The notes under the pieces were generated by a model. It was not told the DNA's origin. It saw nothing but the letters and a program-made list of their open reading frames with translations, and did no database searches. DNA of 64,000 nucleotides, from NCBI GenBank assembly GCA_039815185.1, contig JBCBZT010000003.1:32001-96000 (forward strand), in the 5' to 3' direction. How positions within the stretch are numbered: the stretch's first letter is position 1; every line of letters begins with the position of its first letter. The stretch comes from Cyanobacteria bacterium P01_A01_bin.123. GTDB lineage: Bacteria; Cyanobacteriota; Cyanobacteriia; Phormidesmidales; Phormidesmidaceae. Made by a program: the position numbers and the translations under genes. Shown here in pieces: positions 1-64,000 of this stretch.

Positions 1-1
1 T

Positions 2-226
2 GAAGCCCAAGCTACCCCCACTGCCCGCTTTGCCGCTGCCCTGGATCGAATTCAGCCCCTGCTGCACAACTACCACACCCAAGGCGGTACCTGGAAACAG
101 CACAGCATTAGTAAGGCGCAAGTGATGAAGCGGATGCAGCCTGTTGAAACTGGGGCTCCCAAGCTATGGCCGATGGTGTTAGAAACGGTCGAAAACTCGG
201 TTGATGAAGGGTTTTTGACGGCTTAA
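2..226 (+). CDS. HD-domain hydrolase (HDDC2/YfbR-like), 3' end only
   Basis: Manual translation EAQATPTARFAAALDRIQPLLHNYHTQGGTWKQH...FLTA*; resembles the C-terminus of HD_3 family proteins; truncated by the window edge. Confidence 0.65.
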   Translation, partial: EAQATPTARFAAALDRIQPLLHNYHTQGGTWKQHSISKAQVMKRMQPVETGAPKLWPMVLETVENSVDEGFLTA

Positions 227-279
227 ACGGCTAGGTTGCATGGGCTTCTTAGCAGAGATTGGGAATTTGAGGTTTGGGC

Positions 280-1809
280 CTACTGCATCCGATCGATAGT
301 GCGATATTGAATTGCCTCAGCTACGTGGTGTGTTTGGAGCGCTGCAGCCGCATCAAGGTCAGCAATAGTTCGAGCCACTTTGAGGATGCGATCGGTGGCG
401 CGGGCGGAGAGACCCAGTTTACGTACCGCGTTTTCTAACAAACTGCGGCTCGACTCATCGAGGGGGCACCACTCTTTCAAATGGCGGCTTTGCATATCGG
501 CATTGCACTGTAGCTGAGTGACCGATTGAAAGCGATCGCGGGCGCGATCGCGAGCTTCTTGTACCCGGTCTCGCACCGCTGCTGACGGTTCCCCCTCCAT
601 TTGGCGGGTCATCTCTTCTGGCTTCAAACGACTCACCACCACTTGCAAATCAATCCGATCCATCAGTGGCCCCGATAACCGCGCCCAATATTGCTCACGG
701 CCACGCGGGGTGCAGGTACAGGGTTGAATCGAATCGCCAAAATAGCCGCATGGACAAGGATTGGTGCTAGCCACCAAAGTAAATTGGGCCGGAAACACCA
801 CTGACTGTCGTGTACGAGAAATAGACACATGGCCGTCTTCCAACGGCTGACGCAGAAATTCCAACACGTCGCGCTTAAATTCAGTTAATTCGTCTAAGAA
901 CAAAACTCCCCGGTGAGCCAAGGAAATTTCCCCTGGTTTTGGGAAACTGCCGCCCCCAACGAGAGATGGGCCAGAAGCAGAATGATGGGGGCTGCGGAAG
1001 GGCCGTTGACTGACCAAAGTGCCTTTATTCTTCAGCAGCCCTGCTACAGAGTGAATTTGGGTGACATCAAGGGCTTCTTCAAAGGTCAGGGGGGGCAAAA
1101 TTGAAGGTAACCGTCGGGCCAACATGGTTTTGCCGCTCCCAGGAGGGCCAACGAAGACAAGGTTATGACCCCCCGCAGCAGCAATTTCTAAGGCGCGCCG
1201 GGCTTGGGCTTGACCCTTAACATCCTTGAGGTCGAGGGAATTTTTAGGCGATCGCACCAGTTCCGCCTGTCCATTCACCTCGACGGGTTGATGATCTTGG
1301 GGTTGGTTCAAACAATCCACCACATCAGACAGATGATCGCAGCCATAGACTACAAGCCCAGGGACTACTGCTGCCTCTTGACCATTATCAGTGGGCACAA
1401 CTAAGCGGGTGATGCCCAGTTTTTTTGCTGCCGCTGCGATCGCTAAGACCCCTGCCACTGGGCGTAACGTTCCGTCTAAAGACAATTCGCCCAAGAACAA
1501 CGTATCGTCTAATAAATCGGTGCTGACCTGTTCAGAAGCCGCTAAAACCCCGATGCTAATGGGTAAATCAAAACTCGGTCCTTCTTTTCGCAAATCCGCC
1601 GGGGCTAGGTTCACCACAATTCGCCGCATGGGAAAAGCGAACCCGGCATTCTTTAGAGCCGCCTTGACTCGCTCTTTTGATTCTTGGACTGCCGTATCTG
1701 GCAGTCCGACAACGATAATGGCTGGCAATCCACCAGAGACATCGACTTCAACCCCAACTCTAACTGCGTCAATCCCAACCAGGGCTGCGCTCCAGCTCCG
1801 TGCCAGCAT
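280..1809 (-). CDS. comM: YifB/ComM family Mg-chelatase-like AAA+ ATPase
   Basis: N-terminal VGLPDTAVQES...VNLAPADLRKEG, Walker A GPPGSGKT, HRGVLFLDE, NPCPCGY. Confidence 0.92.
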   Translation of the reverse strand: MLARSWSAALVGIDAVRVGVEVDVSGGLPAIIVVGLPDTAVQESKERVKAALKNAGFAFPMRRIVVNLAPADLRKEGPSFDLPISIGVLAASEQVSTDLLDDTLFLGELSLDGTLRPVAGVLAIAAAAKKLGITRLVVPTDNGQEAAVVPGLVVYGCDHLSDVVDCLNQPQDHQPVEVNGQAELVRSPKNSLDLKDVKGQAQARRALEIAAAGGHNLVFVGPPGSGKTMLARRLPSILPPLTFEEALDVTQIHSVAGLLKNKGTLVSQRPFRSPHHSASGPSLVGGGSFPKPGEISLAHRGVLFLDELTEFKRDVLEFLRQPLEDGHVSISRTRQSVVFPAQFTLVASTNPCPCGYFGDSIQPCTCTPRGREQYWARLSGPLMDRIDLQVVVSRLKPEEMTRQMEGEPSAAVRDRVQEARDRARDRFQSVTQLQCNADMQSRHLKEWCPLDESSRSLLENAVRKLGLSARATDRILKVARTIADLDAAAALQTHHVAEAIQYRTIDRMQ

Positions 1810-1909
1810 AGTGTTTTTCTAAGATACACCTGGGATTAGCATGCCCCTAGGGTTGCGTTAAAGAACAGCATCAGGGGGGATAATAATTGTGTTGGTTGAG
1901 GTACTGAGC

Positions 1910-2239
1910 ATGCAGGTTCTTTCTGGAAAACCCGTTAATCTTTCGACTTACCAGGCGGAACAGCGCATGGAACAAGAGCGGATGAGCGATGTGCTGCTAA
2001 TGTTAGAAAACCTGATTTTGCGCGAAGAGGCAACCGTCAAAATCATTGTGGACTGCCTCTACGATGTCGGTTCTGTGAATCTAATCAATCAGCGATTTCA
2101 AGCCCGCCCACTGAACCGCCTGCTTAAAGCCATTGCCCGCATGAGCAAGCCCGCATTTCGCTTTTTTGCACTGCGCTGGCTTAAACGAAACTGTCCGCGC
2201 CTAATTACAAAATGGTTGCAGTCTAAAGTTTCATTTTAA
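1910..2239 (+). CDS. Conserved cyanobacterial hypothetical protein
   Basis: Clean ORF (the track opens it at 1889); protein-like DCLYDVGSVNLIN...WLKRNCP segment. Confidence 0.7.
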   Translation: MQVLSGKPVNLSTYQAEQRMEQERMSDVLLMLENLILREEATVKIIVDCLYDVGSVNLINQRFQARPLNRLLKAIARMSKPAFRFFALRWLKRNCPRLITKWLQSKVSF

Positions 2240-5200
2240 AGCTGGGGAACCGCTTTTTGTTCTTCTAGCCAAGCTTCTATTTGATAGTGGTCTAGAGGGT
2301 GCGAAAATAAATAGCCTTGACCGAATTCACACCCCAGCGACTTTAGCTGCTTTAGCTGCTCTGGGGTTTCAATGCCTTCTGCAATGATACAAATATCTAA
2401 GGTTCTTGCTAATGTCGCAATGGCTTGGACGATGCCTAATTTACGCCGATCTTGGGTGAGACGATAGATAAATGAGCGATGAATTTTCAGGATATTGACA
2501 GGCAGTGATTGCAAGTAACTTAAGGAAGAATATCCGGTACCAAAGTCATCAATGCTGAGTTTAATCTGGCGATCGCGCAATTGCTTGAGCGTCTCAATCG
2601 CAAATTTGGTGTTGGTCATAATTGCACTTTCGGTGATCTCAAGCTTTAGACAGTGTTCTGCGAGTTGGGTTTCTGCGAGTACCGTTTCAATTTGTTCTAG
2701 CAAATTGGGTTGAGAAAACTGTTTCCCAGATAAGTTAACACTGATCAAAGTTTGTTCAGTGACGAGACGTTGCTTTTGCCAGGTTTTCATTTGTTGGCAG
2801 GCTTGCTGCAAAACCCACTGTCCCATCGGTAAGATCAGTCCGGTTTCTTCCGCCACGGGGATAAACTTGCCCGGTAGAATTAATCCTCGTTCGGGGTGAT
2901 GCCAGCGTAGCAAAGCTTCAAATCCAATCGGTTGACTATTATTATTTATGTCTACGATAGGTTGATAGTAGACTTCGAGCTCTTGCTGTTCTAAGGCGAT
3001 ACGGAGCTCTGTTTCCATTTGCAGTGAGCTTCGTACCGCTAAGTGCATACCGCCTTCAAAAATTTCAAAGGGTAGGCCTTGGTGTTTGGCTTGATACATG
3101 GCGGTATCAGCATCGCGCAAAATATCATCCGCCCGCTGATAATTTTGGTCGGCGACGACAATGCCAATGCTAGTACTGACAAAAATCTGCTGGGTGCCAA
3201 TGTGAAAGGGCGTTACCAAATGCTCTAGGATCCGATTGGCCACAACAATAGCCGTTTCGCGGCTTTCAATTTTTCGCAACAGCAGCATAAACTCATCCCC
3301 CCCGAACCGGGCAATCCAGTCGCGAGGACGCAAACTGGATTGCAGACGATTAGCAAAGGCTTTGAGCAACTGATCCCCCACTAAATGTCCGAAGGAATCG
3401 TTGATCAGCTTAAATCGATTAAAGTCTAGGAAAAGGACGGCAAATTGATAATTGGTATCTTGTTTGGCTTGATCCAGGGTTTTGCGCAACTGATAGATGA
3501 ACTGACTCCGGTTCGGTAACCCTGTGAGTTCGTCGTGGAAGGCTCGATAGGCCAGTTGTTCTTGGGCTTGGCGACGGCTTGAAATTTCGCGTCTGAGGTC
3601 GGCATTGGCCGATTCGAGTTCAGCTGTACGATGCTGAACTTGGGTTTCCAGGGTTTGATTGAGATCGCGCAGTTGGGTTTCGATTTGTTTCCGGTGGGTA
3701 ATATCTTCTAGCAATAAAACCCAGCCTTCGCGCAGCGTTGACCCAGGATTTCGGAGATCAGCAACCGAGTAAGTGAGCTGCTCTAGGGTGAGCTCAAACC
3801 AGCGATCGCCTCGACAAATCTCTCGATGAACAGGCTGGCGATCGCGGGTCAGTACCGCCAAATCAGCTTGCCATTCATCGGTGGTTATCCAGGTGGGAAT
3901 TAAACTATCCAGCAGCGAAGCCCCAGTCGTGACCTGTAACCAATGCTTCGCCACCGGATTGCAAAACCAAATGGTACCTTGGGTGTCGGCGGCTAGGAGT
4001 CCCAACGATAGATTGCGGGCGATCGCGGCCTGGGTTGATTGGGAGCGGCCAAAGGATTCAGCCAATACTGTCAATCGCTGCATGCTGGGGCTAATCGGTT
4101 CAGCCGCAGTAATGGTTTCTGTCTGCGGAGAGACCTGAACCGAAGGCAGCACCAAATCAGCCTGATAATTTTGCCAAAGCCGATTGATATGCTGTTGCAG
4201 TAGGCGATTCTCACGCAGATTGCGATAGATGACTGACGTGCTACCCGTCATGCCGATTAAGGCTAATGGCTTGGCCAAGGGCAACCAGTAATCCATGAAA
4301 AATAATCCACTAAACACCCCACACCAGCTTGCCCCTAAGGCTAGGATGATTAAAAACTGATTGCGCGATCGCACAGAGACAAGGCACCAACTTAATCCGA
4401 GGGCTCCCAGTATGAGCCCCCCCCAGACCCAGATTCCATTCAGAGGCTTGAGGGGGCGATTGAGCAACAGATTGTCTACTACCGCCGCGTGGAGAATCAG
4501 ATTACTGGTCGGTGTCTCTAGATCGAAAGGGGTTCTGAGGGCATCAATTCCCGTAGCCGACACGCCTACCAAGACAACTTTCTGATGAAATACGCTCTTA
4601 TCGACCTGATCCTGCATCACATCAGCAAAGGAATAGGTCGATAATCCACGAGCCGAGCCGGGCCAGTTGATCCAAAACGTGCGACTTGGATTTTGGCTCA
4701 GCTGTTTCTCAAAGGACGGCTTTGCCATGTCAACCGCCATCCAAGGCAAGGCCAGACGGCCACGCCTCAAAGGCTGAATCGATCGGACGAGGCCATCGCT
4801 GTCCTGCTCATTTTGGTCAATGTGCCCCGTTTCAAGGGCAGCTTGCTGTAGTCCCCCTGGTAGTGCCAGTAATTCCCCAGTTGCATCCCACGCTTCGGCC
4901 AAGACAACTTGGCCAACGTCCTGCATGGCTAGAGCCAATGCCCCATCTTCTAAGGTCGGTTCTGAAAATAAGACGTTAAAGGCAACTACCCTGGGTTCAG
5001 CGGTGTCTAAAATGGTTAGCAGCTCAGCATAGTAATCTCGCGGCCAGGGAAAACGACCCAACTTAGCAATGCTGTAATCGTCAATGGCGATGACAGCCAC
5101 ATCTTCACTCCAGGTTCGTTCCCCACGGAGCTGAAAGGCAAATCGATAGGCACTTTGTTCATAGGGCTTAAAAACAGACAGCTTTGCTAGCCCTGCAACC

Positions 5201-5256
5201 AAAATTACAGTAACCAAGCCTGGTAACAATCGCCATCCCTGTCGATAGAATCGCAC
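2236..5256 (-). CDS. CHASE2-PAS-GGDEF-EAL diguanylate cyclase/phosphodiesterase
   Basis: IAIDD..GRFPWPR (CHASE2), TM helices, HDELTGLPNR, RFGGDEF, FEALLRW, IDDFGTGYSSLSYL. Confidence 0.92.
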   Translation of the reverse strand: MRFYRQGWRLLPGLVTVILVAGLAKLSVFKPYEQSAYRFAFQLRGERTWSEDVAVIAIDDYSIAKLGRFPWPRDYYAELLTILDTAEPRVVAFNVLFSEPTLEDGALALAMQDVGQVVLAEAWDATGELLALPGGLQQAALETGHIDQNEQDSDGLVRSIQPLRRGRLALPWMAVDMAKPSFEKQLSQNPSRTFWINWPGSARGLSTYSFADVMQDQVDKSVFHQKVVLVGVSATGIDALRTPFDLETPTSNLILHAAVVDNLLLNRPLKPLNGIWVWGGLILGALGLSWCLVSVRSRNQFLIILALGASWCGVFSGLFFMDYWLPLAKPLALIGMTGSTSVIYRNLRENRLLQQHINRLWQNYQADLVLPSVQVSPQTETITAAEPISPSMQRLTVLAESFGRSQSTQAAIARNLSLGLLAADTQGTIWFCNPVAKHWLQVTTGASLLDSLIPTWITTDEWQADLAVLTRDRQPVHREICRGDRWFELTLEQLTYSVADLRNPGSTLREGWVLLLEDITHRKQIETQLRDLNQTLETQVQHRTAELESANADLRREISSRRQAQEQLAYRAFHDELTGLPNRSQFIYQLRKTLDQAKQDTNYQFAVLFLDFNRFKLINDSFGHLVGDQLLKAFANRLQSSLRPRDWIARFGGDEFMLLLRKIESRETAIVVANRILEHLVTPFHIGTQQIFVSTSIGIVVADQNYQRADDILRDADTAMYQAKHQGLPFEIFEGGMHLAVRSSLQMETELRIALEQQELEVYYQPIVDINNNSQPIGFEALLRWHHPERGLILPGKFIPVAEETGLILPMGQWVLQQACQQMKTWQKQRLVTEQTLISVNLSGKQFSQPNLLEQIETVLAETQLAEHCLKLEITESAIMTNTKFAIETLKQLRDRQIKLSIDDFGTGYSSLSYLQSLPVNILKIHRSFIYRLTQDRRKLGIVQAIATLARTLDICIIAEGIETPEQLKQLKSLGCEFGQGYLFSHPLDHYQIEAWLEEQKAVPQL

Positions 5257-5550
5257 TGCTTTAAACCCACTCCAGTCCCACTGTGGAAAACCTGAACCGA
5301 CAATGCCTAATGTTCAATCACAAAAGTATGAAGATTCCAGAATAACCTCTGTTCATACTTCACCAACCCACCACTGGTTCAATAGCCGTTAAAAGCTTTA
5401 ATCTCAAGCATAAGACATTGTCCCTAGGCGGCAGAGGAAGGCATCTCTGGGGGTGAATGAGTTTCTGCATCCCTAGTATTGCATGTGTCTTTTATTACTG
5501 CCAGTTGACTCAGCATGTCAATTGGGCCTAGCCTAGCCCTGAAACTCGTC

Positions 5551-7395
5551 TCAAGCAGATTTGCTGAAGTGCTGATTCAGCGCTGAGCTTTCTGGCTCAG
5601 TGGTTTGAATCTGAACAAATTGTTGTGGCGCACCAATCGGAATATCGGCCTGATCGAAGGCGATTTTGAGTCTGCGGCGGTATTCACGGGCAACATCCCA
5701 CTGCTTCAGGGGTAGAGTTTTAATCCAAATGCGAACGGTTGCCCCATAGTGATCGAGACGATCAACCCCCAGGATTAATGGGGATTCTAAAATTAGGTGC
5801 TGCCACGGAGTCTCTTGGGCCATGTCATCGGCCACTTGACGGATTAAGGCGATCGCCTGGTCGATATCTGCCCTGGGGGCAACAGAAACCATCAAGTCTA
5901 CCCGAGACCACTCCTTCGACAGATTTTGCACAATGGCGATTTGGCTGTTGGGAATGGTAATTAACCGCCCTTCTTCGTTGCGGAGCTGGGTAATGCGCAG
6001 GTTCATCGTTTCCACAAAACCGGCTACATCCCCTACAACGATCACGTCGCCGACCCCATACTGATCTTCAAACAGAATTAAAAATCCGTTGATAATGTCT
6101 TTGATTAGGCTTTGAGCCGCTAACGAGATACCTAAGCCAATCAGGCCAGCCCCGGTTAGCAGCGAGGCTAAATTGACCCCCATTAGCGCTAGCCCAGCCA
6201 GGATGCCAAGGGCAATTAGAGTAGAAGCCACGATACTTTTGGTGACCTGCGAAAAGGTGGAAAGGCGCAGAGACACCCGTTGCGATCGTTCTGGGGTGAG
6301 TATGGCTTCATTTTGTAGCGCCAGGCATAAGCGATTCACCACCATATTTCCCAGACGGGTTAAGGCATAAATCACCAAGGCCAATATCGTTAGCCGCAAG
6401 GGGAGTTTTAGCCCATCAACTAATACGGGTTGCAGCCATCGGGTATGGGGGAATAGCCCCAAAACTCCCAAGATGGAGCTGATCCAGAGGCCAAGCTGGA
6501 TCAGCATCAAGCTTCCCCGTTGAATTTCTAGCAAGTTGCGTTTTTGCCGCTGCATCATTTGCTGGCGCAGTGCCGTGTTGATCGGGGTTTGGTCAATGGC
6601 ATTTTGAGTCTGGGCAGTGTTGGCTTCGATCTGCTGCTTGAGATATTTGCGTTTCTGATAGAGGCCGTATTGCAACCGAGTTAATCCGGCACTTAGCAGG
6701 GTTGTCAGGGCTAAAATCCCGATACCGTAGCGGGCATTTTGCCAGAGCATGTCGGGTTGACGTTCTTGCTTGTATCGCAACAGGTTTGATTGCAACAGGC
6801 TGGTCAACTCATTGGCTCGAATCGTCAGATCTTCGAGGCCTTCGAGTTGGGCATCTGCTGAAGTTACCGTCAGTAAGAAATCCCCATTGACATAGATAAC
6901 CGGTTGGTTACTCTCGGATTCAGGCTCCCAGAACACATCTAATGTCTCGGCGGTATAGTCCTGCTGGGCCAAGTCTCGCAGGCGGCGTTCAATATCTTGC
7001 GATCGCGCTTCAGCGGACACACTTGAGTCAGCAACCTGAAACAAAATGCGACCGTCAAATTGGACTGGGGCTGCCTTCACTGCCACCGCGTTCTCGATGA
7101 GGAAGTTTTGGATATCCGGTGGCACAAGCTCTTCGATAGGTTGCTGGAATATAGAGATTTGGGATAGTAAGGGGGATTCTCTACTAGAGGAATCTCTACT
7201 ACCGTAGGTAGCCGGAGATAAGAGCAGCGTCAGACAGCAGGCCGCGATCGCAGCCATGACCAGCTTCGTACGAGTCCACCGAGATTGACTGCATAGGAAT
7301 GGTCGAATGGGTCTTGGCACACCAAGTAGAACAGCTTGTGGCTTCAGAAGTTGGATTGTGGGACGCAAGATCTTGCCCTTAAATGCGGTAATCAA
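5551..7395 (-). CDS. MscS-family mechanosensitive ion channel (start uncertain)
   Basis: GISLAAQSLIKDIINGFLILFEDQYGVGD...NLRITQLR...TIPNSQI. Confidence 0.9.
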   Translation of the reverse strand: MITAFKGKILRPTIQLLKPQAVLLGVPRPIRPFLCSQSRWTRTKLVMAAIAACCLTLLLSPATYGSRDSSSRESPLLSQISIFQQPIEELVPPDIQNFLIENAVAVKAAPVQFDGRILFQVADSSVSAEARSQDIERRLRDLAQQDYTAETLDVFWEPESESNQPVIYVNGDFLLTVTSADAQLEGLEDLTIRANELTSLLQSNLLRYKQERQPDMLWQNARYGIGILALTTLLSAGLTRLQYGLYQKRKYLKQQIEANTAQTQNAIDQTPINTALRQQMMQRQKRNLLEIQRGSLMLIQLGLWISSILGVLGLFPHTRWLQPVLVDGLKLPLRLTILALVIYALTRLGNMVVNRLCLALQNEAILTPERSQRVSLRLSTFSQVTKSIVASTLIALGILAGLALMGVNLASLLTGAGLIGLGISLAAQSLIKDIINGFLILFEDQYGVGDVIVVGDVAGFVETMNLRITQLRNEEGRLITIPNSQIAIVQNLSKEWSRVDLMVSVAPRADIDQAIALIRQVADDMAQETPWQHLILESPLILGVDRLDHYGATVRIWIKTLPLKQWDVAREYRRRLKIAFDQADIPIGAPQQFVQIQTTEPESSALNQHFSKSA

Positions 7396-7597
7396 GTGTG
7401 ATCAAGATGCGGCTTGATCGGTAGGCTGTCTGCAACGGTTTCTACAGAAGAGAACGCGTTAATATAGGTTCCCGCCTAGCATCAGAAGTCGCCTCAAGCA
7501 GGGTTTATAAAATAATGACGATGAGATCCATCCAGGTTGAGCCACCTGAGCAGGCCGAACCCAGGCATAGCTGCCCTTAAAATGACGTGTTATTGCT

Positions 7598-8749
7598 GTG
7601 ACTAAGCTAACTGATTTATCCCCAATTGAGACTGACCGTGTCTGGATGCAGCGGGCTTTAGCACTGGCCAGGCAGGGATTGGGTCGAACCAGCCCCAATC
7701 CCATGGTGGGCGCGGTGGTGGTGCAAGCGGGAGAATCGGTTGGAGAAGGGTTTCATCCGAAGGCGGGGGAACCCCACGCAGAGGTCTTTGCTTTGCGGGC
7801 AGCGGGCGATCGCGCCCAGGGAGCCACCCTCTATGTCAATCTAGAACCCTGCAATCACTATGGTCGCACCCCACCCTGTAGTGAAGCGGTGATTCGGGCG
7901 GGTATTGGTCGTGTCGTTGTCGGTATGGTTGATCCCGATCCCCGAGTTGCTGGGGGCGGCATCGCCCGGTTAAAGGCTGCGGGTATAGCAGTGACGGTTG
8001 GGATTGAAGAAGCTGACTGTCAACAGTTGAATGAAGCCTTTGTCCATCGCGTGCGATATCAGCGCCCCTTTGGTATTTTGAAATACGCCATGACCCTGGA
8101 TGGCAAAATTGCCACGCCGACTGGCCATAGTGCTTGGGTTAGCGGCCCGGAATCGCGGGCCCAAGTGCATCAACTGCGAGCTGAGTGCGATGCGGTGATT
8201 GTCGGAGGAAATACGGTACGCAGAGACAACCCGCTCTTAACCAGTCATGGCAGGGGCGATCGCGATCCGCTGCGGGTCGTGATGAGTCGGCAACTCGATT
8301 TACCCCGAGAGGCTCAACTGTGGCGCACCGATCAGGTGCCCACCCTGGTTTTGACAGAGACTAGCGCTGATCCAACGATGCAGGATGCGCTCGCAACCCT
8401 GGGCGTAAAAATAGCGGCCTTTCCGAAACTAACGCCGGAGGCAGCTATGAGCTATCTTTATGATTTAGGAATCTCTAGAGTGCTTTGGGAATGTGGTGGA
8501 ACGCTTGCCGCCGCCGCGATCGCAGCGGCGGCCGTGCAAAAAGTCTGCGCCTTTATTGCCCCTAAGCTAATCGGCGGCGTCGGCGCCCCTTCCCCAGTAG
8601 GGGAATTGGGTTTATTAAAGATGTCCGATGCGCTCCCCTTGAGCCGCGTGAGTTGGCAGACCGTAGGCAACGATCTGCGGGTTGACGCGTACCTAAACTC
8701 ACCTAATCCAAAGCAGACAGCTCAGACGTCATTGACATCTGAGCCGTAG
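7598..8749 (+). CDS. ribD: Bifunctional riboflavin deaminase/reductase RibD
   Basis: SPNPMVG, HAE, LEPCNHYGRTPPC zinc motifs; KYAMTLDGK reductase domain. Confidence 0.96.
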   Translation: MTKLTDLSPIETDRVWMQRALALARQGLGRTSPNPMVGAVVVQAGESVGEGFHPKAGEPHAEVFALRAAGDRAQGATLYVNLEPCNHYGRTPPCSEAVIRAGIGRVVVGMVDPDPRVAGGGIARLKAAGIAVTVGIEEADCQQLNEAFVHRVRYQRPFGILKYAMTLDGKIATPTGHSAWVSGPESRAQVHQLRAECDAVIVGGNTVRRDNPLLTSHGRGDRDPLRVVMSRQLDLPREAQLWRTDQVPTLVLTETSADPTMQDALATLGVKIAAFPKLTPEAAMSYLYDLGISRVLWECGGTLAAAAIAAAAVQKVCAFIAPKLIGGVGAPSPVGELGLLKMSDALPLSRVSWQTVGNDLRVDAYLNSPNPKQTAQTSLTSEP

Positions 8750-9095
8750 CAGATAGGTAGGATTCGCCTCCTCGACTACGCATGGCAGCCTCTAGCGCTT
8801 GACGCAAATCATCTCGCCCCCGAAAGCTATCGATGCGTTGGATCAAATCACCCCGTTCTAGCAGTAGCAAGGTGGGTAGCGTCGTCAATCGATAAAAATT
8901 GGCCAGCTTCAAGTTTTCATCGGCGTTGACATCAACCAGTTGAATCTTGCCTTCCCATTCCTGTTGGAATGTCATCAAAAGGGGTTTGATCATGCGGCAC
9001 AGCCCGCACCAGGGGGCCCAAAAATTAACGATTACAGGGGTTGGCGCATTCAAGACATCGCGGCTAAACGTCGTTTCATTAACGGACAAAACCAT
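8703..9095 (-). CDS. trxC: Cyanobacterial thioredoxin C
   Basis: FWAPWCGLC active site, typical of TrxC; likely start MVLSVNE. Confidence 0.8.
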   Translation of the reverse strand: MVLSVNETTFSRDVLNAPTPVIVNFWAPWCGLCRMIKPLLMTFQQEWEGKIQLVDVNADENLKLANFYRLTTLPTLLLLERGDLIQRIDSFRGRDDLRQALEAAMRSRGGESYLSATAQMSMTSELSALD

Positions 9096-9225
9096 ATCTT
9101 TATATAAAGGCATAATCAATAAGCTTTGCTTTGGGATCATTGTAAAGCGAAGCCAGGATATAAGGAATAGCTATAGGTCAAATTAAGCGCATTTGTTGGC
9201 GTCTGGTAACAATGCCAACCAATGC

Positions 9226-10017
9226 TTAAATTCCCAGAGCGACTAATCCCCAACCCAAGCCTAAAGCGACTGCTGCGCCGATCAGCGTGTTGATAATATT
9301 CACCAGTTCATTGGTCAGCCAGTCAAATCGATCTTGGAGGGTTGCCCCAATCACGCTTTCTAAATTGGTGGCAATAAAGGCCGCCATCCCACAAATCCCG
9401 ATGCCGAGGGGACTGATTAACCCGACAAGCCAGCCGACCAATGCGATCGCGATAGAGGCTACGATCCCGGCCAGGGTGCCCTCTAGACTGACAGCGCCTT
9501 CGGTGCCGGGGGGGACGGGTTTGAGGGTCGTAATTAAATAGGTAGATTTGCCGTAGACCTTACCGATCTCGCTGGCGCAGGTATCTGAAAGCTTGGTGCT
9601 AAAGCTGGCAACATAGGCTAAACCCAGCAGGACGCTCCAAGTCAGCGCTGTGCTTTCAGAAATGTCACCATAGACGACTGCGATCCGACCCAAGGCACAT
9701 AGTGCACCGATTAGGGCCGATCCCCAGACATTTTCTGGTCCACGGGCACCGGAGCGCTTTTCAGCAATGCCTGCGGCTTCTTTTTGGGCCATGCCTATCC
9801 GCGTCACCGCTGAGCCTGCGATGAAATAGCACAACACCACGGCATAGCCCCGCCAGCCCATGGCTCCCCAAATGAGCACGCCCAATACCCAGGCATGGAG
9901 ATAGCCTGCGGACGTCAATAGTTTCTTGGGGGCAACCCACGCGATTGCCAACAGCACCGTGTTCAGTCCAACAGCAAAGAACCAAGGATTGATAAACAAC
10001 AGACCATCCATAGGCAT
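9226..10017 (-). CDS. DUF92/TIGR00297 membrane protein (VTE6-like)
   Basis: GIAEKRSGARGPENVWGS, KLSDTCASEIGK, GTEGAVSLEGT. Confidence 0.88.
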   Translation of the reverse strand: MPMDGLLFINPWFFAVGLNTVLLAIAWVAPKKLLTSAGYLHAWVLGVLIWGAMGWRGYAVVLCYFIAGSAVTRIGMAQKEAAGIAEKRSGARGPENVWGSALIGALCALGRIAVVYGDISESTALTWSVLLGLAYVASFSTKLSDTCASEIGKVYGKSTYLITTLKPVPPGTEGAVSLEGTLAGIVASIAIALVGWLVGLISPLGIGICGMAAFIATNLESVIGATLQDRFDWLTNELVNIINTLIGAAVALGLGWGLVALGI

Positions 10018-10134
10018 AAGCAGGGTTAAAGCGACCGACTAAAATGAGGCTAATGGTTTTTCGGTTTATCAGCTTCCGAGCTTAGCTCGGGGTATTGGGG
10101 AACACAGCCCATTCAAGCCTGGATTAAAGCTAAA

Positions 10135-10213
10135 CCGCGTCCACATCCAGATCCACAGTTTTTCTTTAAGCTAAAACTCCAGGTTTCAAATCGGATGTGG
10201 TTTATATTCAGTC
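10135..10213 (-). repeat. ~80-bp dispersed repeat, copy A
   Basis: Reverse complement nearly identical to 57693-57771 (CACATCCGATTTGAAACCTGGAGTTTT...GGATCTGGATGTGGACGCGG). Confidence 0.9.
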
Positions 10214-10259
10214 CTATTGTTTCAAATAATGGTCTTTTCCACCTACTCGTTTTGATCCC

Positions 10260-10694
10260 ATGAACAATGTTATTTTTCATCTGGCCTTTCCCGTAGCTAA
10301 CGTGGTTGAAACCAAAGCTTTTTATGTGGATGGCTTAGGATGTGCCGTTGGACGAGAATCCCCCAGCTCTGTAATTCTGAACTTGGCAGGGCACCAGCTC
10401 GTGGCCCACGTCACCCGCGAACCAATCGATCCCCAACCGGGCATCTATCCTCGTCACTTTGGTCTCGTCTTTCGCCAAGAAGCGGATTGGGAAGCACTGC
10501 TGGAACGTGCCCAGCGTCAGGGACTCACCTTTTATCAACCGCCGAAACGCCGCTTTACGGGTTCCCCCCTGGAACACAGAACCTTTTTCTTAGCCGATCC
10601 GTTCCAAAATCTATTGGAGTTTAAGTTTTACTGCCACGAAAGCGCGATCTTTGGCGAAGCTCAATTGGCCCAAGTCGGCGATGCCGTAGGCTAA
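10260..10694 (+). CDS. VOC/glyoxalase family protein
   Basis: FHLAFPV, GHQLVAH, YPRHFG, FFLADPFQNLLEFK. Confidence 0.88.
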   Translation: MNNVIFHLAFPVANVVETKAFYVDGLGCAVGRESPSSVILNLAGHQLVAHVTREPIDPQPGIYPRHFGLVFRQEADWEALLERAQRQGLTFYQPPKRRFTGSPLEHRTFFLADPFQNLLEFKFYCHESAIFGEAQLAQVGDAVG

Positions 10695-10698
10695 TCAT

Positions 10699-11004
10699 TT
10701 AGGTCAACACTGCCTGCAATCGACTGCGAAATTCGCCTTTGGGATGACCGCCTTTGACTTCGCCCAGAATTTTGAAGTCTGCCTCTGGGTTTTCGCAGAC
10801 CAAATAGGTGGGCCAGCCCATGTCTGCTTTGTCGGGGTATTGAGCTAGCAAGATTTTGCGATACTTGCGATAAGTGGCCGTGTCTTGCATCTTGACATCA
10901 ACAAAGTCTAGCCCCAATTCTTGGGCTATTTTTTGGTCGTAGAAAGCCATCTTGTGGCAAATTCCGCAGTCTTCAGAGGAAAATTTAATTACGGTTCGAG
11001 TCAT
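10699..11004 (-). CDS. Small thioredoxin-fold protein
   Basis: KFSSEDCGICHKM CxxC motif, GWPTY cis-Pro loop. Confidence 0.8.
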   Translation of the reverse strand: MTRTVIKFSSEDCGICHKMAFYDQKIAQELGLDFVDVKMQDTATYRKYRKILLAQYPDKADMGWPTYLVCENPEADFKILGEVKGGHPKGEFRSRLQAVLT

Positions 11005-11052
11005 GGCGCTGGGGAAGTAAGGGGCTCTAAAGCCAGTTTAGCGAGCCGCGTT

Positions 11053-13356
11053 TTATTCCATGACCAACTTTTGCAACATTGGCAACGCCGGACAGGGAGG
11101 CATGTCTTGTAAATTGTCGGGTTTTTGCCAGCTAAAGGGGGCTTGGGTCGCTGCCGCCATCCACAACAGGCGTTTGGCACGGGTCATGGCCACATAAAGC
11201 AGGCGATATTCTTCTGCTTCTTTGAGATAGGCAGCTTGTTGCCAAGCCTCGATTACGGTAGGGATGGGTGCTTGTTTTTGCTCAGCGTGGGTGTGGGCAC
11301 GGATTTGGGCGCGGGCCACTTCTGCCAGGGTAAAGTCGCCGAGAAAAGCCCCTTGGGGAGGCACCCAGAGGTTTCCAGGGATGGTACGGCTTTGCAAAAA
11401 CGGTAGAAACACGACGTCCCAATCCAGCCCTTTGGCTTTGTGCATGGTCAAGATCGTCAGCTGACCTTTGCGGGTGTAGATGGCTTCTGCATCTTCGGTG
11501 TCGATGCCTTCAAATCGTTCTGAACTCGCGATTTCGCTCAAGATCTGAATCATGGTGCTGAGGCGGCTGTCTTCTGCGGTCTGTTGGGCCACCCGAGCGG
11601 CGAGCTTATCGGCAGTGGCCAGTTCGCTTTGGTTGTAGTGCAGCGTTAGGGCCAAAAACGGCATCAGATGATAGGGTGGCAGGGCCAGACGAGCCCTGAG
11701 AATCTTGCAGCAGAATGCTTGGGCTTGGCGGGCGGGTTCAGTGGTCGGCAGATCGTCAAGGGGGCCGGGGTAGAGAAAGGTTTCGGGTTGTATGACTAGG
11801 GTATTGAGATCTTGGCTGGGGATGCGTTGGCGATCGACCAAAACCTTGAGTGCTGCTTTGAGATAGTCGGGGGAGTGGGGTCGCTCGATGAATTGCAGCA
11901 GCGTCAGCATCTCTGTGGGGATGTGGGACTGGCGATCGCGATCGCCCACATCAAACAGTCTGATCCCCATTTTTTCTAAATCCACCCCAGCCCGATCTGG
12001 ATCTTGCAGCAACCGACTGATGAAGCGGCCCTGGCGATTTTCGCGCACCAATATAGCAGCACTAGTGTCAGGGCGCTGCTGCAAAATAGTTTGCAGTCGC
12101 TGGGCGATTAGCTGTCCGGTGTGATGAATATCGGGGGGGATCACAACTTCTAATCCTTGCCCTAAAGCTGGCGGATTGGCATTGGGCTGGGGATCCTGGG
12201 GGCCAACGGCGGTAATGGCCTGGGGGCGAAAGGGTTTTTCTACCTGGGCCGCATAGGTTTGGTTGACCCAGTCCAGCACCGTATTGGCTGCCGTCATAAT
12301 GATTGCCGTGCTGCGCCCAGCTTGATCGATAGTGGCCAGCCGCTGCTGTTGCCGACAGGCTTCACAAAACTGATTGAAAAACACCGGATCGGCGGGGGTA
12401 AAGGTGGAGTTAATTGCCTGGTTGGGGTCTCCCACCCGCACTAGGTTGGGCGTCTGTTCTGGGCGATCGGGATCGCGGGCCAAAATGTCGAGCAGTTGGG
12501 TTTGCAGAGGTGAGGAGTCCTGGGCTTCGTCTTCAAAGATGGCAAAGACACGCGACTGCCAAAAGTGCCGGGTAGTGTCGTCCTGCAATGTTCTCAACGA
12601 CGCTAGCACCATGTCGTCATAATCAATCAAGTCTCGACGGGCCAGCAGCGTCTGGTAGCGTTCGTAGAGCCCCGCCGCGATCGCGATCACGTCATAGTCT
12701 TCTACGCCATCGGGCAACCCTTGGGCCAGATTTTCTGCCAGGTGAGCTAAATCCTGGGGTAGCAGCCCCGAGCTTTTGGCTTCATGGATAACGGTATGGG
12801 CCAGAGCGGGCAAAATTTCAGTCCGCAGTACTGACTGCCGCCGTAGGCGTTCTGCCTCTTCGCCATCAAACTGTGCCCCAGCGATCAGGCGTTGATAGCG
12901 TTTGGGATCAGCGGCAATCCACTGTTCTACACTGGCTCGAATCAGGCGATTGCCCTGGGTAGGCGACACCAAAGTCAGCGTCTCCAGATTAAGCCCAGAT
13001 AGTTCTGGGTTACGGCTGGCCACATTCAACGCCAGCCCGTGCAGAGTGGAGACCCAAAAGCTATTTTGCGGCAGTCCTAGCTCCTTCAAGTGATAACGAA
13101 CTTTGGCTTTGAGGTTGGCGGCGGCTGAACGCGTAAAGGTGACCAATACCAGTTGACGGCGGGCGTGGAGTTGGTGCTGGGCAATCGCGATCGCGGCGGC
13201 GGCAGCCATTCCCGTCGATTTACCCGAACCCGGCACTGCCGATACGGCCAAAGCTCCCCCCTGCCAATCAGCCAACCGCTGCTGTCCCGATCGCAGGCGA
13301 TCGCGTAGCGCCGTCAGTGGTGGAGTCAGGATTGCCATGGTGGGTGGGGTTGCCAT
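11053..13356 (-). CDS. UvrD/REP-family ATP-dependent helicase
   Basis: AVPGSGKS, TFTRSAA, DEAQDS, VGDPNQAI, TMHKAKGLDWD, LYVAMTRAK. Confidence 0.92.
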   Translation of the reverse strand: MATPPTMAILTPPLTALRDRLRSGQQRLADWQGGALAVSAVPGSGKSTGMAAAAAIAIAQHQLHARRQLVLVTFTRSAAANLKAKVRYHLKELGLPQNSFWVSTLHGLALNVASRNPELSGLNLETLTLVSPTQGNRLIRASVEQWIAADPKRYQRLIAGAQFDGEEAERLRRQSVLRTEILPALAHTVIHEAKSSGLLPQDLAHLAENLAQGLPDGVEDYDVIAIAAGLYERYQTLLARRDLIDYDDMVLASLRTLQDDTTRHFWQSRVFAIFEDEAQDSSPLQTQLLDILARDPDRPEQTPNLVRVGDPNQAINSTFTPADPVFFNQFCEACRQQQRLATIDQAGRSTAIIMTAANTVLDWVNQTYAAQVEKPFRPQAITAVGPQDPQPNANPPALGQGLEVVIPPDIHHTGQLIAQRLQTILQQRPDTSAAILVRENRQGRFISRLLQDPDRAGVDLEKMGIRLFDVGDRDRQSHIPTEMLTLLQFIERPHSPDYLKAALKVLVDRQRIPSQDLNTLVIQPETFLYPGPLDDLPTTEPARQAQAFCCKILRARLALPPYHLMPFLALTLHYNQSELATADKLAARVAQQTAEDSRLSTMIQILSEIASSERFEGIDTEDAEAIYTRKGQLTILTMHKAKGLDWDVVFLPFLQSRTIPGNLWVPPQGAFLGDFTLAEVARAQIRAHTHAEQKQAPIPTVIEAWQQAAYLKEAEEYRLLYVAMTRAKRLLWMAAATQAPFSWQKPDNLQDMPPCPALPMLQKLVME

Positions 13357-13685
13357 TGGCTTTATGGTAGCTGGATTCTAAGTTCCGACTCCTGCATTCT
13401 GATTTCTGAATTCCGTCCCTGAAATAACCTACTCCCTTTAGCTCATCACCCCTGAATCATCCGAAGCCTGAAAAAATCGTGATCAGTTAACGGTTTATGG
13501 TCGCCGACCCAGTTACGATTAACCATGACAAAATAAAACTTAAGACTCAATCACGACTGGTTCGCCAGCGCGACTTATCCCTCCTTGGGCTTGACTCAAT
13601 GCATAAGGCTAGATTTGTTTAGGACACCGCAGCCGATTAAAGCCTTGATATAGGGGCGTACAAGCTTGCGCCCTGACCGGGGAAG

Positions 13686-13707
13686 ACTATGGATCTGGAT
13701 GTGGACG
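13686..13707 (+). repeat. Dispersed repeat, partial copy C
   Basis: 22-bp ACTATGGATCTGGATGTGGACG, identical to the 3' part of copy B. Confidence 0.8.
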
Positions 13708-13735
13708 GGGTTTAAAATTGATTTAAGACAGGAGT

Positions 13736-14830
13736 GTGGGCGTGCCCAAATTAGCAAAACATTTACTCATCGGCTCTACTGAATCCTACAGTGGCAAATC
13801 GGCCGTTATTTTAGGTATCGCCTTTCAACTGCAAGCGAGGGGGGTACCAATTGCTTACGGTAAACCCTTAGGAACCTGTCTAAGTGAACATCCAGAAGAT
13901 GCGGTGGACGAAGATGTCCGCTTTTTGGCGAGCACGTTAGACTTACCCGCTGATCGCATCCGCAATACCTTGGTGACCCTAGCCCCGGCTATGGTTCAAA
14001 GTCAGTTGGCCCAAGGGGGTGACTTTGACTCCAATGGTTCCTTGACGCAGTATCTGGAACCGGTTCCTGGTGCCGATTTAACTCTGCTAGAAGGGCCTGG
14101 CACCCTAGAAGAAGGGACGTTATTTAACCTATCTCTGCCCCAACTTGCTAATTTCCTGGATGCGCCAGTGGTATTGGTTGCTCGTTATCATAGCCCTCTG
14201 ATTGTAGATAGTTTGGTGTCGGCAAAGCAGCGATTGGGCGATCGCCTGTTGGGTGTTGTGATCAATGACGCGCCTGAAATCTCCGCTGATGAAATCGCAT
14301 CGATGGTTACCCCTTACCTGGCGAAACACCAAATTCCGGTGCTGGGCGTGTTGCCCCAAACGCCACTGATGCGCAGTATTAGCGTGGGCGAACTGGTAGG
14401 GCGATTAAAAGCTGAGGTGTTGTGTTGCGAAGATCGGCTTGACCTGATGGTTGAAAGTTTGACCATTGGGGCGATGAACGTCAACTCTGCCCTGAAGTAT
14501 TTTCGCAAAGCGACCAACATGGCGGTGGTCACTGGGGGCGATCGCACTGACATTCAGCTCGCCGCATTGGAAACCTCGACCCAGTGCTTAATTCTCACGG
14601 GGCATTTGCCCCCTTCGCCCCAGGTGTTGAGTCGGGCGGCTGATCTAGAAATCCCCATGCTGTCGGTTGATCTCGACACGCTGACCACGGTTGAAATTAT
14701 TGATCAAACCTTTGGTCAGGTGCGGTTCCATGAACCGGTTAAGGTTGAGTGTCTGCGTCATTTAATGGATACTCACTTTGATGTCACGGGTCTGATGGGG
14801 CAGTTGGGCTTGTCCCCTGTGAGTGCCTAG
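13736..14830 (+). CDS. Phosphotransacetylase-family protein (BioD-like N-terminus + DRTGG)
   Basis: STESYSGKS, LLEG, VVTGGDRTDIQLAALE. Confidence 0.88.
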   Translation: MGVPKLAKHLLIGSTESYSGKSAVILGIAFQLQARGVPIAYGKPLGTCLSEHPEDAVDEDVRFLASTLDLPADRIRNTLVTLAPAMVQSQLAQGGDFDSNGSLTQYLEPVPGADLTLLEGPGTLEEGTLFNLSLPQLANFLDAPVVLVARYHSPLIVDSLVSAKQRLGDRLLGVVINDAPEISADEIASMVTPYLAKHQIPVLGVLPQTPLMRSISVGELVGRLKAEVLCCEDRLDLMVESLTIGAMNVNSALKYFRKATNMAVVTGGDRTDIQLAALETSTQCLILTGHLPPSPQVLSRAADLEIPMLSVDLDTLTTVEIIDQTFGQVRFHEPVKVECLRHLMDTHFDVTGLMGQLGLSPVSA

Positions 14831-14896
14831 CTGTGCGTTGTCATTAGGTCTGATACAATGGGCGCGTTCGTCTTAGTCCATAGTGTGTAGCATCTT

Positions 14897-15412
14897 TTGA
14901 GCCAACCTATCGAAGCCTCGGTTGATTCCCCTAAAGTTGATGTCTTTATGCAAGAGCTAGCTGCGCTTCAGCAGTCTGGTTCTAAGCGGATCGCGATTTT
15001 AGGATCTCGTCACGTACCCATTACCCATCAGCGATTGATTGAGCTGCTGACCTATGCCCTAGCGCTGGGGGGCAACCGCATCTTAACGTCAGGGGCAACG
15101 GGGACGAATTCAGCAGCCATTCGGGGGGCGATGAAGGCCGACCCCAGCTTGCTGACGGTGATCTTGCCCCAGAGTTTGTCTCGCCAACCCCGAGAATCGC
15201 GGGATCAGTTAGAGCAGGTGATGCATTTAGTGGAAAATGCCCACAATGACAGCTTATCTTTGGCGGAAGCCAGCGCGATTTGCAACCAAGAGATTATCTC
15301 TCGCTGTCAGCAGTTAATTTGCTTCGCGTTTCACGATAGCAATACGCTGCTGAAAACCTGCGAAGATGCAGAAGACCAGCGAAAATTAGTCACGCGCTTT
15401 TATTTTGATTAA
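14897..15412 (+). CDS. Short DprA/Smf-like (SLOG-fold) protein
   Basis: IAILGSRH, TSGATGTNSAAIRG Rossmann-like motifs; conserved cyanobacterial gene order. Confidence 0.75.
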   Translation: MSQPIEASVDSPKVDVFMQELAALQQSGSKRIAILGSRHVPITHQRLIELLTYALALGGNRILTSGATGTNSAAIRGAMKADPSLLTVILPQSLSRQPRESRDQLEQVMHLVENAHNDSLSLAEASAICNQEIISRCQQLICFAFHDSNTLLKTCEDAEDQRKLVTRFYFD

Positions 15413-15420
15413 TTTTAGGT

Positions 15421-15855
15421 ATGGCATTTATTAACCAGTTTGTCAGCGAACAATCTGTGCCAGGGCTTTTTTTAGTGGCGATCGCGATCGCAGCTATTTT
15501 GGTCTATGTGCCCTTTGGGGTGGTTGGGTATGGGCGGCTGGTGGTGGGTTATGACAGCACCCAGCCCCGAGCTCTGTTCGACAAGCTGCCTCCCTATGCT
15601 CAACGAGCAACCTGGGCGCACGAAAATGGATTTGAGTCGTTAGCGTTTTTTGCGCCAGCAGCGTTGATGGCTTATGTAACCGGGCAAAGTTCAACGGTGG
15701 CGTTGGGGGCTGCGATCGCCTATTTGATCGCCCGCTTGCTGTATCCCCTGTTTTATATTTTGAATATTCCAACGCTGCGATCGCTGATGTTTGGTGTTGC
15801 TAATATCGGGGTATTCACGTTGTTTTTCTTGAGCTGTCGTACCGCGTTGTTTTAG
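15421..15855 (+). CDS. MAPEG family membrane protein
   Basis: AQRATWAHENGFE, ARLLYPLFY..RSL. Confidence 0.88.
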   Translation: MAFINQFVSEQSVPGLFLVAIAIAAILVYVPFGVVGYGRLVVGYDSTQPRALFDKLPPYAQRATWAHENGFESLAFFAPAALMAYVTGQSSTVALGAAIAYLIARLLYPLFYILNIPTLRSLMFGVANIGVFTLFFLSCRTALF

Positions 15856-15874
15856 CGCATTTTGGGGTTGACCT

Positions 15875-16366
15875 ATGGCTTCTTCCTATTCTTTTGACGT
15901 TGTTAGTGACTTTGATCGACAGGAGTTGGTGAATACTCTCGATCAAGTACGGCGAGAAATTATTAGCCGCTACGATCTCAAAGACACGAAAACCGAGGTG
16001 GAATTGGGTGAAGATGTGATCACCATTGAAACCAACAGTGAGATGACACTGCAGGCGGTACATACGGTGTTGCAAACGAAAGCGGCAAAACGAAATTTGT
16101 CGTTGAAGATCTTTGACTTTGGCAAAATCGAATCGGCCAGCGGCACTCGCGTGCGTCAGGAAGTCAAATTGCAGAAGGGCATTAGCCAGGATATCTCTAA
16201 GAAAATCACCAAGCTGATTCGCGACAATCTGAAGAAGGTGCAAGCTTCGATTCAGGGAGATGCGGTGCGGGTTTCGAGCAAATCGAAAGATGATCTGCAA
16301 GTTGCGATGCAGGTGATTAAGCAGGAGGAATGGCCTGTGGCGATTCAGTTTACGAATTATCGTTAG
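15875..16366 (+). CDS. yajQ: YajQ family nucleotide/c-di-GMP-binding protein
   Basis: [22 protein letters not shown]...QFTNYR. Confidence 0.95.
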
Positions 16367-16773
16367 GGTAGATCTAGGCTATAAACGAGCAGTAATGCGA
16401 AACAACTGGTGTATGTGGCGGCGCTTTTGAGCTTGTGATCGTTGAGCAGACTGCTTTTAATGGCTACGACGCGGGGATAGAAGCTATGTTGAAAGTGTTT
16501 CCATCGAGCATCGCGATTTGTTCCCAGTGGGTAACAAGCAGAGGCATTCGCGCGCGTTAATCACTAAAGGAATATCAAACTGAAACAAAAGCATCTAAAG
16601 TCGCTAGGAGAATTACTTTGTTTGCGAGCCAAGGTGCTCCCACAGTCAAGTCTTATCAAAAGCCCACTCTACAAATTCCTCAATTAAAACTACCGAACTA
16701 ACGGTCACCTAATGATCTGATGGCTATGGAGTAGCTCGCTCTAAACAAATTCCTAACAAGAACGCTTGAAATC

Positions 16774-17067
16774 ATGAAAACACTTGAGGAAATCAAACAA
16801 TGGTTTGTACAGCATAAATCAGTATTGCAAGAAAACTACAAAGTCAGAGAGCTAGGAATTTTTGGTTCGTACATTCGACAAGAACAGACAGAAACGAGTG
16901 ATATTGACGTGCTGGTAGAATTTTCCGAAACACCAAGCTTGTTGAAGTTTGTCAATTTAGAGAACTATCTCAGCGACAACTTAAGCGTCAAGGTCGATCT
17001 CGTGCATAAAAGTGGTTTAAAACCCCGCATAGGTGAACGGATCTTGTCAGAGGTTGTCTATTTGTGA
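16774..17067 (+). CDS. mntA: MNT minimal nucleotidyltransferase antitoxin
   Basis: [19 protein letters not shown] (GS-x10-DxD), KVDLV. Confidence 0.88.
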
Positions 17068-17411
17068 CTAAAAGAAATTCAGAAGATTATTTGAAAGATA
17101 TTTTGGATGCCATTGCTGCCATTGAGAAATTTACGGCAGATGTTGAATTTGGAGCGTTCTCACAGAACCTAGAGAAAGTTTTCGCAGTTTCCAAAGCGAT
17201 TGAGATTATTGGTGAAGCCGTTAAGCGAATACCAGATTCTGTCAGAGGCCAATATCCTGATATTCCTTGGCGAGATATTGCTGGTATGCGGGATAAACTG
17301 ATTCACGATTATTTCAACGCAGATGTAGCCATTATCTGGCAAGCGGTTCAAGAAGATATTCCACAATTACGAGTTATGGTCACTAGGGTTCTGGAAGATT
17401 TGAAACACTAG
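17064..17411 (+). CDS. hepT: HEPN (DUF86) RNase toxin
   Basis: [24 protein letters not shown] (Rx4HxY); overlaps the mntA stop. Confidence 0.88.
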
Positions 17412-20344
17412 GCCATCTGTCGGGCAATCAACTTAGCAAACAATCCCGGCTCCGCCGCTAGCGTCTCAAAATTGCCCTGCTGCACCACATGCCCATTCTC
17501 CAACACATAAATCCGATCGGCATTGCGAATCGTGCTGAGCCGATGGGCTACTACTAAGCGGGTGACCTGCAATTCATCTAAACTCTTGCTGACAATTGCT
17601 TGGGTGCGATTATCCAAGGCGCTGGTGGCTTCGTCTAGCAGCAAGATTCGGGGTTTTAGCGCCAACGCGCGGGCAATAATCAATCGCTGCCGTTGCCCCC
17701 CCGACAAGTTGCCGCCGCCTTCACTAATCACCGTGTGCAGCTTCATCGGCATGGCCTTCAGGTCATCGGCCAATCCCGAGCGCTCCGCTGCAATCCAGGC
17801 GTCTTCTAAAGAAATTAACGCCCCGCCCGCGATGTTTTCAAAGATTGACCCGGCGCTGATGCGACCATTTTGTAGCACGACGCCCAACTGCCGCCGCACT
17901 GCCGACACATCCAAACCCGCTAAATCTTGCCCATCAAAGTAGACTGACCCGGTGATCGGCGTTTCAAACCCCAACAACAATCGAAAAACGGTGGATTTGC
18001 CTGAGCCAGAGGGGCCGACTAGGGCAATGAATTCTCCGGGTTTGGCTTCAATCGAGACCTGATTCAGAATCAATGGACCATCGTCACGGTAGCGAAAACT
18101 CACTTGTTCGACTTTGATATGACCGGTTAGCCGTCCTGGGTCAGCTTTGTCTCGGGTGACTTCAGGCTCTGCAATGAGAATGGGCCGCGATCGCTGCCAC
18201 AGGGGGATCACATCCAGCACTTCTAGCAGGGTGAGGCTGAGGCTAGTAGCCCCCCCGATGAACGTGCCGTAGGCCACGCTAAAGGCGATAAACATGCCTG
18301 CAGTAAAGCCAGAATTGCCATCGCCAATTAACGTACTGGCTAACCAAAATAAAGCCACCGTCGTCAGGGTTGGCATCAGTGTGTTGAACACGCTGACGCC
18401 GTCTTCTAACCGCTGGGTACTGCGCACTAAGCGCAACTGTTGGCTATACTTGTGTCCCCAGTGCGCAAAGGCGCGGGTTTCGGCCCCGGCGACGCGCAGC
18501 TTGGGCACCCCGTTGATTAACTGCACCAGCAACCCGTTGATTTCGCCTTCAAGCTGCATCAGGGGACGGTGCGTGCGAATTAACAAGACCCCGGTCACGG
18601 TAGTCACGGTAATGACAATCAGGGCGACGATCAGCGCCAACACTGCCAAAGATGCACTGTAATAAAACAGCAGACCCAAGTTCAGTAGAGAAAACAGCCC
18701 TACAAATATTGATTGCAGGGTATTGCCGCTCAGCCTGCGGCGAATGGCGCTAATCGCCGACACCCGCGAGTTCAAATCGCCAATGGAGTAGTCTCGGAAA
18801 AAGGCCGTGCGGAGTTGCAGCAATCGGTCCCACACTGCCGCCTGTAGGGTGGCGTCAGAGGCCGTTTCAATGCGCATGGAGGCGATCGCTTGGGCGAGCT
18901 GAAACGCGGTTTGACCAAAGGCTGCGGCCAACAAGCCAATGCCAATTTGCACCAGCAGACTGGCGTTGCCGTAGGGTACGGCTTCATCGATTAGCACTGC
19001 TGTGGCCTGGGGCACCACCATGCCCATGACTGTTGCCGCCACCCCGGTCGCCAGAATGGCGAGCATGTCCTTTTGCCGACCGCGAAAGGCAAACCCCAGT
19101 AGCGTCAAAACGTTCAGTTTGCCGGGGGGGAGCGGCGGATAGAACACGAAGGCGAGGGGATCGAGGGTCTGAGCGATGGCCAGATCGATAGGTACGCGAG
19201 GGGGGCGATCGCCGTTGTTGCCGACCGCTTTGGGATCAAACAGCTCATAGGCCTTAGCACTGACGGGTAACAGGGCTACCGGATGGCGATCGCCCCGGGT
19301 ATAGGCTAAAATTGGCCCCCCGTCTTGGGTCCACCACTGGCCCCGCAGCAGTACGCGTCGCAGCCGCAGTTGAGAGGCCCGCGCGATCGCTTCCAAAGGC
19401 TCTTTCAAGCGTTCTAAGTTTTCAGACCGGGCCGGGGGTTCGATGGTGACCCCCATAGCTCGACCCACAGCCCCTGCCGCCATCAACAATGGCCCATCTT
19501 CGGCGCGAAATGGCAAGTCATCGGCCTGTAAGACTGCGGCCAAATCCTGCACTGTAGTTTGGGTGGCTTGCTGATCTAGCTCCTGTCTGGCCTCAAACCG
19601 TCGCCGCTCTACCTCAGTGGCTTTGGCTTCGAGTTGGATCAGCTGCTGCAAGAAATACCGATGGAACTGGGCCACCCCTTTGATCAAAATTTTGCGGTTT
19701 TTGACCTCAAAGGTATTGCGGGCGTAAAACTCAATGTCGTCTTCGGCTTGAAAAAAGGCGCGATCGCCCACTGGAAAACACCCCAACTCCGACGTCATCG
19801 AAAACTGGGCATCTCCCATCCACTGTGCCTGACCCTGCTGCATCCGAATCCACAGCACTTGGTGATGATCGGGACGACAGCTTTGTCCCGGTAGCAGCGA
19901 CAAATAGTGGATGTCTGGTACAATCGCATCCGTTTTCACCGCTTTGGGAAACTGTGGCCAGCCCTCGACCTGATTGAACCGCTGCAGCCAATCATCAACG
20001 AGTTGCTTCAGGGTATTGAGATCAGGGTCAGCCCCCTCTTCTAACGAAAGCGGACGATAAACAATCTCCGTTGGTTCTAGCGGCACCGCCATCAATCCGC
20101 CAAACGCTGCCTTTGAACCAGATGGCTGGCACTGTTCTTCCACGCCGAATAAGGCGTCACCCGTGTCAACCGTGAACAAATACCGCCGCGCTCCAACGGG
20201 TTGACCGTCTGCCATCGGTGTTGCAAAGACCGCCAGTGACCCTGAGACAATCTGCCACATGGCCTGGGGATGATTCAGTACCAATGGCTGGTGGGCCTGG
20301 ATTTTGAACTGTTGGATGGTTTCGGTGGCTAGGGATGGGGTCAT
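17408..20344 (-). CDS. NHLP/bacteriocin export ABC transporter, permease/ATPase subunit
   Basis: cNMP-like N-terminus, inactive peptidase-like region (WWTQDGGP), [20 protein letters not shown]. Confidence 0.92.
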
Positions 20345-22671
20345 GCTTGCGCCTCCTGCAAAGAACCGCCTTCACTGCGAATCAGTTGGGCATAGGCACC
20401 GGGTTGTTGCCATAGATCATCATGGGTGCCGCGTTGCACCACCTTGCCATACTCCAAGACGATAATTTCGTCGCAGTCGCGGATAGTGCTGAGGCGGTGG
20501 GCCACGATTAAACACGTACATCCCCGTCGCCGCAGATTTTGGTCAATCACTTTTTCGGTTTCGGTGTCTAGGGCGCTGGTGGCTTCATCCATGATTAAGA
20601 TGCTGGGGGTATTCACCAGCGATCGCGCGATTTCCAATCGCTGCCGTTGACCGCCACTCAGGTTGGTTGCTCCCTCCAACAGCGGCGCATCGTAGCCCCC
20701 CGGCATGGCTAAAATCACATCTTCAATCAGAGCATCCTGACAGGCCCGCCGCACCCGATCCTCTGGAATGGTGGTATCCCACAGGGTCAAATTGTCGCGC
20801 ACCGTCCCCTCAAACATCAAAATATCCTGTTCTACCACCGCCAGCGAATTGGTTATTACTGCCCGCGGAATTTGCTGACGCGGGATGCCGTCAAACAAAA
20901 TTTCCCCCGACCAAGCCGGGTACAGCCCTGCCACTACCTTCGCCAGCGTCGATTTACCTGAACCGCTACCGCCCACCAACGCCACCCGTTGTCCCGGACG
21001 AATCGACAAATTAAAATCTTCAATCAGCGGTGCATCCAGCGGGCTATAGCCGTAGTTGATATGGCGCAACTCAATTGCCCCCGCCAACTTCGGTGATGCG
21101 AATTGGATTAGCGCAGGTTCAGCCACACCATTTCTGTCTGCGTGCCGTCCATTACCATTCGCCGATGGGCTGGCTGTTCCCCCCTGATCCTTTTCCTGTG
21201 GAGCGCCGCGATTAATCGCGTCGCTCCGATGTTGTTCTCCCAAATCATCCACCGGATTTTCCAACACGTCATCCAATCGGCGCAGATTACCTTGCAGGTT
21301 TTGTAGCGTACCGCCAAAGCGCACGAGGCGATTCACCGGGCCTTGAAAGCTGCCCATCAGCAACTGAAAGGCCACTAACATGCCGATCGTGAGACTGCCG
21401 TTGATCACGCGCCAACCGCCAATCACCAGCAGCGAAAGGGACATCAGTGCCGTTAAAAGTGACGGTAAAATCCCCATTAGACGGTTGATCAACCCCAGCG
21501 ACTGTTGAGCGTTGACGGCTTTGGTATAGTAGCCTGCCCAACGACCAAAAAAATCTGATTCTAGCCCCGACGCCTTTAAGGTTTCCATGCTTTGTAGACC
21601 CGAAATGGCCACCCCAGACACCTTGCCGTACTCTTGGGCCAAACGCAGGTTGGCATCAACCCGCTGCCGCGAAACCCACTGCAACGTCGCCACATTTACC
21701 CCAGCAAAGGTAATCACGATCAACGTCAGCAGCCAGTCGTACTGGGCCATGGCGATCGCATAAAAAACGACCATCACACTGCTAATCATGGTGCGGGTCA
21801 ATCGCCCTGACAGCACATCCGCAACGTCGTCATTGAGCCCCACCCGACTGCTAATTTCCCCAGCAAAGCGTTGGGCATAAAAGGTCACGGGCAACCGCAG
21901 GACATGCCACACAAAGCGACTGGCCATACCCACGGCAAGTTTGATTTTGAGCGCCCGCAGATAGCGCAGCTGCAGCAGCGTCAATAAGGCTTGCAGGACA
22001 ACGGTAACCAACAACCCCAGCAGGATGTAAGGCAACCAGTCGAGGCGGGCTTCGAGCAAAATGCGATCGATAAAAATTTGGGTAAAGGCGGGCATCACCA
22101 AATTGGGGAACACCAGCAAAAAACCAGCCAGCACGCAAAACAATAGTGCGCCAGTTGACCCCTTGAGCCGCTGTGTCAAGGACGTCACAACGCTAGTGGT
22201 TTGGCCCCCCTTAGTGAACATTTCCCCCGGTTCAAAGGTGAGGGCGATGCCGGTGTAACCTTCGTCAAACTCGCTGTAGGTGACGCCCCGTGGCCCCACA
22301 GCCGGATCGTTTAAGTAAACGCGATCGCGACCAAATCCCTCCACCACCAAAAAGTGATTGAAGTGCCAAAACACGATAAACGGGGGTGGCAGTTGTTGCA
22401 GCGCGTCTAAGGATTTTTTGAACCCCTTGGCGGCTAAACCGTAGTTACGGGCGGCCTTGAGCACATTAGCGGCGGTTACCCCATCCCGAGAAACACCGCA
22501 AGCCTGGCGCAATTCTGCCAGGGGAACCTGCTTGTCGAAATGTCCTAGGATGCTGCCCAGGGCAGCAGCCCCACATTCAACCGCCTCCATTTGTAGAACG
22601 GTGGGTGTTTTGGCGCGTTTAGGCGATCGCGTTTGGGTTGCTGGTTTTGCTTCAGTCACCATAGGCTCCAC
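20341..22671 (-). CDS. NHLP/bacteriocin export ABC transporter with C39 peptidase
   Basis: LQMEAVECGAA (catalytic Cys), WHFNHFLV (His), NDPA; ABC motifs. Confidence 0.94.
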   Translation of the reverse strand: MEPMVTEAKPATQTRSPKRAKTPTVLQMEAVECGAAALGSILGHFDKQVPLAELRQACGVSRDGVTAANVLKAARNYGLAAKGFKKSLDALQQLPPPFIVFWHFNHFLVVEGFGRDRVYLNDPAVGPRGVTYSEFDEGYTGIALTFEPGEMFTKGGQTTSVVTSLTQRLKGSTGALLFCVLAGFLLVFPNLVMPAFTQIFIDRILLEARLDWLPYILLGLLVTVVLQALLTLLQLRYLRALKIKLAVGMASRFVWHVLRLPVTFYAQRFAGEISSRVGLNDDVADVLSGRLTRTMISSVMVVFYAIAMAQYDWLLTLIVITFAGVNVATLQWVSRQRVDANLRLAQEYGKVSGVAISGLQSMETLKASGLESDFFGRWAGYYTKAVNAQQSLGLINRLMGILPSLLTALMSLSLLVIGGWRVINGSLTIGMLVAFQLLMGSFQGPVNRLVRFGGTLQNLQGNLRRLDDVLENPVDDLGEQHRSDAINRGAPQEKDQGGTASPSANGNGRHADRNGVAEPALIQFASPKLAGAIELRHINYGYSPLDAPLIEDFNLSIRPGQRVALVGGSGSGKSTLAKVVAGLYPAWSGEILFDGIPRQQIPRAVITNSLAVVEQDILMFEGTVRDNLTLWDTTIPEDRVRRACQDALIEDVILAMPGGYDAPLLEGATNLSGGQRQRLEIARSLVNTPSILIMDEATSALDTETEKVIDQNLRRRGCTCLIVAHRLSTIRDCDEIIVLEYGKVVQRGTHDDLWQQPGAYAQLIRSEGGSLQEAQA

Positions 22672-22719
22672 TCCTTATCTTTAACCCGAGGCCACTGCCC
22701 CTCGACTCAGCCTTTACGC

Positions 22720-23334
22720 CTATTCCAAAAACGGTAATACAAAGGTAATGGGTGCCTTCTCCTCTAAAATCACGCGGGCCGTGGTTGAAGTGCCCGCCAT
22801 TAGTTGCGGATGGGAGCTACCCAGAGCACTCCAGCGATACCCATCAGGCGATCGCGGGTCGCGTTCAATTTCAGCAACCACTTCCACCCGTCCGTCTTGC
22901 ATCGTGTCGGGGGCTTCGTCTTGCTTAAACCGCGCCATTTCTAGGGTGCGAATCGGCGGTTCTGACACGTCGACCACGGTAGCCACTAAGCCCCCAGCGC
23001 GATCGCCCGCCATGGCCGCTGGCACGATTAAGATTTTCATCCCAGGCTCAATGCGGGTGCCCGTGCTTTGGTCAAAAAAGGTGATGCCCACTAGGTCATC
23101 GGTGCCTTCGTTGGGATACACCAAAATGCCTTCCCCGACACCGTGAATGGGAATCCGACCAAAGATGCTCCAGCCGATCGCGACAGTAATCACTAGCGCT
23201 GCTGCGCCCAACGGCAACCAACTGCGCGGATTAACAATTTGCATCAGTTGGTCAAGCCGCTCAGGGGAAGAGAGCCGCTCCAGCGCCTCTTGACGAAATA
23301 GAGAATTTTGATTGTCTTTGGCGGAATCAGACAT
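22720..23334 (-). CDS. NHLP-system secretion (HlyD-like) protein, short form
   Basis: LFRQEALERLSSPERLDQLM N-terminus, TM helix, C-terminal GYRWS...PITFVLPFL; only 204 aa. Confidence 0.85.
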   Translation of the reverse strand: MSDSAKDNQNSLFRQEALERLSSPERLDQLMQIVNPRSWLPLGAAALVITVAIGWSIFGRIPIHGVGEGILVYPNEGTDDLVGITFFDQSTGTRIEPGMKILIVPAAMAGDRAGGLVATVVDVSEPPIRTLEMARFKQDEAPDTMQDGRVEVVAEIERDPRSPDGYRWSALGSSHPQLMAGTSTTARVILEEKAPITFVLPFLE

Positions 23335-23335
23335 A

Positions 23336-24382
23336 TTACAATCCCAACTGTTCTAACATCCAGTTAAACCGCGCTGCCCCTTGGGAAACCTGCTGGAGAT
23401 CATCGAGATCCAGCTCATCGTCGTCCATGACATTGCTCATCGCTTGAACTCCGCCATTGCTCCCTTGCGTAGCGGTTGACCCTCCAACTAACTGTTCCAT
23501 TACCGTTTGCAGCAGCTCCGAAATTTGCACCGCAATCACGCGGTAAAACCGGGAGGCGAAGCCCATGTCTGTTTGCAGCTTCACCGTCATCGCCGAACGG
23601 GGGATGGTAAACACCAGCGAGTCTCCTAAACTCCGAATGGTGACGGGCATCGGACGAGAATCTAAGAACGATATAATTCCTGGTAGCCCCCCCTTAGAAA
23701 TCTCAGCAAAAACTTGATAATTGCGCGATCGCTTCTCCAAACTGATGAAGCACATGGACAGGGGGTTACAGTAACTATCGGGCACCGCGATAGAAAAGCG
23801 CCCGTCAAGAACCAGATGCAGCGCATCCACCGGACGCCCCACTTGCAATAGCACTCGGTCGGCAGATAACTTTTCCACCTTGCCTGCGCTAATCAACCAG
23901 TCCACATCACTGTCGCGCAGCTCGCTAAAGATAAACAGCGCCTCTTTGACGGCATGGGCTTTACCTAAGTTCAGCTTGTCAGACATTTCAAACATGCTGC
24001 GTAGGCGTTCTGACAGCATCACCGCGATCGCCCGATAGAAGTGAGCCGCAAAGGTCATATCTTCGGCTAACTTAGTCGTCAGCAACCCTTTTGGAATGGT
24101 AATCACCTGGGAGGGTTGAACTGCTTTCACCATCCCGAGTGAGGGTAGGTCGAACAAAGGCGCCTCGCCAAAAATTTCCCCCCGGTTAATGGTGGTCAGG
24201 GGGCGATCGCCACTATCCCCTTGAAACAGGGTTACCCCGCCCTCTAACAGTACATAAATGGCATCCCAAGGATCGTTGGGGCGTAGCATCACTTGCTCAG
24301 CCGATACGGTATCGTGCTGTCCAGTGGTGACGAGCCAGTCGAGGTCAGTATTAGTCAACTCACGCAACAGAACATCTGCCAT
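23336..24382 (-). CDS. Tandem cyclic-nucleotide-binding-domain protein associated with bacteriocin transport
   Basis: Two repeats of ELxxxDxDWL...F(A/S)xxFYR; GEIFGE. Confidence 0.85.
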   Translation of the reverse strand: MADVLLRELTNTDLDWLVTTGQHDTVSAEQVMLRPNDPWDAIYVLLEGGVTLFQGDSGDRPLTTINRGEIFGEAPLFDLPSLGMVKAVQPSQVITIPKGLLTTKLAEDMTFAAHFYRAIAVMLSERLRSMFEMSDKLNLGKAHAVKEALFIFSELRDSDVDWLISAGKVEKLSADRVLLQVGRPVDALHLVLDGRFSIAVPDSYCNPLSMCFISLEKRSRNYQVFAEISKGGLPGIISFLDSRPMPVTIRSLGDSLVFTIPRSAMTVKLQTDMGFASRFYRVIAVQISELLQTVMEQLVGGSTATQGSNGGVQAMSNVMDDDELDLDDLQQVSQGAARFNWMLEQLGL

Positions 24383-24779
24383 AGGGTCTAAGGGAAGTTA
24401 GGTTGGAACATCCATGATGCAGTTTTAGTATAAATCCGAGTTATGAAGAATCAGATTTTGCTGGGCTTTAGTTTCCAGACAACGTTGATCTAGAGAACCA
24501 ATTGCTGGTTTTTGATGCTTTTAGCCGTGAACCTATCAAGTCAAAAGGATTTAGTCAATTCATAAAAACTTCAGTTCGTCTTCTGCTACTTATGATCAAC
24601 CCTTTAAGAACCAGGGGTTACTGACGTTTCATCAGCTAAGGTTATGCCGGGATTCAATCCGCAGCCATAAATTAGTCTCTAAACAAAAATTAATTTACTG
24701 CTCAGATTCAAGAGTTGATTATTCCTTTTGGAGGCGCTAGGGTGGAGCTGTCAACATTCAACTTGAATGGGGTTTAACC

Positions 24780-24968
24780 ATGGGTATGGAAGATATCAAG
24801 AAAACAGCTGAGGACATCAAAGAAGCTGTCTCCGACGGTGAACTGTCTGTAGATGAACTCAAGGAAGTTGCTGGTGGTGTCAATCTTGACCAGCTCCGTC
24901 GCGAAAACCTAGATAAAGATGCTTCTAACTTGGATGAAATCCGCAGCGAAAATCTTGACAAGGACTAG
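24780..24968 (+). CDS. Double-glycine-leader precursor peptide
   Basis: ELSVDELKEVAGG cleavage motif; divergent from a C39 transporter cluster; repeated core. Confidence 0.85.
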   Translation: MGMEDIKKTAEDIKEAVSDGELSVDELKEVAGGVNLDQLRRENLDKDASNLDEIRSENLDKD

Positions 24969-25208
24969 GTGATTGTTCCGGAGAAGTTGACTGCTATTGA
25001 AGCTGACTCCTTGACTCCCAAATTCTCTGGGTGTTGAGCCTAACTTCCTTACCATTCCTTCCTTGGGGCATACCGTATGGAAGATTGCAGGGCTTTTAAT
25101 CCATGTCAGCAGAGGAAAGCTAGTAGTCTGTTGAGCACTTTTCAAACGTTTTCATAGGGCTAAAGTTTTTGATGCTAAAGGCTTTAGCAGGTTCATCACC
25201 ACAAATAG

Positions 25209-25237
25209 AGCCCCTAGCGCTTAGCTGGGGGCTTTTT
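25209..25237 (+). terminator. Intrinsic terminator downstream of the precursor gene
   Basis: AGCCCCTAGC-GCTTA-GCTGGGGGCT followed by TTTT. Confidence 0.75.
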
Positions 25238-25519
25238 ATTATGACAAAAATAGTCATCGCTACTCAATCTTGAGAAATAGTATTTTGGATAACTCTTTTG
25301 AATTGATGTTGATCAAGTGTTTGATGTTTGGATTTGGGGTTAAATCTTGACCATATCCAGCTCCCTGGCTTGCCTGAGCTAATTAAAGAAATGGGGCTTG
25401 CAATCGCACAAGACATTGTGGCGGTTACTATAAGAGCTTTGGGTCAATGCGATCGCTGAGTCGTTCGTTGCATTGGTTTTGCGTTCTGTTTGCTCCCCTT
25501 GCCTTCCCGCCTTTAAGTC

Positions 25520-28500
25520 ATGGGTTCTCTAGCGCTAGCTCATTCTCAGTCAGTTGCTCCGACGTCTGCATTGCTGCACGCCGTGATTGAACACATCCGC
25601 GACCCGCTGTATGTGAAAGCGCGGGATCATCGCTGGGTGTTGTGCAACCAGCCCTTATGCCAGCTTGTGGGTAGGGCAGATGATCTGTCGTTAATGCAGC
25701 GCAATTTAGATCAGACATTGGCTGATGAGGGTAGACAGCTCGATGAGCAGGTATTTGTGACCGGGCAATCCAGCGCTGTAGAGACGACGGTAATTGATCA
25801 CCAAGGAGAAGCGAAGGTTGTCACAATTCATCGCTCCCGTTTGCAAGATGAGCGCGGGACTTTCTACGTGTTGGGTACGCTGCAAACTCAGGACGCCGAG
25901 ATCATCACACCGACTCAGATAGAACATGCCTTGGCCGAGAGTGAAACTCGCTTCCACAATCTGATGAGCAATCTCCCAGCCATGATTTATCGCTGTTGCT
26001 ACGATGCTGATTGGACGATGAACTTTGTCAGCGACTTTGCTTCAGACCTCACTGGCTATAGCGCAGAAAGCTTTGTCAATAACCGCGATCGCAGTTGGGC
26101 CAGCATCATTCACCCTGAAGATCGGGCTCATGTTGAAGTTGAAGTCACCATTGCGATTGTCACCCGCCAACCCTACCAAATCGAATACCGATTGCGACAT
26201 CAAGATGGCCATCTGCGCTGGGTCTTAGAACGGGGCCAAGCGCAGCTTGATCAAGACGGGGAGGTGGCGTATCTCGATGGGGTCATTTTTGATATCACCC
26301 AACACAAACAGATGATTGCCGCGCTGGAACAGAGCGAATTAACTAACCGCGCTTTAGTTGGCGCCATTCCCGATTTGTTGATTCGGGTGCGTCGAGACGG
26401 CGTCAATCTCAATGTGCTAACCAGTGGTGACATAGCCCCCCTCAAAATTCATCGGTTTGTCGACGGCTCCCGAGTGGAGGATTCCCTGCCGCTAGATCTA
26501 GCCCAGCGTCGCATGGCTGCTATCCAGGCCGCGTTGGCAACCGGGGAAATGCAGCAGTATGAACAGCGATTAGAGTATCAAGGTCAGCCTCAATACGAAG
26601 AAGTGCGCGTGGTGCCTTGCCAAGCCGATGAGGCCCTCGTAATCGTCCGGGATATTAGCGAGCGGAAACGGCTCGAAGCCGAACGCCAACAGACCGAACT
26701 CGAGCTCCATCGCCTCAATACTGAACTCGAAGCCCGCGTTACCGAGGGGACTGTCGCCCTGCAATCGAGCCAGCGACAGTTAGAGCTGCTGATTCAGCAG
26801 ACCCCCATGGCGGTGATTGAATGGGATCTTGACGGTAAAATCCAGGCTTGGAATCCCGCTGCGGAAAGCATGTTTGGCTACTCTGCAGCTGAAGTCATTG
26901 GCCAAACCTTTGAACGATGCGTTCCCCCAGAAGAATGGCCCGACGTGCAGCAAACCTTCAGGACCCTGTTGAATCAGCGAACGGTGATCACTCGGGTCAA
27001 TGAAAATCTCACCCGCAATGGCCACACTATTTTGTGTGAGTGGCATAACTCGCCCTTGATTGATGAAAATGAGTCAGTTGTCGGCATCGCTGCCTTTGCG
27101 GCTGACATTACCCAGCGCCATCAAGCCGAAAAAGAGCAGGCCAAACTGCTTGCTATCTTAGAAGCCACCCCAGACTTTATCGGTATCGCTGATACCCAAG
27201 GTCAGCTGTTGTATATCAATCGAGCTGGGAAACAGATCCTGGGGCTCGATACTGATGCGCAACTGCCCAACATTAACCGAGTTCTATCGCCTAAGAGCAG
27301 CATTCGGCTAATGCAAGAAGGTATCCCCATCGCCCTCAAGCAAGGCATTTGGCGTGGAGAGAATACCCTCAACAGCCGTACTGGACAATCAATTCCCATT
27401 TCCCAGGTGATTGTGACTCACCGAGACGACACCGGGCAGGTCGGTTTTCTCTCGACCATTGGCCGAGACATTACTGAGCGTAAACAAGCTGAAAATGCCC
27501 TGCGCAAGAGCGAACGGCGTTTCCGAGACATCAGCGAAGCGGCTGGAGAATACATTTGGGAGATAGATACGCAAGGGTGCTATACCTTTGTCACAGATAA
27601 AGCCAAAGCGGTTAAAGGCTACTGGCCCTCTGAGTTGATTGGGCATACTCCTTACGAATTTATGCCCCCTGAAGATGTGTCCAGGGTCAACGCCATCATT
27701 GAAAGGGCTGCTATCCGGCGCAGAAGTTTTCGACTCGAACATCGCACCCGCACTCCAGAAGGCGAAATTGTTTGGGAAGAAATGAGCGGCGTTCCTCAGC
27801 TCGATGCTGAAGGCGAGGTGATTGGCTTTCGCGGTGCGGGGTTGAGCATTACTGAACGCAAACGCTCAGAAATTGCGCTGCAACAATCCGAGCTGAATCT
27901 GCGCTTAAAAGCAGCCCAACTCGAACAGGCAATCAAAGAACTACAGCAGACCCAGGCAAAAATGATTCAAAGCGAAAAAATGTCGAGTCTGGGGCAACTG
28001 GTGGCTGGGGTAGCCCACGAAATCAACAACCCAGTCAACTTCATCCACGGCAATTTGGACTATGCCACTGCCTACACCGAAGATTTATTAGAGCTGATTG
28101 CCCTTTACCAAACCTATTATCCAGAGCCTGTCGACGCGATCGCCACCCGAACTAGCACTATCGATCTGCCCTTCCTACAGCAAGATTTGCCCAAGCTGCT
28201 CAAATCGATGAATGTGGGAGCCCAACGCATCCAAGACATCGTTAGGTCGTTGCGGACCTTTTCGCGCATGGATGAAGCGGAGGTGAAAGCGGTTGATCTG
28301 CACGAGGGCATTGACAGCACGCTGATGATTTTGCAAAGTCGTCTCAAAGAACAACCCAACCGCCCTGCCATTGAGGTGGTGTTTGATTATGACACGCTCC
28401 CCAAGGTGGAGTGCTATGCGGGCCAGATGAACCAAGTGTTTATGAATATTTTGGTCAATGCCATCGATGCCCTAGAGGAGGCCTATGAAGCAGGCCAGTG

Positions 28501-28819
28501 CCCGCAACCCCAAGTCACGATTCAAACCCGATTGATTCATTTGCCGAGTGCCTCTTTACCCCAGGCGGTAATCGGCATCCACGACAATGGTCCAGGCATT
28601 CCTGAGGATATCCGCAACCGTTTATTTGACCCCTTCTTTACCACGAAAGCGATTGGTAAAGGCACAGGGATGGGCCTTTCCATCAGTTATCAAATCATCA
28701 CTGAAAACCACAACGGCATGGTGGAATGTCTTTCTGAAGTCGGTCGAGGCACAGAATTTCGGATCACGATTCCTTTTAATCCTGATGTCGTGCAAGGCAT
28801 CACAGGTTCAGAAAACTAG
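25520..28819 (+). CDS. Soluble multi-PAS sensor histidine kinase
   Basis: Several PAS/PAC repeats ending in DITER; H-box [42 protein letters not shown]. Confidence 0.93.
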
Positions 28820-28844
28820 CAGCCATTTTCCAGACTGTTGCCAC

Positions 28845-28875
28845 AATCCACAATCGCCAATCTAAAATCCAAAAT
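28845..28875. repeat. Heptameric STRR-like tandem repeat
   Basis: AATCCAC AATCGCC AATCTAA AATCCAA AAT. Confidence 0.6.
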
Positions 28876-29188
28876 GGTACAACCAGCCACCCATGGTCTA
28901 CCCACAAGATAGATCGGTTATTTCCCCTAGGGTTAACTAGACGTGCCACTTAAGCTGTAACCGTAGCGTTTATGAAGCTTTATGGCGTCTTTGCTTACCC
29001 TATTTATCTTCCTCTGGGGCGTGTTGGTCGTGATGTATCAGTTCAGCAGCTTTTGAGTATGGGCAACGCGCGTTGCCCTAGCCCCCCCCTTCCGCCTGCA
29101 CTCTTTTCTCCCCTTTTGTCCCAGTCGATACAACACCGACCCGCATCCTCCGACACATTAATGAATGTTCCTTAGAAGATAGCGGCTA

Positions 29189-30526
29189 ATGGTTGTGGCG
29201 ATCCCCTCTGCTGAGGCAATTACTGATTGGGTTGAATCCTTAAGGGCTCAGGATGTCAAATATGTGCGTTTTGAACTGCCCGATTTGCATGGGGTTTCTC
29301 GGCTGAAAGTCATCCCTATTGCTAAGGTCGAGGGCTATGCCCGCAAAGGGCTTAACTTTTATGGCGGCACCCTGGCTTTAGATACGGCGTCATCGGTGGT
29401 GTCTTCATCGGGATACCACGAAGAACGCAAATACCAAGACCATCTGCTGTTTCCTGATATCAATAGCTGCACTGCTGTGCCCTGGATGGACAGCACCGTA
29501 AAGGTGGTGTGTGATGCCTACTGGACTCCGGAAGAGCCCTTGTTGGGGGCTCCCCGCTACGTGCTGCAATCATTGCTCGACACGGCTCAGCAAATGGGCT
29601 TTGACGTGATGATGGGGCACGAGTTTGAGTTTTACTTGCTTGATCCGGAGACCCATAAACCGCTGTTTGACGGGTTACACATTTTCAATCACATCCGCAA
29701 TCAATATGTGCCTGAGATTGGTCAGATGCTTGACTATCTGCAAGCCGCAGGCATAGACGTGATTACCCATAACTGTGAGTATGCGCCCTCTCAATTTGAG
29801 ATTAACTACGGGCCAGGTATAGGTATTCAGGGGGCAGATAAGGCATTTACGTTTAAGAATGCGGTGAAAGAAATTGCCCACCATCTGGGCTATCACGCCA
29901 GTTTTATGTCAAAACCATTTGCGGGCTTGGCAGGCTGCTGCTGCCATTTCCACCTCAGTCTTTGGCAAGACGGCACGAATGTTTTTTTAGACCCCAGCGA
30001 TCGCGATGGTTTGTCCTCAACCGCTAAGTCTTTCATTCAAGGCATTCTTGACCATGCCCCAGCGATGCTACCGCTCATTGGGCCAACACCGAACTGTTAT
30101 CGACGGCTAAAGCCCCATACCTTCGCCCCGTCCAATATTAGCTGGGGCATTGAAGATCGCACCGCGATGGTGCGGGTGAAGGCCACTAAAGACGAGGGTA
30201 CCCATTTGGAAATGCGGGCAGGTTCAGGATTGAGTAATCCCTACCTGAGCGCAGCGGCAACCCTGGCAGCGGGGCTACTGGGCCTTAAGGAACAGCGAGA
30301 ACTACAGCCGATGGTCAACGGGCCCAGTGAAGAAGATCCCAGTTTGCTGCCCTTCCCGAAAACGTTAGACGCGGCCTTAGAAGCGCTGACCGCAGATGCA
30401 TCAATGCAAGAGATGCTGGGGGCCGAGTTTTGCAAATTGTTCTCGACCGTCAAGGAATTTGAACTGGCGCGCTTCCATGACCACATTACAGATTGGGAAG
30501 TGGCGGAGTATTTGGAGGTGTATTAG
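29189..30526 (+). CDS. Glutamine synthetase-like protein (probable gamma-glutamyl-amine ligase)
   Basis: HEFEFYL, EYAPSQFEIN, FMSKP, HFHLSL, YRRL, HLEMR; flap reads TFAP rather than YEAP. Confidence 0.88.
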   Translation: MVVAIPSAEAITDWVESLRAQDVKYVRFELPDLHGVSRLKVIPIAKVEGYARKGLNFYGGTLALDTASSVVSSSGYHEERKYQDHLLFPDINSCTAVPWMDSTVKVVCDAYWTPEEPLLGAPRYVLQSLLDTAQQMGFDVMMGHEFEFYLLDPETHKPLFDGLHIFNHIRNQYVPEIGQMLDYLQAAGIDVITHNCEYAPSQFEINYGPGIGIQGADKAFTFKNAVKEIAHHLGYHASFMSKPFAGLAGCCCHFHLSLWQDGTNVFLDPSDRDGLSSTAKSFIQGILDHAPAMLPLIGPTPNCYRRLKPHTFAPSNISWGIEDRTAMVRVKATKDEGTHLEMRAGSGLSNPYLSAAATLAAGLLGLKEQRELQPMVNGPSEEDPSLLPFPKTLDAALEALTADASMQEMLGAEFCKLFSTVKEFELARFHDHITDWEVAEYLEVY

Positions 30527-30667
30527 GGAGGAAGTGGTGATGTGCTGTCGGTTTAAACCTTGTCCACATCAACTTAATGGGTTCTCCCTGACGCTAATTA
30601 GATGTGGCCTAACAACGGCAGTGATAGCAAAAAACTGAGTGGTTTATCAGGAGCTTAAGAATTGAGC

Positions 30668-31573
30668 ATGATGACAACAAAAACTCAAGGGTCCATTACA
30701 TCTGAGCAGGCTGAACAGTTTCACCGCGACGGGTTTTTGGTCGTTGAGAATCTCATCGAGCCAGATTTGGTAGCGCGTTTAGTGGCGCGGTTTGATCCCT
30801 TGTTCGCAGGGGAATTTGAAACCGGGGTTTATCCTGACGAGTGGCACTGGAATCCGTACCTGGGCAAGCCGGGGGCTGCGGGGCAGATGACGGGGGCATG
30901 GAAGTGCGATCACACGGTGGCCTCAGCCATGCTATCGGCCAAAATGGGTCAAATAGCAGCAGTTTTAGAAGGTTGGTCAGGGGCACGGCTGCTAGCAGAT
31001 GGTCTTTGGCAAAAACCCTATGGGGCTAGGGAAACAACCCTGCACCAAGACTCCATGTACATCAATTACCACACGCCACCGGGCGTGATTACCTGCTGGA
31101 TTGCTCTTAGCCATGCCGTTGCTGGGGCCAGTACGATTGAGTACGCGCGGGGATCCCATCGATGGAAGCTGTCTGAGGCCGTCCCTGAATTTCATAATCA
31201 GGACAAAAGTTATCTGGCTGAAATGGAGCGGGCGGCTAAGTTGGCAGGGGTGGCGCAACCTGAAGTCGTGCAGCTCGACATTCCTCCTGGGAGTGGTGTC
31301 TTTCACCACGGCAATACCTGGCACGGTTCCGGCCAAAACACAATGAACGTTGTTCGCCGCAGCATGGTGGTGGCCTATGTGCCTGCTGAAGCCCGGTTTA
31401 AGCCTTTTGGTGCCTATGTCCCAGGGGGCTACATCGCAGGCAAATACCGTCGCCATGGCGATGACACGATGGATGAAAGCTTCTTCCCAATTGTTTGGCG
31501 CGAGGACGGTTATCGTAGCCCGTTCCTGGCGGATTATTGCGACAACGCCCAGACATCCCATTTGGCTATCTAA
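30668..31573 (+). CDS. PhyH-family Fe(II)/2-oxoglutarate dioxygenase
   Basis: FHRDGFLVV, LHQD (HxD), TCWIAL, GSHRW, HHGNTWHGSGQN, RR. Confidence 0.88.
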   Translation: MMTTKTQGSITSEQAEQFHRDGFLVVENLIEPDLVARLVARFDPLFAGEFETGVYPDEWHWNPYLGKPGAAGQMTGAWKCDHTVASAMLSAKMGQIAAVLEGWSGARLLADGLWQKPYGARETTLHQDSMYINYHTPPGVITCWIALSHAVAGASTIEYARGSHRWKLSEAVPEFHNQDKSYLAEMERAAKLAGVAQPEVVQLDIPPGSGVFHHGNTWHGSGQNTMNVVRRSMVVAYVPAEARFKPFGAYVPGGYIAGKYRRHGDDTMDESFFPIVWREDGYRSPFLADYCDNAQTSHLAI

Positions 31574-31587
31574 TTTCTGAATATCCT

Positions 31588-32490
31588 ATGCCTGCTTTGC
31601 AAACCCCTATCTCCCTGACATTGGCGCAAATTGCCCAATTTCAATCCCAGGGCTATCTCATCCTTGAAAACCTGTTGACGCCTGCTCAGGTTGACCAAAT
31701 CAGCGATCGCTTCGATCCCCTTTTTGACACCCAATTTGAAACCGGCATCTATCCCGATGAATGGTATGGTCGCCCTGGCCTTAGCCAGCCTAATGCAACT
31801 CGCCAGATGACTGGGCTGTGGCGCTGCGATCGCACCCTAGCCAGCTATACCCTCTCTCGCGAAATTGCCCGCCTCAATGCTACCCTCATGGGCTGGGACG
31901 GCGCTCGTTACGCGTTTGATGCCTGCTGGATCAAGCCCCCTGATGCCCCAGAAGTTTCGTTTCATCGCAACAATACTTACGTCTCTAGCGTTGCCCCGGC
32001 CACTGTGATCACCTGTTGGATTGCCCTCAGTGACGCTACTGCCGCAGCTGGCACCCTCGAAATTGCCCCAGGATCTCACCAATGGAAGTGCTCGGATACT
32101 GTTCGTTTCCTGCATGCTCCTCAAAATGATTACCGCGCCCCTCTCTGGCAAGCGGCGACTGAAGCAGGCGTTGAAAGTCCCCAAATTGTCCCTATTGAGC
32201 TTCCGCTTGGCAGTGCCGTTTTCTTCCATGGCAACCTCTGGCACGGGTCAGGCCGTAATCGCACTGCTGACCAAACTCGCCGTAGCCTTTCCATCACTGC
32301 GCTGCCTGCTGCTACTCAATTTCAGCCGCTTGACATCGGCACGGGCTACATCTTCAGCCGTTATCGCCGTATCGGAGATTTGTCCATGGACGATAGCTTC
32401 TTTCCAATACTTTGGCAAAAAGACGGCGATCGCACCCCGTTTTTACAAGAGTATTGTCAAGATGCCTTATTGCCTGAGCTCAAGCCGTAG
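31588..32490 (+). CDS. PhyH-family dioxygenase paralogue (HxN)
   Basis: Shares FETGIYPDEW, TCWIALS, GSHQW and HGNLWHGSG with the upstream gene; FHRN in place of HxD. Confidence 0.85.
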   Translation: MPALQTPISLTLAQIAQFQSQGYLILENLLTPAQVDQISDRFDPLFDTQFETGIYPDEWYGRPGLSQPNATRQMTGLWRCDRTLASYTLSREIARLNATLMGWDGARYAFDACWIKPPDAPEVSFHRNNTYVSSVAPATVITCWIALSDATAAAGTLEIAPGSHQWKCSDTVRFLHAPQNDYRAPLWQAATEAGVESPQIVPIELPLGSAVFFHGNLWHGSGRNRTADQTRRSLSITALPAATQFQPLDIGTGYIFSRYRRIGDLSMDDSFFPILWQKDGDRTPFLQEYCQDALLPELKP

Positions 32491-32561
32491 CTGAGATGGG
32501 TGAATGATTCTGAGTTAATCGCAACGAGTGCCGACAATTAACAACTCCCCCTCCTCAAACT

Positions 32562-33374
32562 ATGTCTTCCAAAACCCTCCGCTTGGCCAGCTTTGATGTC
32601 GGTACCGATGACCTTAAATGGTGGGCTCCGGAAATTATCGAACGCTATCCGGGTGGCTTTTACGACATGCACCAACAGCTCTTCCAGCAGGTCTGTCGCG
32701 AAAGCCAACCCAGTGACCTCGGAGGGGTTGAATTAACCGACGTCGACCTGATTAAGTTTGAACCCCGCCAAGGACAATACCCCAGCAACGAAGATCTGGA
32801 TAATCTCGACGGCATCGTGATTTCGGGTTCTGCCAGTGGTGCATACGATCAGGATGACTGGTTGCTTCGCTTACAGGAAGTGCTGCGTGACTACCATCGG
32901 CAACAGATCAAAATGTCGGGGTTTTCCTTCGCCCCTCAGATTGTGGCTCAGGCGCTCGGTGGCAAAGTCGAGCCCAACCCCCCTGGGACGGAGCTGTCTG
33001 TGGTGACAATTCGCCTTAGCACTGCTGCCCAAGCCTATTTCGGTACTGAGCGTGAATCCTATGCCATTCAGGTACACCATAACGATGGGGTTACCCAGCT
33101 TCCTCCTGGCGCAGTGTCCCTGGGCACTAGCGGTGTCACCGAATACTTGGGCTGGATGCTGGGGGGCCACATCTTAGTTTTTTCTGGCCATCCCGAATAT
33201 TCCCGCGACCCTTGGATTTTGGAGCGCATGATGTTAGTAGAGCGCAAGGATCGTCTCGTCCCGGCTCAGCTAATTGATTTTGGCTTGCGGGAGCTATGGA
33301 ACCCCACAGATTATGTCTGGCAGACCCAACAGCAGTTTAGATTTTTCCTAGGGCAATTCAACGTAAACGACTAA
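32562..33374 (+). CDS. Type 1 glutamine amidotransferase-like (gamma-glutamyl hydrolase-like) protein
   Basis: DGIVISGS, GFSFAPQIVAQALGG nucleophile elbow, HHNDGV, GHPE. Confidence 0.8.
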   Translation: MSSKTLRLASFDVGTDDLKWWAPEIIERYPGGFYDMHQQLFQQVCRESQPSDLGGVELTDVDLIKFEPRQGQYPSNEDLDNLDGIVISGSASGAYDQDDWLLRLQEVLRDYHRQQIKMSGFSFAPQIVAQALGGKVEPNPPGTELSVVTIRLSTAAQAYFGTERESYAIQVHHNDGVTQLPPGAVSLGTSGVTEYLGWMLGGHILVFSGHPEYSRDPWILERMMLVERKDRLVPAQLIDFGLRELWNPTDYVWQTQQQFRFFLGQFNVND

Positions 33375-34166
33375 TCATGCCGTTAGTTCTAAGACAACGG
33401 GGGCGTGATCACTGGGTTTTTCCAGCTTGCGGGGGGCGACATCGATCGTACAGTTGATCGCACGGTCATACAGGGGGGGAGATAAATAGTGGTGATCAAT
33501 CCGCCAGCCCAAGTTACGGCGAAAGGAGGCAGCGCGATAGTCCCACCAACTGTAGTGGCCGCCGTCTGGGGTGAATTTGCGAAAGGCATCGGCCAGTCCC
33601 AAAGACAGCAAGTCTCTCAGGGTTTCTCGTTCTTTTGGGGAAGCCATGATGTGAGTGTCCTTGCCCTCTGGATTGTGGATATCGAGGTCATCTAGGGCAA
33701 TGTTAAAGTCGCCGCAGACATGAAGCGCTGGATCTTCCTGAAGTAAAGTTGCCAGGTAAGTTTTCAATAACCCTAGCCAGCGGAGTTTGTAAGCATACTT
33801 ATCGCTGCCTATAGAAGACCCGTTGGGGACATAGAGATTTACGACGCGGGTGCCTTGGCAAATGCCTGAAATCACCCGTTTCTGGTCGTCTAAATCGCCC
33901 ACCGCTTCAGCCCCTAGAATACCCGTGAAACCATAGCTAACTGATGCTAGCGGGGCTTGGGCAATCAACGCTACGCCGTTGTAAGCCTTTTGGCCAAAGA
34001 CATAGGGATGATAGCCCAAGTCTTTAAAAGCTGCGCTTGGGAAATCAGCATCAACGACCTTGGTTTCTTGCAGGCAGAGCACATCCACTGGGTTTTCTGT
34101 GAGCCAGTCAGTGACGTGCTGCAACCGAGTGCGGATGGAATTGACGTTCCAGGTCGCGAGTTTCAT
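33375..34166 (-). CDS. xth: Exodeoxyribonuclease III
   Basis: ATWNVNSIR, LCLQETK, YNGVA, GDFNIA, WRIDH, PSDHAPV. Confidence 0.96.
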   Translation of the reverse strand: MKLATWNVNSIRTRLQHVTDWLTENPVDVLCLQETKVVDADFPSAAFKDLGYHPYVFGQKAYNGVALIAQAPLASVSYGFTGILGAEAVGDLDDQKRVISGICQGTRVVNLYVPNGSSIGSDKYAYKLRWLGLLKTYLATLLQEDPALHVCGDFNIALDDLDIHNPEGKDTHIMASPKERETLRDLLSLGLADAFRKFTPDGGHYSWWDYRAASFRRNLGWRIDHHYLSPPLYDRAINCTIDVAPRKLEKPSDHAPVVLELTA

Positions 34167-34175
34167 AGGAAGAAT

Positions 34176-34682
34176 TTAGGTTTCTAGGCGGCAGCGATCG
34201 CCTGAATCACAGGCTTCGCTAACCAGTTGCTGAGTCTGACGCCGAGCGACTAGGGTTGCCAAATCAGGACGACCCGTCAGCTTTAAGCGCCAATTGGCCC
34301 ACAGATCATAGAGCGTATCAATGATAAAGCCAATGACAGGCCATCGGGTTGGCGCATAAATCCAGCCGATGCCTAAGACGTTATAGACCTGGCGAAAGAC
34401 TTCCACATTCTGAATCACTGTGCCATCGGGATATACCGCGTGGATGCGGCCCATGGCCGTTTCAAAATCAATCCCCCCGTGCTCGGCTGGGTTGTAGTCT
34501 GCTGCTGCAATATCTACAAAGGCCACGAGCGCACGACCAGCGTCTTTCTTTTGCAAAAAATCGACCTCTCTCAGACATAGGGGACACTCGCCGTCGTACA
34601 GCAGCTTAATTTTCCAGGCTGCTTCTGATTTCCCTTGGAAATGAATCTGATTGGCCAACTGTGGATTTTTAATCGAGCCCAT
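34176..34682 (-). CDS. DCC1-like (DUF393) thiol-disulfide oxidoreductase
   Basis: LLYDGECPLC, AMGRIHA; likely start MGSIKN. Confidence 0.85.
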   Translation of the reverse strand: MGSIKNPQLANQIHFQGKSEAAWKIKLLYDGECPLCLREVDFLQKKDAGRALVAFVDIAAADYNPAEHGGIDFETAMGRIHAVYPDGTVIQNVEVFRQVYNVLGIGWIYAPTRWPVIGFIIDTLYDLWANWRLKLTGRPDLATLVARRQTQQLVSEACDSGDRCRLET

Positions 34683-34824
34683 GACATCAAAAAAATTGAA
34701 CGATACTGTGAAACTAAAAACTGTGGGATTCAGAAAAGTAATCGCGTCTACTTTTTTATTTTCTCGGAAAAGTTGGATCACTGCATGAAAAAAGATTTAT
34801 TCCCCTTGGACGAGGATGCATTAC

Positions 34825-34839
34825 CCGTATTTTTACGGA
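34825..34839. promoter_or_regulatory. Palindromic putative transcription-factor site CCGTA-TTTT-TACGG(A)
   Basis: Identical 15-mer also at 51909-51923; lies in a divergent intergenic region. Confidence 0.45.
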
Positions 34840-35204
34840 TTAATGATGTTAATTCCGTGAAATGGCTTGCCTATTGAGCAGATAGGCAGTATCTCTACTA
34901 AAATCATTAATCTCAAATCAGGTTCACATCGTTTTACAATTGGGGTCGGCGAATTTAGACTCAGCGATAGCTCATGGCTGACTCATGATGGGGATGTATT
35001 ACTGTCTGGAGGTTGGGCATAATGCGGATGGCAAAAAGGCTATGCCGTTAATAGCGGTGGGCCGCAATTTCGCCGAGTTGCCAGAGCCTGAGTCGCTGGG
35101 AAGGGTCTAGATTTGTTTGGCAATCTACTCAAGCCACTTTTGCTTGGAAAAATCTGTTTTGTCTGAGCTGCTTCGCTTTTTTATCTGTTGGGTTAGTCGG
35201 TTTT

Positions 35205-37544
35205 ATGTTCCATTTTCGTTCGAGTTCAATTCAATTGGCGATCGCGTTGGCCAGTTCTCTCGTCGGTAGTGTTTTTCTTACCCTGGAACAAGCCGTCTTA
35301 GCCGCACCCCAAATTCAATCCTCAGATGCAGCTGATGCAGCCCAGCCTGGAGGATCTAGCGATAGGGCTATGTCCCTGGCCCTTGCAGTTGAGGGACAAC
35401 ACACTGCTTTGCTGGCGATGAAACCTGATGGGGAAGAATCGGGTGAGGAATCCAGGCCAAGTACTGAAGCCAACGGGGCACCGATTCAGTTAGAAATTTC
35501 TCCGGAATCGGGTCTGTTGCGACCCAATGGCGTTACCTCCGTTGCCCCCTTGACAACGCCTGAAGCGGAGACGCCTCAAACTACCTCATCGGGAACAAAT
35601 GCTTCTGGCGGGGTTAACACTGCCCAAAGACAGCCGCTAACCTCTGAACAGCGATCGCGGCTGTTACGTCAAATGCAGCTCAACAGTGAAGATCCAGCCG
35701 ATCAAGCAGAACCACCCGGTTTAAATGTGCAGCCCGGCAACCAGCCGATTGCGCCGTTCATGGCGCTAGCCATGCGCCAAGAAATGGATAACTTGATGGG
35801 GCGCTTTGAAAGTGCTTATTTGCTCGCAGCGTCAGCCGATCAACCCAGCCAGTTGCAATTAGCTGCAGCCGCCCCAATCTTGACGGCCAGCAGCGAACCA
35901 GTAGAAGTGGCTTCTGGCCCAACCACAGCCTTGCATCCTGTGTTACTCGAAGCTCAACAACTGATGCAAGACTGGCCTAGTTTGATGGAACGGCGGGAAT
36001 ATGCAGAAGCCCGCGATCGCTGGTTAGCCATTCGGCGATCGCTGTGGGAAAACTTCCCCCTCGATCAACGCATAGCTCAACCTGAAATCCGTGCTATGTG
36101 GCTAGACCGGGGCACCATTGTAGAAGCAGGTTCAAAGCAGAGATTAGCTGAGTTGTTTGATCGCCTCCAAGCCGCTGGCATCAACACCGTCTTCTTTGAA
36201 ACTATCAATGCGGGTTATCCCATTTACCCTAGCCAGATTGCCCCCTCTCAAAATCCCCTCACTCGCCACTGGGATCCCCTTGAGGCGGCCGTTGAGTTGG
36301 CCCACGAACGGGACATGCAACTCCATGCCTGGATATGGACCTTTGCAGCGGGCAATCAACTGCACAATAGCCTGCTGAACCTGCCAACCGATTATCCTGG
36401 CCCGATTCTTAACTCTCATCCCGATTGGGCGGCCTACGATAACCAGGGCAGCATGATCCCCATTGGTCAAACCAAGCCTTTCCTAGACCCAGCCAATCCT
36501 GAAGTCCGCAGCTATCTTACCCGGTTGATTACAGAAATCGTCACCACCTACGATGTAGACGGTCTGCAACTCGACTATATTCGCTACCCGTTTCAAGATC
36601 CCAGCGCGGATCGCACCTATGGCTATGGTATTGCAGCTCGACGAGAATTCCATCGTCTAACGGGTGTAGACCCCATTAACCTATCGCCTCGTGATCGGGC
36701 TGGCGCAACTCAAGCAGAACGGGAACGGGAACGGTATTTGTGGAATCGCTGGACTGAATTTCGGATTCAGCAGGTCAGTTCTTTTGTGGCTGATGCGGCT
36801 CAGATAGCTCGGCGTCACAATCCTGATATTGTTATTTCCACCGCTGTGTTCTCAAATCCAACCCACGAACGCTTACAAAAAATTCAGCAAGACTGGGAAA
36901 CCTGGGCCGTCAATGGCAACGTCGATTGGATTGTGCTGATGAGCTATGCCCTGGACACCGCCCGCCTCGAACAACTCGCTAGTCCTTGGCTGGTGAACAG
37001 CGATTTTAACACCACGCTGGTGATTCCAGGCATTCGGCTGTTGAACCTATCAGAACCCGCTGCCATCGACCAGATTCAGGCACTGCGAGATCTGCCCACC
37101 AACGGTTATGCCCTATTTGCAACCGCTAACCTCAACCAGGCGTTTGAAACCATTCTTAACCGCACCCAAGGGCCGGCTGACTCAGATATTGCAGAACCCT
37201 TACCTCAACAGAACCCTTACCAAGCTGCCCTGTCCCGCTATCAGGCCCTCCAGCGAGAGTGGAACCTACTGCTCGCCAACCAGCAAATTATCATGGATGA
37301 AAGTAGCCTCAATCGCTGGATTACCGACGCTAATCTGCTTGAAGAAGCCTTGCAAGACCTGGCTGAAAATCCTTCAGATCGCCAACTGCGTCAAGTCCAG
37401 TCGGGCATTAACCAATTGCAGATAGATTTGCTCAGTAGTGGTATTACCCTGCGATCTGCCAGCAGCACCTATCGCCTCGAAACCTGGCAAAACCGTCTGA
37501 CCGCTTTAGAACGCCTAATTGCTTACGGCGAACAACGACAATAG
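35205..37544 (+). CDS. Glycosyl hydrolase-like 10 (GHL10/DUF187) secreted protein
   Basis: Signal peptide; EIRAMWLDRG, LHAW, FLDPANPEVR, DGLQLDYIRYP. Confidence 0.88.
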   Translation: MFHFRSSSIQLAIALASSLVGSVFLTLEQAVLAAPQIQSSDAADAAQPGGSSDRAMSLALAVEGQHTALLAMKPDGEESGEESRPSTEANGAPIQLEISPESGLLRPNGVTSVAPLTTPEAETPQTTSSGTNASGGVNTAQRQPLTSEQRSRLLRQMQLNSEDPADQAEPPGLNVQPGNQPIAPFMALAMRQEMDNLMGRFESAYLLAASADQPSQLQLAAAAPILTASSEPVEVASGPTTALHPVLLEAQQLMQDWPSLMERREYAEARDRWLAIRRSLWENFPLDQRIAQPEIRAMWLDRGTIVEAGSKQRLAELFDRLQAAGINTVFFETINAGYPIYPSQIAPSQNPLTRHWDPLEAAVELAHERDMQLHAWIWTFAAGNQLHNSLLNLPTDYPGPILNSHPDWAAYDNQGSMIPIGQTKPFLDPANPEVRSYLTRLITEIVTTYDVDGLQLDYIRYPFQDPSADRTYGYGIAARREFHRLTGVDPINLSPRDRAGATQAERERERYLWNRWTEFRIQQVSSFVADAAQIARRHNPDIVISTAVFSNPTHERLQKIQQDWETWAVNGNVDWIVLMSYALDTARLEQLASPWLVNSDFNTTLVIPGIRLLNLSEPAAIDQIQALRDLPTNGYALFATANLNQAFETILNRTQGPADSDIAEPLPQQNPYQAALSRYQALQREWNLLLANQQIIMDESSLNRWITDANLLEEALQDLAENPSDRQLRQVQSGINQLQIDLLSSGITLRSASSTYRLETWQNRLTALERLIAYGEQRQ

Positions 37545-37618
37545 TAATGCTTTGAGCCAATCATGGGCATGATAGATACTGCATCCCCTTGAATGTGTCA
37601 TGGGTCGACCCCTAACCT

Positions 37619-38947
37619 ATGCAACCCAACTGGCTTCGGTATCTCCCTCCCTTCATTCGCGCTAAGCTCAGCAGCTCAGACGTGCAAAAAGTTGTCGGCA
37701 ATACTGGCTGGCTGTTTGCCGATAAATTTATCAAAGCCGGAGGCGAACTCACTATCGGCCTCTGGATGGCGCGTTATTTGGGGCCTCAGAACTTTGGGCT
37801 ACTTAATTATGCGATCGCATTTATTAGTGTCTTTAGCGCGCCAGCATCATTAGGTTTACACAAGATAGCTGTGAGGGATATGGTTCAGCAGCCAACTTGT
37901 CGGGATGAAATATTAGGAACTGCTCTAATTCTAAGACTTTCAACAGGCCTACTGCTCGGTATCGCTGCACTGATCAGCATTGTTTATCTCAGACCTAATG
38001 ATAAAGTCGTTCATTGGATCGTAGGGGTCTCAGCAGCCGGCTTGCTTTTTCAATCTGCAGACGTCATCAGCTATTGGTTTCAATCTCAAATGCAGGCACG
38101 CTCAGATGTAATGGCTCGGAGCTCGGCTTATATGATCACAAATATAGCTAGAATCAGTCTTATATTAGGCAAAGCGAAAGTACTTTCATTTGGCTTATTG
38201 CCCTTTTTAGAAATAGTTCTACGCTGTGTTAACCTTACGGTTATATATCGTCGATTAGGATGCTCTTTGAATCAATGGAAATTCAGTTTTGATCGAGCTA
38301 GAGTTCTCTCAAAAGCTAGCTGGCCGTTGGTTTTATCTGGGATTGCGGTCACGATATACATGCGAATTGATCAGGTAATGATTGGGCAAATGCTAAGCGA
38401 TGATGCAGTAGGCATTTACTCCGCTGCCGTCAAACTTTCCGAGGCTTGGTATTTTATGCCAATGGCAATTGCAAGCTCTAGTTTTCCCATGCTATTGCGT
38501 TCCAAGGAATATGATAGCGAGCGATACAAAAAACAATTACATGACTTATTTAGAATCACACTTAGGCTCACTTATTTCATTGTAATTCCAACCTCACTAT
38601 TAGCAAATCCAATCATGACGTTATTGCTCGGGCAAGGTTACTCACTTGCTGGGAGTGTGTTGTCAATCCATATCTGGTCGGGATTATTTGTTTCACTTGG
38701 AGCAATTCGGGAATTATGGATGGCAGCAGAGGGGCTTACTCAATTCTCTTTTTTGACAACTACATCTGGTGCAATTATAAATATCCTAATAAACTATTTT
38801 CTGATACCTATAAGTGGGATAAATGGTGCAGCGATCGCAACACTTATCTCCTATGGATTCGCTATATTCTTAGCTTGTTTCATACACCCCAAAACTCGTT
38901 ATATTGCGAAAGTCATGGCATCCTCTCTAATTCTAATTAAGGTATAG
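37619..38947 (+). CDS. wzx: Wzx-type oligosaccharide flippase
   Basis: NTGWLFADK, ARYLGPQNFG, YMRIDQVMIG...VGIYSAA; many TM helices. Confidence 0.9.
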   Translation: MQPNWLRYLPPFIRAKLSSSDVQKVVGNTGWLFADKFIKAGGELTIGLWMARYLGPQNFGLLNYAIAFISVFSAPASLGLHKIAVRDMVQQPTCRDEILGTALILRLSTGLLLGIAALISIVYLRPNDKVVHWIVGVSAAGLLFQSADVISYWFQSQMQARSDVMARSSAYMITNIARISLILGKAKVLSFGLLPFLEIVLRCVNLTVIYRRLGCSLNQWKFSFDRARVLSKASWPLVLSGIAVTIYMRIDQVMIGQMLSDDAVGIYSAAVKLSEAWYFMPMAIASSSFPMLLRSKEYDSERYKKQLHDLFRITLRLTYFIVIPTSLLANPIMTLLLGQGYSLAGSVLSIHIWSGLFVSLGAIRELWMAAEGLTQFSFLTTTSGAIINILINYFLIPISGINGAAIATLISYGFAIFLACFIHPKTRYIAKVMASSLILIKV

Positions 38948-39044
38948 AGTGAAAATATAGAAAGGGCGATCTCATTAATTATCTTAAGATGCTTTAGCAA
39001 AATGTTGGGAGAATTTCAGTGCGAATATGTCAATCTTATGAACG

Positions 39045-39107
39045 CTTATCCAAGTCCAGGCCTGGAGTTTTATCGGTAGGAGAACTCCAGGCCTGGACTT
39101 GGATAAG
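39045..39107. repeat. Perfect 25-bp inverted repeat with 13-nt spacer
   Basis: CTTATCCAAGTCCAGGCCTGGAGTT-N13-AACTCCAGGCCTGGACTTGGATAAG. Confidence 0.92.
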
Positions 39108-39212
39108 GTTTAAATCTCCTGAAAAGAGCAAAGATATAAAGTCAAGATAGATATATGTCTAGCAGCATATAAATTGAATTGGCAGGTAAATAGATATTCA
39201 GTGAGGTGCAAA

Positions 39213-39893
39213 ATGGGTATGGGGAGAATGATTAAGTATGGGAGATGTCTCCAGCGAGATGCGTTTATACTGGCGAAATGTAAGGACAAGAAAATTTTAC
39301 ATGTAGGGTGTACTGACCATCCATTCTTCGAAATAAATTTACTTGAAGGGAATTTACTTCATCAAAAGGTCGCCAGTATTGATACTCAGAAATTGGTCGG
39401 TATAGACGTTGCTGGAGATGACGTATATCGTATGCAAAGCCTAAATTATGATGTACGCCTCGTCAACGCAGAGTCAATGGCTAGCGACCTCCGGTCGGAA
39501 AGATTTGATATTGTGCTTTTAGCAGATGTGATTGAGCATATTCAAAACCCCGGTATTGTTATTCGTGAATCGATGCAGCTTCTAGAGCAAGATGGAAAAA
39601 TAATCATCAGTGTTCCAAATGCTTTTGGGATAATACGATTTCTGAAAAGCTTTTTCCGCTACGAACAAGTTCACCCTGACCATATTTGTTATTATAGTTT
39701 TGCTACTCTCGAAACCTTGGCAGACAGAATGGGACTGGAGGTAATAGAAATAAACTGGTATCAGTTTGAAGCAAGAGACAAAAGGTTGATTGTCAAAATA
39801 AGTGCTTCCCTGGAACGAGTTTTTACAAGATTTTTCCCTTGGCAAGCAGAAGGCTGTATTGCATTGCTCAAAAAGAAAAACGATCTCAACTAA
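39213..39893 (+). CDS. Class I SAM-dependent methyltransferase
   Basis: ILHVGC, VGID, DVIEHIQNPG, ISVPNA. Confidence 0.85.
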   Translation: MGMGRMIKYGRCLQRDAFILAKCKDKKILHVGCTDHPFFEINLLEGNLLHQKVASIDTQKLVGIDVAGDDVYRMQSLNYDVRLVNAESMASDLRSERFDIVLLADVIEHIQNPGIVIRESMQLLEQDGKIIISVPNAFGIIRFLKSFFRYEQVHPDHICYYSFATLETLADRMGLEVIEINWYQFEARDKRLIVKISASLERVFTRFFPWQAEGCIALLKKKNDLN

Positions 39894-39925
39894 ATGCTCG
39901 GATACTTATAAATTAGAAGTAGGCG

Positions 39926-41098
39926 ATGAAAATCCTGATGGTTCACAACACTCACCTGGTACCTGGAGGCGAGGACGAGTCCTTTGCTCAAGAGAGCCAG
40001 CTGTTGAGGGAGTATGGTCATCACGTAGTGCCTTATCTGCGTAATAACGAGACGATAGCGCAACTTCCTCTTTGGAAGGTTAGCCTCCGTACCCTATGGA
40101 GTGGTGAAGATTATCAAGCTGTGCGTCAGGTAATTCGGGAGCATTGCCCAGATGTGTTGCACGTTCAAAATACCTTTCCGTTGATTTCCCCTGCTATTTT
40201 CTATGCGGCTCAGAAAGAAAGCATTCCTACGGTGATGAGCCTTCGTAACTATCGTCTGTACTGTCTGAATGCTTATTTTTTCCGAGATGGCCAGGTGTGT
40301 GAAAAATGCATTGATCAACCAGTCCCAATTTCGGGCATCCACCACAAGTGCTATCGTGATAGCCTACCTGGCTCAGTGGTCACTGCCAGCATGGTTAGCC
40401 TGCACCGACTGCTGCGCACCTATCAGCGACAGGTTGATATGTTCATTGCCTTAACGGAATTTGCTCGAAACAAATTCGCCAGCCATGGTATCCCAGGCCA
40501 CAAGCTACGAGTAAAGCCCAACTTTGTACATCCCGATCCACATGCAGGGACTGGACTAGATCAGTCAGTTCTTTATGTAGGCCGACTGTCACCAGAAAAA
40601 GGGATAGATACTTTACTAAAGGCTTGGCAGCAGATAGGCGATCGCATCCAACTCAAAATTGCGGGTTCCGGGCCACTCCAGGCTCAGGTTCAGGCTGCGG
40701 CAAACGAGAATCCTGGGATCGAGTACCTGGGACAACAGCCGATGGAGCAGATATACAATTTGCTAGGACAGGCGCAGGCGTTAATTTTTCCTTCCCTGTG
40801 GTACGAAGGTATGCCACGAACCATTGTTGAAGCTTTTGCCAAAGGCACTCCCGTAATTTCATCTTGTTTGGGTGCTATGGAAACAATGATTGAGTCGGAA
40901 CGAACAGGATTACTTTTTCGAGCGGGTGATGCGCAAGATTTAACCGCTAAAATTACCTGGATGTTGGCAAATCCAAAAAAGTGGCAAGCTATGCGTCATG
41001 AAGCACGACAAGAGTTTGAGGCATGTTATACAGCTGAGCAAAATTACCACCAACTCGTGTCGATCTATGAACAGGCACGGATTAATGCCGGAATGTAA
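39926..41098 (+). CDS. GT4 family glycosyltransferase
   Basis: GGED, YVGRLSPEKG, PSLWYEGMPRTIVEAFAKGTPVI. Confidence 0.92.
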   Translation: MKILMVHNTHLVPGGEDESFAQESQLLREYGHHVVPYLRNNETIAQLPLWKVSLRTLWSGEDYQAVRQVIREHCPDVLHVQNTFPLISPAIFYAAQKESIPTVMSLRNYRLYCLNAYFFRDGQVCEKCIDQPVPISGIHHKCYRDSLPGSVVTASMVSLHRLLRTYQRQVDMFIALTEFARNKFASHGIPGHKLRVKPNFVHPDPHAGTGLDQSVLYVGRLSPEKGIDTLLKAWQQIGDRIQLKIAGSGPLQAQVQAAANENPGIEYLGQQPMEQIYNLLGQAQALIFPSLWYEGMPRTIVEAFAKGTPVISSCLGAMETMIESERTGLLFRAGDAQDLTAKITWMLANPKKWQAMRHEARQEFEACYTAEQNYHQLVSIYEQARINAGM

Positions 41099-41871
41099 TG
41101 GAATCACGAAACATTTTAGGTAGTCGAGTAGATGGGACGAGTTATCGCGATGCTTGCGATCGCATCCAGTCTTTTGCTGAATCTAGCCAATCCAGCTATG
41201 TCATTGCAGCTAACGTTCATGTTGTGATGACCGCCTACTGGGATTTACTCTATCGCGCTATTGTCAATCAGGCGATGCTGGTAACTCCAGACGGAATGCC
41301 TTTAGTGTGGGGGCTACGATGGTTAGGCATAAAAGGGCAAACCCGAGTTTATGGGCCGGACCTAATGTTAGCTTGGTGCGGTCGTGCGACACAGTACCAA
41401 ATTCCCATCTATCTCTACGGCGGTAGTCAAGTCACTCTAGATAAGCTTGTGGCTGAACTTTTGCAGAGATTTCCTGGGTTACCTATCGTAGGCACATACT
41501 CTCCGCCATTTCGGGATTTAAGCCCCGCCGAAGAATCGGCTGACATTGACTCTATTCACCAATCGGGGGCAAGGATTGTGTTTGTGGGGTTAGGCTGTCC
41601 CAAACAAGAATTGTGGATGTCCCGACAACAAGGCAAACTAAAGGCTGTGATGATTGGGGTAGGGGCAGCTTTTGCTTTCCACAGTGGTGAAACGTCTCAG
41701 GCTCCACGCTGGATGATGCGCTTGGGCTGTGAGTGGCTTTATCGCTTTAGTCAGGAGCCGAAACGATTGTGGCAACGATATCTAATCAACAACCCAGCAT
41801 TTCTAGTCTTGTTTGCAGGGCAGTTACTGCAGACCTTCCTAAGGAGATTTCAGACCGCTTCCAAAAAATAA
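41098..41871 (+). CDS. WecB/TagA/CpsF family glycosyltransferase
   Basis: TPDGMPLVW, RVYGPDL, VGLGCPKQE, GVGAAF, EWLYRF.QEPKRLW.RY. Confidence 0.93.
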   Translation: MESRNILGSRVDGTSYRDACDRIQSFAESSQSSYVIAANVHVVMTAYWDLLYRAIVNQAMLVTPDGMPLVWGLRWLGIKGQTRVYGPDLMLAWCGRATQYQIPIYLYGGSQVTLDKLVAELLQRFPGLPIVGTYSPPFRDLSPAEESADIDSIHQSGARIVFVGLGCPKQELWMSRQQGKLKAVMIGVGAAFAFHSGETSQAPRWMMRLGCEWLYRFSQEPKRLWQRYLINNPAFLVLFAGQLLQTFLRRFQTASKK

Positions 41872-42014
41872 ACTTAGGGTTTGAGGCGATTTGGAGACTC
41901 ATAAGTCAGACTAAACGTCTGACTATTAATAGATTTGACAAAAAATCAATCATAAAAGTTCTCATTCAGCAAAGATAATAACGATCAATTTGAATATTAT
42001 TCAAGGTAGAAACA

Positions 42015-42848
42015 ATGAGACGGTTAAAGCTAACAATAGCAAGAACACCATTTTTGGGCTATGCAATTCTCTTGGTTTTTAGAGCAAATCTAGCAATTGG
42101 ATATTTTAAGAAGCCGATTTTAAATTTGCTCAGATGGTTATTGAAGTCCAAAGAAACTACCAATTTCACATTTGATTTAGAAGATCGTAACAAGCGTCAT
42201 CTAGCTTCATTGATTGCAGATGTGGCGAATATTGAATTTGATGTTGTCACTCAATACCTTGAAGAAGTTGAACAAGACGAAATATTAAAAAAACATATTT
42301 CAGATGCAACCGCTAAGAGCGATTGGCAGTTTATCGCAGACAAAGAAGCTCGATTTGGCAGAAGAGTTGGGTGGTATGCATTTGTCAGGGCTTTAAAGCC
42401 CCGAGTTGTAGTTGAAACTGGAGTAGATAAAGGCTTAGGTGCATGTGTTCTAGCATCAGCTCTGAAAAGAAATAAGGAAGAAGGTTATGAAGGTAAATAT
42501 TATGGAACGGATATAAAACCAAAAGCTGGATATCTATTGTCTGGAGACTACGCTGGTTTCGGAACCATTCTATATGGAGATTCGATTGAGTCTTTGAAAG
42601 AACTTGATTGTATGATTGATCTTTTTATTAATGATAGCGATCATTCAGCCGACTATGAAGCTATGGAGTATGAAGTAGTTGCAAATAAGTTATCTGAGCA
42701 TGCGATTATACTTGGGGATAATGCTGATTTTACAGATGCGCTTCTAAACTTTTCGTTGAAAATGAGTAGGCATTTTGTGTTTTTTAAGGAAAAGCCCTTT
42801 GAACATTGGCATCCAGGTGCTGGCATAGGCATCTCTTTTAATAGATGA
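42015..42848 (+). CDS. Class I SAM-dependent methyltransferase (Methyltransf_24-like)
   Basis: KPRVVVETGVDKG, GDS, DLFINDSDHS. Confidence 0.82.
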   Translation: MRRLKLTIARTPFLGYAILLVFRANLAIGYFKKPILNLLRWLLKSKETTNFTFDLEDRNKRHLASLIADVANIEFDVVTQYLEEVEQDEILKKHISDATAKSDWQFIADKEARFGRRVGWYAFVRALKPRVVVETGVDKGLGACVLASALKRNKEEGYEGKYYGTDIKPKAGYLLSGDYAGFGTILYGDSIESLKELDCMIDLFINDSDHSADYEAMEYEVVANKLSEHAIILGDNADFTDALLNFSLKMSRHFVFFKEKPFEHWHPGAGIGISFNR

Positions 42849-43171
42849 AGTACTCCGCAGTGCGCTGTGCCAAAGCTGTTTCATAAAGCACTATCGAGAG
42901 TGGATAAGTTTGCTTCTGGGAGATGTACTCTTATTGATTTTTAGTTAGATCTAGATTCTGAAGCGATTATTTTAGATTAAAGATTGCTCACCAGGCGAGA
43001 GTCATTCTCAAACGTTCTACTTATGGAGAAGGGTATACAAGATGAAAAAAACTAAACTGAAAGATTCTTGTTAATGGGTGGAATACTGAAGATAGGTTCA
43101 CCTTTTAGGTTTTATCTCAAACATTGTTCACAGTTGTGCAATGGCGCTTTCTCCCTCAGCTCCCCTTCACC

Positions 43172-44632
43172 ATGACAAATCAACAGCATTCTCGATCTAC
43201 TATTGAACCCTCTCGGAGGTGGCTGTCAGATATTCGTGCCCCTCGCCGTCTTCGCTTAGATCATTTCCTTTCTTGGCGCTGGCAGCGAGTACTAGTACTA
43301 CTGCTGGGGGATGTGTTAGCGCTGGCAATCGCATGGCAGGTTGCCCGTTACCTTAATCAATTTTATTCGCCTATTCCGGCCCAGCTCGTTTGGTGGGTTT
43401 GGTTGGGTTTACCCAGTCTATTTTGGGTTTTAGCTGTAGCAACGCTAGCCTTATTTGCCCAAAATGGTCTCTATGGTACTAGCATTCAGGTTAAAAATTA
43501 CCTGGCTGCAGGACAAGGGGTAAGCATAGTCTACTTATCCTCCTTGGTGTTGGCCTATTTTTATGACCCCAAGCTTGATCCACCGCGATCGCTTTTCTTT
43601 ACGGCCTGGTTTGGCAGTGTGGCTCTCGTTATCTTGATGCGATTATTGCTCAATGCTGTACTCAAGCAAATTGAACAGACCCACAATCAAGCCAGCGTGT
43701 TTCTGATTGCCCCAGCTCATCGCTTAAAACTTCTCGCAAATACCCTACAGCAACGGGCAAACTACAAAATTGTCGGAGCTGCACTGGCTGCCGCTGCCCA
43801 TACGTCAACTACCCTGCAGGCAATCTTGGACTCTAAGGCTAAAACTGTACTGATCGAAGATTTTCCCGATGCCGATTTAGCCTCCAGCTTTTACTGGAAC
43901 CTAAAACGGGCAGGCATTGCCCTCAACCTGATTCCATCGAGTCGAGAAATGCTGTATCGCCGCGGTGCGCCAGAAGTTTTTGCAGGTATTCCTATTCTTA
44001 GCCTAGAAGCGCCTTTACTCGATGGGCTTGATTATCATGTAAAGCGCTGGATTGATGTGGTGTGTGCAGCTCTGGGTCTACTTCTACTAGCTCCCCTATT
44101 CATGGTGACAGCGATCGCGATTAGGCTATCTTCCCCTGGGCCTGCTTTCTTTCGCCAAGAACGAATTGGTCTACACGGCAAAGTCTTTCAAGTTTGGAAG
44201 TTTCGTACGATGTGTGCTGATGCACCTCAGCTCCAGGCCGCCCTAGAAAAACAAAATCAAACCCAGGATGGGGTGTTGTTTAAAATCAAGACCGACCCAC
44301 GCGTAACTCGCGTAGGTCGGTTGCTAAGGCGCACTAGTCTTGACGAACTGCCCCAACTGTTTAATGTGGTGATGGGGCAAATGAGTTTAGTGGGGCCACG
44401 CCCCTTACCCTTGCGAGATGTAGCGCAGTTTGATCCATGGCACCATACTCGTCATCAGGTCTTGCCTGGAATTACAGGGCTTTGGCAAATCTCCGGCCGC
44501 TCAGATATTGAGAGCTTTGACGATGCGGCTCGACTTGATCTGCACTATATCGACAATTGGTCACTTAACCTAGATTTAGAAATCTTGATGGAAACCATTC
44601 GGATTGTTTTATTTGGCAAGGGGGCATACTAG
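43172..44632 (+). CDS. Initiating polyprenyl-phosphate sugar-1-phosphate transferase (WbaP/WcaJ-like)
   Basis: [51 protein letters not shown]. Confidence 0.93.
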
Positions 44633-44692
44633 CTCTCTTCCTGCCTGAAGTTCTTCCTTTTTCTGCTGATGCCTGTTGGGCAGTGAGTCTCT

Positions 44693-47290
44693 ATGAAACT
44701 ACAGCCGCTTGCTTGGTTTTCTTCGCTCCGCAAAATTGCTGCCGACAGTGCTGAAGGCACTGCCTGGAAAGGCCAATGGTTGATTGGAATTTGCCTTATT
44801 TTCTTGGTTGTCTTTACCTGGCTTCCCATGAGCTATTTTCGCATGGTGGGATGGCCCTGGATTATCCTATGGCAGCTTGGTTTTTTGTGCGCGGGGGGTA
44901 GCCTGGTCTGGATGCTGCGCCAGTTTAAGTTACCGTTTCGAGGGCTGGGGTATGGTCTGGATTGGTTGATCCTATTTACCAGTTCAGGGCTCTTGTTATC
45001 GGCTGCCCTGTCGAGCTTTCCAACCTTAGCTGCTTGGAATCTAGTGTTAGTGGCTTGCTATGCTCTGGTGTTTTACAGCATTCGGAACTTACTGATTGCC
45101 GCACCGTGCAAAGCCTACGGCTTATGGGCCGGACTAGCCATTAGCATCTCGATTACGGCTGTTATTAGTTTGTCGTACTGGCGACCTGACCCCAGTATGT
45201 GGGTATCGGGTGATTTTGGAGCTGCAATTCGGAATGCTATGCCATTGGGGCATCACAACTTTGTTGGCGGGTACTTCGCGTTGACGCTACCGTTAGTGTT
45301 TTGCTTTGCGATGGCCCAGAAGAACTGGCTAAAGCTACTTTTCACAATAGGCAGTGTCACTGTTCTATTTGCCCTTTATGTGAGTGGTTCACGCGGAGCC
45401 TATTTGGGATTTTTAGTCTATGCATTAGTGGCTATGGCGGTTGCCCTTTTGCGTAGTCGGGGGAGTCAGCGCAAGCGTCTCATGATTGCTTGTTTAGCCG
45501 GGTTGATCATTATTGTGGCTGGCATTGGCACTAATCCCAGGGTTCGAGATTTGATTGGTGGTATTCAAATTAGTCAAGAGACTACAGCAACGGTACAAGT
45601 CGGGGATGGGCCAGCTCGCGATCGTTGGTTTATGCTCAGAACGGCTGCCAATATTTTGCGCGATCGCCCATTACTGGGTGTTGGCCCTGGCAATATGGCT
45701 CGGGTTTCAAACCTTTACAGACCAATCGAAACCGGTACGGGGTTAGATCATGTTCAACAGTTGCATAATACGCCAGCCCAGTTTGTGGGAGAACTCGGAC
45801 TGTGGGGGATCGCAATTTATTTCGGCTGGATTGTGATGTGCGGTCGGTTGTGGTTGCGCGTCCATCAGAAAGACTTGACTACGCGCGATCGCTGGATGCT
45901 CTATGGCATCGGCGGTAGCGTCCTGGCCTATGGCGCGTCAAGTTTGACGGACTATCAGCTCGAAAACATTGGCATTGCGACTGTTTTAACCTTAAACACT
46001 GCCTTGCTGATTTATCTTGCCGATCAATATTTGTCAGATAAACCACAACCTACACCGTCAAAGCGACTACGCCGCATCTATAGCTTGGCAATCTTTGCCT
46101 TCCTAGCGGTTGCCCTCCGTTTTTGGTTGCCAATGGATACGGCTCTTTATTTAGGACATTTGGGTAATCAACAAGAGCGCGCCGATAATTACGTTACTGC
46201 GGATCAACGATGGACAGCTGCGGCAAACTTAATTCCTTGGGATCCAACCTATGATGCGTTAGCTGGAGGCATGCTCTATCAACTGGAAGAATTTGCTGAA
46301 GATGATAAGAGCAAAGAATCGATTCAAGCAGGCATTATTGAGCACTTTCAATATGTCCTCAAAGCAGCGCCTAATGACGTTTGGTTTAACCAAAACTTAG
46401 CGATCGCCTATATGAATATAGGTGATTTAAACAATGCCGAAATCTATGCGGGTCGAACAGCTCAATTACTGACTCGAAATCGAGGATATACTTACTTTTT
46501 GCTAGGGCGAATATATCTCGATCAAGGGAATCTGGAAGCAGCAATCACTGCATTTGCACTGCAAGCCCTAATCGATCCTTCAGTGATCACAATGCCACTT
46601 TGGACGGAATCCCCTTTTTCAGAGATTCATGCCCAAGTGATTTCAAAAACCCAAGCTCTCAACACTGAATTACTCTCATCAATAGGAGAGACAACACCTG
46701 GGTACAGTCGTATCTATGAAAACTGGCTGCTGATAAACTGGTGGTTTAACCAGGAGCTACCATCTAAATTAAAAACTGAACAACTGCGCCCCGTTGTCCA
46801 TGCCTTACTTAAGACAGATTCAGCACCTCAAGAAGCATTAGATATTGTGCAATCGGCGTTAACAGAAACTCCTGATGATGAAGCACTTTTACTCCTTCAA
46901 GCTTGGCTTAGACCTGAGCAATATTTAGATGACTTCTTCAGTGTTGAGGAAGTTAGCCCACAAGAGCAACAGTCTGCAGAAAATCATATTCGAGATTATC
47001 GTAATGCTAAAGCTTGGATTCAGTCTCTTTGGGAAGATAAAGGCAAGCATAATCGTCAGCAGCTTGCTTTAGCCTATCGTAACCAAGATGCACAGAAAAT
47101 TGGCACCTTGCTCTATCCCGATGGGTTACAGGCAAATTCTATCGCGACTCTAATTGACTTATTTCCTGATTACATCCGAGAATTTCCTGAACTTGATCAT
47201 TTATTAGAGCGCGCCAAAATTTCAGACCTTGGACTGCCCCACGTAACTAACAGCAACTTTCAATCAGGAAAGTTAAATTTCTCCAATTAA
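44693..47290 (+). CDS. O-antigen ligase / O-oligosaccharyltransferase family protein 1 (Wzy_C + TPR-like)
   Basis: PLGHHNFVGG, SGSRG, PLLGVGPG, QLHNTPAQFVGELG, LTDYQL. Confidence 0.85.
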   Translation: MKLQPLAWFSSLRKIAADSAEGTAWKGQWLIGICLIFLVVFTWLPMSYFRMVGWPWIILWQLGFLCAGGSLVWMLRQFKLPFRGLGYGLDWLILFTSSGLLLSAALSSFPTLAAWNLVLVACYALVFYSIRNLLIAAPCKAYGLWAGLAISISITAVISLSYWRPDPSMWVSGDFGAAIRNAMPLGHHNFVGGYFALTLPLVFCFAMAQKNWLKLLFTIGSVTVLFALYVSGSRGAYLGFLVYALVAMAVALLRSRGSQRKRLMIACLAGLIIIVAGIGTNPRVRDLIGGIQISQETTATVQVGDGPARDRWFMLRTAANILRDRPLLGVGPGNMARVSNLYRPIETGTGLDHVQQLHNTPAQFVGELGLWGIAIYFGWIVMCGRLWLRVHQKDLTTRDRWMLYGIGGSVLAYGASSLTDYQLENIGIATVLTLNTALLIYLADQYLSDKPQPTPSKRLRRIYSLAIFAFLAVALRFWLPMDTALYLGHLGNQQERADNYVTADQRWTAAANLIPWDPTYDALAGGMLYQLEEFAEDDKSKESIQAGIIEHFQYVLKAAPNDVWFNQNLAIAYMNIGDLNNAEIYAGRTAQLLTRNRGYTYFLLGRIYLDQGNLEAAITAFALQALIDPSVITMPLWTESPFSEIHAQVISKTQALNTELLSSIGETTPGYSRIYENWLLINWWFNQELPSKLKTEQLRPVVHALLKTDSAPQEALDIVQSALTETPDDEALLLLQAWLRPEQYLDDFFSVEEVSPQEQQSAENHIRDYRNAKAWIQSLWEDKGKHNRQQLALAYRNQDAQKIGTLLYPDGLQANSIATLIDLFPDYIREFPELDHLLERAKISDLGLPHVTNSNFQSGKLNFSN

Positions 47291-47320
47291 ACCTTCTTGT
47301 AAGTAAACGTCGATGTTTTC

Positions 47321-49885
47321 ATGTCAACCTCTCCGAAGATATTAGATCAATCTGACGGTAAGCTGCTGGCCATAATTACTGCGATCGCCTATATCTGGCT
47401 AACCTTGATGCCTGGCAGTAACACAATGGTGCTGTTATGGCCTTGGGTTTTTGTTTGGCAAATCAGCTTAGTAATGCCTGTCATTTGGTTACTCTGGCAG
47501 ATTTGGTATCAAAGACCGATATCAGCGTTGAAACTAGGTCATCATTTAGATATATTAGCTGGCCTATTAGGGATTGGAATCATTATTTCGAGTCTGTGCT
47601 CAAAATTTCCTCAATATTCTATTTGGTATGGCTGGGCGACGCTTTGTATGTTGGCCGCACTCTATGCTGTTAAAGGATGGCTAAACTCCCCTGCTCGACG
47701 TCAGTGGATTTTAATGTTTCAAGGTTATCTTGCAGTTTGCTTTATTGTTCTAAGCCTTGTGCTTTGGTTAACCCAAACCTATTTCCCAGAGTTGGATCGC
47801 TTACAAGCATTACAAATAGTAGGCGTTGAGGCAAGATTTGACTTCAGTACTAATAGTCTACGAAATTGGCATCCTCTAGGTCATCCTAATTATGTAGCGG
47901 GTTACTTAGTTTTAGTTCTACCTTTACTTGTTGGATTAGGGATACAGCAGCAAAAGCGGCATCGATGGTTTTGGTTTGTTGCTACTAGTCTGGGAAGCTT
48001 ATGTCTTTATACCACTAGTTCTCGGGGAGCTTGGCTAGCGCTTTTAGTTTTAGGTTTGGTAGGGGCTATCATTGTTGCAATCTACAGTAAAATGCCACGT
48101 CATTTACTAGCAGTACTAAGCCTTAGCAGCGTCATTGTGATGATTACAATGGCTTTAGCAAATAGCCGATTTCGCCCTCTTATCCTTAACCTCATTCAGG
48201 GTAAAGGCAGCGGTGAATTAGGTTATCGAATCATCACAAATGTTGCAGGTTGGCAGATGGGAATCATTTATCCTCTATCTGGTTTGGGGCTAGGGTCAGT
48301 GCCTCAGAGTTATCAGCAATACAGGCCTTTTTGGGCTGGGCGAGAAGCAGAAATGGTATATCAACTCCACAGCACACCAGCTCAACTTTGGGCAGAATTG
48401 GGGGTTTGGGGCGTGTTTATTCCTCTAATGGGAACTTTTCTGATCGGCAGGTTGAGTATTCAATGGATTCAAGAACAACGGGGCGTTAATCAGGACAATA
48501 TATTGATCTGGAGTATTTTAGCAGGGCTATTTTCTTACCTTATCTTTAGTCTTACAGATTATCAGCTCGATAATATTTGTATTAGTGGAATACTCTTAAT
48601 TTACATTGCCGTATTAGCTGATGAATTCAAAGCGCAACAGTTCTCTCAATCTATGCAATTTCCCCATCATTTATACTTCCCTACGGGGCATCGCTATCTG
48701 GTAGGCATAGGTGCTGGTATTACGATCGCAGTCGGGATTTGGCTAATTCCGATTCATCGGGCTTGGGCCTTATCAAATTACGGTTTTTTCGAACTTAGGG
48801 AAGGGAGCACTGAGGCTTTTGTACAGGTCTTATCAAAAGTCCATAGTCTTGTACCTTGGGAGGTTTACTATCCTTATCAACTTGGTTGGAATCTTGGTGA
48901 TTTGAGTTATCAGACTCAAGATCTTGAAGAACAAGAAGATTTGAGAAGGAAAGCAGTAGAGTGGCTTGATATTGCTAATAAAATCTCTCCTTCCCATGAG
49001 TTTGGGCATTCTAACTTAGGTTGGCTATTAATCAATTCAAACCCTAAGGCCGCCACCGAAGAATTTATCAAATCTACTCGGCTTGTGTCAGCTAAGCAAG
49101 GAGTTTTCTTTGGTTTGGGCTTTAGCTTGCTTCAACAGGGGAAAACTGAATTGGCAGTTGAGGCTATGGCGCTTGAGTTAATGCGACATCCCCTGACCTT
49201 AACCAGTCCAATATGGCAGTTGCGGCAATTTAGACCTATTTATAGCGAAATCTTAACTAAATTGGAAGCAAACTATGATGATTTGCTAACTCAGGTATCT
49301 GACTTAGAAACAGATCAATTGATTTATCAACTTAGGGGTGGCCTCTACTGGTGGCAAGGTGATTTTGAGAAGGCGGATGAGGATTGGCAGATGGAAAACA
49401 ACGATTTTTGCCAAATTTTATTAGCGATTTCTCAAGGGCAAGATATTAATCAAGAAATAGATGACTTGCCTGTGAGTCCTGGGACGCTAGCGCTGCAGGC
49501 TTGGCTTATGCCTGAGAATCGGGAACAGCTACTGCGTCAAGCCTGGTTGAGTCGCCCAGAAGCGATTCCGCAACTTGGAGTTGAGTCTCCTACCGGCGAT
49601 GTGGTCGACCAGTTAACTCAAACAATGAGCAGCGCTGAAACGTTTTTTCAATGGCTCAAGATGCTAGCGCCAAACTGGCAACCTCGGAGTCAACGGCTCG
49701 GCTTTGGCGTTCTCATGCGTCATATTGATGGTTCTCTGCCCTCAGACTTTCTACCCAGAATTGAAAATATTCCCATGACAGAGTTTTTTGACATAGTTTT
49801 ACCGTCACCGAACTATTTACCTTCTTGGGATATAGCCTTGCAACCATTAAGGCAAAATCTAATTGATCGCGTCAGCTTTGACTAG
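47321..49885 (+). CDS. O-antigen ligase / O-oligosaccharyltransferase family protein 2
   Basis: PLGHPNYVAG, TSSRG, GLGLG, QLHSTPAQLWAELG, LTDYQL. Confidence 0.85.
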   Translation: MSTSPKILDQSDGKLLAIITAIAYIWLTLMPGSNTMVLLWPWVFVWQISLVMPVIWLLWQIWYQRPISALKLGHHLDILAGLLGIGIIISSLCSKFPQYSIWYGWATLCMLAALYAVKGWLNSPARRQWILMFQGYLAVCFIVLSLVLWLTQTYFPELDRLQALQIVGVEARFDFSTNSLRNWHPLGHPNYVAGYLVLVLPLLVGLGIQQQKRHRWFWFVATSLGSLCLYTTSSRGAWLALLVLGLVGAIIVAIYSKMPRHLLAVLSLSSVIVMITMALANSRFRPLILNLIQGKGSGELGYRIITNVAGWQMGIIYPLSGLGLGSVPQSYQQYRPFWAGREAEMVYQLHSTPAQLWAELGVWGVFIPLMGTFLIGRLSIQWIQEQRGVNQDNILIWSILAGLFSYLIFSLTDYQLDNICISGILLIYIAVLADEFKAQQFSQSMQFPHHLYFPTGHRYLVGIGAGITIAVGIWLIPIHRAWALSNYGFFELREGSTEAFVQVLSKVHSLVPWEVYYPYQLGWNLGDLSYQTQDLEEQEDLRRKAVEWLDIANKISPSHEFGHSNLGWLLINSNPKAATEEFIKSTRLVSAKQGVFFGLGFSLLQQGKTELAVEAMALELMRHPLTLTSPIWQLRQFRPIYSEILTKLEANYDDLLTQVSDLETDQLIYQLRGGLYWWQGDFEKADEDWQMENNDFCQILLAISQGQDINQEIDDLPVSPGTLALQAWLMPENREQLLRQAWLSRPEAIPQLGVESPTGDVVDQLTQTMSSAETFFQWLKMLAPNWQPRSQRLGFGVLMRHIDGSLPSDFLPRIENIPMTEFFDIVLPSPNYLPSWDIALQPLRQNLIDRVSFD

Positions 49886-50744
49886 GCGTTTCAGGACTAT
49901 CTAAGTCGGGTTCATCATTGTCGATCTTATATTGCACGGTCGCTCGCCCATTTTGATCAACAATAATTGTGCCGCCCAACTCCTCAATATTTAATACTGC
50001 AATCTGACGGGCTTCATCATCGACAGCACCTGCTAATACTTGAGCCCATGCGGCGATTTGTGCAGGTTTGCTATTAATATCTTGGGCTAGAAATTGAGCA
50101 GTGTTGAGAGAGCGTTCTGCAACTATTTTACCTTCTGGATCTGATGACAAACTTGCCCATTCTGCAGCTTTAAGATGAGATCTTCTAGCTGCTTCACCGT
50201 TACCTAAGAATAACAACTCGTCCACGGCTTTATAGCGCCAAATATAGTAGGAATCAGGCGGTACATCGGGTGCCATTGACTTTAAACCCTGCTCCATTAG
50301 GGTCACAGAAATATCGGGGCGACCTGAGTAAAGTGATACGCTGGTCGACAAAAATAAATAGATTTCGCTGAAAAATGGATCTCGGGCTACAATGTTCTCA
50401 AAAAATAGTGGGCTAGCCAAATAACCTATGCTTCCTCGGGTTTCTCGATCACCAAAATATTGTAAAAAACTCAGATACAAGAAATCGCTAATAACATTTC
50501 TATAACCAAAGCTTGGAGACTGCTTGAGTACTGTAAGATTTGACTTGAGCGCTTGATCTTGAAGCGCGATCCTCGATTTTGAGGAACTATCTACTGACGA
50601 ATTACCTGTCAGGATAGTATCAAGCTTGGCTTTTTGGAATCCCAAGACCCCGAATACGCTAACAATAATAAACAGAGAATAGAGTTTTCGTCTCAAGGGA
50701 AACAACGTTTTCATAAGGTCAGTTTCTAAAAGAGATTTAGACAC
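49872..50744 (-). CDS. Pilin-associated conserved hypothetical membrane-anchored protein
   Basis: N-terminal TM; PSFGYRN...FLQYFGD, DELLFLG; lies downstream of pilA. Confidence 0.7.
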   Translation of the reverse strand: MSKSLLETDLMKTLFPLRRKLYSLFIIVSVFGVLGFQKAKLDTILTGNSSVDSSSKSRIALQDQALKSNLTVLKQSPSFGYRNVISDFLYLSFLQYFGDRETRGSIGYLASPLFFENIVARDPFFSEIYLFLSTSVSLYSGRPDISVTLMEQGLKSMAPDVPPDSYYIWRYKAVDELLFLGNGEAARRSHLKAAEWASLSSDPEGKIVAERSLNTAQFLAQDINSKPAQIAAWAQVLAGAVDDEARQIAVLNIEELGGTIIVDQNGRATVQYKIDNDEPDLDSPETPSQS

Positions 50745-51016
50745 CTCATCACTGAGGACTTCATCACTGCTTTAATGAAATAAATGTTTAAGTCCTAACA
50801 CAATGAAGCCCTACAACTTTTGTCAAAATCGTAAGAGAAATCAGTAGCACCAGAGAGACAAAAAACTGTGAAAACTGATTGTGTCATCTCAGTAACTGCT
50901 TTTGGTATGGTTTCAGTCTTGAACAAGCTTCCTGTGTAGACACTACTTTAGTATATTGCAACTCGCTAACAACCCAGAGCATAACTTTTGTGAGTCGCGT
51001 TAAATACTTTGAACAC

Positions 51017-51056
51017 AAAATAAATTAAGGGCAGCTAAGACTAGCTGCCCTTAATT
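51017..51056 (-). terminator. Intrinsic terminator after pilA
   Basis: 15-bp perfect stem AATTAAGGGCAGCTA/TAGCTGCCCTTAATT with 4-nt loop; U-rich tail on the minus strand. Confidence 0.8.
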
Positions 51057-51179
51057 AGAGAGTGCCTGCGTAATGTTTCTGAATCTCCTGAGGCGTATGC
51101 TAGCCTTGGTTTCCAAAGGCTTTACATCTAGACATATGCCTCACATTCACAAAGCACTACATTAACTCAGCCCTTGGCG

Positions 51180-51749
<570 letters not shown>

Positions 51750-51807
51750 TTTAAATGTTGTCTCCTTCAGAGGGATGCGGATAACGGGTGTCTAGCTCCA
51801 TGGTTCT

Positions 51808-51816
51808 AGGCTACCC
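51808..51816 (-). promoter_or_regulatory. Putative SigF/SigJ-type extended -10 (GGGTAGCCT) of pilA
   Basis: Matches the GGG-A---T pattern of cyanobacterial motility sigma promoters; ~60 nt upstream of the ATG. Confidence 0.5.
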
Positions 51817-51908
51817 ACCTGTTTTCCGATCCATATCATTTTGGTTGAAGATCCTTCTAAGCCCCTTCTGATAAGGGCTTAAGTCCTTTTAGGCTGCATT
51901 TGGGATAT

Positions 51909-51923
51909 CCGTATTTTTACGGA
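51909..51923. promoter_or_regulatory. Palindromic putative transcription-factor site upstream of pilA
   Basis: CCGTATTTTTACGGA, identical to 34825-34839. Confidence 0.45.
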
Positions 51924-51972
51924 AAAATTAGGGATCTCGAACTTTTTCCGCACAGTTTGTCACTTTCTAAAG

Positions 51973-53949
51973 TTAGAGAGGATTCCGCGATCGCCAACCG
52001 GATTCTCGATTAGGAATGGTGGCGAGGTTGGGAAAAGCAGATTTAATGGCGTCGAGACGAGCGTCGGCGGGTTCATCGTTGTAGTTGAACAGGCTTTCAA
52101 AGAAGAAGAAAGAAACGCCAGCATAGGCGCGATCGCGGACAGCATCAATTTGCTGCTGCACAGTTTCAATTGGCATGGGGCTGGTGCGCAACCCCGTGAG
52201 GATGCCCAGGCTGGTGGGGATGCGGCGACGCGCACTTTGGGCCCAAGGCTTGTTCATCTCCCAAATGAAGCGTTCCATGTCACGGCGATAAACCTGGATG
52301 ATCAGCTCGTCGACATAGCCCCGGTTGACCCAAGTCGGCCAGTCTTGCAGGTAGTTGTCGTAGGCGAAGGGATGGGGGTTGGGCGATACGGACAAAATGG
52401 CGTCAGGGCGTCGATTTTTGATCAATTGAGCAATCTCGCCCATAAAGTCGCTGATTTTGTCGGCCCGCCAGCGTACCCACTCGCGGTTGTTGGGGTTGAC
52501 CGGAGGAGACTGACCATCGTGCTCTTGTTGGTAAAGTGCGATGGTGACGGGGTCGTAGCCAAACTCAACCGGGATGCCCATGTGGTCATCGACCTGGAAG
52601 CCATCGATGTCGTAGTTGCGCAGCAACTCATCCACCATGAGTAAGAAGAAGCGCTGCACCTGGGGATGGAAAGGGTTGAGCCAGGCGCGGTTGAAATCTC
52701 CGGCTGGGGTGACATAGGTGCCATCGGCTTTGTGGGTAAGCCAGTCGGGGTGGCGCTCAACCAGGCTGGAGTTTGAGGGGGTCATGTAGCCAAATTCAAA
52801 CCAGGGAATTACCTTGAGTCCTTGGCCATGGCCGATTTCAATCAGCTCTTCAAGCATGTCGCGATCGCCTTGGGTGGCTTCTAACTCGCGATCGCGTTGA
52901 GATCTTTCCGGGTAAGGATACAGTCCTTGTTTGACGCCGATAGTGCGTTCGGCAGCAGCACTGGGGTAAAGGGTGGTGCCCCAGTTCCAAACGGTGGGGT
53001 AGACCGTATTGAAGTTTGCCTCCTTCAGGGTAGCTATCCCCTGTTCTAGGTTTTCACGAGAAAACAATACTTCGCTATCAATGTTAGTTAGCCAAACGCC
53101 GCGCAGTTCTTGGTCGGGAATGGCGGGTGCACCAGCCGTTTGGGGAATGCGAACCGCTTCACTGGGGAGGGAATTGGTCAGGGCCGCGATGGGGGTTGCC
53201 TGACACACCATCGCGGCAACTTCCCCACGGGTGGCAATTTGATTAGGGTCTAAGCGATCTGAAGGGGGGTAGAGCACCAGCGCTGATTGGGCCAGGGTCG
53301 CCGCGACCCCTTCACGGGCAAATTCTGGAATTACAGTGGCATCTGCAAAGTTAGCTTTTAGGGCCGCGATCGCGTTGTTTACATAGGGAAAATCGCGCTT
53401 GGCGGCGATCGCCATCATCACCTCAACCCGACTTAAGGCTTGGTTCAGTTCAAAATAGTTGGCGGGATAATGGGAGAGAAAATTACTGGGGTTGGTAATC
53501 CCTAAGGCATTCGCAGCAGAGTTGGCCAAGGACAAACTATCTGGGTTGAGCCAGGTGATTAAATCTTGCCAGGTGGTTGGGTCATCGGGACGAAATTGGC
53601 CATCGGGGTAGGTATTGGGATTGCCCAAGCGGTTTTGATCCACTAGACCTTGGATGCAGTCTTTGGCCCAGTGGTTGTCAATGTCACGGAGTCGCGGGGG
53701 TGGAAGCAGTTCAAATAGAGACGGATCCAGGTTAGGCGACTCACTGGGTGATGGTTGGTTGGGCTGTAGAATCGGGGGGCTATCTTCGTCAAAGTGAACA
53801 TCCCCTGGGATAGTCGGTGTTTCCTCGGTTTGGGCAATGACGGGCCAGTGGAGGTTACTGCCAATTGCGATCGCAAACGTTAACAAAAACAGGACGAAAC
53901 TCCGTATCCAAAGCTGCCTTAACCCCGCCTTTTGATGCCCCTTAACCAT
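51973..53949 (-). CDS. SLH-domain + GHL10 glycoside hydrolase-like protein
   Basis: DIDNHWA, YPDGQFRPD, ATRGEVAA (SLH); ELRGVWLTNIDS, WFEFG, DGFQVDDH. Confidence 0.88.
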   Translation of the reverse strand: MVKGHQKAGLRQLWIRSFVLFLLTFAIAIGSNLHWPVIAQTEETPTIPGDVHFDEDSPPILQPNQPSPSESPNLDPSLFELLPPPRLRDIDNHWAKDCIQGLVDQNRLGNPNTYPDGQFRPDDPTTWQDLITWLNPDSLSLANSAANALGITNPSNFLSHYPANYFELNQALSRVEVMMAIAAKRDFPYVNNAIAALKANFADATVIPEFAREGVAATLAQSALVLYPPSDRLDPNQIATRGEVAAMVCQATPIAALTNSLPSEAVRIPQTAGAPAIPDQELRGVWLTNIDSEVLFSRENLEQGIATLKEANFNTVYPTVWNWGTTLYPSAAAERTIGVKQGLYPYPERSQRDRELEATQGDRDMLEELIEIGHGQGLKVIPWFEFGYMTPSNSSLVERHPDWLTHKADGTYVTPAGDFNRAWLNPFHPQVQRFFLLMVDELLRNYDIDGFQVDDHMGIPVEFGYDPVTIALYQQEHDGQSPPVNPNNREWVRWRADKISDFMGEIAQLIKNRRPDAILSVSPNPHPFAYDNYLQDWPTWVNRGYVDELIIQVYRRDMERFIWEMNKPWAQSARRRIPTSLGILTGLRTSPMPIETVQQQIDAVRDRAYAGVSFFFFESLFNYNDEPADARLDAIKSAFPNLATIPNRESGWRSRNPL

Positions 53950-53959
53950 ACCGATTGTC

Positions 53960-54316
53960 TTATCCTCCGCTAATTTTGACCTGGTAGCCCTTCCCCTTCA
54001 GCAGCGTCACCAATTTGTCCCGGTGGTCGCCTTGAATTTCTAGGGTGTTATCTTTCACCGTGCCGCCACTGCCGCATTGGGCTTTTAGGTCTTTCGCTAG
54101 GTTAGTGAGGGTTTCCGGTTTATGTTGAAATCCGCTGACGATAGTTACAGTTTTGCCTTTTCGCCCTTTGCGGCTGGCCTCTACTTTGATGGACTGCTGA
54201 TTGGGTGGCAGGTCGGGTACCCCTCGGGCAAAGGCACTCGCTTGGGATTGGCCAAACTCCTGGTAAGCGACGCGATCGCGGTTGGGATCCGATGATTTTT
54301 TCTTGCGGCTCGACAT
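53960..54316 (-). CDS. yciH: Translation initiation factor SUI1/YciH
   Basis: RKGRKGKTVT, LKAQCGSGGTVK, IQGDHR. Confidence 0.92.
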   Translation of the reverse strand: MSSRKKKSSDPNRDRVAYQEFGQSQASAFARGVPDLPPNQQSIKVEASRKGRKGKTVTIVSGFQHKPETLTNLAKDLKAQCGSGGTVKDNTLEIQGDHRDKLVTLLKGKGYQVKISGG

Positions 54317-54326
54317 AGGCTACCGA

Positions 54327-54363
54327 ATTGTGGATTTTGGATTTACGGTTTGGGATTGCGGAT
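54327..54363. repeat. Heptameric STRR-like tandem repeat
   Basis: ATTGTGG ATTTTGG ATTTACG GTTTGGG ATTGCGG. Confidence 0.55.
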
Positions 54364-54669
54364 GTCTTGCATTAAGAGGCATCTGATTCTAAACCAAGTT
54401 AGGGGTTTCGTTCTATCTTGTGCCTTTCGATTCTTCATTGCGGCTCTCCTAGTTGCGTCCTAGCCAGATGAAGACTGAGGTTCTAGAAACCGAATTTCTG
54501 GCCAGAGAATCACCGCCATGATGACGCTTGATCAAAGCAACCCGGTTTCTGACTTATAGCGCTGGCCAGCTTGCTTAAGGCACCGAGTATCGCTGGGATG
54601 CTGAATCTACAGGCAATCTGGCTCGCAGCCGCGTCCTATCCGGACTGGCGACTGCTATAGCGTTGCTGT

Positions 54670-55530
54670 TTAGGCGGCGGCTAACTTGTGGGCTATCGGT
54701 TGGGCTGTGGGAATTTGACGACCCACGGCGATCGCGATCGCGCTTAATTCCCCAATTAGGCCTGTCATAGTTTCTAGTGACAGGGCTTGGCGGGCATCAG
54801 ACACGGAAGCTTCTGGTACGGGGTGACATTCGATGATTAGGCCGTCTGCCCCAGCCGCGATCGCGGCTTTGGCTAAATTAGGGACTAATTCCCGCTTGCC
54901 TGCGGCGTGGCTGGGGTCGACGATCACGGGCAAGTGAGTCAAGTGTTTCAGGGCGACGACAGCACCCAGATCAAGCACGTTGCGGGTGTAGGTATCGAAG
55001 CTGCGGATACCCCGTTCACAGAGGATAACGTTGGGATTACCGTGAGCCATGACGTATTCGGCTGCCATGACAAACTCTTCCACCGTGGCGGCGAGTCCGC
55101 GCTTTAGCAGAATGGGTTTCTGGACGGTTCCCAGGGCTTTGAGCAGATCAAAGTTTTGCATATTGCGGCTGCCTACTTGTAAGACATCTGCATGGGCCGC
55201 GATCGCCTTAATTTGGTCGACTGCCATCACTTCTGTCACGACCGGAACCGAGTAGCGGCGACGCATGTGATCTAAAACTTCAAGTCCTGCTTGCCCCATG
55301 CCCTGAAAAGAGTAGGGTGAGGTACGCGGCTTGAACGCCCCGCCTCGAATGCCCTGCACTGGGGCTACGGTCAAGTGTTCGGCCACGGTTTCCATCTGTG
55401 CGAGGCTTTCCACCGTGCAGGGGCCACCCACAATCCAAAGATCTTTGCCGCCCACAGTAATGCCATAGGGGAGTTCGATCACGCTTTGGGGCTGGGCCTC
55501 AGATTTGAGCGTGAGTTTTGCGTCTTTCAT
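54670..55530 (-). CDS. aroF: DAHP synthase, type I-beta, without N-terminal regulatory domain
   Basis: [56 protein letters not shown]. Confidence 0.93.
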
Positions 55531-55591
55531 GGAAATCTCCTGAATATTGTGCTGGAGCTGAACTCAAAACAAGCAGTCAAAATCAATCAAT

Positions 55592-55624
55592 AAAAAAAGC
55601 CCGGAGCCTAGGGCTCCGGGCTTT
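55592..55624 (-). terminator. Attenuator terminator 2 (proximal to aroF)
   Basis: Minus strand AAAGCCCGGAGCC-CTA-GGCTCCGGGCTTT-TTTT. Confidence 0.9.
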
Positions 55625-55645
55625 GGCAAACCATAGGTCAGCCGA

Positions 55646-55708
55646 TCACCCAGAGCCTATCAGGGTGTAAAAGTAAAAATCAAAAAGCCAAGGGTTAGAG
55701 AGGGGCAT
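55646..55708 (-). CDS. Leader peptide 2, MPLSNPWLFDFYFYTLIGSG
   Basis: ATG...TGA, 20 aa, with W7, F9, F11, Y12, F13, Y14; last codons complementary to the 5' arm of terminator 2. Confidence 0.8.
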   Translation of the reverse strand: MPLSNPWLFDFYFYTLIGSG

Positions 55709-55739
55709 GGGGTTAAAACTAGATTGGGTTACAGGGATT

Positions 55740-55776
55740 AAAAAAACAAAAACCGCAGTGCCTTTGGCCTGCGGTT
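55740..55776 (-). terminator. Attenuator terminator 1
   Basis: Minus strand AACCGCAG-GCCAAAGGCA-CTGCGGTT-TTTGTTTTTTT. Confidence 0.85.
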
Positions 55777-55804
55777 CACTCAAGGTGCCATGCGAAAGCT
55801 GGAC

Positions 55805-55864
55805 TCACCCCCAGTGAACCGGAATAAAGTGCCAAAAATAAAACTTGTGGGCGATCGCGCTCAT
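55805..55864 (-). CDS. Leader peptide 1, MSAIAHKFYFWHFIPVHWG
   Basis: ATG...TGA, 19 aa, FYFWHF run; late codons complementary to the 5' arm of terminator 1. Confidence 0.8.
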   Translation of the reverse strand: MSAIAHKFYFWHFIPVHWG

Positions 55865-55904
55865 GGCAAAAATTCTTGCGAGGAAAATTCCTAACCTGTC
55901 TCGA

Positions 55905-55933
55905 ATCCTAGCAGGGCAAATTGGTAGCGTCAA
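55905..55933 (-). promoter_or_regulatory. sigma70-type promoter of the aroF leader
   Basis: TTGACG-17 nt-TAGGAT with a TGn extended -10. Confidence 0.75.
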
Positions 55934-56008
55934 CAACTGGTTTGTTCCGGAGTGCGATCACTTAATAACCCCTCAGCAGATTGAGTTTTTCTTTGCCTTA
56001 GCTTTCGA

Positions 56009-56149
56009 GTAACCGTCCCCTGAGCGGAGTCGTTGGCTTTGCCGCCCCAAAGGGGCTAGGGGACATTCTGGTTGAGTTTTGGCTTTCTCCCTTTGGGAGA
56101 CCCTTCGCGAACGACTTCGCTCAGCCAGCCCAGTTTCTAGGACGGTTAC
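56009..56149. mobile_element. 141-bp MITE (IS66-like ends)
   Basis: Terminal inverted repeats GTAACCGTCC/GGACGGTTAC; 8-bp direct repeat GCTTTCGA at 56001-56008 and 56150-56157. Confidence 0.82.
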
Positions 56150-56356
56150 GCTTTCGAGGGGTGAAATTTTTATATTTAGCTTCACTGTCAGTCATAATTG
56201 AGACCTACGACCTTAGTCCCACTAGAGGATATTTACTTTCTCCAAGAAGGCTTAAGATTGTTTTGTTTTCAAATCAATCTACCTCTTTAATCGAAGAACT
56301 CACCATAGAATGGAAGCACTACGCAGATGTGCCCATTTCTTAATGAGGTCTATCTT

Positions 56357-56509
56357 ATGAAACCGATGATTTGGCATCCTGAAGAGGATGATCACAAAGC
56401 TAACCAATACCTAGAGAGTATTAACCATGCACCCTATGAAATCATTGCTGGAATAATATTGGGTGTATTTTGTCTGTTTACACTGATGGTTATTGTCGGT
56501 ATTTTCTAG
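56357..56509 (+). CDS. Small single-TM hypothetical protein (50 aa)
   Basis: GAGG RBS, ATG, C-terminal hydrophobic helix. Confidence 0.55.
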   Translation: MKPMIWHPEEDDHKANQYLESINHAPYEIIAGIILGVFCLFTLMVIVGIF

Positions 56510-56631
56510 CATTGATGAGTTCGCTTGCTGAACCCCCCGTTCCCTTTTTTAATCAGCTTTATAATCTGAATAAAGGGAACTTTTCTATATCAAAAGTTAT
56601 TCAAAATTTGAATGGTTATTTTTACACTGTC

Positions 56632-56946
56632 CTAGCTAACCGTCTTCGCACGGGAATTGGTGACAACCAACTCAAAATCCCAGTTGGGAATCTGGTTCAC
56701 CCGCTCTGCTATTCGTCGTAAATCTTCAGAACCGTTGAGGGTAAGATTCTCCCGTGTTCGTACTTCAACAGCAACGGTTCGCCCTTCGGCCTTTGCGACT
56801 AGATCAAGCGGGTGTTTCGATAACACTAGGGGTAGATCTTCAGCACCTGGATAAACCGTAACGTCGTACCCATGGCGACGATATTCGCGGGCCAATCGCA
56901 TGACACGACGGTGCTCTAGGGGAGTTTGGTGCGCTCTATAACTCAT
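56632..56946 (-). CDS. Small PD-(D/E)XK restriction-endonuclease-fold protein
   Basis: YRRHGYDV...PLDLVAK...AVEVRT pattern. Confidence 0.65.
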   Translation of the reverse strand: MSYRAHQTPLEHRRVMRLAREYRRHGYDVTVYPGAEDLPLVLSKHPLDLVAKAEGRTVAVEVRTRENLTLNGSEDLRRIAERVNQIPNWDFELVVTNSRAKTVS

Positions 56947-56965
56947 GGATAACCTAACCAGGAAC

Positions 56966-57382
56966 TCAAGCTAGCTCAGCCGGATCAGGAGCTCCCTCTA
57001 CCTTAACATAGAGAAATTCGTCTCCCTTACAGAACCCTTCTGCAAGCACCAGAGACATGCCCTTAATGCGGAAAGACCCATTCAGATTCCGGCGACGACT
57101 GACGAAATCTGTGATCTGATAATCATCTACATATACAACGCCATTGAGCGCATCCCGGACTGGCTTGACAATATTGTCGCTGTCGGGGACTGTCTCTTCG
57201 CCGTGCGGAGCGTCGTAGTAGTGGGTAATCGTGACTTTAACAGCCTCCCCCAAGGGCTGACTGCTAGGCCAGTTGACTTCGGCAGTGTGGCGCACTTTAC
57301 TTTTCCAATCCCGTAAACGTTTTTTATCTTTCGTTTGATGGGAAATGGGTTTGCCAATAACAATAAACTCGAAAGGAAGCAC
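56966..57382 (-). CDS. rusA: RusA-family crossover junction endonuclease
   Basis: GKPIS, PDSDNIVKPVRDALNGVVYVDDYQI. Confidence 0.82.
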   Translation of the reverse strand: MLPFEFIVIGKPISHQTKDKKRLRDWKSKVRHTAEVNWPSSQPLGEAVKVTITHYYDAPHGEETVPDSDNIVKPVRDALNGVVYVDDYQITDFVSRRRNLNGSFRIKGMSLVLAEGFCKGDEFLYVKVEGAPDPAELA

Positions 57383-57692
57383 GACAGACAGCGTTGAAGA
57401 GGTTAGTAGAGGGCAGAAGACGCGATCGCATGCCTGGGATGCCCAGTTCCAGGGTAAACGACTTTAGTAGCTTTGTCCTATCCTCACTTCAGCCACATCA
57501 CGAGGGAAAAACTTGAGCGCTAGCCTAGAGAAAAATCTTGATTTTGGACGTGGCCTATATTTATTTACATCTGACGCAAGTATATTTACGAAAGTTGCCT
57601 TAAAGGTTCCCCACCACACTCCTGGTTCATCTAAAAAACAGATTTCTCCGGACAAAAAATAAGCTTTCCCAAGGGTGTTGCTTTGGCCACTT

Positions 57693-57771
57693 GATTGAAG
57701 ACAAAAACACATCCGATTTGAAACCTGGAGTTTTGCTCAAGGAAAAACTATGGATCTGGATGTGGACGCGG
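57693..57771 (+). repeat. ~80-bp dispersed repeat, copy B
   Basis: Matches the reverse complement of 10135-10213. Confidence 0.9.
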
Positions 57772-57810
57772 GTAAGGTTTAATAACAGTGGTACTTCACA
57801 CTTCTTTACC

Positions 57811-59322
57811 ATGGCAAGAGACCTCCAGGGATTTCTAACCCTACTTGAACAGCGTGGCCAATTGCGGCGGATCAAAGCTCCCGTTGATTCAGAGTTAGAA
57901 ATTGCCGAAATTGCTAACCGCATGCTCTATGCAGGCGGCCCTGCTTTGCTGTTTGAAAATGTTAAAGGGGCCTCTTACCCAATCGCGATCAACGTCATGG
58001 GCACGGTTGAGCGAGTTTGTTGGGCACTGAATATGAATGAGCCCCAGGAACTTGAAGCCTTGGGCAATAAATTGGCGTTGCTCTACCAACCCCGCCCGCC
58101 GAAGAAAATTTCTCAAGCCATTGACCTGGGTAAAGCCCTATTTGATGTGGTGAAGGCTAAGCCAGGGCGCGATTTTTTGCCCCAGTGTCAGCAGGTGGTG
58201 CTCAAAGACGAGCGGGTAGATTTGAATCAATTGCCCTTGTTGCGGGTCTATCCCGGTGATGCGGGCAAGGTGGTGACTTTGGGGTTGATGATCACTAAAG
58301 ATCCTGAAAACGGCACCCCAAATGTAGGGGTCTATCGGCTGCAACTGCAAAGCAAAAACACCATGACGGTGCAGTGGCTCTCGGTGCGTGGCGCGACCCG
58401 CCACCTGCGTAAAGCCGCTGAGCGGGGTCAAAAATTAGAGGTCGCTATCGCCCTTGGGGTTGACCCGCTCCTGATTCTTGCGGCTGCTACCCCCCTGCCT
58501 CTAGATCTTTCCGAATGGCTGTTTGCTGGCCTCTACGCGGGCGAAGGGGTGAAGTTGGCTAATTGTAAAACCGTTGATTTGGAAGTCCCGGCCCAGTCAG
58601 AATTTGTGCTAGAAGGCACGATTACCCCAGGTGAAGTGGCGGTGGATGGCCCCGCTGGAGACCACATCGGCTACTACGGCCCGGTGCGCGAAAATGCGCC
58701 ACTGATTCGCTTCCACTGCATGACCCATCGCAAAAATCCGGTGTATCTCACGACGTTTAGCGGTCGCCCCCCCAAAGAAGATGCCATGATGGCCCTAGCG
58801 CTCAACCGTATCTACACGCCAATTTTGCGTCAGCAGGTGCCTGAAATCATCGACTTCTTCTTGCCGATGGAGGGATTGAGCTATAAGGCCGCAATTCTCT
58901 CCATTGATAAAGCCTATCCGGGGCAAGCGCGGCGGGCGGCATTGGCTTTTTGGAGTGCCCTACCCCAGTTCAGCTACACCAAGTTTGTGATTGTGGTGGA
59001 TAAAGACATTAACATCCGCGACCCGCGCGCAGTAATGTGGGCGGTTACCTCCAAGATGGATCCGGCACGGGACGTATTTATCTTGCCCGATAGTCCCTTC
59101 GACAGCCTGGACTTTGCAACGGAAAAACCGGGGCTGGGTAGCCGCATGGGGATTGACGCCACGACAAAAATTTATCCCGAAAGCGATCGCCCCTGGAGTG
59201 AACCGCTCAAACCTGACCCAGAAACGGCGGCTAAAGTCGATCGGCGCTGGGCTGAATATGGCCTAGCTGATCTAGAAATGAACGAGGTCGACCCCAATTT
59301 GTTTGGTTACGATATGGCATAG
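57811..59322 (+). CDS. ubiD: UbiD-family prFMN-dependent decarboxylase
   Basis: MARDLQGFL, GPALLFENVKG, NVGVYRLQ, GPAGDHIGYY, GRPPKED, GIDAT. Confidence 0.93.
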   Translation: MARDLQGFLTLLEQRGQLRRIKAPVDSELEIAEIANRMLYAGGPALLFENVKGASYPIAINVMGTVERVCWALNMNEPQELEALGNKLALLYQPRPPKKISQAIDLGKALFDVVKAKPGRDFLPQCQQVVLKDERVDLNQLPLLRVYPGDAGKVVTLGLMITKDPENGTPNVGVYRLQLQSKNTMTVQWLSVRGATRHLRKAAERGQKLEVAIALGVDPLLILAAATPLPLDLSEWLFAGLYAGEGVKLANCKTVDLEVPAQSEFVLEGTITPGEVAVDGPAGDHIGYYGPVRENAPLIRFHCMTHRKNPVYLTTFSGRPPKEDAMMALALNRIYTPILRQQVPEIIDFFLPMEGLSYKAAILSIDKAYPGQARRAALAFWSALPQFSYTKFVIVVDKDINIRDPRAVMWAVTSKMDPARDVFILPDSPFDSLDFATEKPGLGSRMGIDATTKIYPESDRPWSEPLKPDPETAAKVDRRWAEYGLADLEMNEVDPNLFGYDMA

Positions 59323-59378
59323 CGGTGTATGGGGTTAACCCCATTGGTAGCTCGAACCCTAACCTAGCAAAGTCGGTG

Positions 59379-60371
59379 ATGAAAAATCAGACTGTTACCC
59401 GTCGCCCCCATCGTTCCACCGTCGATGTGATTCAAACTGAAACAACTGCGATCGCCCGACATAAGCAAGACCATTGGTTTCGCGTCTTATTTCGGGTGCA
59501 GGGGTCGGTGCTGGTATCCGTCATCCCACGGGTGTTGGTGTGTGTTGTCTTTGCCTGCCTAATCACCGGGTTGGATGAGTTGGGCCTGGGGGTAGCGCTA
59601 CCAATTTTAGGGAGTTTGGTGCCTAGCATTGTGCTGGGGCTGTTGCTGGTCTTTCGCACCAATACGGCCTACGAACGGTTTTGGGAAGGGCGCAAACTTT
59701 GGGGCACCTTGGTCAATACGGTACGCAATTTGGCGCGGCAAATCTGGGTATCGATTGGGGAATCTTCTGTCGCCGATCAAAAAGCCAAGGTCGAAACCTT
59801 GAAGTTGTTGGTCGCCTTCGCGATCGCCATCAAACTCCACCTCCGCTCTGAACCCCTGGATGCTGAAATCGCCACATTGCTGACTGCTGAGCAGATCGAC
59901 AAGCTGCGATCGATGAACCACCCGCCCTTGGAAATTGCCTTTTGGATTGCCGACTATCTGCAAGATCAGCACGACAAAGATAACCTCAACACCTATCAGT
60001 TAGCCGCCATGATGGGTTTGCTAGATCTAATGGTAGATGTGCTCGGCGGTTGCGAACGAATTTTGAAAACGCCCATTCCGCTGGCCTATTCCATTCATCT
60101 CAAGCAGCTTGTCTTTATTTACTGTCTGGCCCTGCCATTTCAATTGGTTGGTAGCTTAGGTTGGTTCACCCCATTGATTGCAGGCCTAATCAGCTTCACC
60201 ATATTTGGCATCGAAGAAATCGGCATCGAAATTGAAAATCCCTTTGGCAATGATCCCAACGATCTGCCGCTGGATGATGTCTGCCGCACGATGTATCGCA
60301 ATATTCAGGATTTGATTACGCTGGCCCCGAGTTGTTGCCAATGGCGATCGCAGGTAGAGTCTCGCCCTTGA
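59379..60371 (+). CDS. Bestrophin-family ion channel
   Basis: LLVFRTNTAYERFWEGRKLWG, CERILKTPIP, EIENPFGNDPNDLPLD. Confidence 0.92.
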   Translation: MKNQTVTRRPHRSTVDVIQTETTAIARHKQDHWFRVLFRVQGSVLVSVIPRVLVCVVFACLITGLDELGLGVALPILGSLVPSIVLGLLLVFRTNTAYERFWEGRKLWGTLVNTVRNLARQIWVSIGESSVADQKAKVETLKLLVAFAIAIKLHLRSEPLDAEIATLLTAEQIDKLRSMNHPPLEIAFWIADYLQDQHDKDNLNTYQLAAMMGLLDLMVDVLGGCERILKTPIPLAYSIHLKQLVFIYCLALPFQLVGSLGWFTPLIAGLISFTIFGIEEIGIEIENPFGNDPNDLPLDDVCRTMYRNIQDLITLAPSCCQWRSQVESRP

Positions 60372-60404
60372 GACAATCATTAATTTGGTGCCATAGCGTT
60401 TTGA

Positions 60405-60700
60405 ATTTATACCCCTAATCAAGATCCTTCTGGGTTGTCCGAAATTTTAACCTCTACAGCAACTTTGTTTGCAGGGGTGACAAGGAAGTTCAGCAGGTAC
60501 TCGAGCGATCGCTGACCTATGCTTCTGATCTCCGGTTCATTTTGGTGGATAGGCAGAAGCGCATCTTTCAGACGCAGCGCTATTGCTATTTGGGGCGTAT
60601 CGACGATTGGATTGAGATTGGCCGAGTCGATCAATTAGCACCACTGGTCAAGACCTACGTGAAACATCTTGGGCAAGAATCTTTGTTCGATTTACACTGA
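60405..60700 (+). pseudogene. 5'-truncated, frameshifted remnant of a hypothetical protein
   Basis: IYTPNQD..LSEIL in one frame, then ...LRFILVD..KRIFQTQRYCYLGRIDDWIEIG...VKHLGQESLFDLH* in another; no start; family recalled from memory only. Confidence 0.45.
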
Positions 60701-60812
60701 AATCTGAGTACTGAACTGTTGGCAACGCTTTAAGGATCACAAAGTTGGTCTGGATCAGCAGTCCAATCAACCCAAAACTAGAGATAGGCCCTTTCCCGCT
60801 ATAGGCATCCCC

Positions 60813-61445
60813 ATGACCGCTACCCTGATTCAAAGTCCCGACCGGGTTATCTTGCAGAATATTAGCTGGCAAACCTATCAGTCGCTGGTTCACGATTTTG
60901 AACAGGAGCCTGCGATTCGCGTGACCTATGATGGCGGCACACTTGAAATTCGGATGCCCCTTGACCCCCACGAAAGTTACAAAAAGCTCTTGGGTCGTTT
61001 AATTGAGGCGGCAACGGAGGAATTGGATTTAGAAATTCGCAGTTTGGGCTCACGCACCTGCGATCGCGAAGATTTGGCTAAAGGACTGGAACCAGACCAG
61101 TGCTACTACATTCAGAATGAAGCATCGGTTCGGGGTATTGCTCAAATTGATTTAATCCAATTTCCACCGCCTGATTTGGCCGTGGAGGTCGATATTACCA
61201 GCAGCTCACTGGATCGCTTTACTATCTACAAAGATCTTGGCATTCCAGAGATCTGGCGATACGATGGGCGATCGCTAAATATCTATAGTTTGCAAGCGGG
61301 TAAGTATGTGATCAGTCCACATAGTCTCGCATTACCCTTGGTTCAAGCAGAAGCCATTCAGCGGTTTCTGCAATTGCAACCGACTACGGGTGAAAACAGT
61401 TTGGTGAAACAGTTCCGCCAGTGGTTGAAGAATCACTCACCATAG
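60813..61445 (+). CDS. Uma2-family endonuclease-fold protein
   Basis: ISWQTY, GLEPDQCYYI, PPDLAVEVD, YKDLGIPEIWRY. Confidence 0.92.
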   Translation: MTATLIQSPDRVILQNISWQTYQSLVHDFEQEPAIRVTYDGGTLEIRMPLDPHESYKKLLGRLIEAATEELDLEIRSLGSRTCDREDLAKGLEPDQCYYIQNEASVRGIAQIDLIQFPPPDLAVEVDITSSSLDRFTIYKDLGIPEIWRYDGRSLNIYSLQAGKYVISPHSLALPLVQAEAIQRFLQLQPTTGENSLVKQFRQWLKNHSP

Positions 61446-61505
61446 CGCCAAATCCTTAGCAGAGCTACAATGCGGCCATAGCTTCTCGCTTCAAAGGAGC
61501 GCACT

Positions 61506-61829
61506 ATGAATTATCTTCAAAAACTCTTGTGGAAACTGCTGGCCGCGATCGCCTGCTGCCTAATCATCCTGTGGCCACCAATCGCCCTGGCCCAAACGAA
61601 TCAACCCAACCCTACGGCTGAGTCAACTCCCACCGTTCAAACTAACCAACCCGCTTCGGCTCAAACCAATCAACGCCCCAACCAAACTAACCAGCGGGTT
61701 AAACAGTCGTCAAAACAAAATGCACCCGCACAATCCCGTCGAGGCAAAACCTACGAGCAAGCACCCAATCCCTACAACATGGACGCTATTGAAACCTACG
61801 ACCAAGAACTCTATGGTGAGGGACGTTGA
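61506..61829 (+). CDS. Small secreted Q/N/P-rich hypothetical protein
   Basis: AAGGAG RBS, signal peptide ending ALA|Q, repeated QTNQ(P/R). Confidence 0.7.
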   Translation: MNYLQKLLWKLLAAIACCLIILWPPIALAQTNQPNPTAESTPTVQTNQPASAQTNQRPNQTNQRVKQSSKQNAPAQSRRGKTYEQAPNPYNMDAIETYDQELYGEGR

Positions 61830-61900
61830 GTAAATCTCGACCCCATTCAAACCACAGTTTTCCCTAAGCCGAGATTTTCAGTTTTGAAATCGGATATGGC

Positions 61901-63478
61901 TTAAAGCGATCGCATCTCTGAAATCGGCTGGGCCGGAGCCGACATTGGGTCGCTACCACCCATACCGACTTCAAAGATCGTCATCATCGAGTGATCTTCG
62001 TGCACCAGGTTGTGACAGTGCATCATGAACTTGCCATTGATGTACGCCCCATCGCGGGTGCCAAACTTACCGATAATCCGCACCGTCTCAAACTCACCCA
62101 CATGGAATACATCCTTCCAACCCCGTTCATAGGGACGGGGAGATAAGCCATTGCGGCTCAACATTTGCATATCGATCAGATGAATGTGAATCGGATGAAA
62201 CCAACCACTGCCTGGATTGACCAATTCCCAAATTTCCACATCCCCAGGCTCTGGATTAGCCATGACAAAGTTGGGATTCCATTCGTGGTTATTGATTACC
62301 CAACGGTTAAAGTTACGGGCAAACCGGAAATTTCGAGTGCGTACGGCATTTTCAGGCGATAAGCGTTCCACAGGACGTAAGGTATCTGGCAGTTGACTAT
62401 CGTCTGGTTCCTCACGTACGACGTCGAACCGCATCAGCGTATGGATCCGGTCGTCGGTATCAATGCTGCCCGTAAAGCCAATATTCTTCAGATAGATCGA
62501 GCTGCCCACGGGGTATCGAGCAAAGTCGATCATGACCTCGTAACGCTCGGCCATGCCAATTTCGAGCACCTGGTAGGGCGTCTTAACCTCAACAGGCTCC
62601 CCCAGCAATCCACCGTCAGAGCCAATCACGATCAGCGTTTCTCCCAGAGTCAAGCGCCGTTCATCTTGACTGAGAGCCAGGTTATATCCCCGTGACCCAG
62701 AGGCATTCAAAATCCGGAATCGATACTTGCGATTCGCCACGGCCATGCGCGGCCAGGGAACGCCATTCACTAAAGCGACATCCCCATAGAGGCTTCTTTC
62801 GCCGCGATCGTCAAACACCATCCGACCCTTGGTGTCAAAGAAAGCATCCTGAAGAATCAACGGTACATCGTAGGCCCCTTTCGGTAGAGACAAACCTTGC
62901 TCCACCTGATCCTCAACGATGTACATCCCTGCTAGCCCCCGATAGACATTACGAGAGGTCTTGTCGATGGCGTGATCGTGGTACCAAATTGTCGCGGCCC
63001 GATCGTTGGGATAAATATAGTCTTTGAAATAGCCAGGGGGAATCAAGTCTTCGGCAAAGCCATCATATTGAGGCAGTGAAGCCATGCCATGCAGATGGGT
63101 CACCGTGCTGATATCTTCACCCTGTTCATCTTGCCCCAGTTGATTAATAAACCGGACGACAGATTGACGACCCCCTTCACTACGCTTGCCCCCCTGCTGT
63201 CGAATCGTTGGCCCAGGATACAGCCCGTTATAGCCCCAAATTTCGGTTTGATTCCCTGGGACAACATTGGCCAGGGCTTTTTGAACCTGAATCTCGTAGT
63301 AATCAGTGGTGGCATCACTACGAACTGGTTTCAATTCAGGCGGTACCTGAAACGGCAACTGAAACCTGGGCATTTGTGGACTTAACGCCCAAGCAGGGCG
63401 TGGAACACTGAACGGAGCGGTCAACAGCGTGCCACCCAGCATTCCCCATCTCAGAAAATCACGTCGATTTAAAGACAT
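61901..63478 (-). CDS. Tat-exported multicopper oxidase (CotA/bilirubin-oxidase-like)
   Basis: NRRDFL Tat motif; HLHG, WYHDH, HPIHIH, HCHNLVHED..MM copper ligands. Confidence 0.92.
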   Translation of the reverse strand: MSLNRRDFLRWGMLGGTLLTAPFSVPRPAWALSPQMPRFQLPFQVPPELKPVRSDATTDYYEIQVQKALANVVPGNQTEIWGYNGLYPGPTIRQQGGKRSEGGRQSVVRFINQLGQDEQGEDISTVTHLHGMASLPQYDGFAEDLIPPGYFKDYIYPNDRAATIWYHDHAIDKTSRNVYRGLAGMYIVEDQVEQGLSLPKGAYDVPLILQDAFFDTKGRMVFDDRGERSLYGDVALVNGVPWPRMAVANRKYRFRILNASGSRGYNLALSQDERRLTLGETLIVIGSDGGLLGEPVEVKTPYQVLEIGMAERYEVMIDFARYPVGSSIYLKNIGFTGSIDTDDRIHTLMRFDVVREEPDDSQLPDTLRPVERLSPENAVRTRNFRFARNFNRWVINNHEWNPNFVMANPEPGDVEIWELVNPGSGWFHPIHIHLIDMQMLSRNGLSPRPYERGWKDVFHVGEFETVRIIGKFGTRDGAYINGKFMMHCHNLVHEDHSMMTIFEVGMGGSDPMSAPAQPISEMRSL

Positions 63479-63674
63479 TGGTATGGCCAGACTCTTCCAA
63501 CTAGCATGGCCTTTGAGATTGAACCAACGCTCCGAATATTGCAAAGACGTTAGAAATTGGAATTTAAGTTAAGCCGTTTCAGAAATCTCCGCGTCTCAAT
63601 CCAGATGGATTAGGGTATCCTTGCGAAGGCAGAATGGCAAACTGCTGTACTGATAGGCGTTTGGTGCAAAACCT

Positions 63675-64000
63675 ATGGGACAGATTTTCATTTCAGCAGG
63701 ACACGGTGGGTTAGAAAACGGTGTGGTAGATCCGGGGGTAACCGCTAGCGGGACGACCGAAGCCCAGGAAATGATTCGTCTGCGCGATTTTATTGTGCCG
63801 GAGCTGCGATCGCGTAACTTTACCGTGTTCTCTGTGCCTGATGATCTGAGCGCAAACGGCACCATAGATTGGATTAACGCCCGCTGTCAACAAGGAGATG
63901 TAGCCCTTGAAATTCATGCCGGAGCATCAGGCGATACGGCGGCGCGGGGGGCAACGGCCTATCACATTGCCAATAATGAAGCTCGCAAAGCCCATGCGGA
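63675..64000 (+). CDS. N-acetylmuramoyl-L-alanine amidase (Amidase_3), 5' part
   Basis: Manual translation MGQIFISAGHGG...DPG...TTEAQEM...ALEIHA; runs off the window. Confidence 0.82.
   Translation, partial: MGQIFISAGHGGLENGVVDPGVTASGTTEAQEMIRLRDFIVPELRSRNFTVFSVPDDLSANGTIDWINARCQQGDVALEIHAGASGDTAARGATAYHIANNEARKAHA

Follow-up and report, generated by a model that had tools for sequence, protein, structure and literature searches.

The minus strand of the window, i.e., of the whole stretch of 64,000 nucleotides analysed here, very probably carries two ribosome-mediated transcription attenuators in tandem ahead of an accessory, short aroF gene. Tandem ribosome-mediated attenuation is supported by the conservation of the two units, the frame constraint on their short upstream open reading frames (uORFs), the covariation of terminators and antiterminators, the geometry of the ribosome footprint and a published terminated transcript in a relative.

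Organization of the aroF leader

The elements of the locus are given below in the order of transcription, with their window coordinates.

55905 to 55933, minus strand: promoter-like TTGACG-17-TAGGAT of the sigma70 type (sequence scan)
55805 to 55864, minus strand: uORF1, 19 aa, MSAIAHKFYFWHFIPVHWG and stop, with the control-codon cluster F8-F13 at 55843-55826
55772 to 55821, minus strand: antiterminator 1, pairing 55821-55813 (Pro-Val-His-Trp codons) with 55780-55772 (folding)
55802 to 55820, minus strand: small hairpin covering the uORF1 stop codon, regarded as optional (GGTTCAC / GTGAGTC), then TTT
55740 to 55777, minus strand: intrinsic terminator 1, hairpin and interrupted U tract (fold -18.5 kcal/mol)
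55646 to 55708, minus strand: uORF2, 20 aa, MPLSNPWLFDFYFYTLIGSG and stop, with the control-codon cluster W7-Y14 at 55690-55667
55612 to 55657, minus strand: antiterminator 2, pairing 55657-55648 with 55621-55612 (folding)
55592 to 55624, minus strand: intrinsic terminator 2, 55624-55596 and U run (terminator scan, folding)
54670 to 55530, minus strand: aroF, encoding a 286-aa type Ibeta DAHP synthase, the regulated gene (profile searches)

The promoter, both uORFs and both terminators had been placed on the minus strand by a first-pass annotation, and all of them were recovered at these coordinates from the sequence, the terminator scan and folding. The promoter-like element matches the consensus at 9 of 12 positions and its transcription start is predicted near 55898; since the region holds 4 promoter-like sites where 3.2 are expected, this match is weak when taken alone. 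Terminator 1, which is followed by TTTTTGTTTTTTT, was not called by a simple terminator scan of the region, whereas terminator 2 was. Antiterminator 1 masks the lower 5' arm of terminator 1, with an inner helix between its two strands and -28.9 kcal/mol for the whole hairpin. In antiterminator 2 (hairpin of -28.4 kcal/mol), the 5' strand is made of the Gly-Ser-Gly codons and the T of the uORF2 stop, and it masks the greater part of the 5' arm of this unit's terminator. Both antiterminators fold and covary, in agreement with the proposal that late uORF codons are complementary to the 5' arm of the following terminator. The shared geometry that had been ascribed to the two units holds for their common logic but not for their exact dimensions, the antiterminator spacing being different.

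Folding of the 370-nt leader was better than that of 100 out of 100 shuffled sequences (z -3.18). Moreover, when 17,875 intergenic ORFs of 10-35 codons from this genome were screened, exactly two, uORF1 and uORF2, combined at least 5 F/Y/W in 8 codons with a terminator at or below -12 kcal/mol. Regarding the surroundings of the locus, a RusA-family ORF and an ORF with an AHJR-like restriction-endonuclease fold are located upstream on the same strand (56632-57382), and an element of about 105 nt with around 190 BLAST matches in the genome, probably a miniature mobile or REP-like repeat, lies just 3' of aroF (54553-54660).

The presumed target gene encodes a short DAHP synthase

The aroF product scored 344 bits against TIGR01361 (cut-off 267.75). 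Its match to PRK08673 begins only at profile position 69, its alignment with the 338-aa solved enzymes begins only at residue 75, and its best PDB matches, 1vs1 and 1zco (262-276-aa enzymes), align end to end, which indicates that the N-terminal domain is lacking: the catalytic barrel is there and the N-terminal ACT/chorismate-mutase domain is absent. In longer type Ibeta enzymes, this N-terminal domain is the carrier of feedback control. Judged from its sequence, the product would be a short DAHP synthase devoid of allosteric control. A second DAHP synthase of 355 aa, which we read as type Ialpha, is encoded elsewhere in this genome (G000:C76), and the P0001 tblastn search of this genome returned no match to it.

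A survey of 401 genomes from across the phylum gave a match in 354, and 64 carry the short-aroF clade, delimited by an E value below 1e-115 (the next best match is at 5e-89). This clade is separate from the long form (SH-aLRT 100 in a tree of 55 of the entries), and short aroF is an accessory copy in 64 of the 64 genomes; at least two DAHP synthase matches were found in 60 of them, and another PF00793 enzyme in the remaining 4, including the present genome.

Conservation of the tandem upstream of short aroF

The leaders of 144 short-clade loci (64 from the 401-genome survey, the window included, and the best 80 of 514, two sets that may overlap in species) were compared with those of 26 long-form loci. 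With an ORF-plus-terminator detector, two or three units were found in 57/63 and 70/76 of the short loci for which 500 nt or more of upstream sequence was available, against none in the 26 long-form leaders. With a detector based on pairing, both units were found in 129 loci after removal of one mis-assignment (L022). Once three loci cut by contig ends were set aside (L090, L101, L121), both units were present in 134 of the 141 usable short-aroF loci of the 64-genome set and the best 80 of 514, namely the 129 above and 5 that were rescued, L099 and L144 by the ORF detector and L022, L113 and L145 by the ORF detector or by eye. The comparison of orthologous upstream regions that the first-pass annotation had called for gave conserved F/Y/W-rich uORFs in 134/141 loci and stems that covary, with 15-28 compensatory events per helix.

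Only one unit was present in 5 of the 141 loci (unit 1 in L016 and L062, unit 2 in L057, L058 and L079), suggesting that each unit works alone. The remaining two loci, L011 (interrupted) and L132 (420 nt available), retain no more than a single or partial unit 2, with unrelated sequence ahead of it. In L011, a 375-aa ORF located about 270-1500 nt upstream of aroF splits uORF2 and parts aroF from unit 1 and the promoter; it has a C-terminal CxxC/HxCxCxC motif and we take it to be TnpB-like. Clustering of the 129 leaders at 90% identity leaves 83 groups, at 80% 62 and at 70% 50, and related leaders remain non-independent. Two records of Obscuribacterales, non-photosynthetic relatives (L113 and L145), have a short aroF with both units and are nested among cyanobacterial sequences. 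L126, labelled Actinomycetota, also nests among cyanobacterial short aroF, and its label may be a binning error. A metagenome pattern scan, in which 121 loci among the matches listed were inspected, gave one true unit, a tandem before aroF (L285); two other listed loci were terminator-like without aromatic codons and the rest chance-like, a result that does not bound the taxonomic range. The possibility that unit 2 is a duplicate of unit 1 was also considered, and profile cross-searches, which did not exceed shuffled sequences except for the mis-assigned L022, did not show a common origin.

Coding signature of the uORFs

Among 127 distinct homologs of uORF1, 123 have an in-frame ATG, compared with 0 and 0 for the two other frames; for uORF2 the in-frame count is 106 of 131 (118 when GTG and TTG are included), compared with 23 and 3. 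A stop codon follows within 18 nt in 127/127 sequences of unit 1 and 124/131 of unit 2. Phe, Tyr and Trp are all there in 120 of 125 uORF1 peptides and 123 of 127 uORF2 peptides, with mean F/Y/W contents of 3.2/2.2/1.2 and 3.9/2.5/1.6 per peptide, respectively, so the clustering of all three aromatic end products described at first for this locus extends to its homologs. Nostocaceae-like loci (L008, L010, L141) have an AGGAG site for uORF2 directly after the U tract of terminator 1, a ribosome-binding site that is absent at this place in the window. A -1 frameshift at the U-rich run was rejected, as inspection by eye of the window gave no XXXYYYZ heptamer and no downstream frame.

The codon usage of the uORFs bears on a first alternative, namely that they report the general speed of translation or its coupling to transcription (nitrogen starvation, ppGpp, ribosome stress) and not the aromatic supply, U-rich codons acting partly as pause signals. 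The Phe codons are indeed skewed to TTT (TTT:TTC 356:48 and 397:93 in the two uORFs versus 378:574 in the aroF coding sequences), as this alternative would have it. However, Trp (TGG) occurs in 125/125 uORF1 and 127/127 uORF2 peptides and the Tyr codons TAT and TAC are about equal, which fits a selection on the amino acid and not on U content. We regard this alternative as improbable.

The ends of the uORFs bear on a second one. Their terminal codons are fixed at the nucleotide level (GTT in 127/127; CAC/CGC tracks GTG/GCG), and the C-terminal VH and SG change only along with their pairing partners, which indicates that these ends are conserved as strands of an RNA switch and not as peptide signals. 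The conserved C-terminal VH[RLP][EG] and SG motifs, together with the TGA found at the uORF1 stop position in 124 of 127 sequences, could also be expected from a nascent-peptide arrest similar to that of TnaC, in which an aromatic peptide and the free amino acid would stall the ribosome at the stop codon and set termination. Such an arrest is very unlikely, however, as the conserved residues correspond to invariant codons that are swapped together with their pairing partners (His/Arg, Ser/Pro/Thr), as the peptides vary widely (112 distinct sequences for uORF1 and 116 for uORF2), and as a ribosome held at the stop favours termination, which simple translation explains equally well. The combination of protein-level conservation and free synonymous variation was not found at the uORF ends.

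Covariation and folding of the putative RNA switch

A branch of the aroF tree was counted as a compensatory event if one Watson-Crick pair was replaced along it by a different one through changes at both positions. There were 25 such events for antiterminator 1 (0-7 in slid registers), 15 for terminator 1 (0-2), 25 for antiterminator 2 (0-6) and 28 for terminator 2 (2-5), and the single changes that break a pair amounted to 41, 12, 74 and 45, respectively. As the helix partners were picked by best complementarity, the percentages of pairing are optimistic and the slid controls correct this only in part.

The spacing between the control codons and the antiterminator is constrained in both units. 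In unit 1, the distance from the last aromatic codon to the antiterminator core is 5 nt in 102 of 127 sequences and 8 nt in 22, and the core begins 13 nt ahead of the stop in 120. In unit 2, this distance is 12 nt in 102 of 131 sequences, with the helix starting 3 nt closer to the codon, and the core has its end at the stop codon in 117. In masked folding, a ribosome placed at the stop codon reduced the probability of the antiterminator to 0 in every sequence, whereas a ribosome placed one or two control codons before the last one left it above 0.5 in 96-100% of nascent transcripts. For a stall of unit 1 on the very last aromatic codon with a 9-nt footprint, only 18% of the sequences were above 0.5. 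In the completed leader at equilibrium, the terminator is still favoured in the stalled states (median P 0.59-0.99), and consequently the switch must be kinetic. Without any ribosome, the nascent RNA is predicted to form the antiterminator in 98% of the unit 1 sequences and 88% of those of unit 2, which implies that termination needs a ribosome abreast of the polymerase.

No upstream 1:2 protector was found in either unit, the only candidate being the downstream hairpin over the stop codon in unit 1, which remains paired at 6 positions in 121-127 of the 127 sequences and shows only 2 compensatory events. This hairpin is a possible pause hairpin. A TTT is present at +21 to +25 from the start of the unit 1 antiterminator strand (around 55797 in the window) in 80 of 135 loci and is predicted to be unpaired in 31; elsewhere in the loop, which serves as a purine-rich control, the count is 6 of 767 windows. 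The TTT follows the stop-codon hairpin at 4-6 nt, which resembles the spacing of NusG-dependent pause sites, and the first two Ts of the TTNTTT motif are missing, so that a NusG-type pause in unit 1 is only a lead. According to PMC9963633, NusG pausing is driven by a T-rich non-template strand and cyanobacteria retain the residues that make the contact, which would also suit uORFs responding to translation speed in general.

Promoter and transcripts

A search of 133 loci located a TTGAC-N17-19-YANNNT motif ahead of unit 1 in 121 of them and in none (0 of 133) within the adjoining control window. Between terminator 2 and aroF, a promoter-like motif was detected in only 2 of 136 loci, and the median distance from the end of terminator 2 to the aroF start codon is 56 nt.

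In Nostoc sp. PCC 7120, the predicted sRNA 3692672f is a 150-nt RNA confirmed by Northern blot (blot not shown), with 2268 start-site reads, a 3' end that is a prediction checked by size and not mapped, 27 listed homologs and no peptide annotation in its row of the tables (PMC4734099, Tables S1/S3). According to our comparison, it is the homolog of unit 1: it starts from the orthologous promoter, and its predicted end lies within the hairpin homologous to terminator 1. The named relative L141 has a sequence that matches the mapped PCC 7120 start, located 7 nt downstream of the orthologous -10 box; there, the second primer of the Northern probe falls just past the uORF2 stop, and short aroF then follows. 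By analogy with this relative, aroF would lie downstream of 3692672f in PCC 7120 itself. The main text of PMC4734099 speaks neither of attenuation nor of a leader, aro or trpE, and the paper gives no description of unit 2. Eight hours after nitrogen step-down, the start-site reads of 3692672f rose from 285 to 1402 in the wild type and from 209 to 372 in the hetR mutant (PMC4734099); the rise in the wild type is of the kind expected if the uORFs followed the general state of translation. Public RNA was also searched for L010, and three metatranscriptome runs with 7-10% of its words, available only as contigs, were found; in one of them short contigs fall on pieces of the leader, and such contigs give neither 3' ends nor levels.

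The abundance and the Northern confirmation of the 150-nt RNA (PMC4734099) might also suggest that the leader functions by itself as a gene for a small RNA or a small protein, and that aroF has a promoter of its own. The scarcity of promoter-like motifs in the short interval behind terminator 2 argues against this, as does the covariation of the antiterminators, which would be useless to a stand-alone sRNA, and in this genome the unit is seen only before aroF; we therefore give this possibility hardly any credit. Under tandem attenuation, an orphan sRNA of Nostoc PCC 7120 would be reinterpreted as an attenuated leader, which offers a cheap test in a model strain.

A threonine tandem in the same genome

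An ORF scan revealed a second tandem outside the window.

G000:C19:109317-109650 (L292/L293), same genome: two Thr-rich uORF and terminator units before a short thrS

In each unit, a GGAGGG strand of the Thr-rich uORF pairs with the CCCTCC arm of its own terminator. The thrS product is a 408-aa ThrRS with only the catalytic and anticodon domains and without the editing region; three other ThrRS-like matches are present in this genome. Short thrS occurs in 15 of the 401 genomes searched; two intact units precede it in 12 of these (in one case judged by eye), the second unit is degenerate in 2, and the last genome has just one unit. The match between codon and gene in two unrelated cases, aroF and thrS, supports amino-acid sensing, and the use of ACN codons before thrS, i.e., a codon identity that follows the pathway in both tandems, is at odds with uORFs selected as general speedometers. 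The doubling of the units suggests a recurrent design.

Proposed mechanism

Taken together, these data lead us to propose the following model. RNA polymerase would start near 55898 and, in each unit, the last uORF codons would base-pair with the following terminator's 5' arm while its 3' arm has yet to be transcribed. With charged Phe-, Tyr- and Trp-tRNAs, the ribosome would reach the stop codon and cover the antiterminator strand, so that the terminator would fold and transcription end, yielding products of about 155 nt at terminator 1 and about 305 nt at terminator 2. If one aromatic tRNA were scarce, the ribosome would stall in the aromatic cluster, upstream of the antiterminator strand by 5-8 nt in unit 1 and about 9 nt in unit 2, the antiterminator would form and the polymerase would read on. 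The aroF mRNA would require read-through at both terminators. From the conserved features we infer uORF translation, stalling, the response to aromatic starvation, the terminator 2 product and a multiplicative effect of the two units.

The folding models predict for both units a three-strand design without upstream protector, in which untranslated RNA would read through. For the sensing of pooled aromatic aminoacyl-tRNAs proposed earlier, the term "pooled" is imprecise; going by the codons, a shortage of any one of the aromatic aminoacyl-tRNAs would be expected to act on either unit. As both units share the same F/Y/W mix, the pair repeats one input and cannot combine different ones. A unit that is on by default terminates only if the ribosome arrives in time and should therefore leak; two units in series would square this leak and steepen the response, a doubling that suits an enzyme without a feedback domain.

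A broader reading, which we put forward as tentative and rather doubtful, is that the doubled minimal attenuator is recurrent in cyanobacteria, where it would silence spare, unregulated enzymes, square the leak and use a NusG-type re-coupling pause. The spare copies would be short aroF and the editing-less thrS, each unit being on by default and leaky unless the ribosome catches the polymerase, and the stop-codon hairpin of unit 1 with its TTT pause would re-couple the two machines. If this were true, such leaders would be natural reporters of transcription-translation coupling, which is unsettled in this phylum.

As to tandem attenuation of aroF itself, it suggests a route to the shikimate flux in many filamentous cyanobacteria through an extra enzyme without feedback domain that is controlled at transcription. 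Transcriptional control of a feedback-free DAHP synthase matters for the engineering of aromatic and secondary metabolites, and the leader would be a direct handle on whether ribosomes keep pace with RNA polymerase in cyanobacteria.

Comparison with known systems

Searches of the leader against the Rfam leader families (Trp, Phe, Thr and His leaders) and T-box gave Thr_leader as the best hit, on the terminator only (19.3 bits for a cut-off of 55), and 6 homologous loci gave 0 matches in Rfam. In the full-text literature searched, in which subscription journals are largely not included, no report of a leader-peptide attenuator in cyanobacteria was found; within this literature, the earlier statement that no tandem, mixed-aromatic attenuator is known in cyanobacteria holds. 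Cyanobacteria and aroF are unmentioned in the main text of PMC2965389 and PMC5737381. If confirmed, the tandem would represent classical amino-acid attenuation in a phylum for which these searches gave no report, with an unusual doubled, same-signal, three-strand design. Brenes-Alvarez et al. 2016 filed 3692672f as an sRNA (PMC4734099), whereas it is read here as an attenuated leader.

The closest likeness is the aroR-aroF attenuator of C. glutamicum, first noted in PMC4046766 and described by Neshat et al. 2014, as summarised in PMC11802643, which likewise has mixed aromatic codons (Phe-Tyr-Phe) before a DAHP synthase gene and stalling that raises transcription. It differs in being a single unit of Actinobacteria without Trp codon, against two units with all three aromatics in Cyanobacteria, and its AroF enzyme is itself feedback-inhibited by Tyr and Phe, against an enzyme without regulatory domain here (PMC11802643). 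According to the same summary, Tyr had no effect in aroR. In Acholeplasma, the predicted uORFC-13-1 likewise joins a Phe-containing uORF and an intrinsic terminator before aroF (Brewer et al. 2021, PMC8632094), but as a single unit with 24 representatives, found only in Acholeplasma and environmental sequences.

The E. coli trpL, pheL and pheM(pheST) leaders, summarised in PMC11802643, also rely on control codons and on an antiterminator competing with an intrinsic terminator, the ribosome position being decisive, but each is a single unit for a single amino acid whereas doubled mixed-aromatic units are found here. The attenuation of the trpL/pheL type that had been assigned to the aroF leader is thus upheld for its ribosome-mediated logic but not for its four-segment layout, since the uORF end is itself the antiterminator strand and no upstream protector was found. 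In the four-segment trpL layout, the upstream 1:2 protector causes untranslated RNA to terminate. Here, on the contrary, no such protector was found and the naked RNA is predicted to antiterminate (98% and 88%). Finally, two uORF-based attenuators in one leader also exist in the mgtM/mgtP leader of the Salmonella mgtCBR operon (Lee and Groisman 2012, PMC3641672). There, mgtM and mgtP combine different inputs, whereas the two aroF units carry the same signal, each with its own intrinsic terminator.
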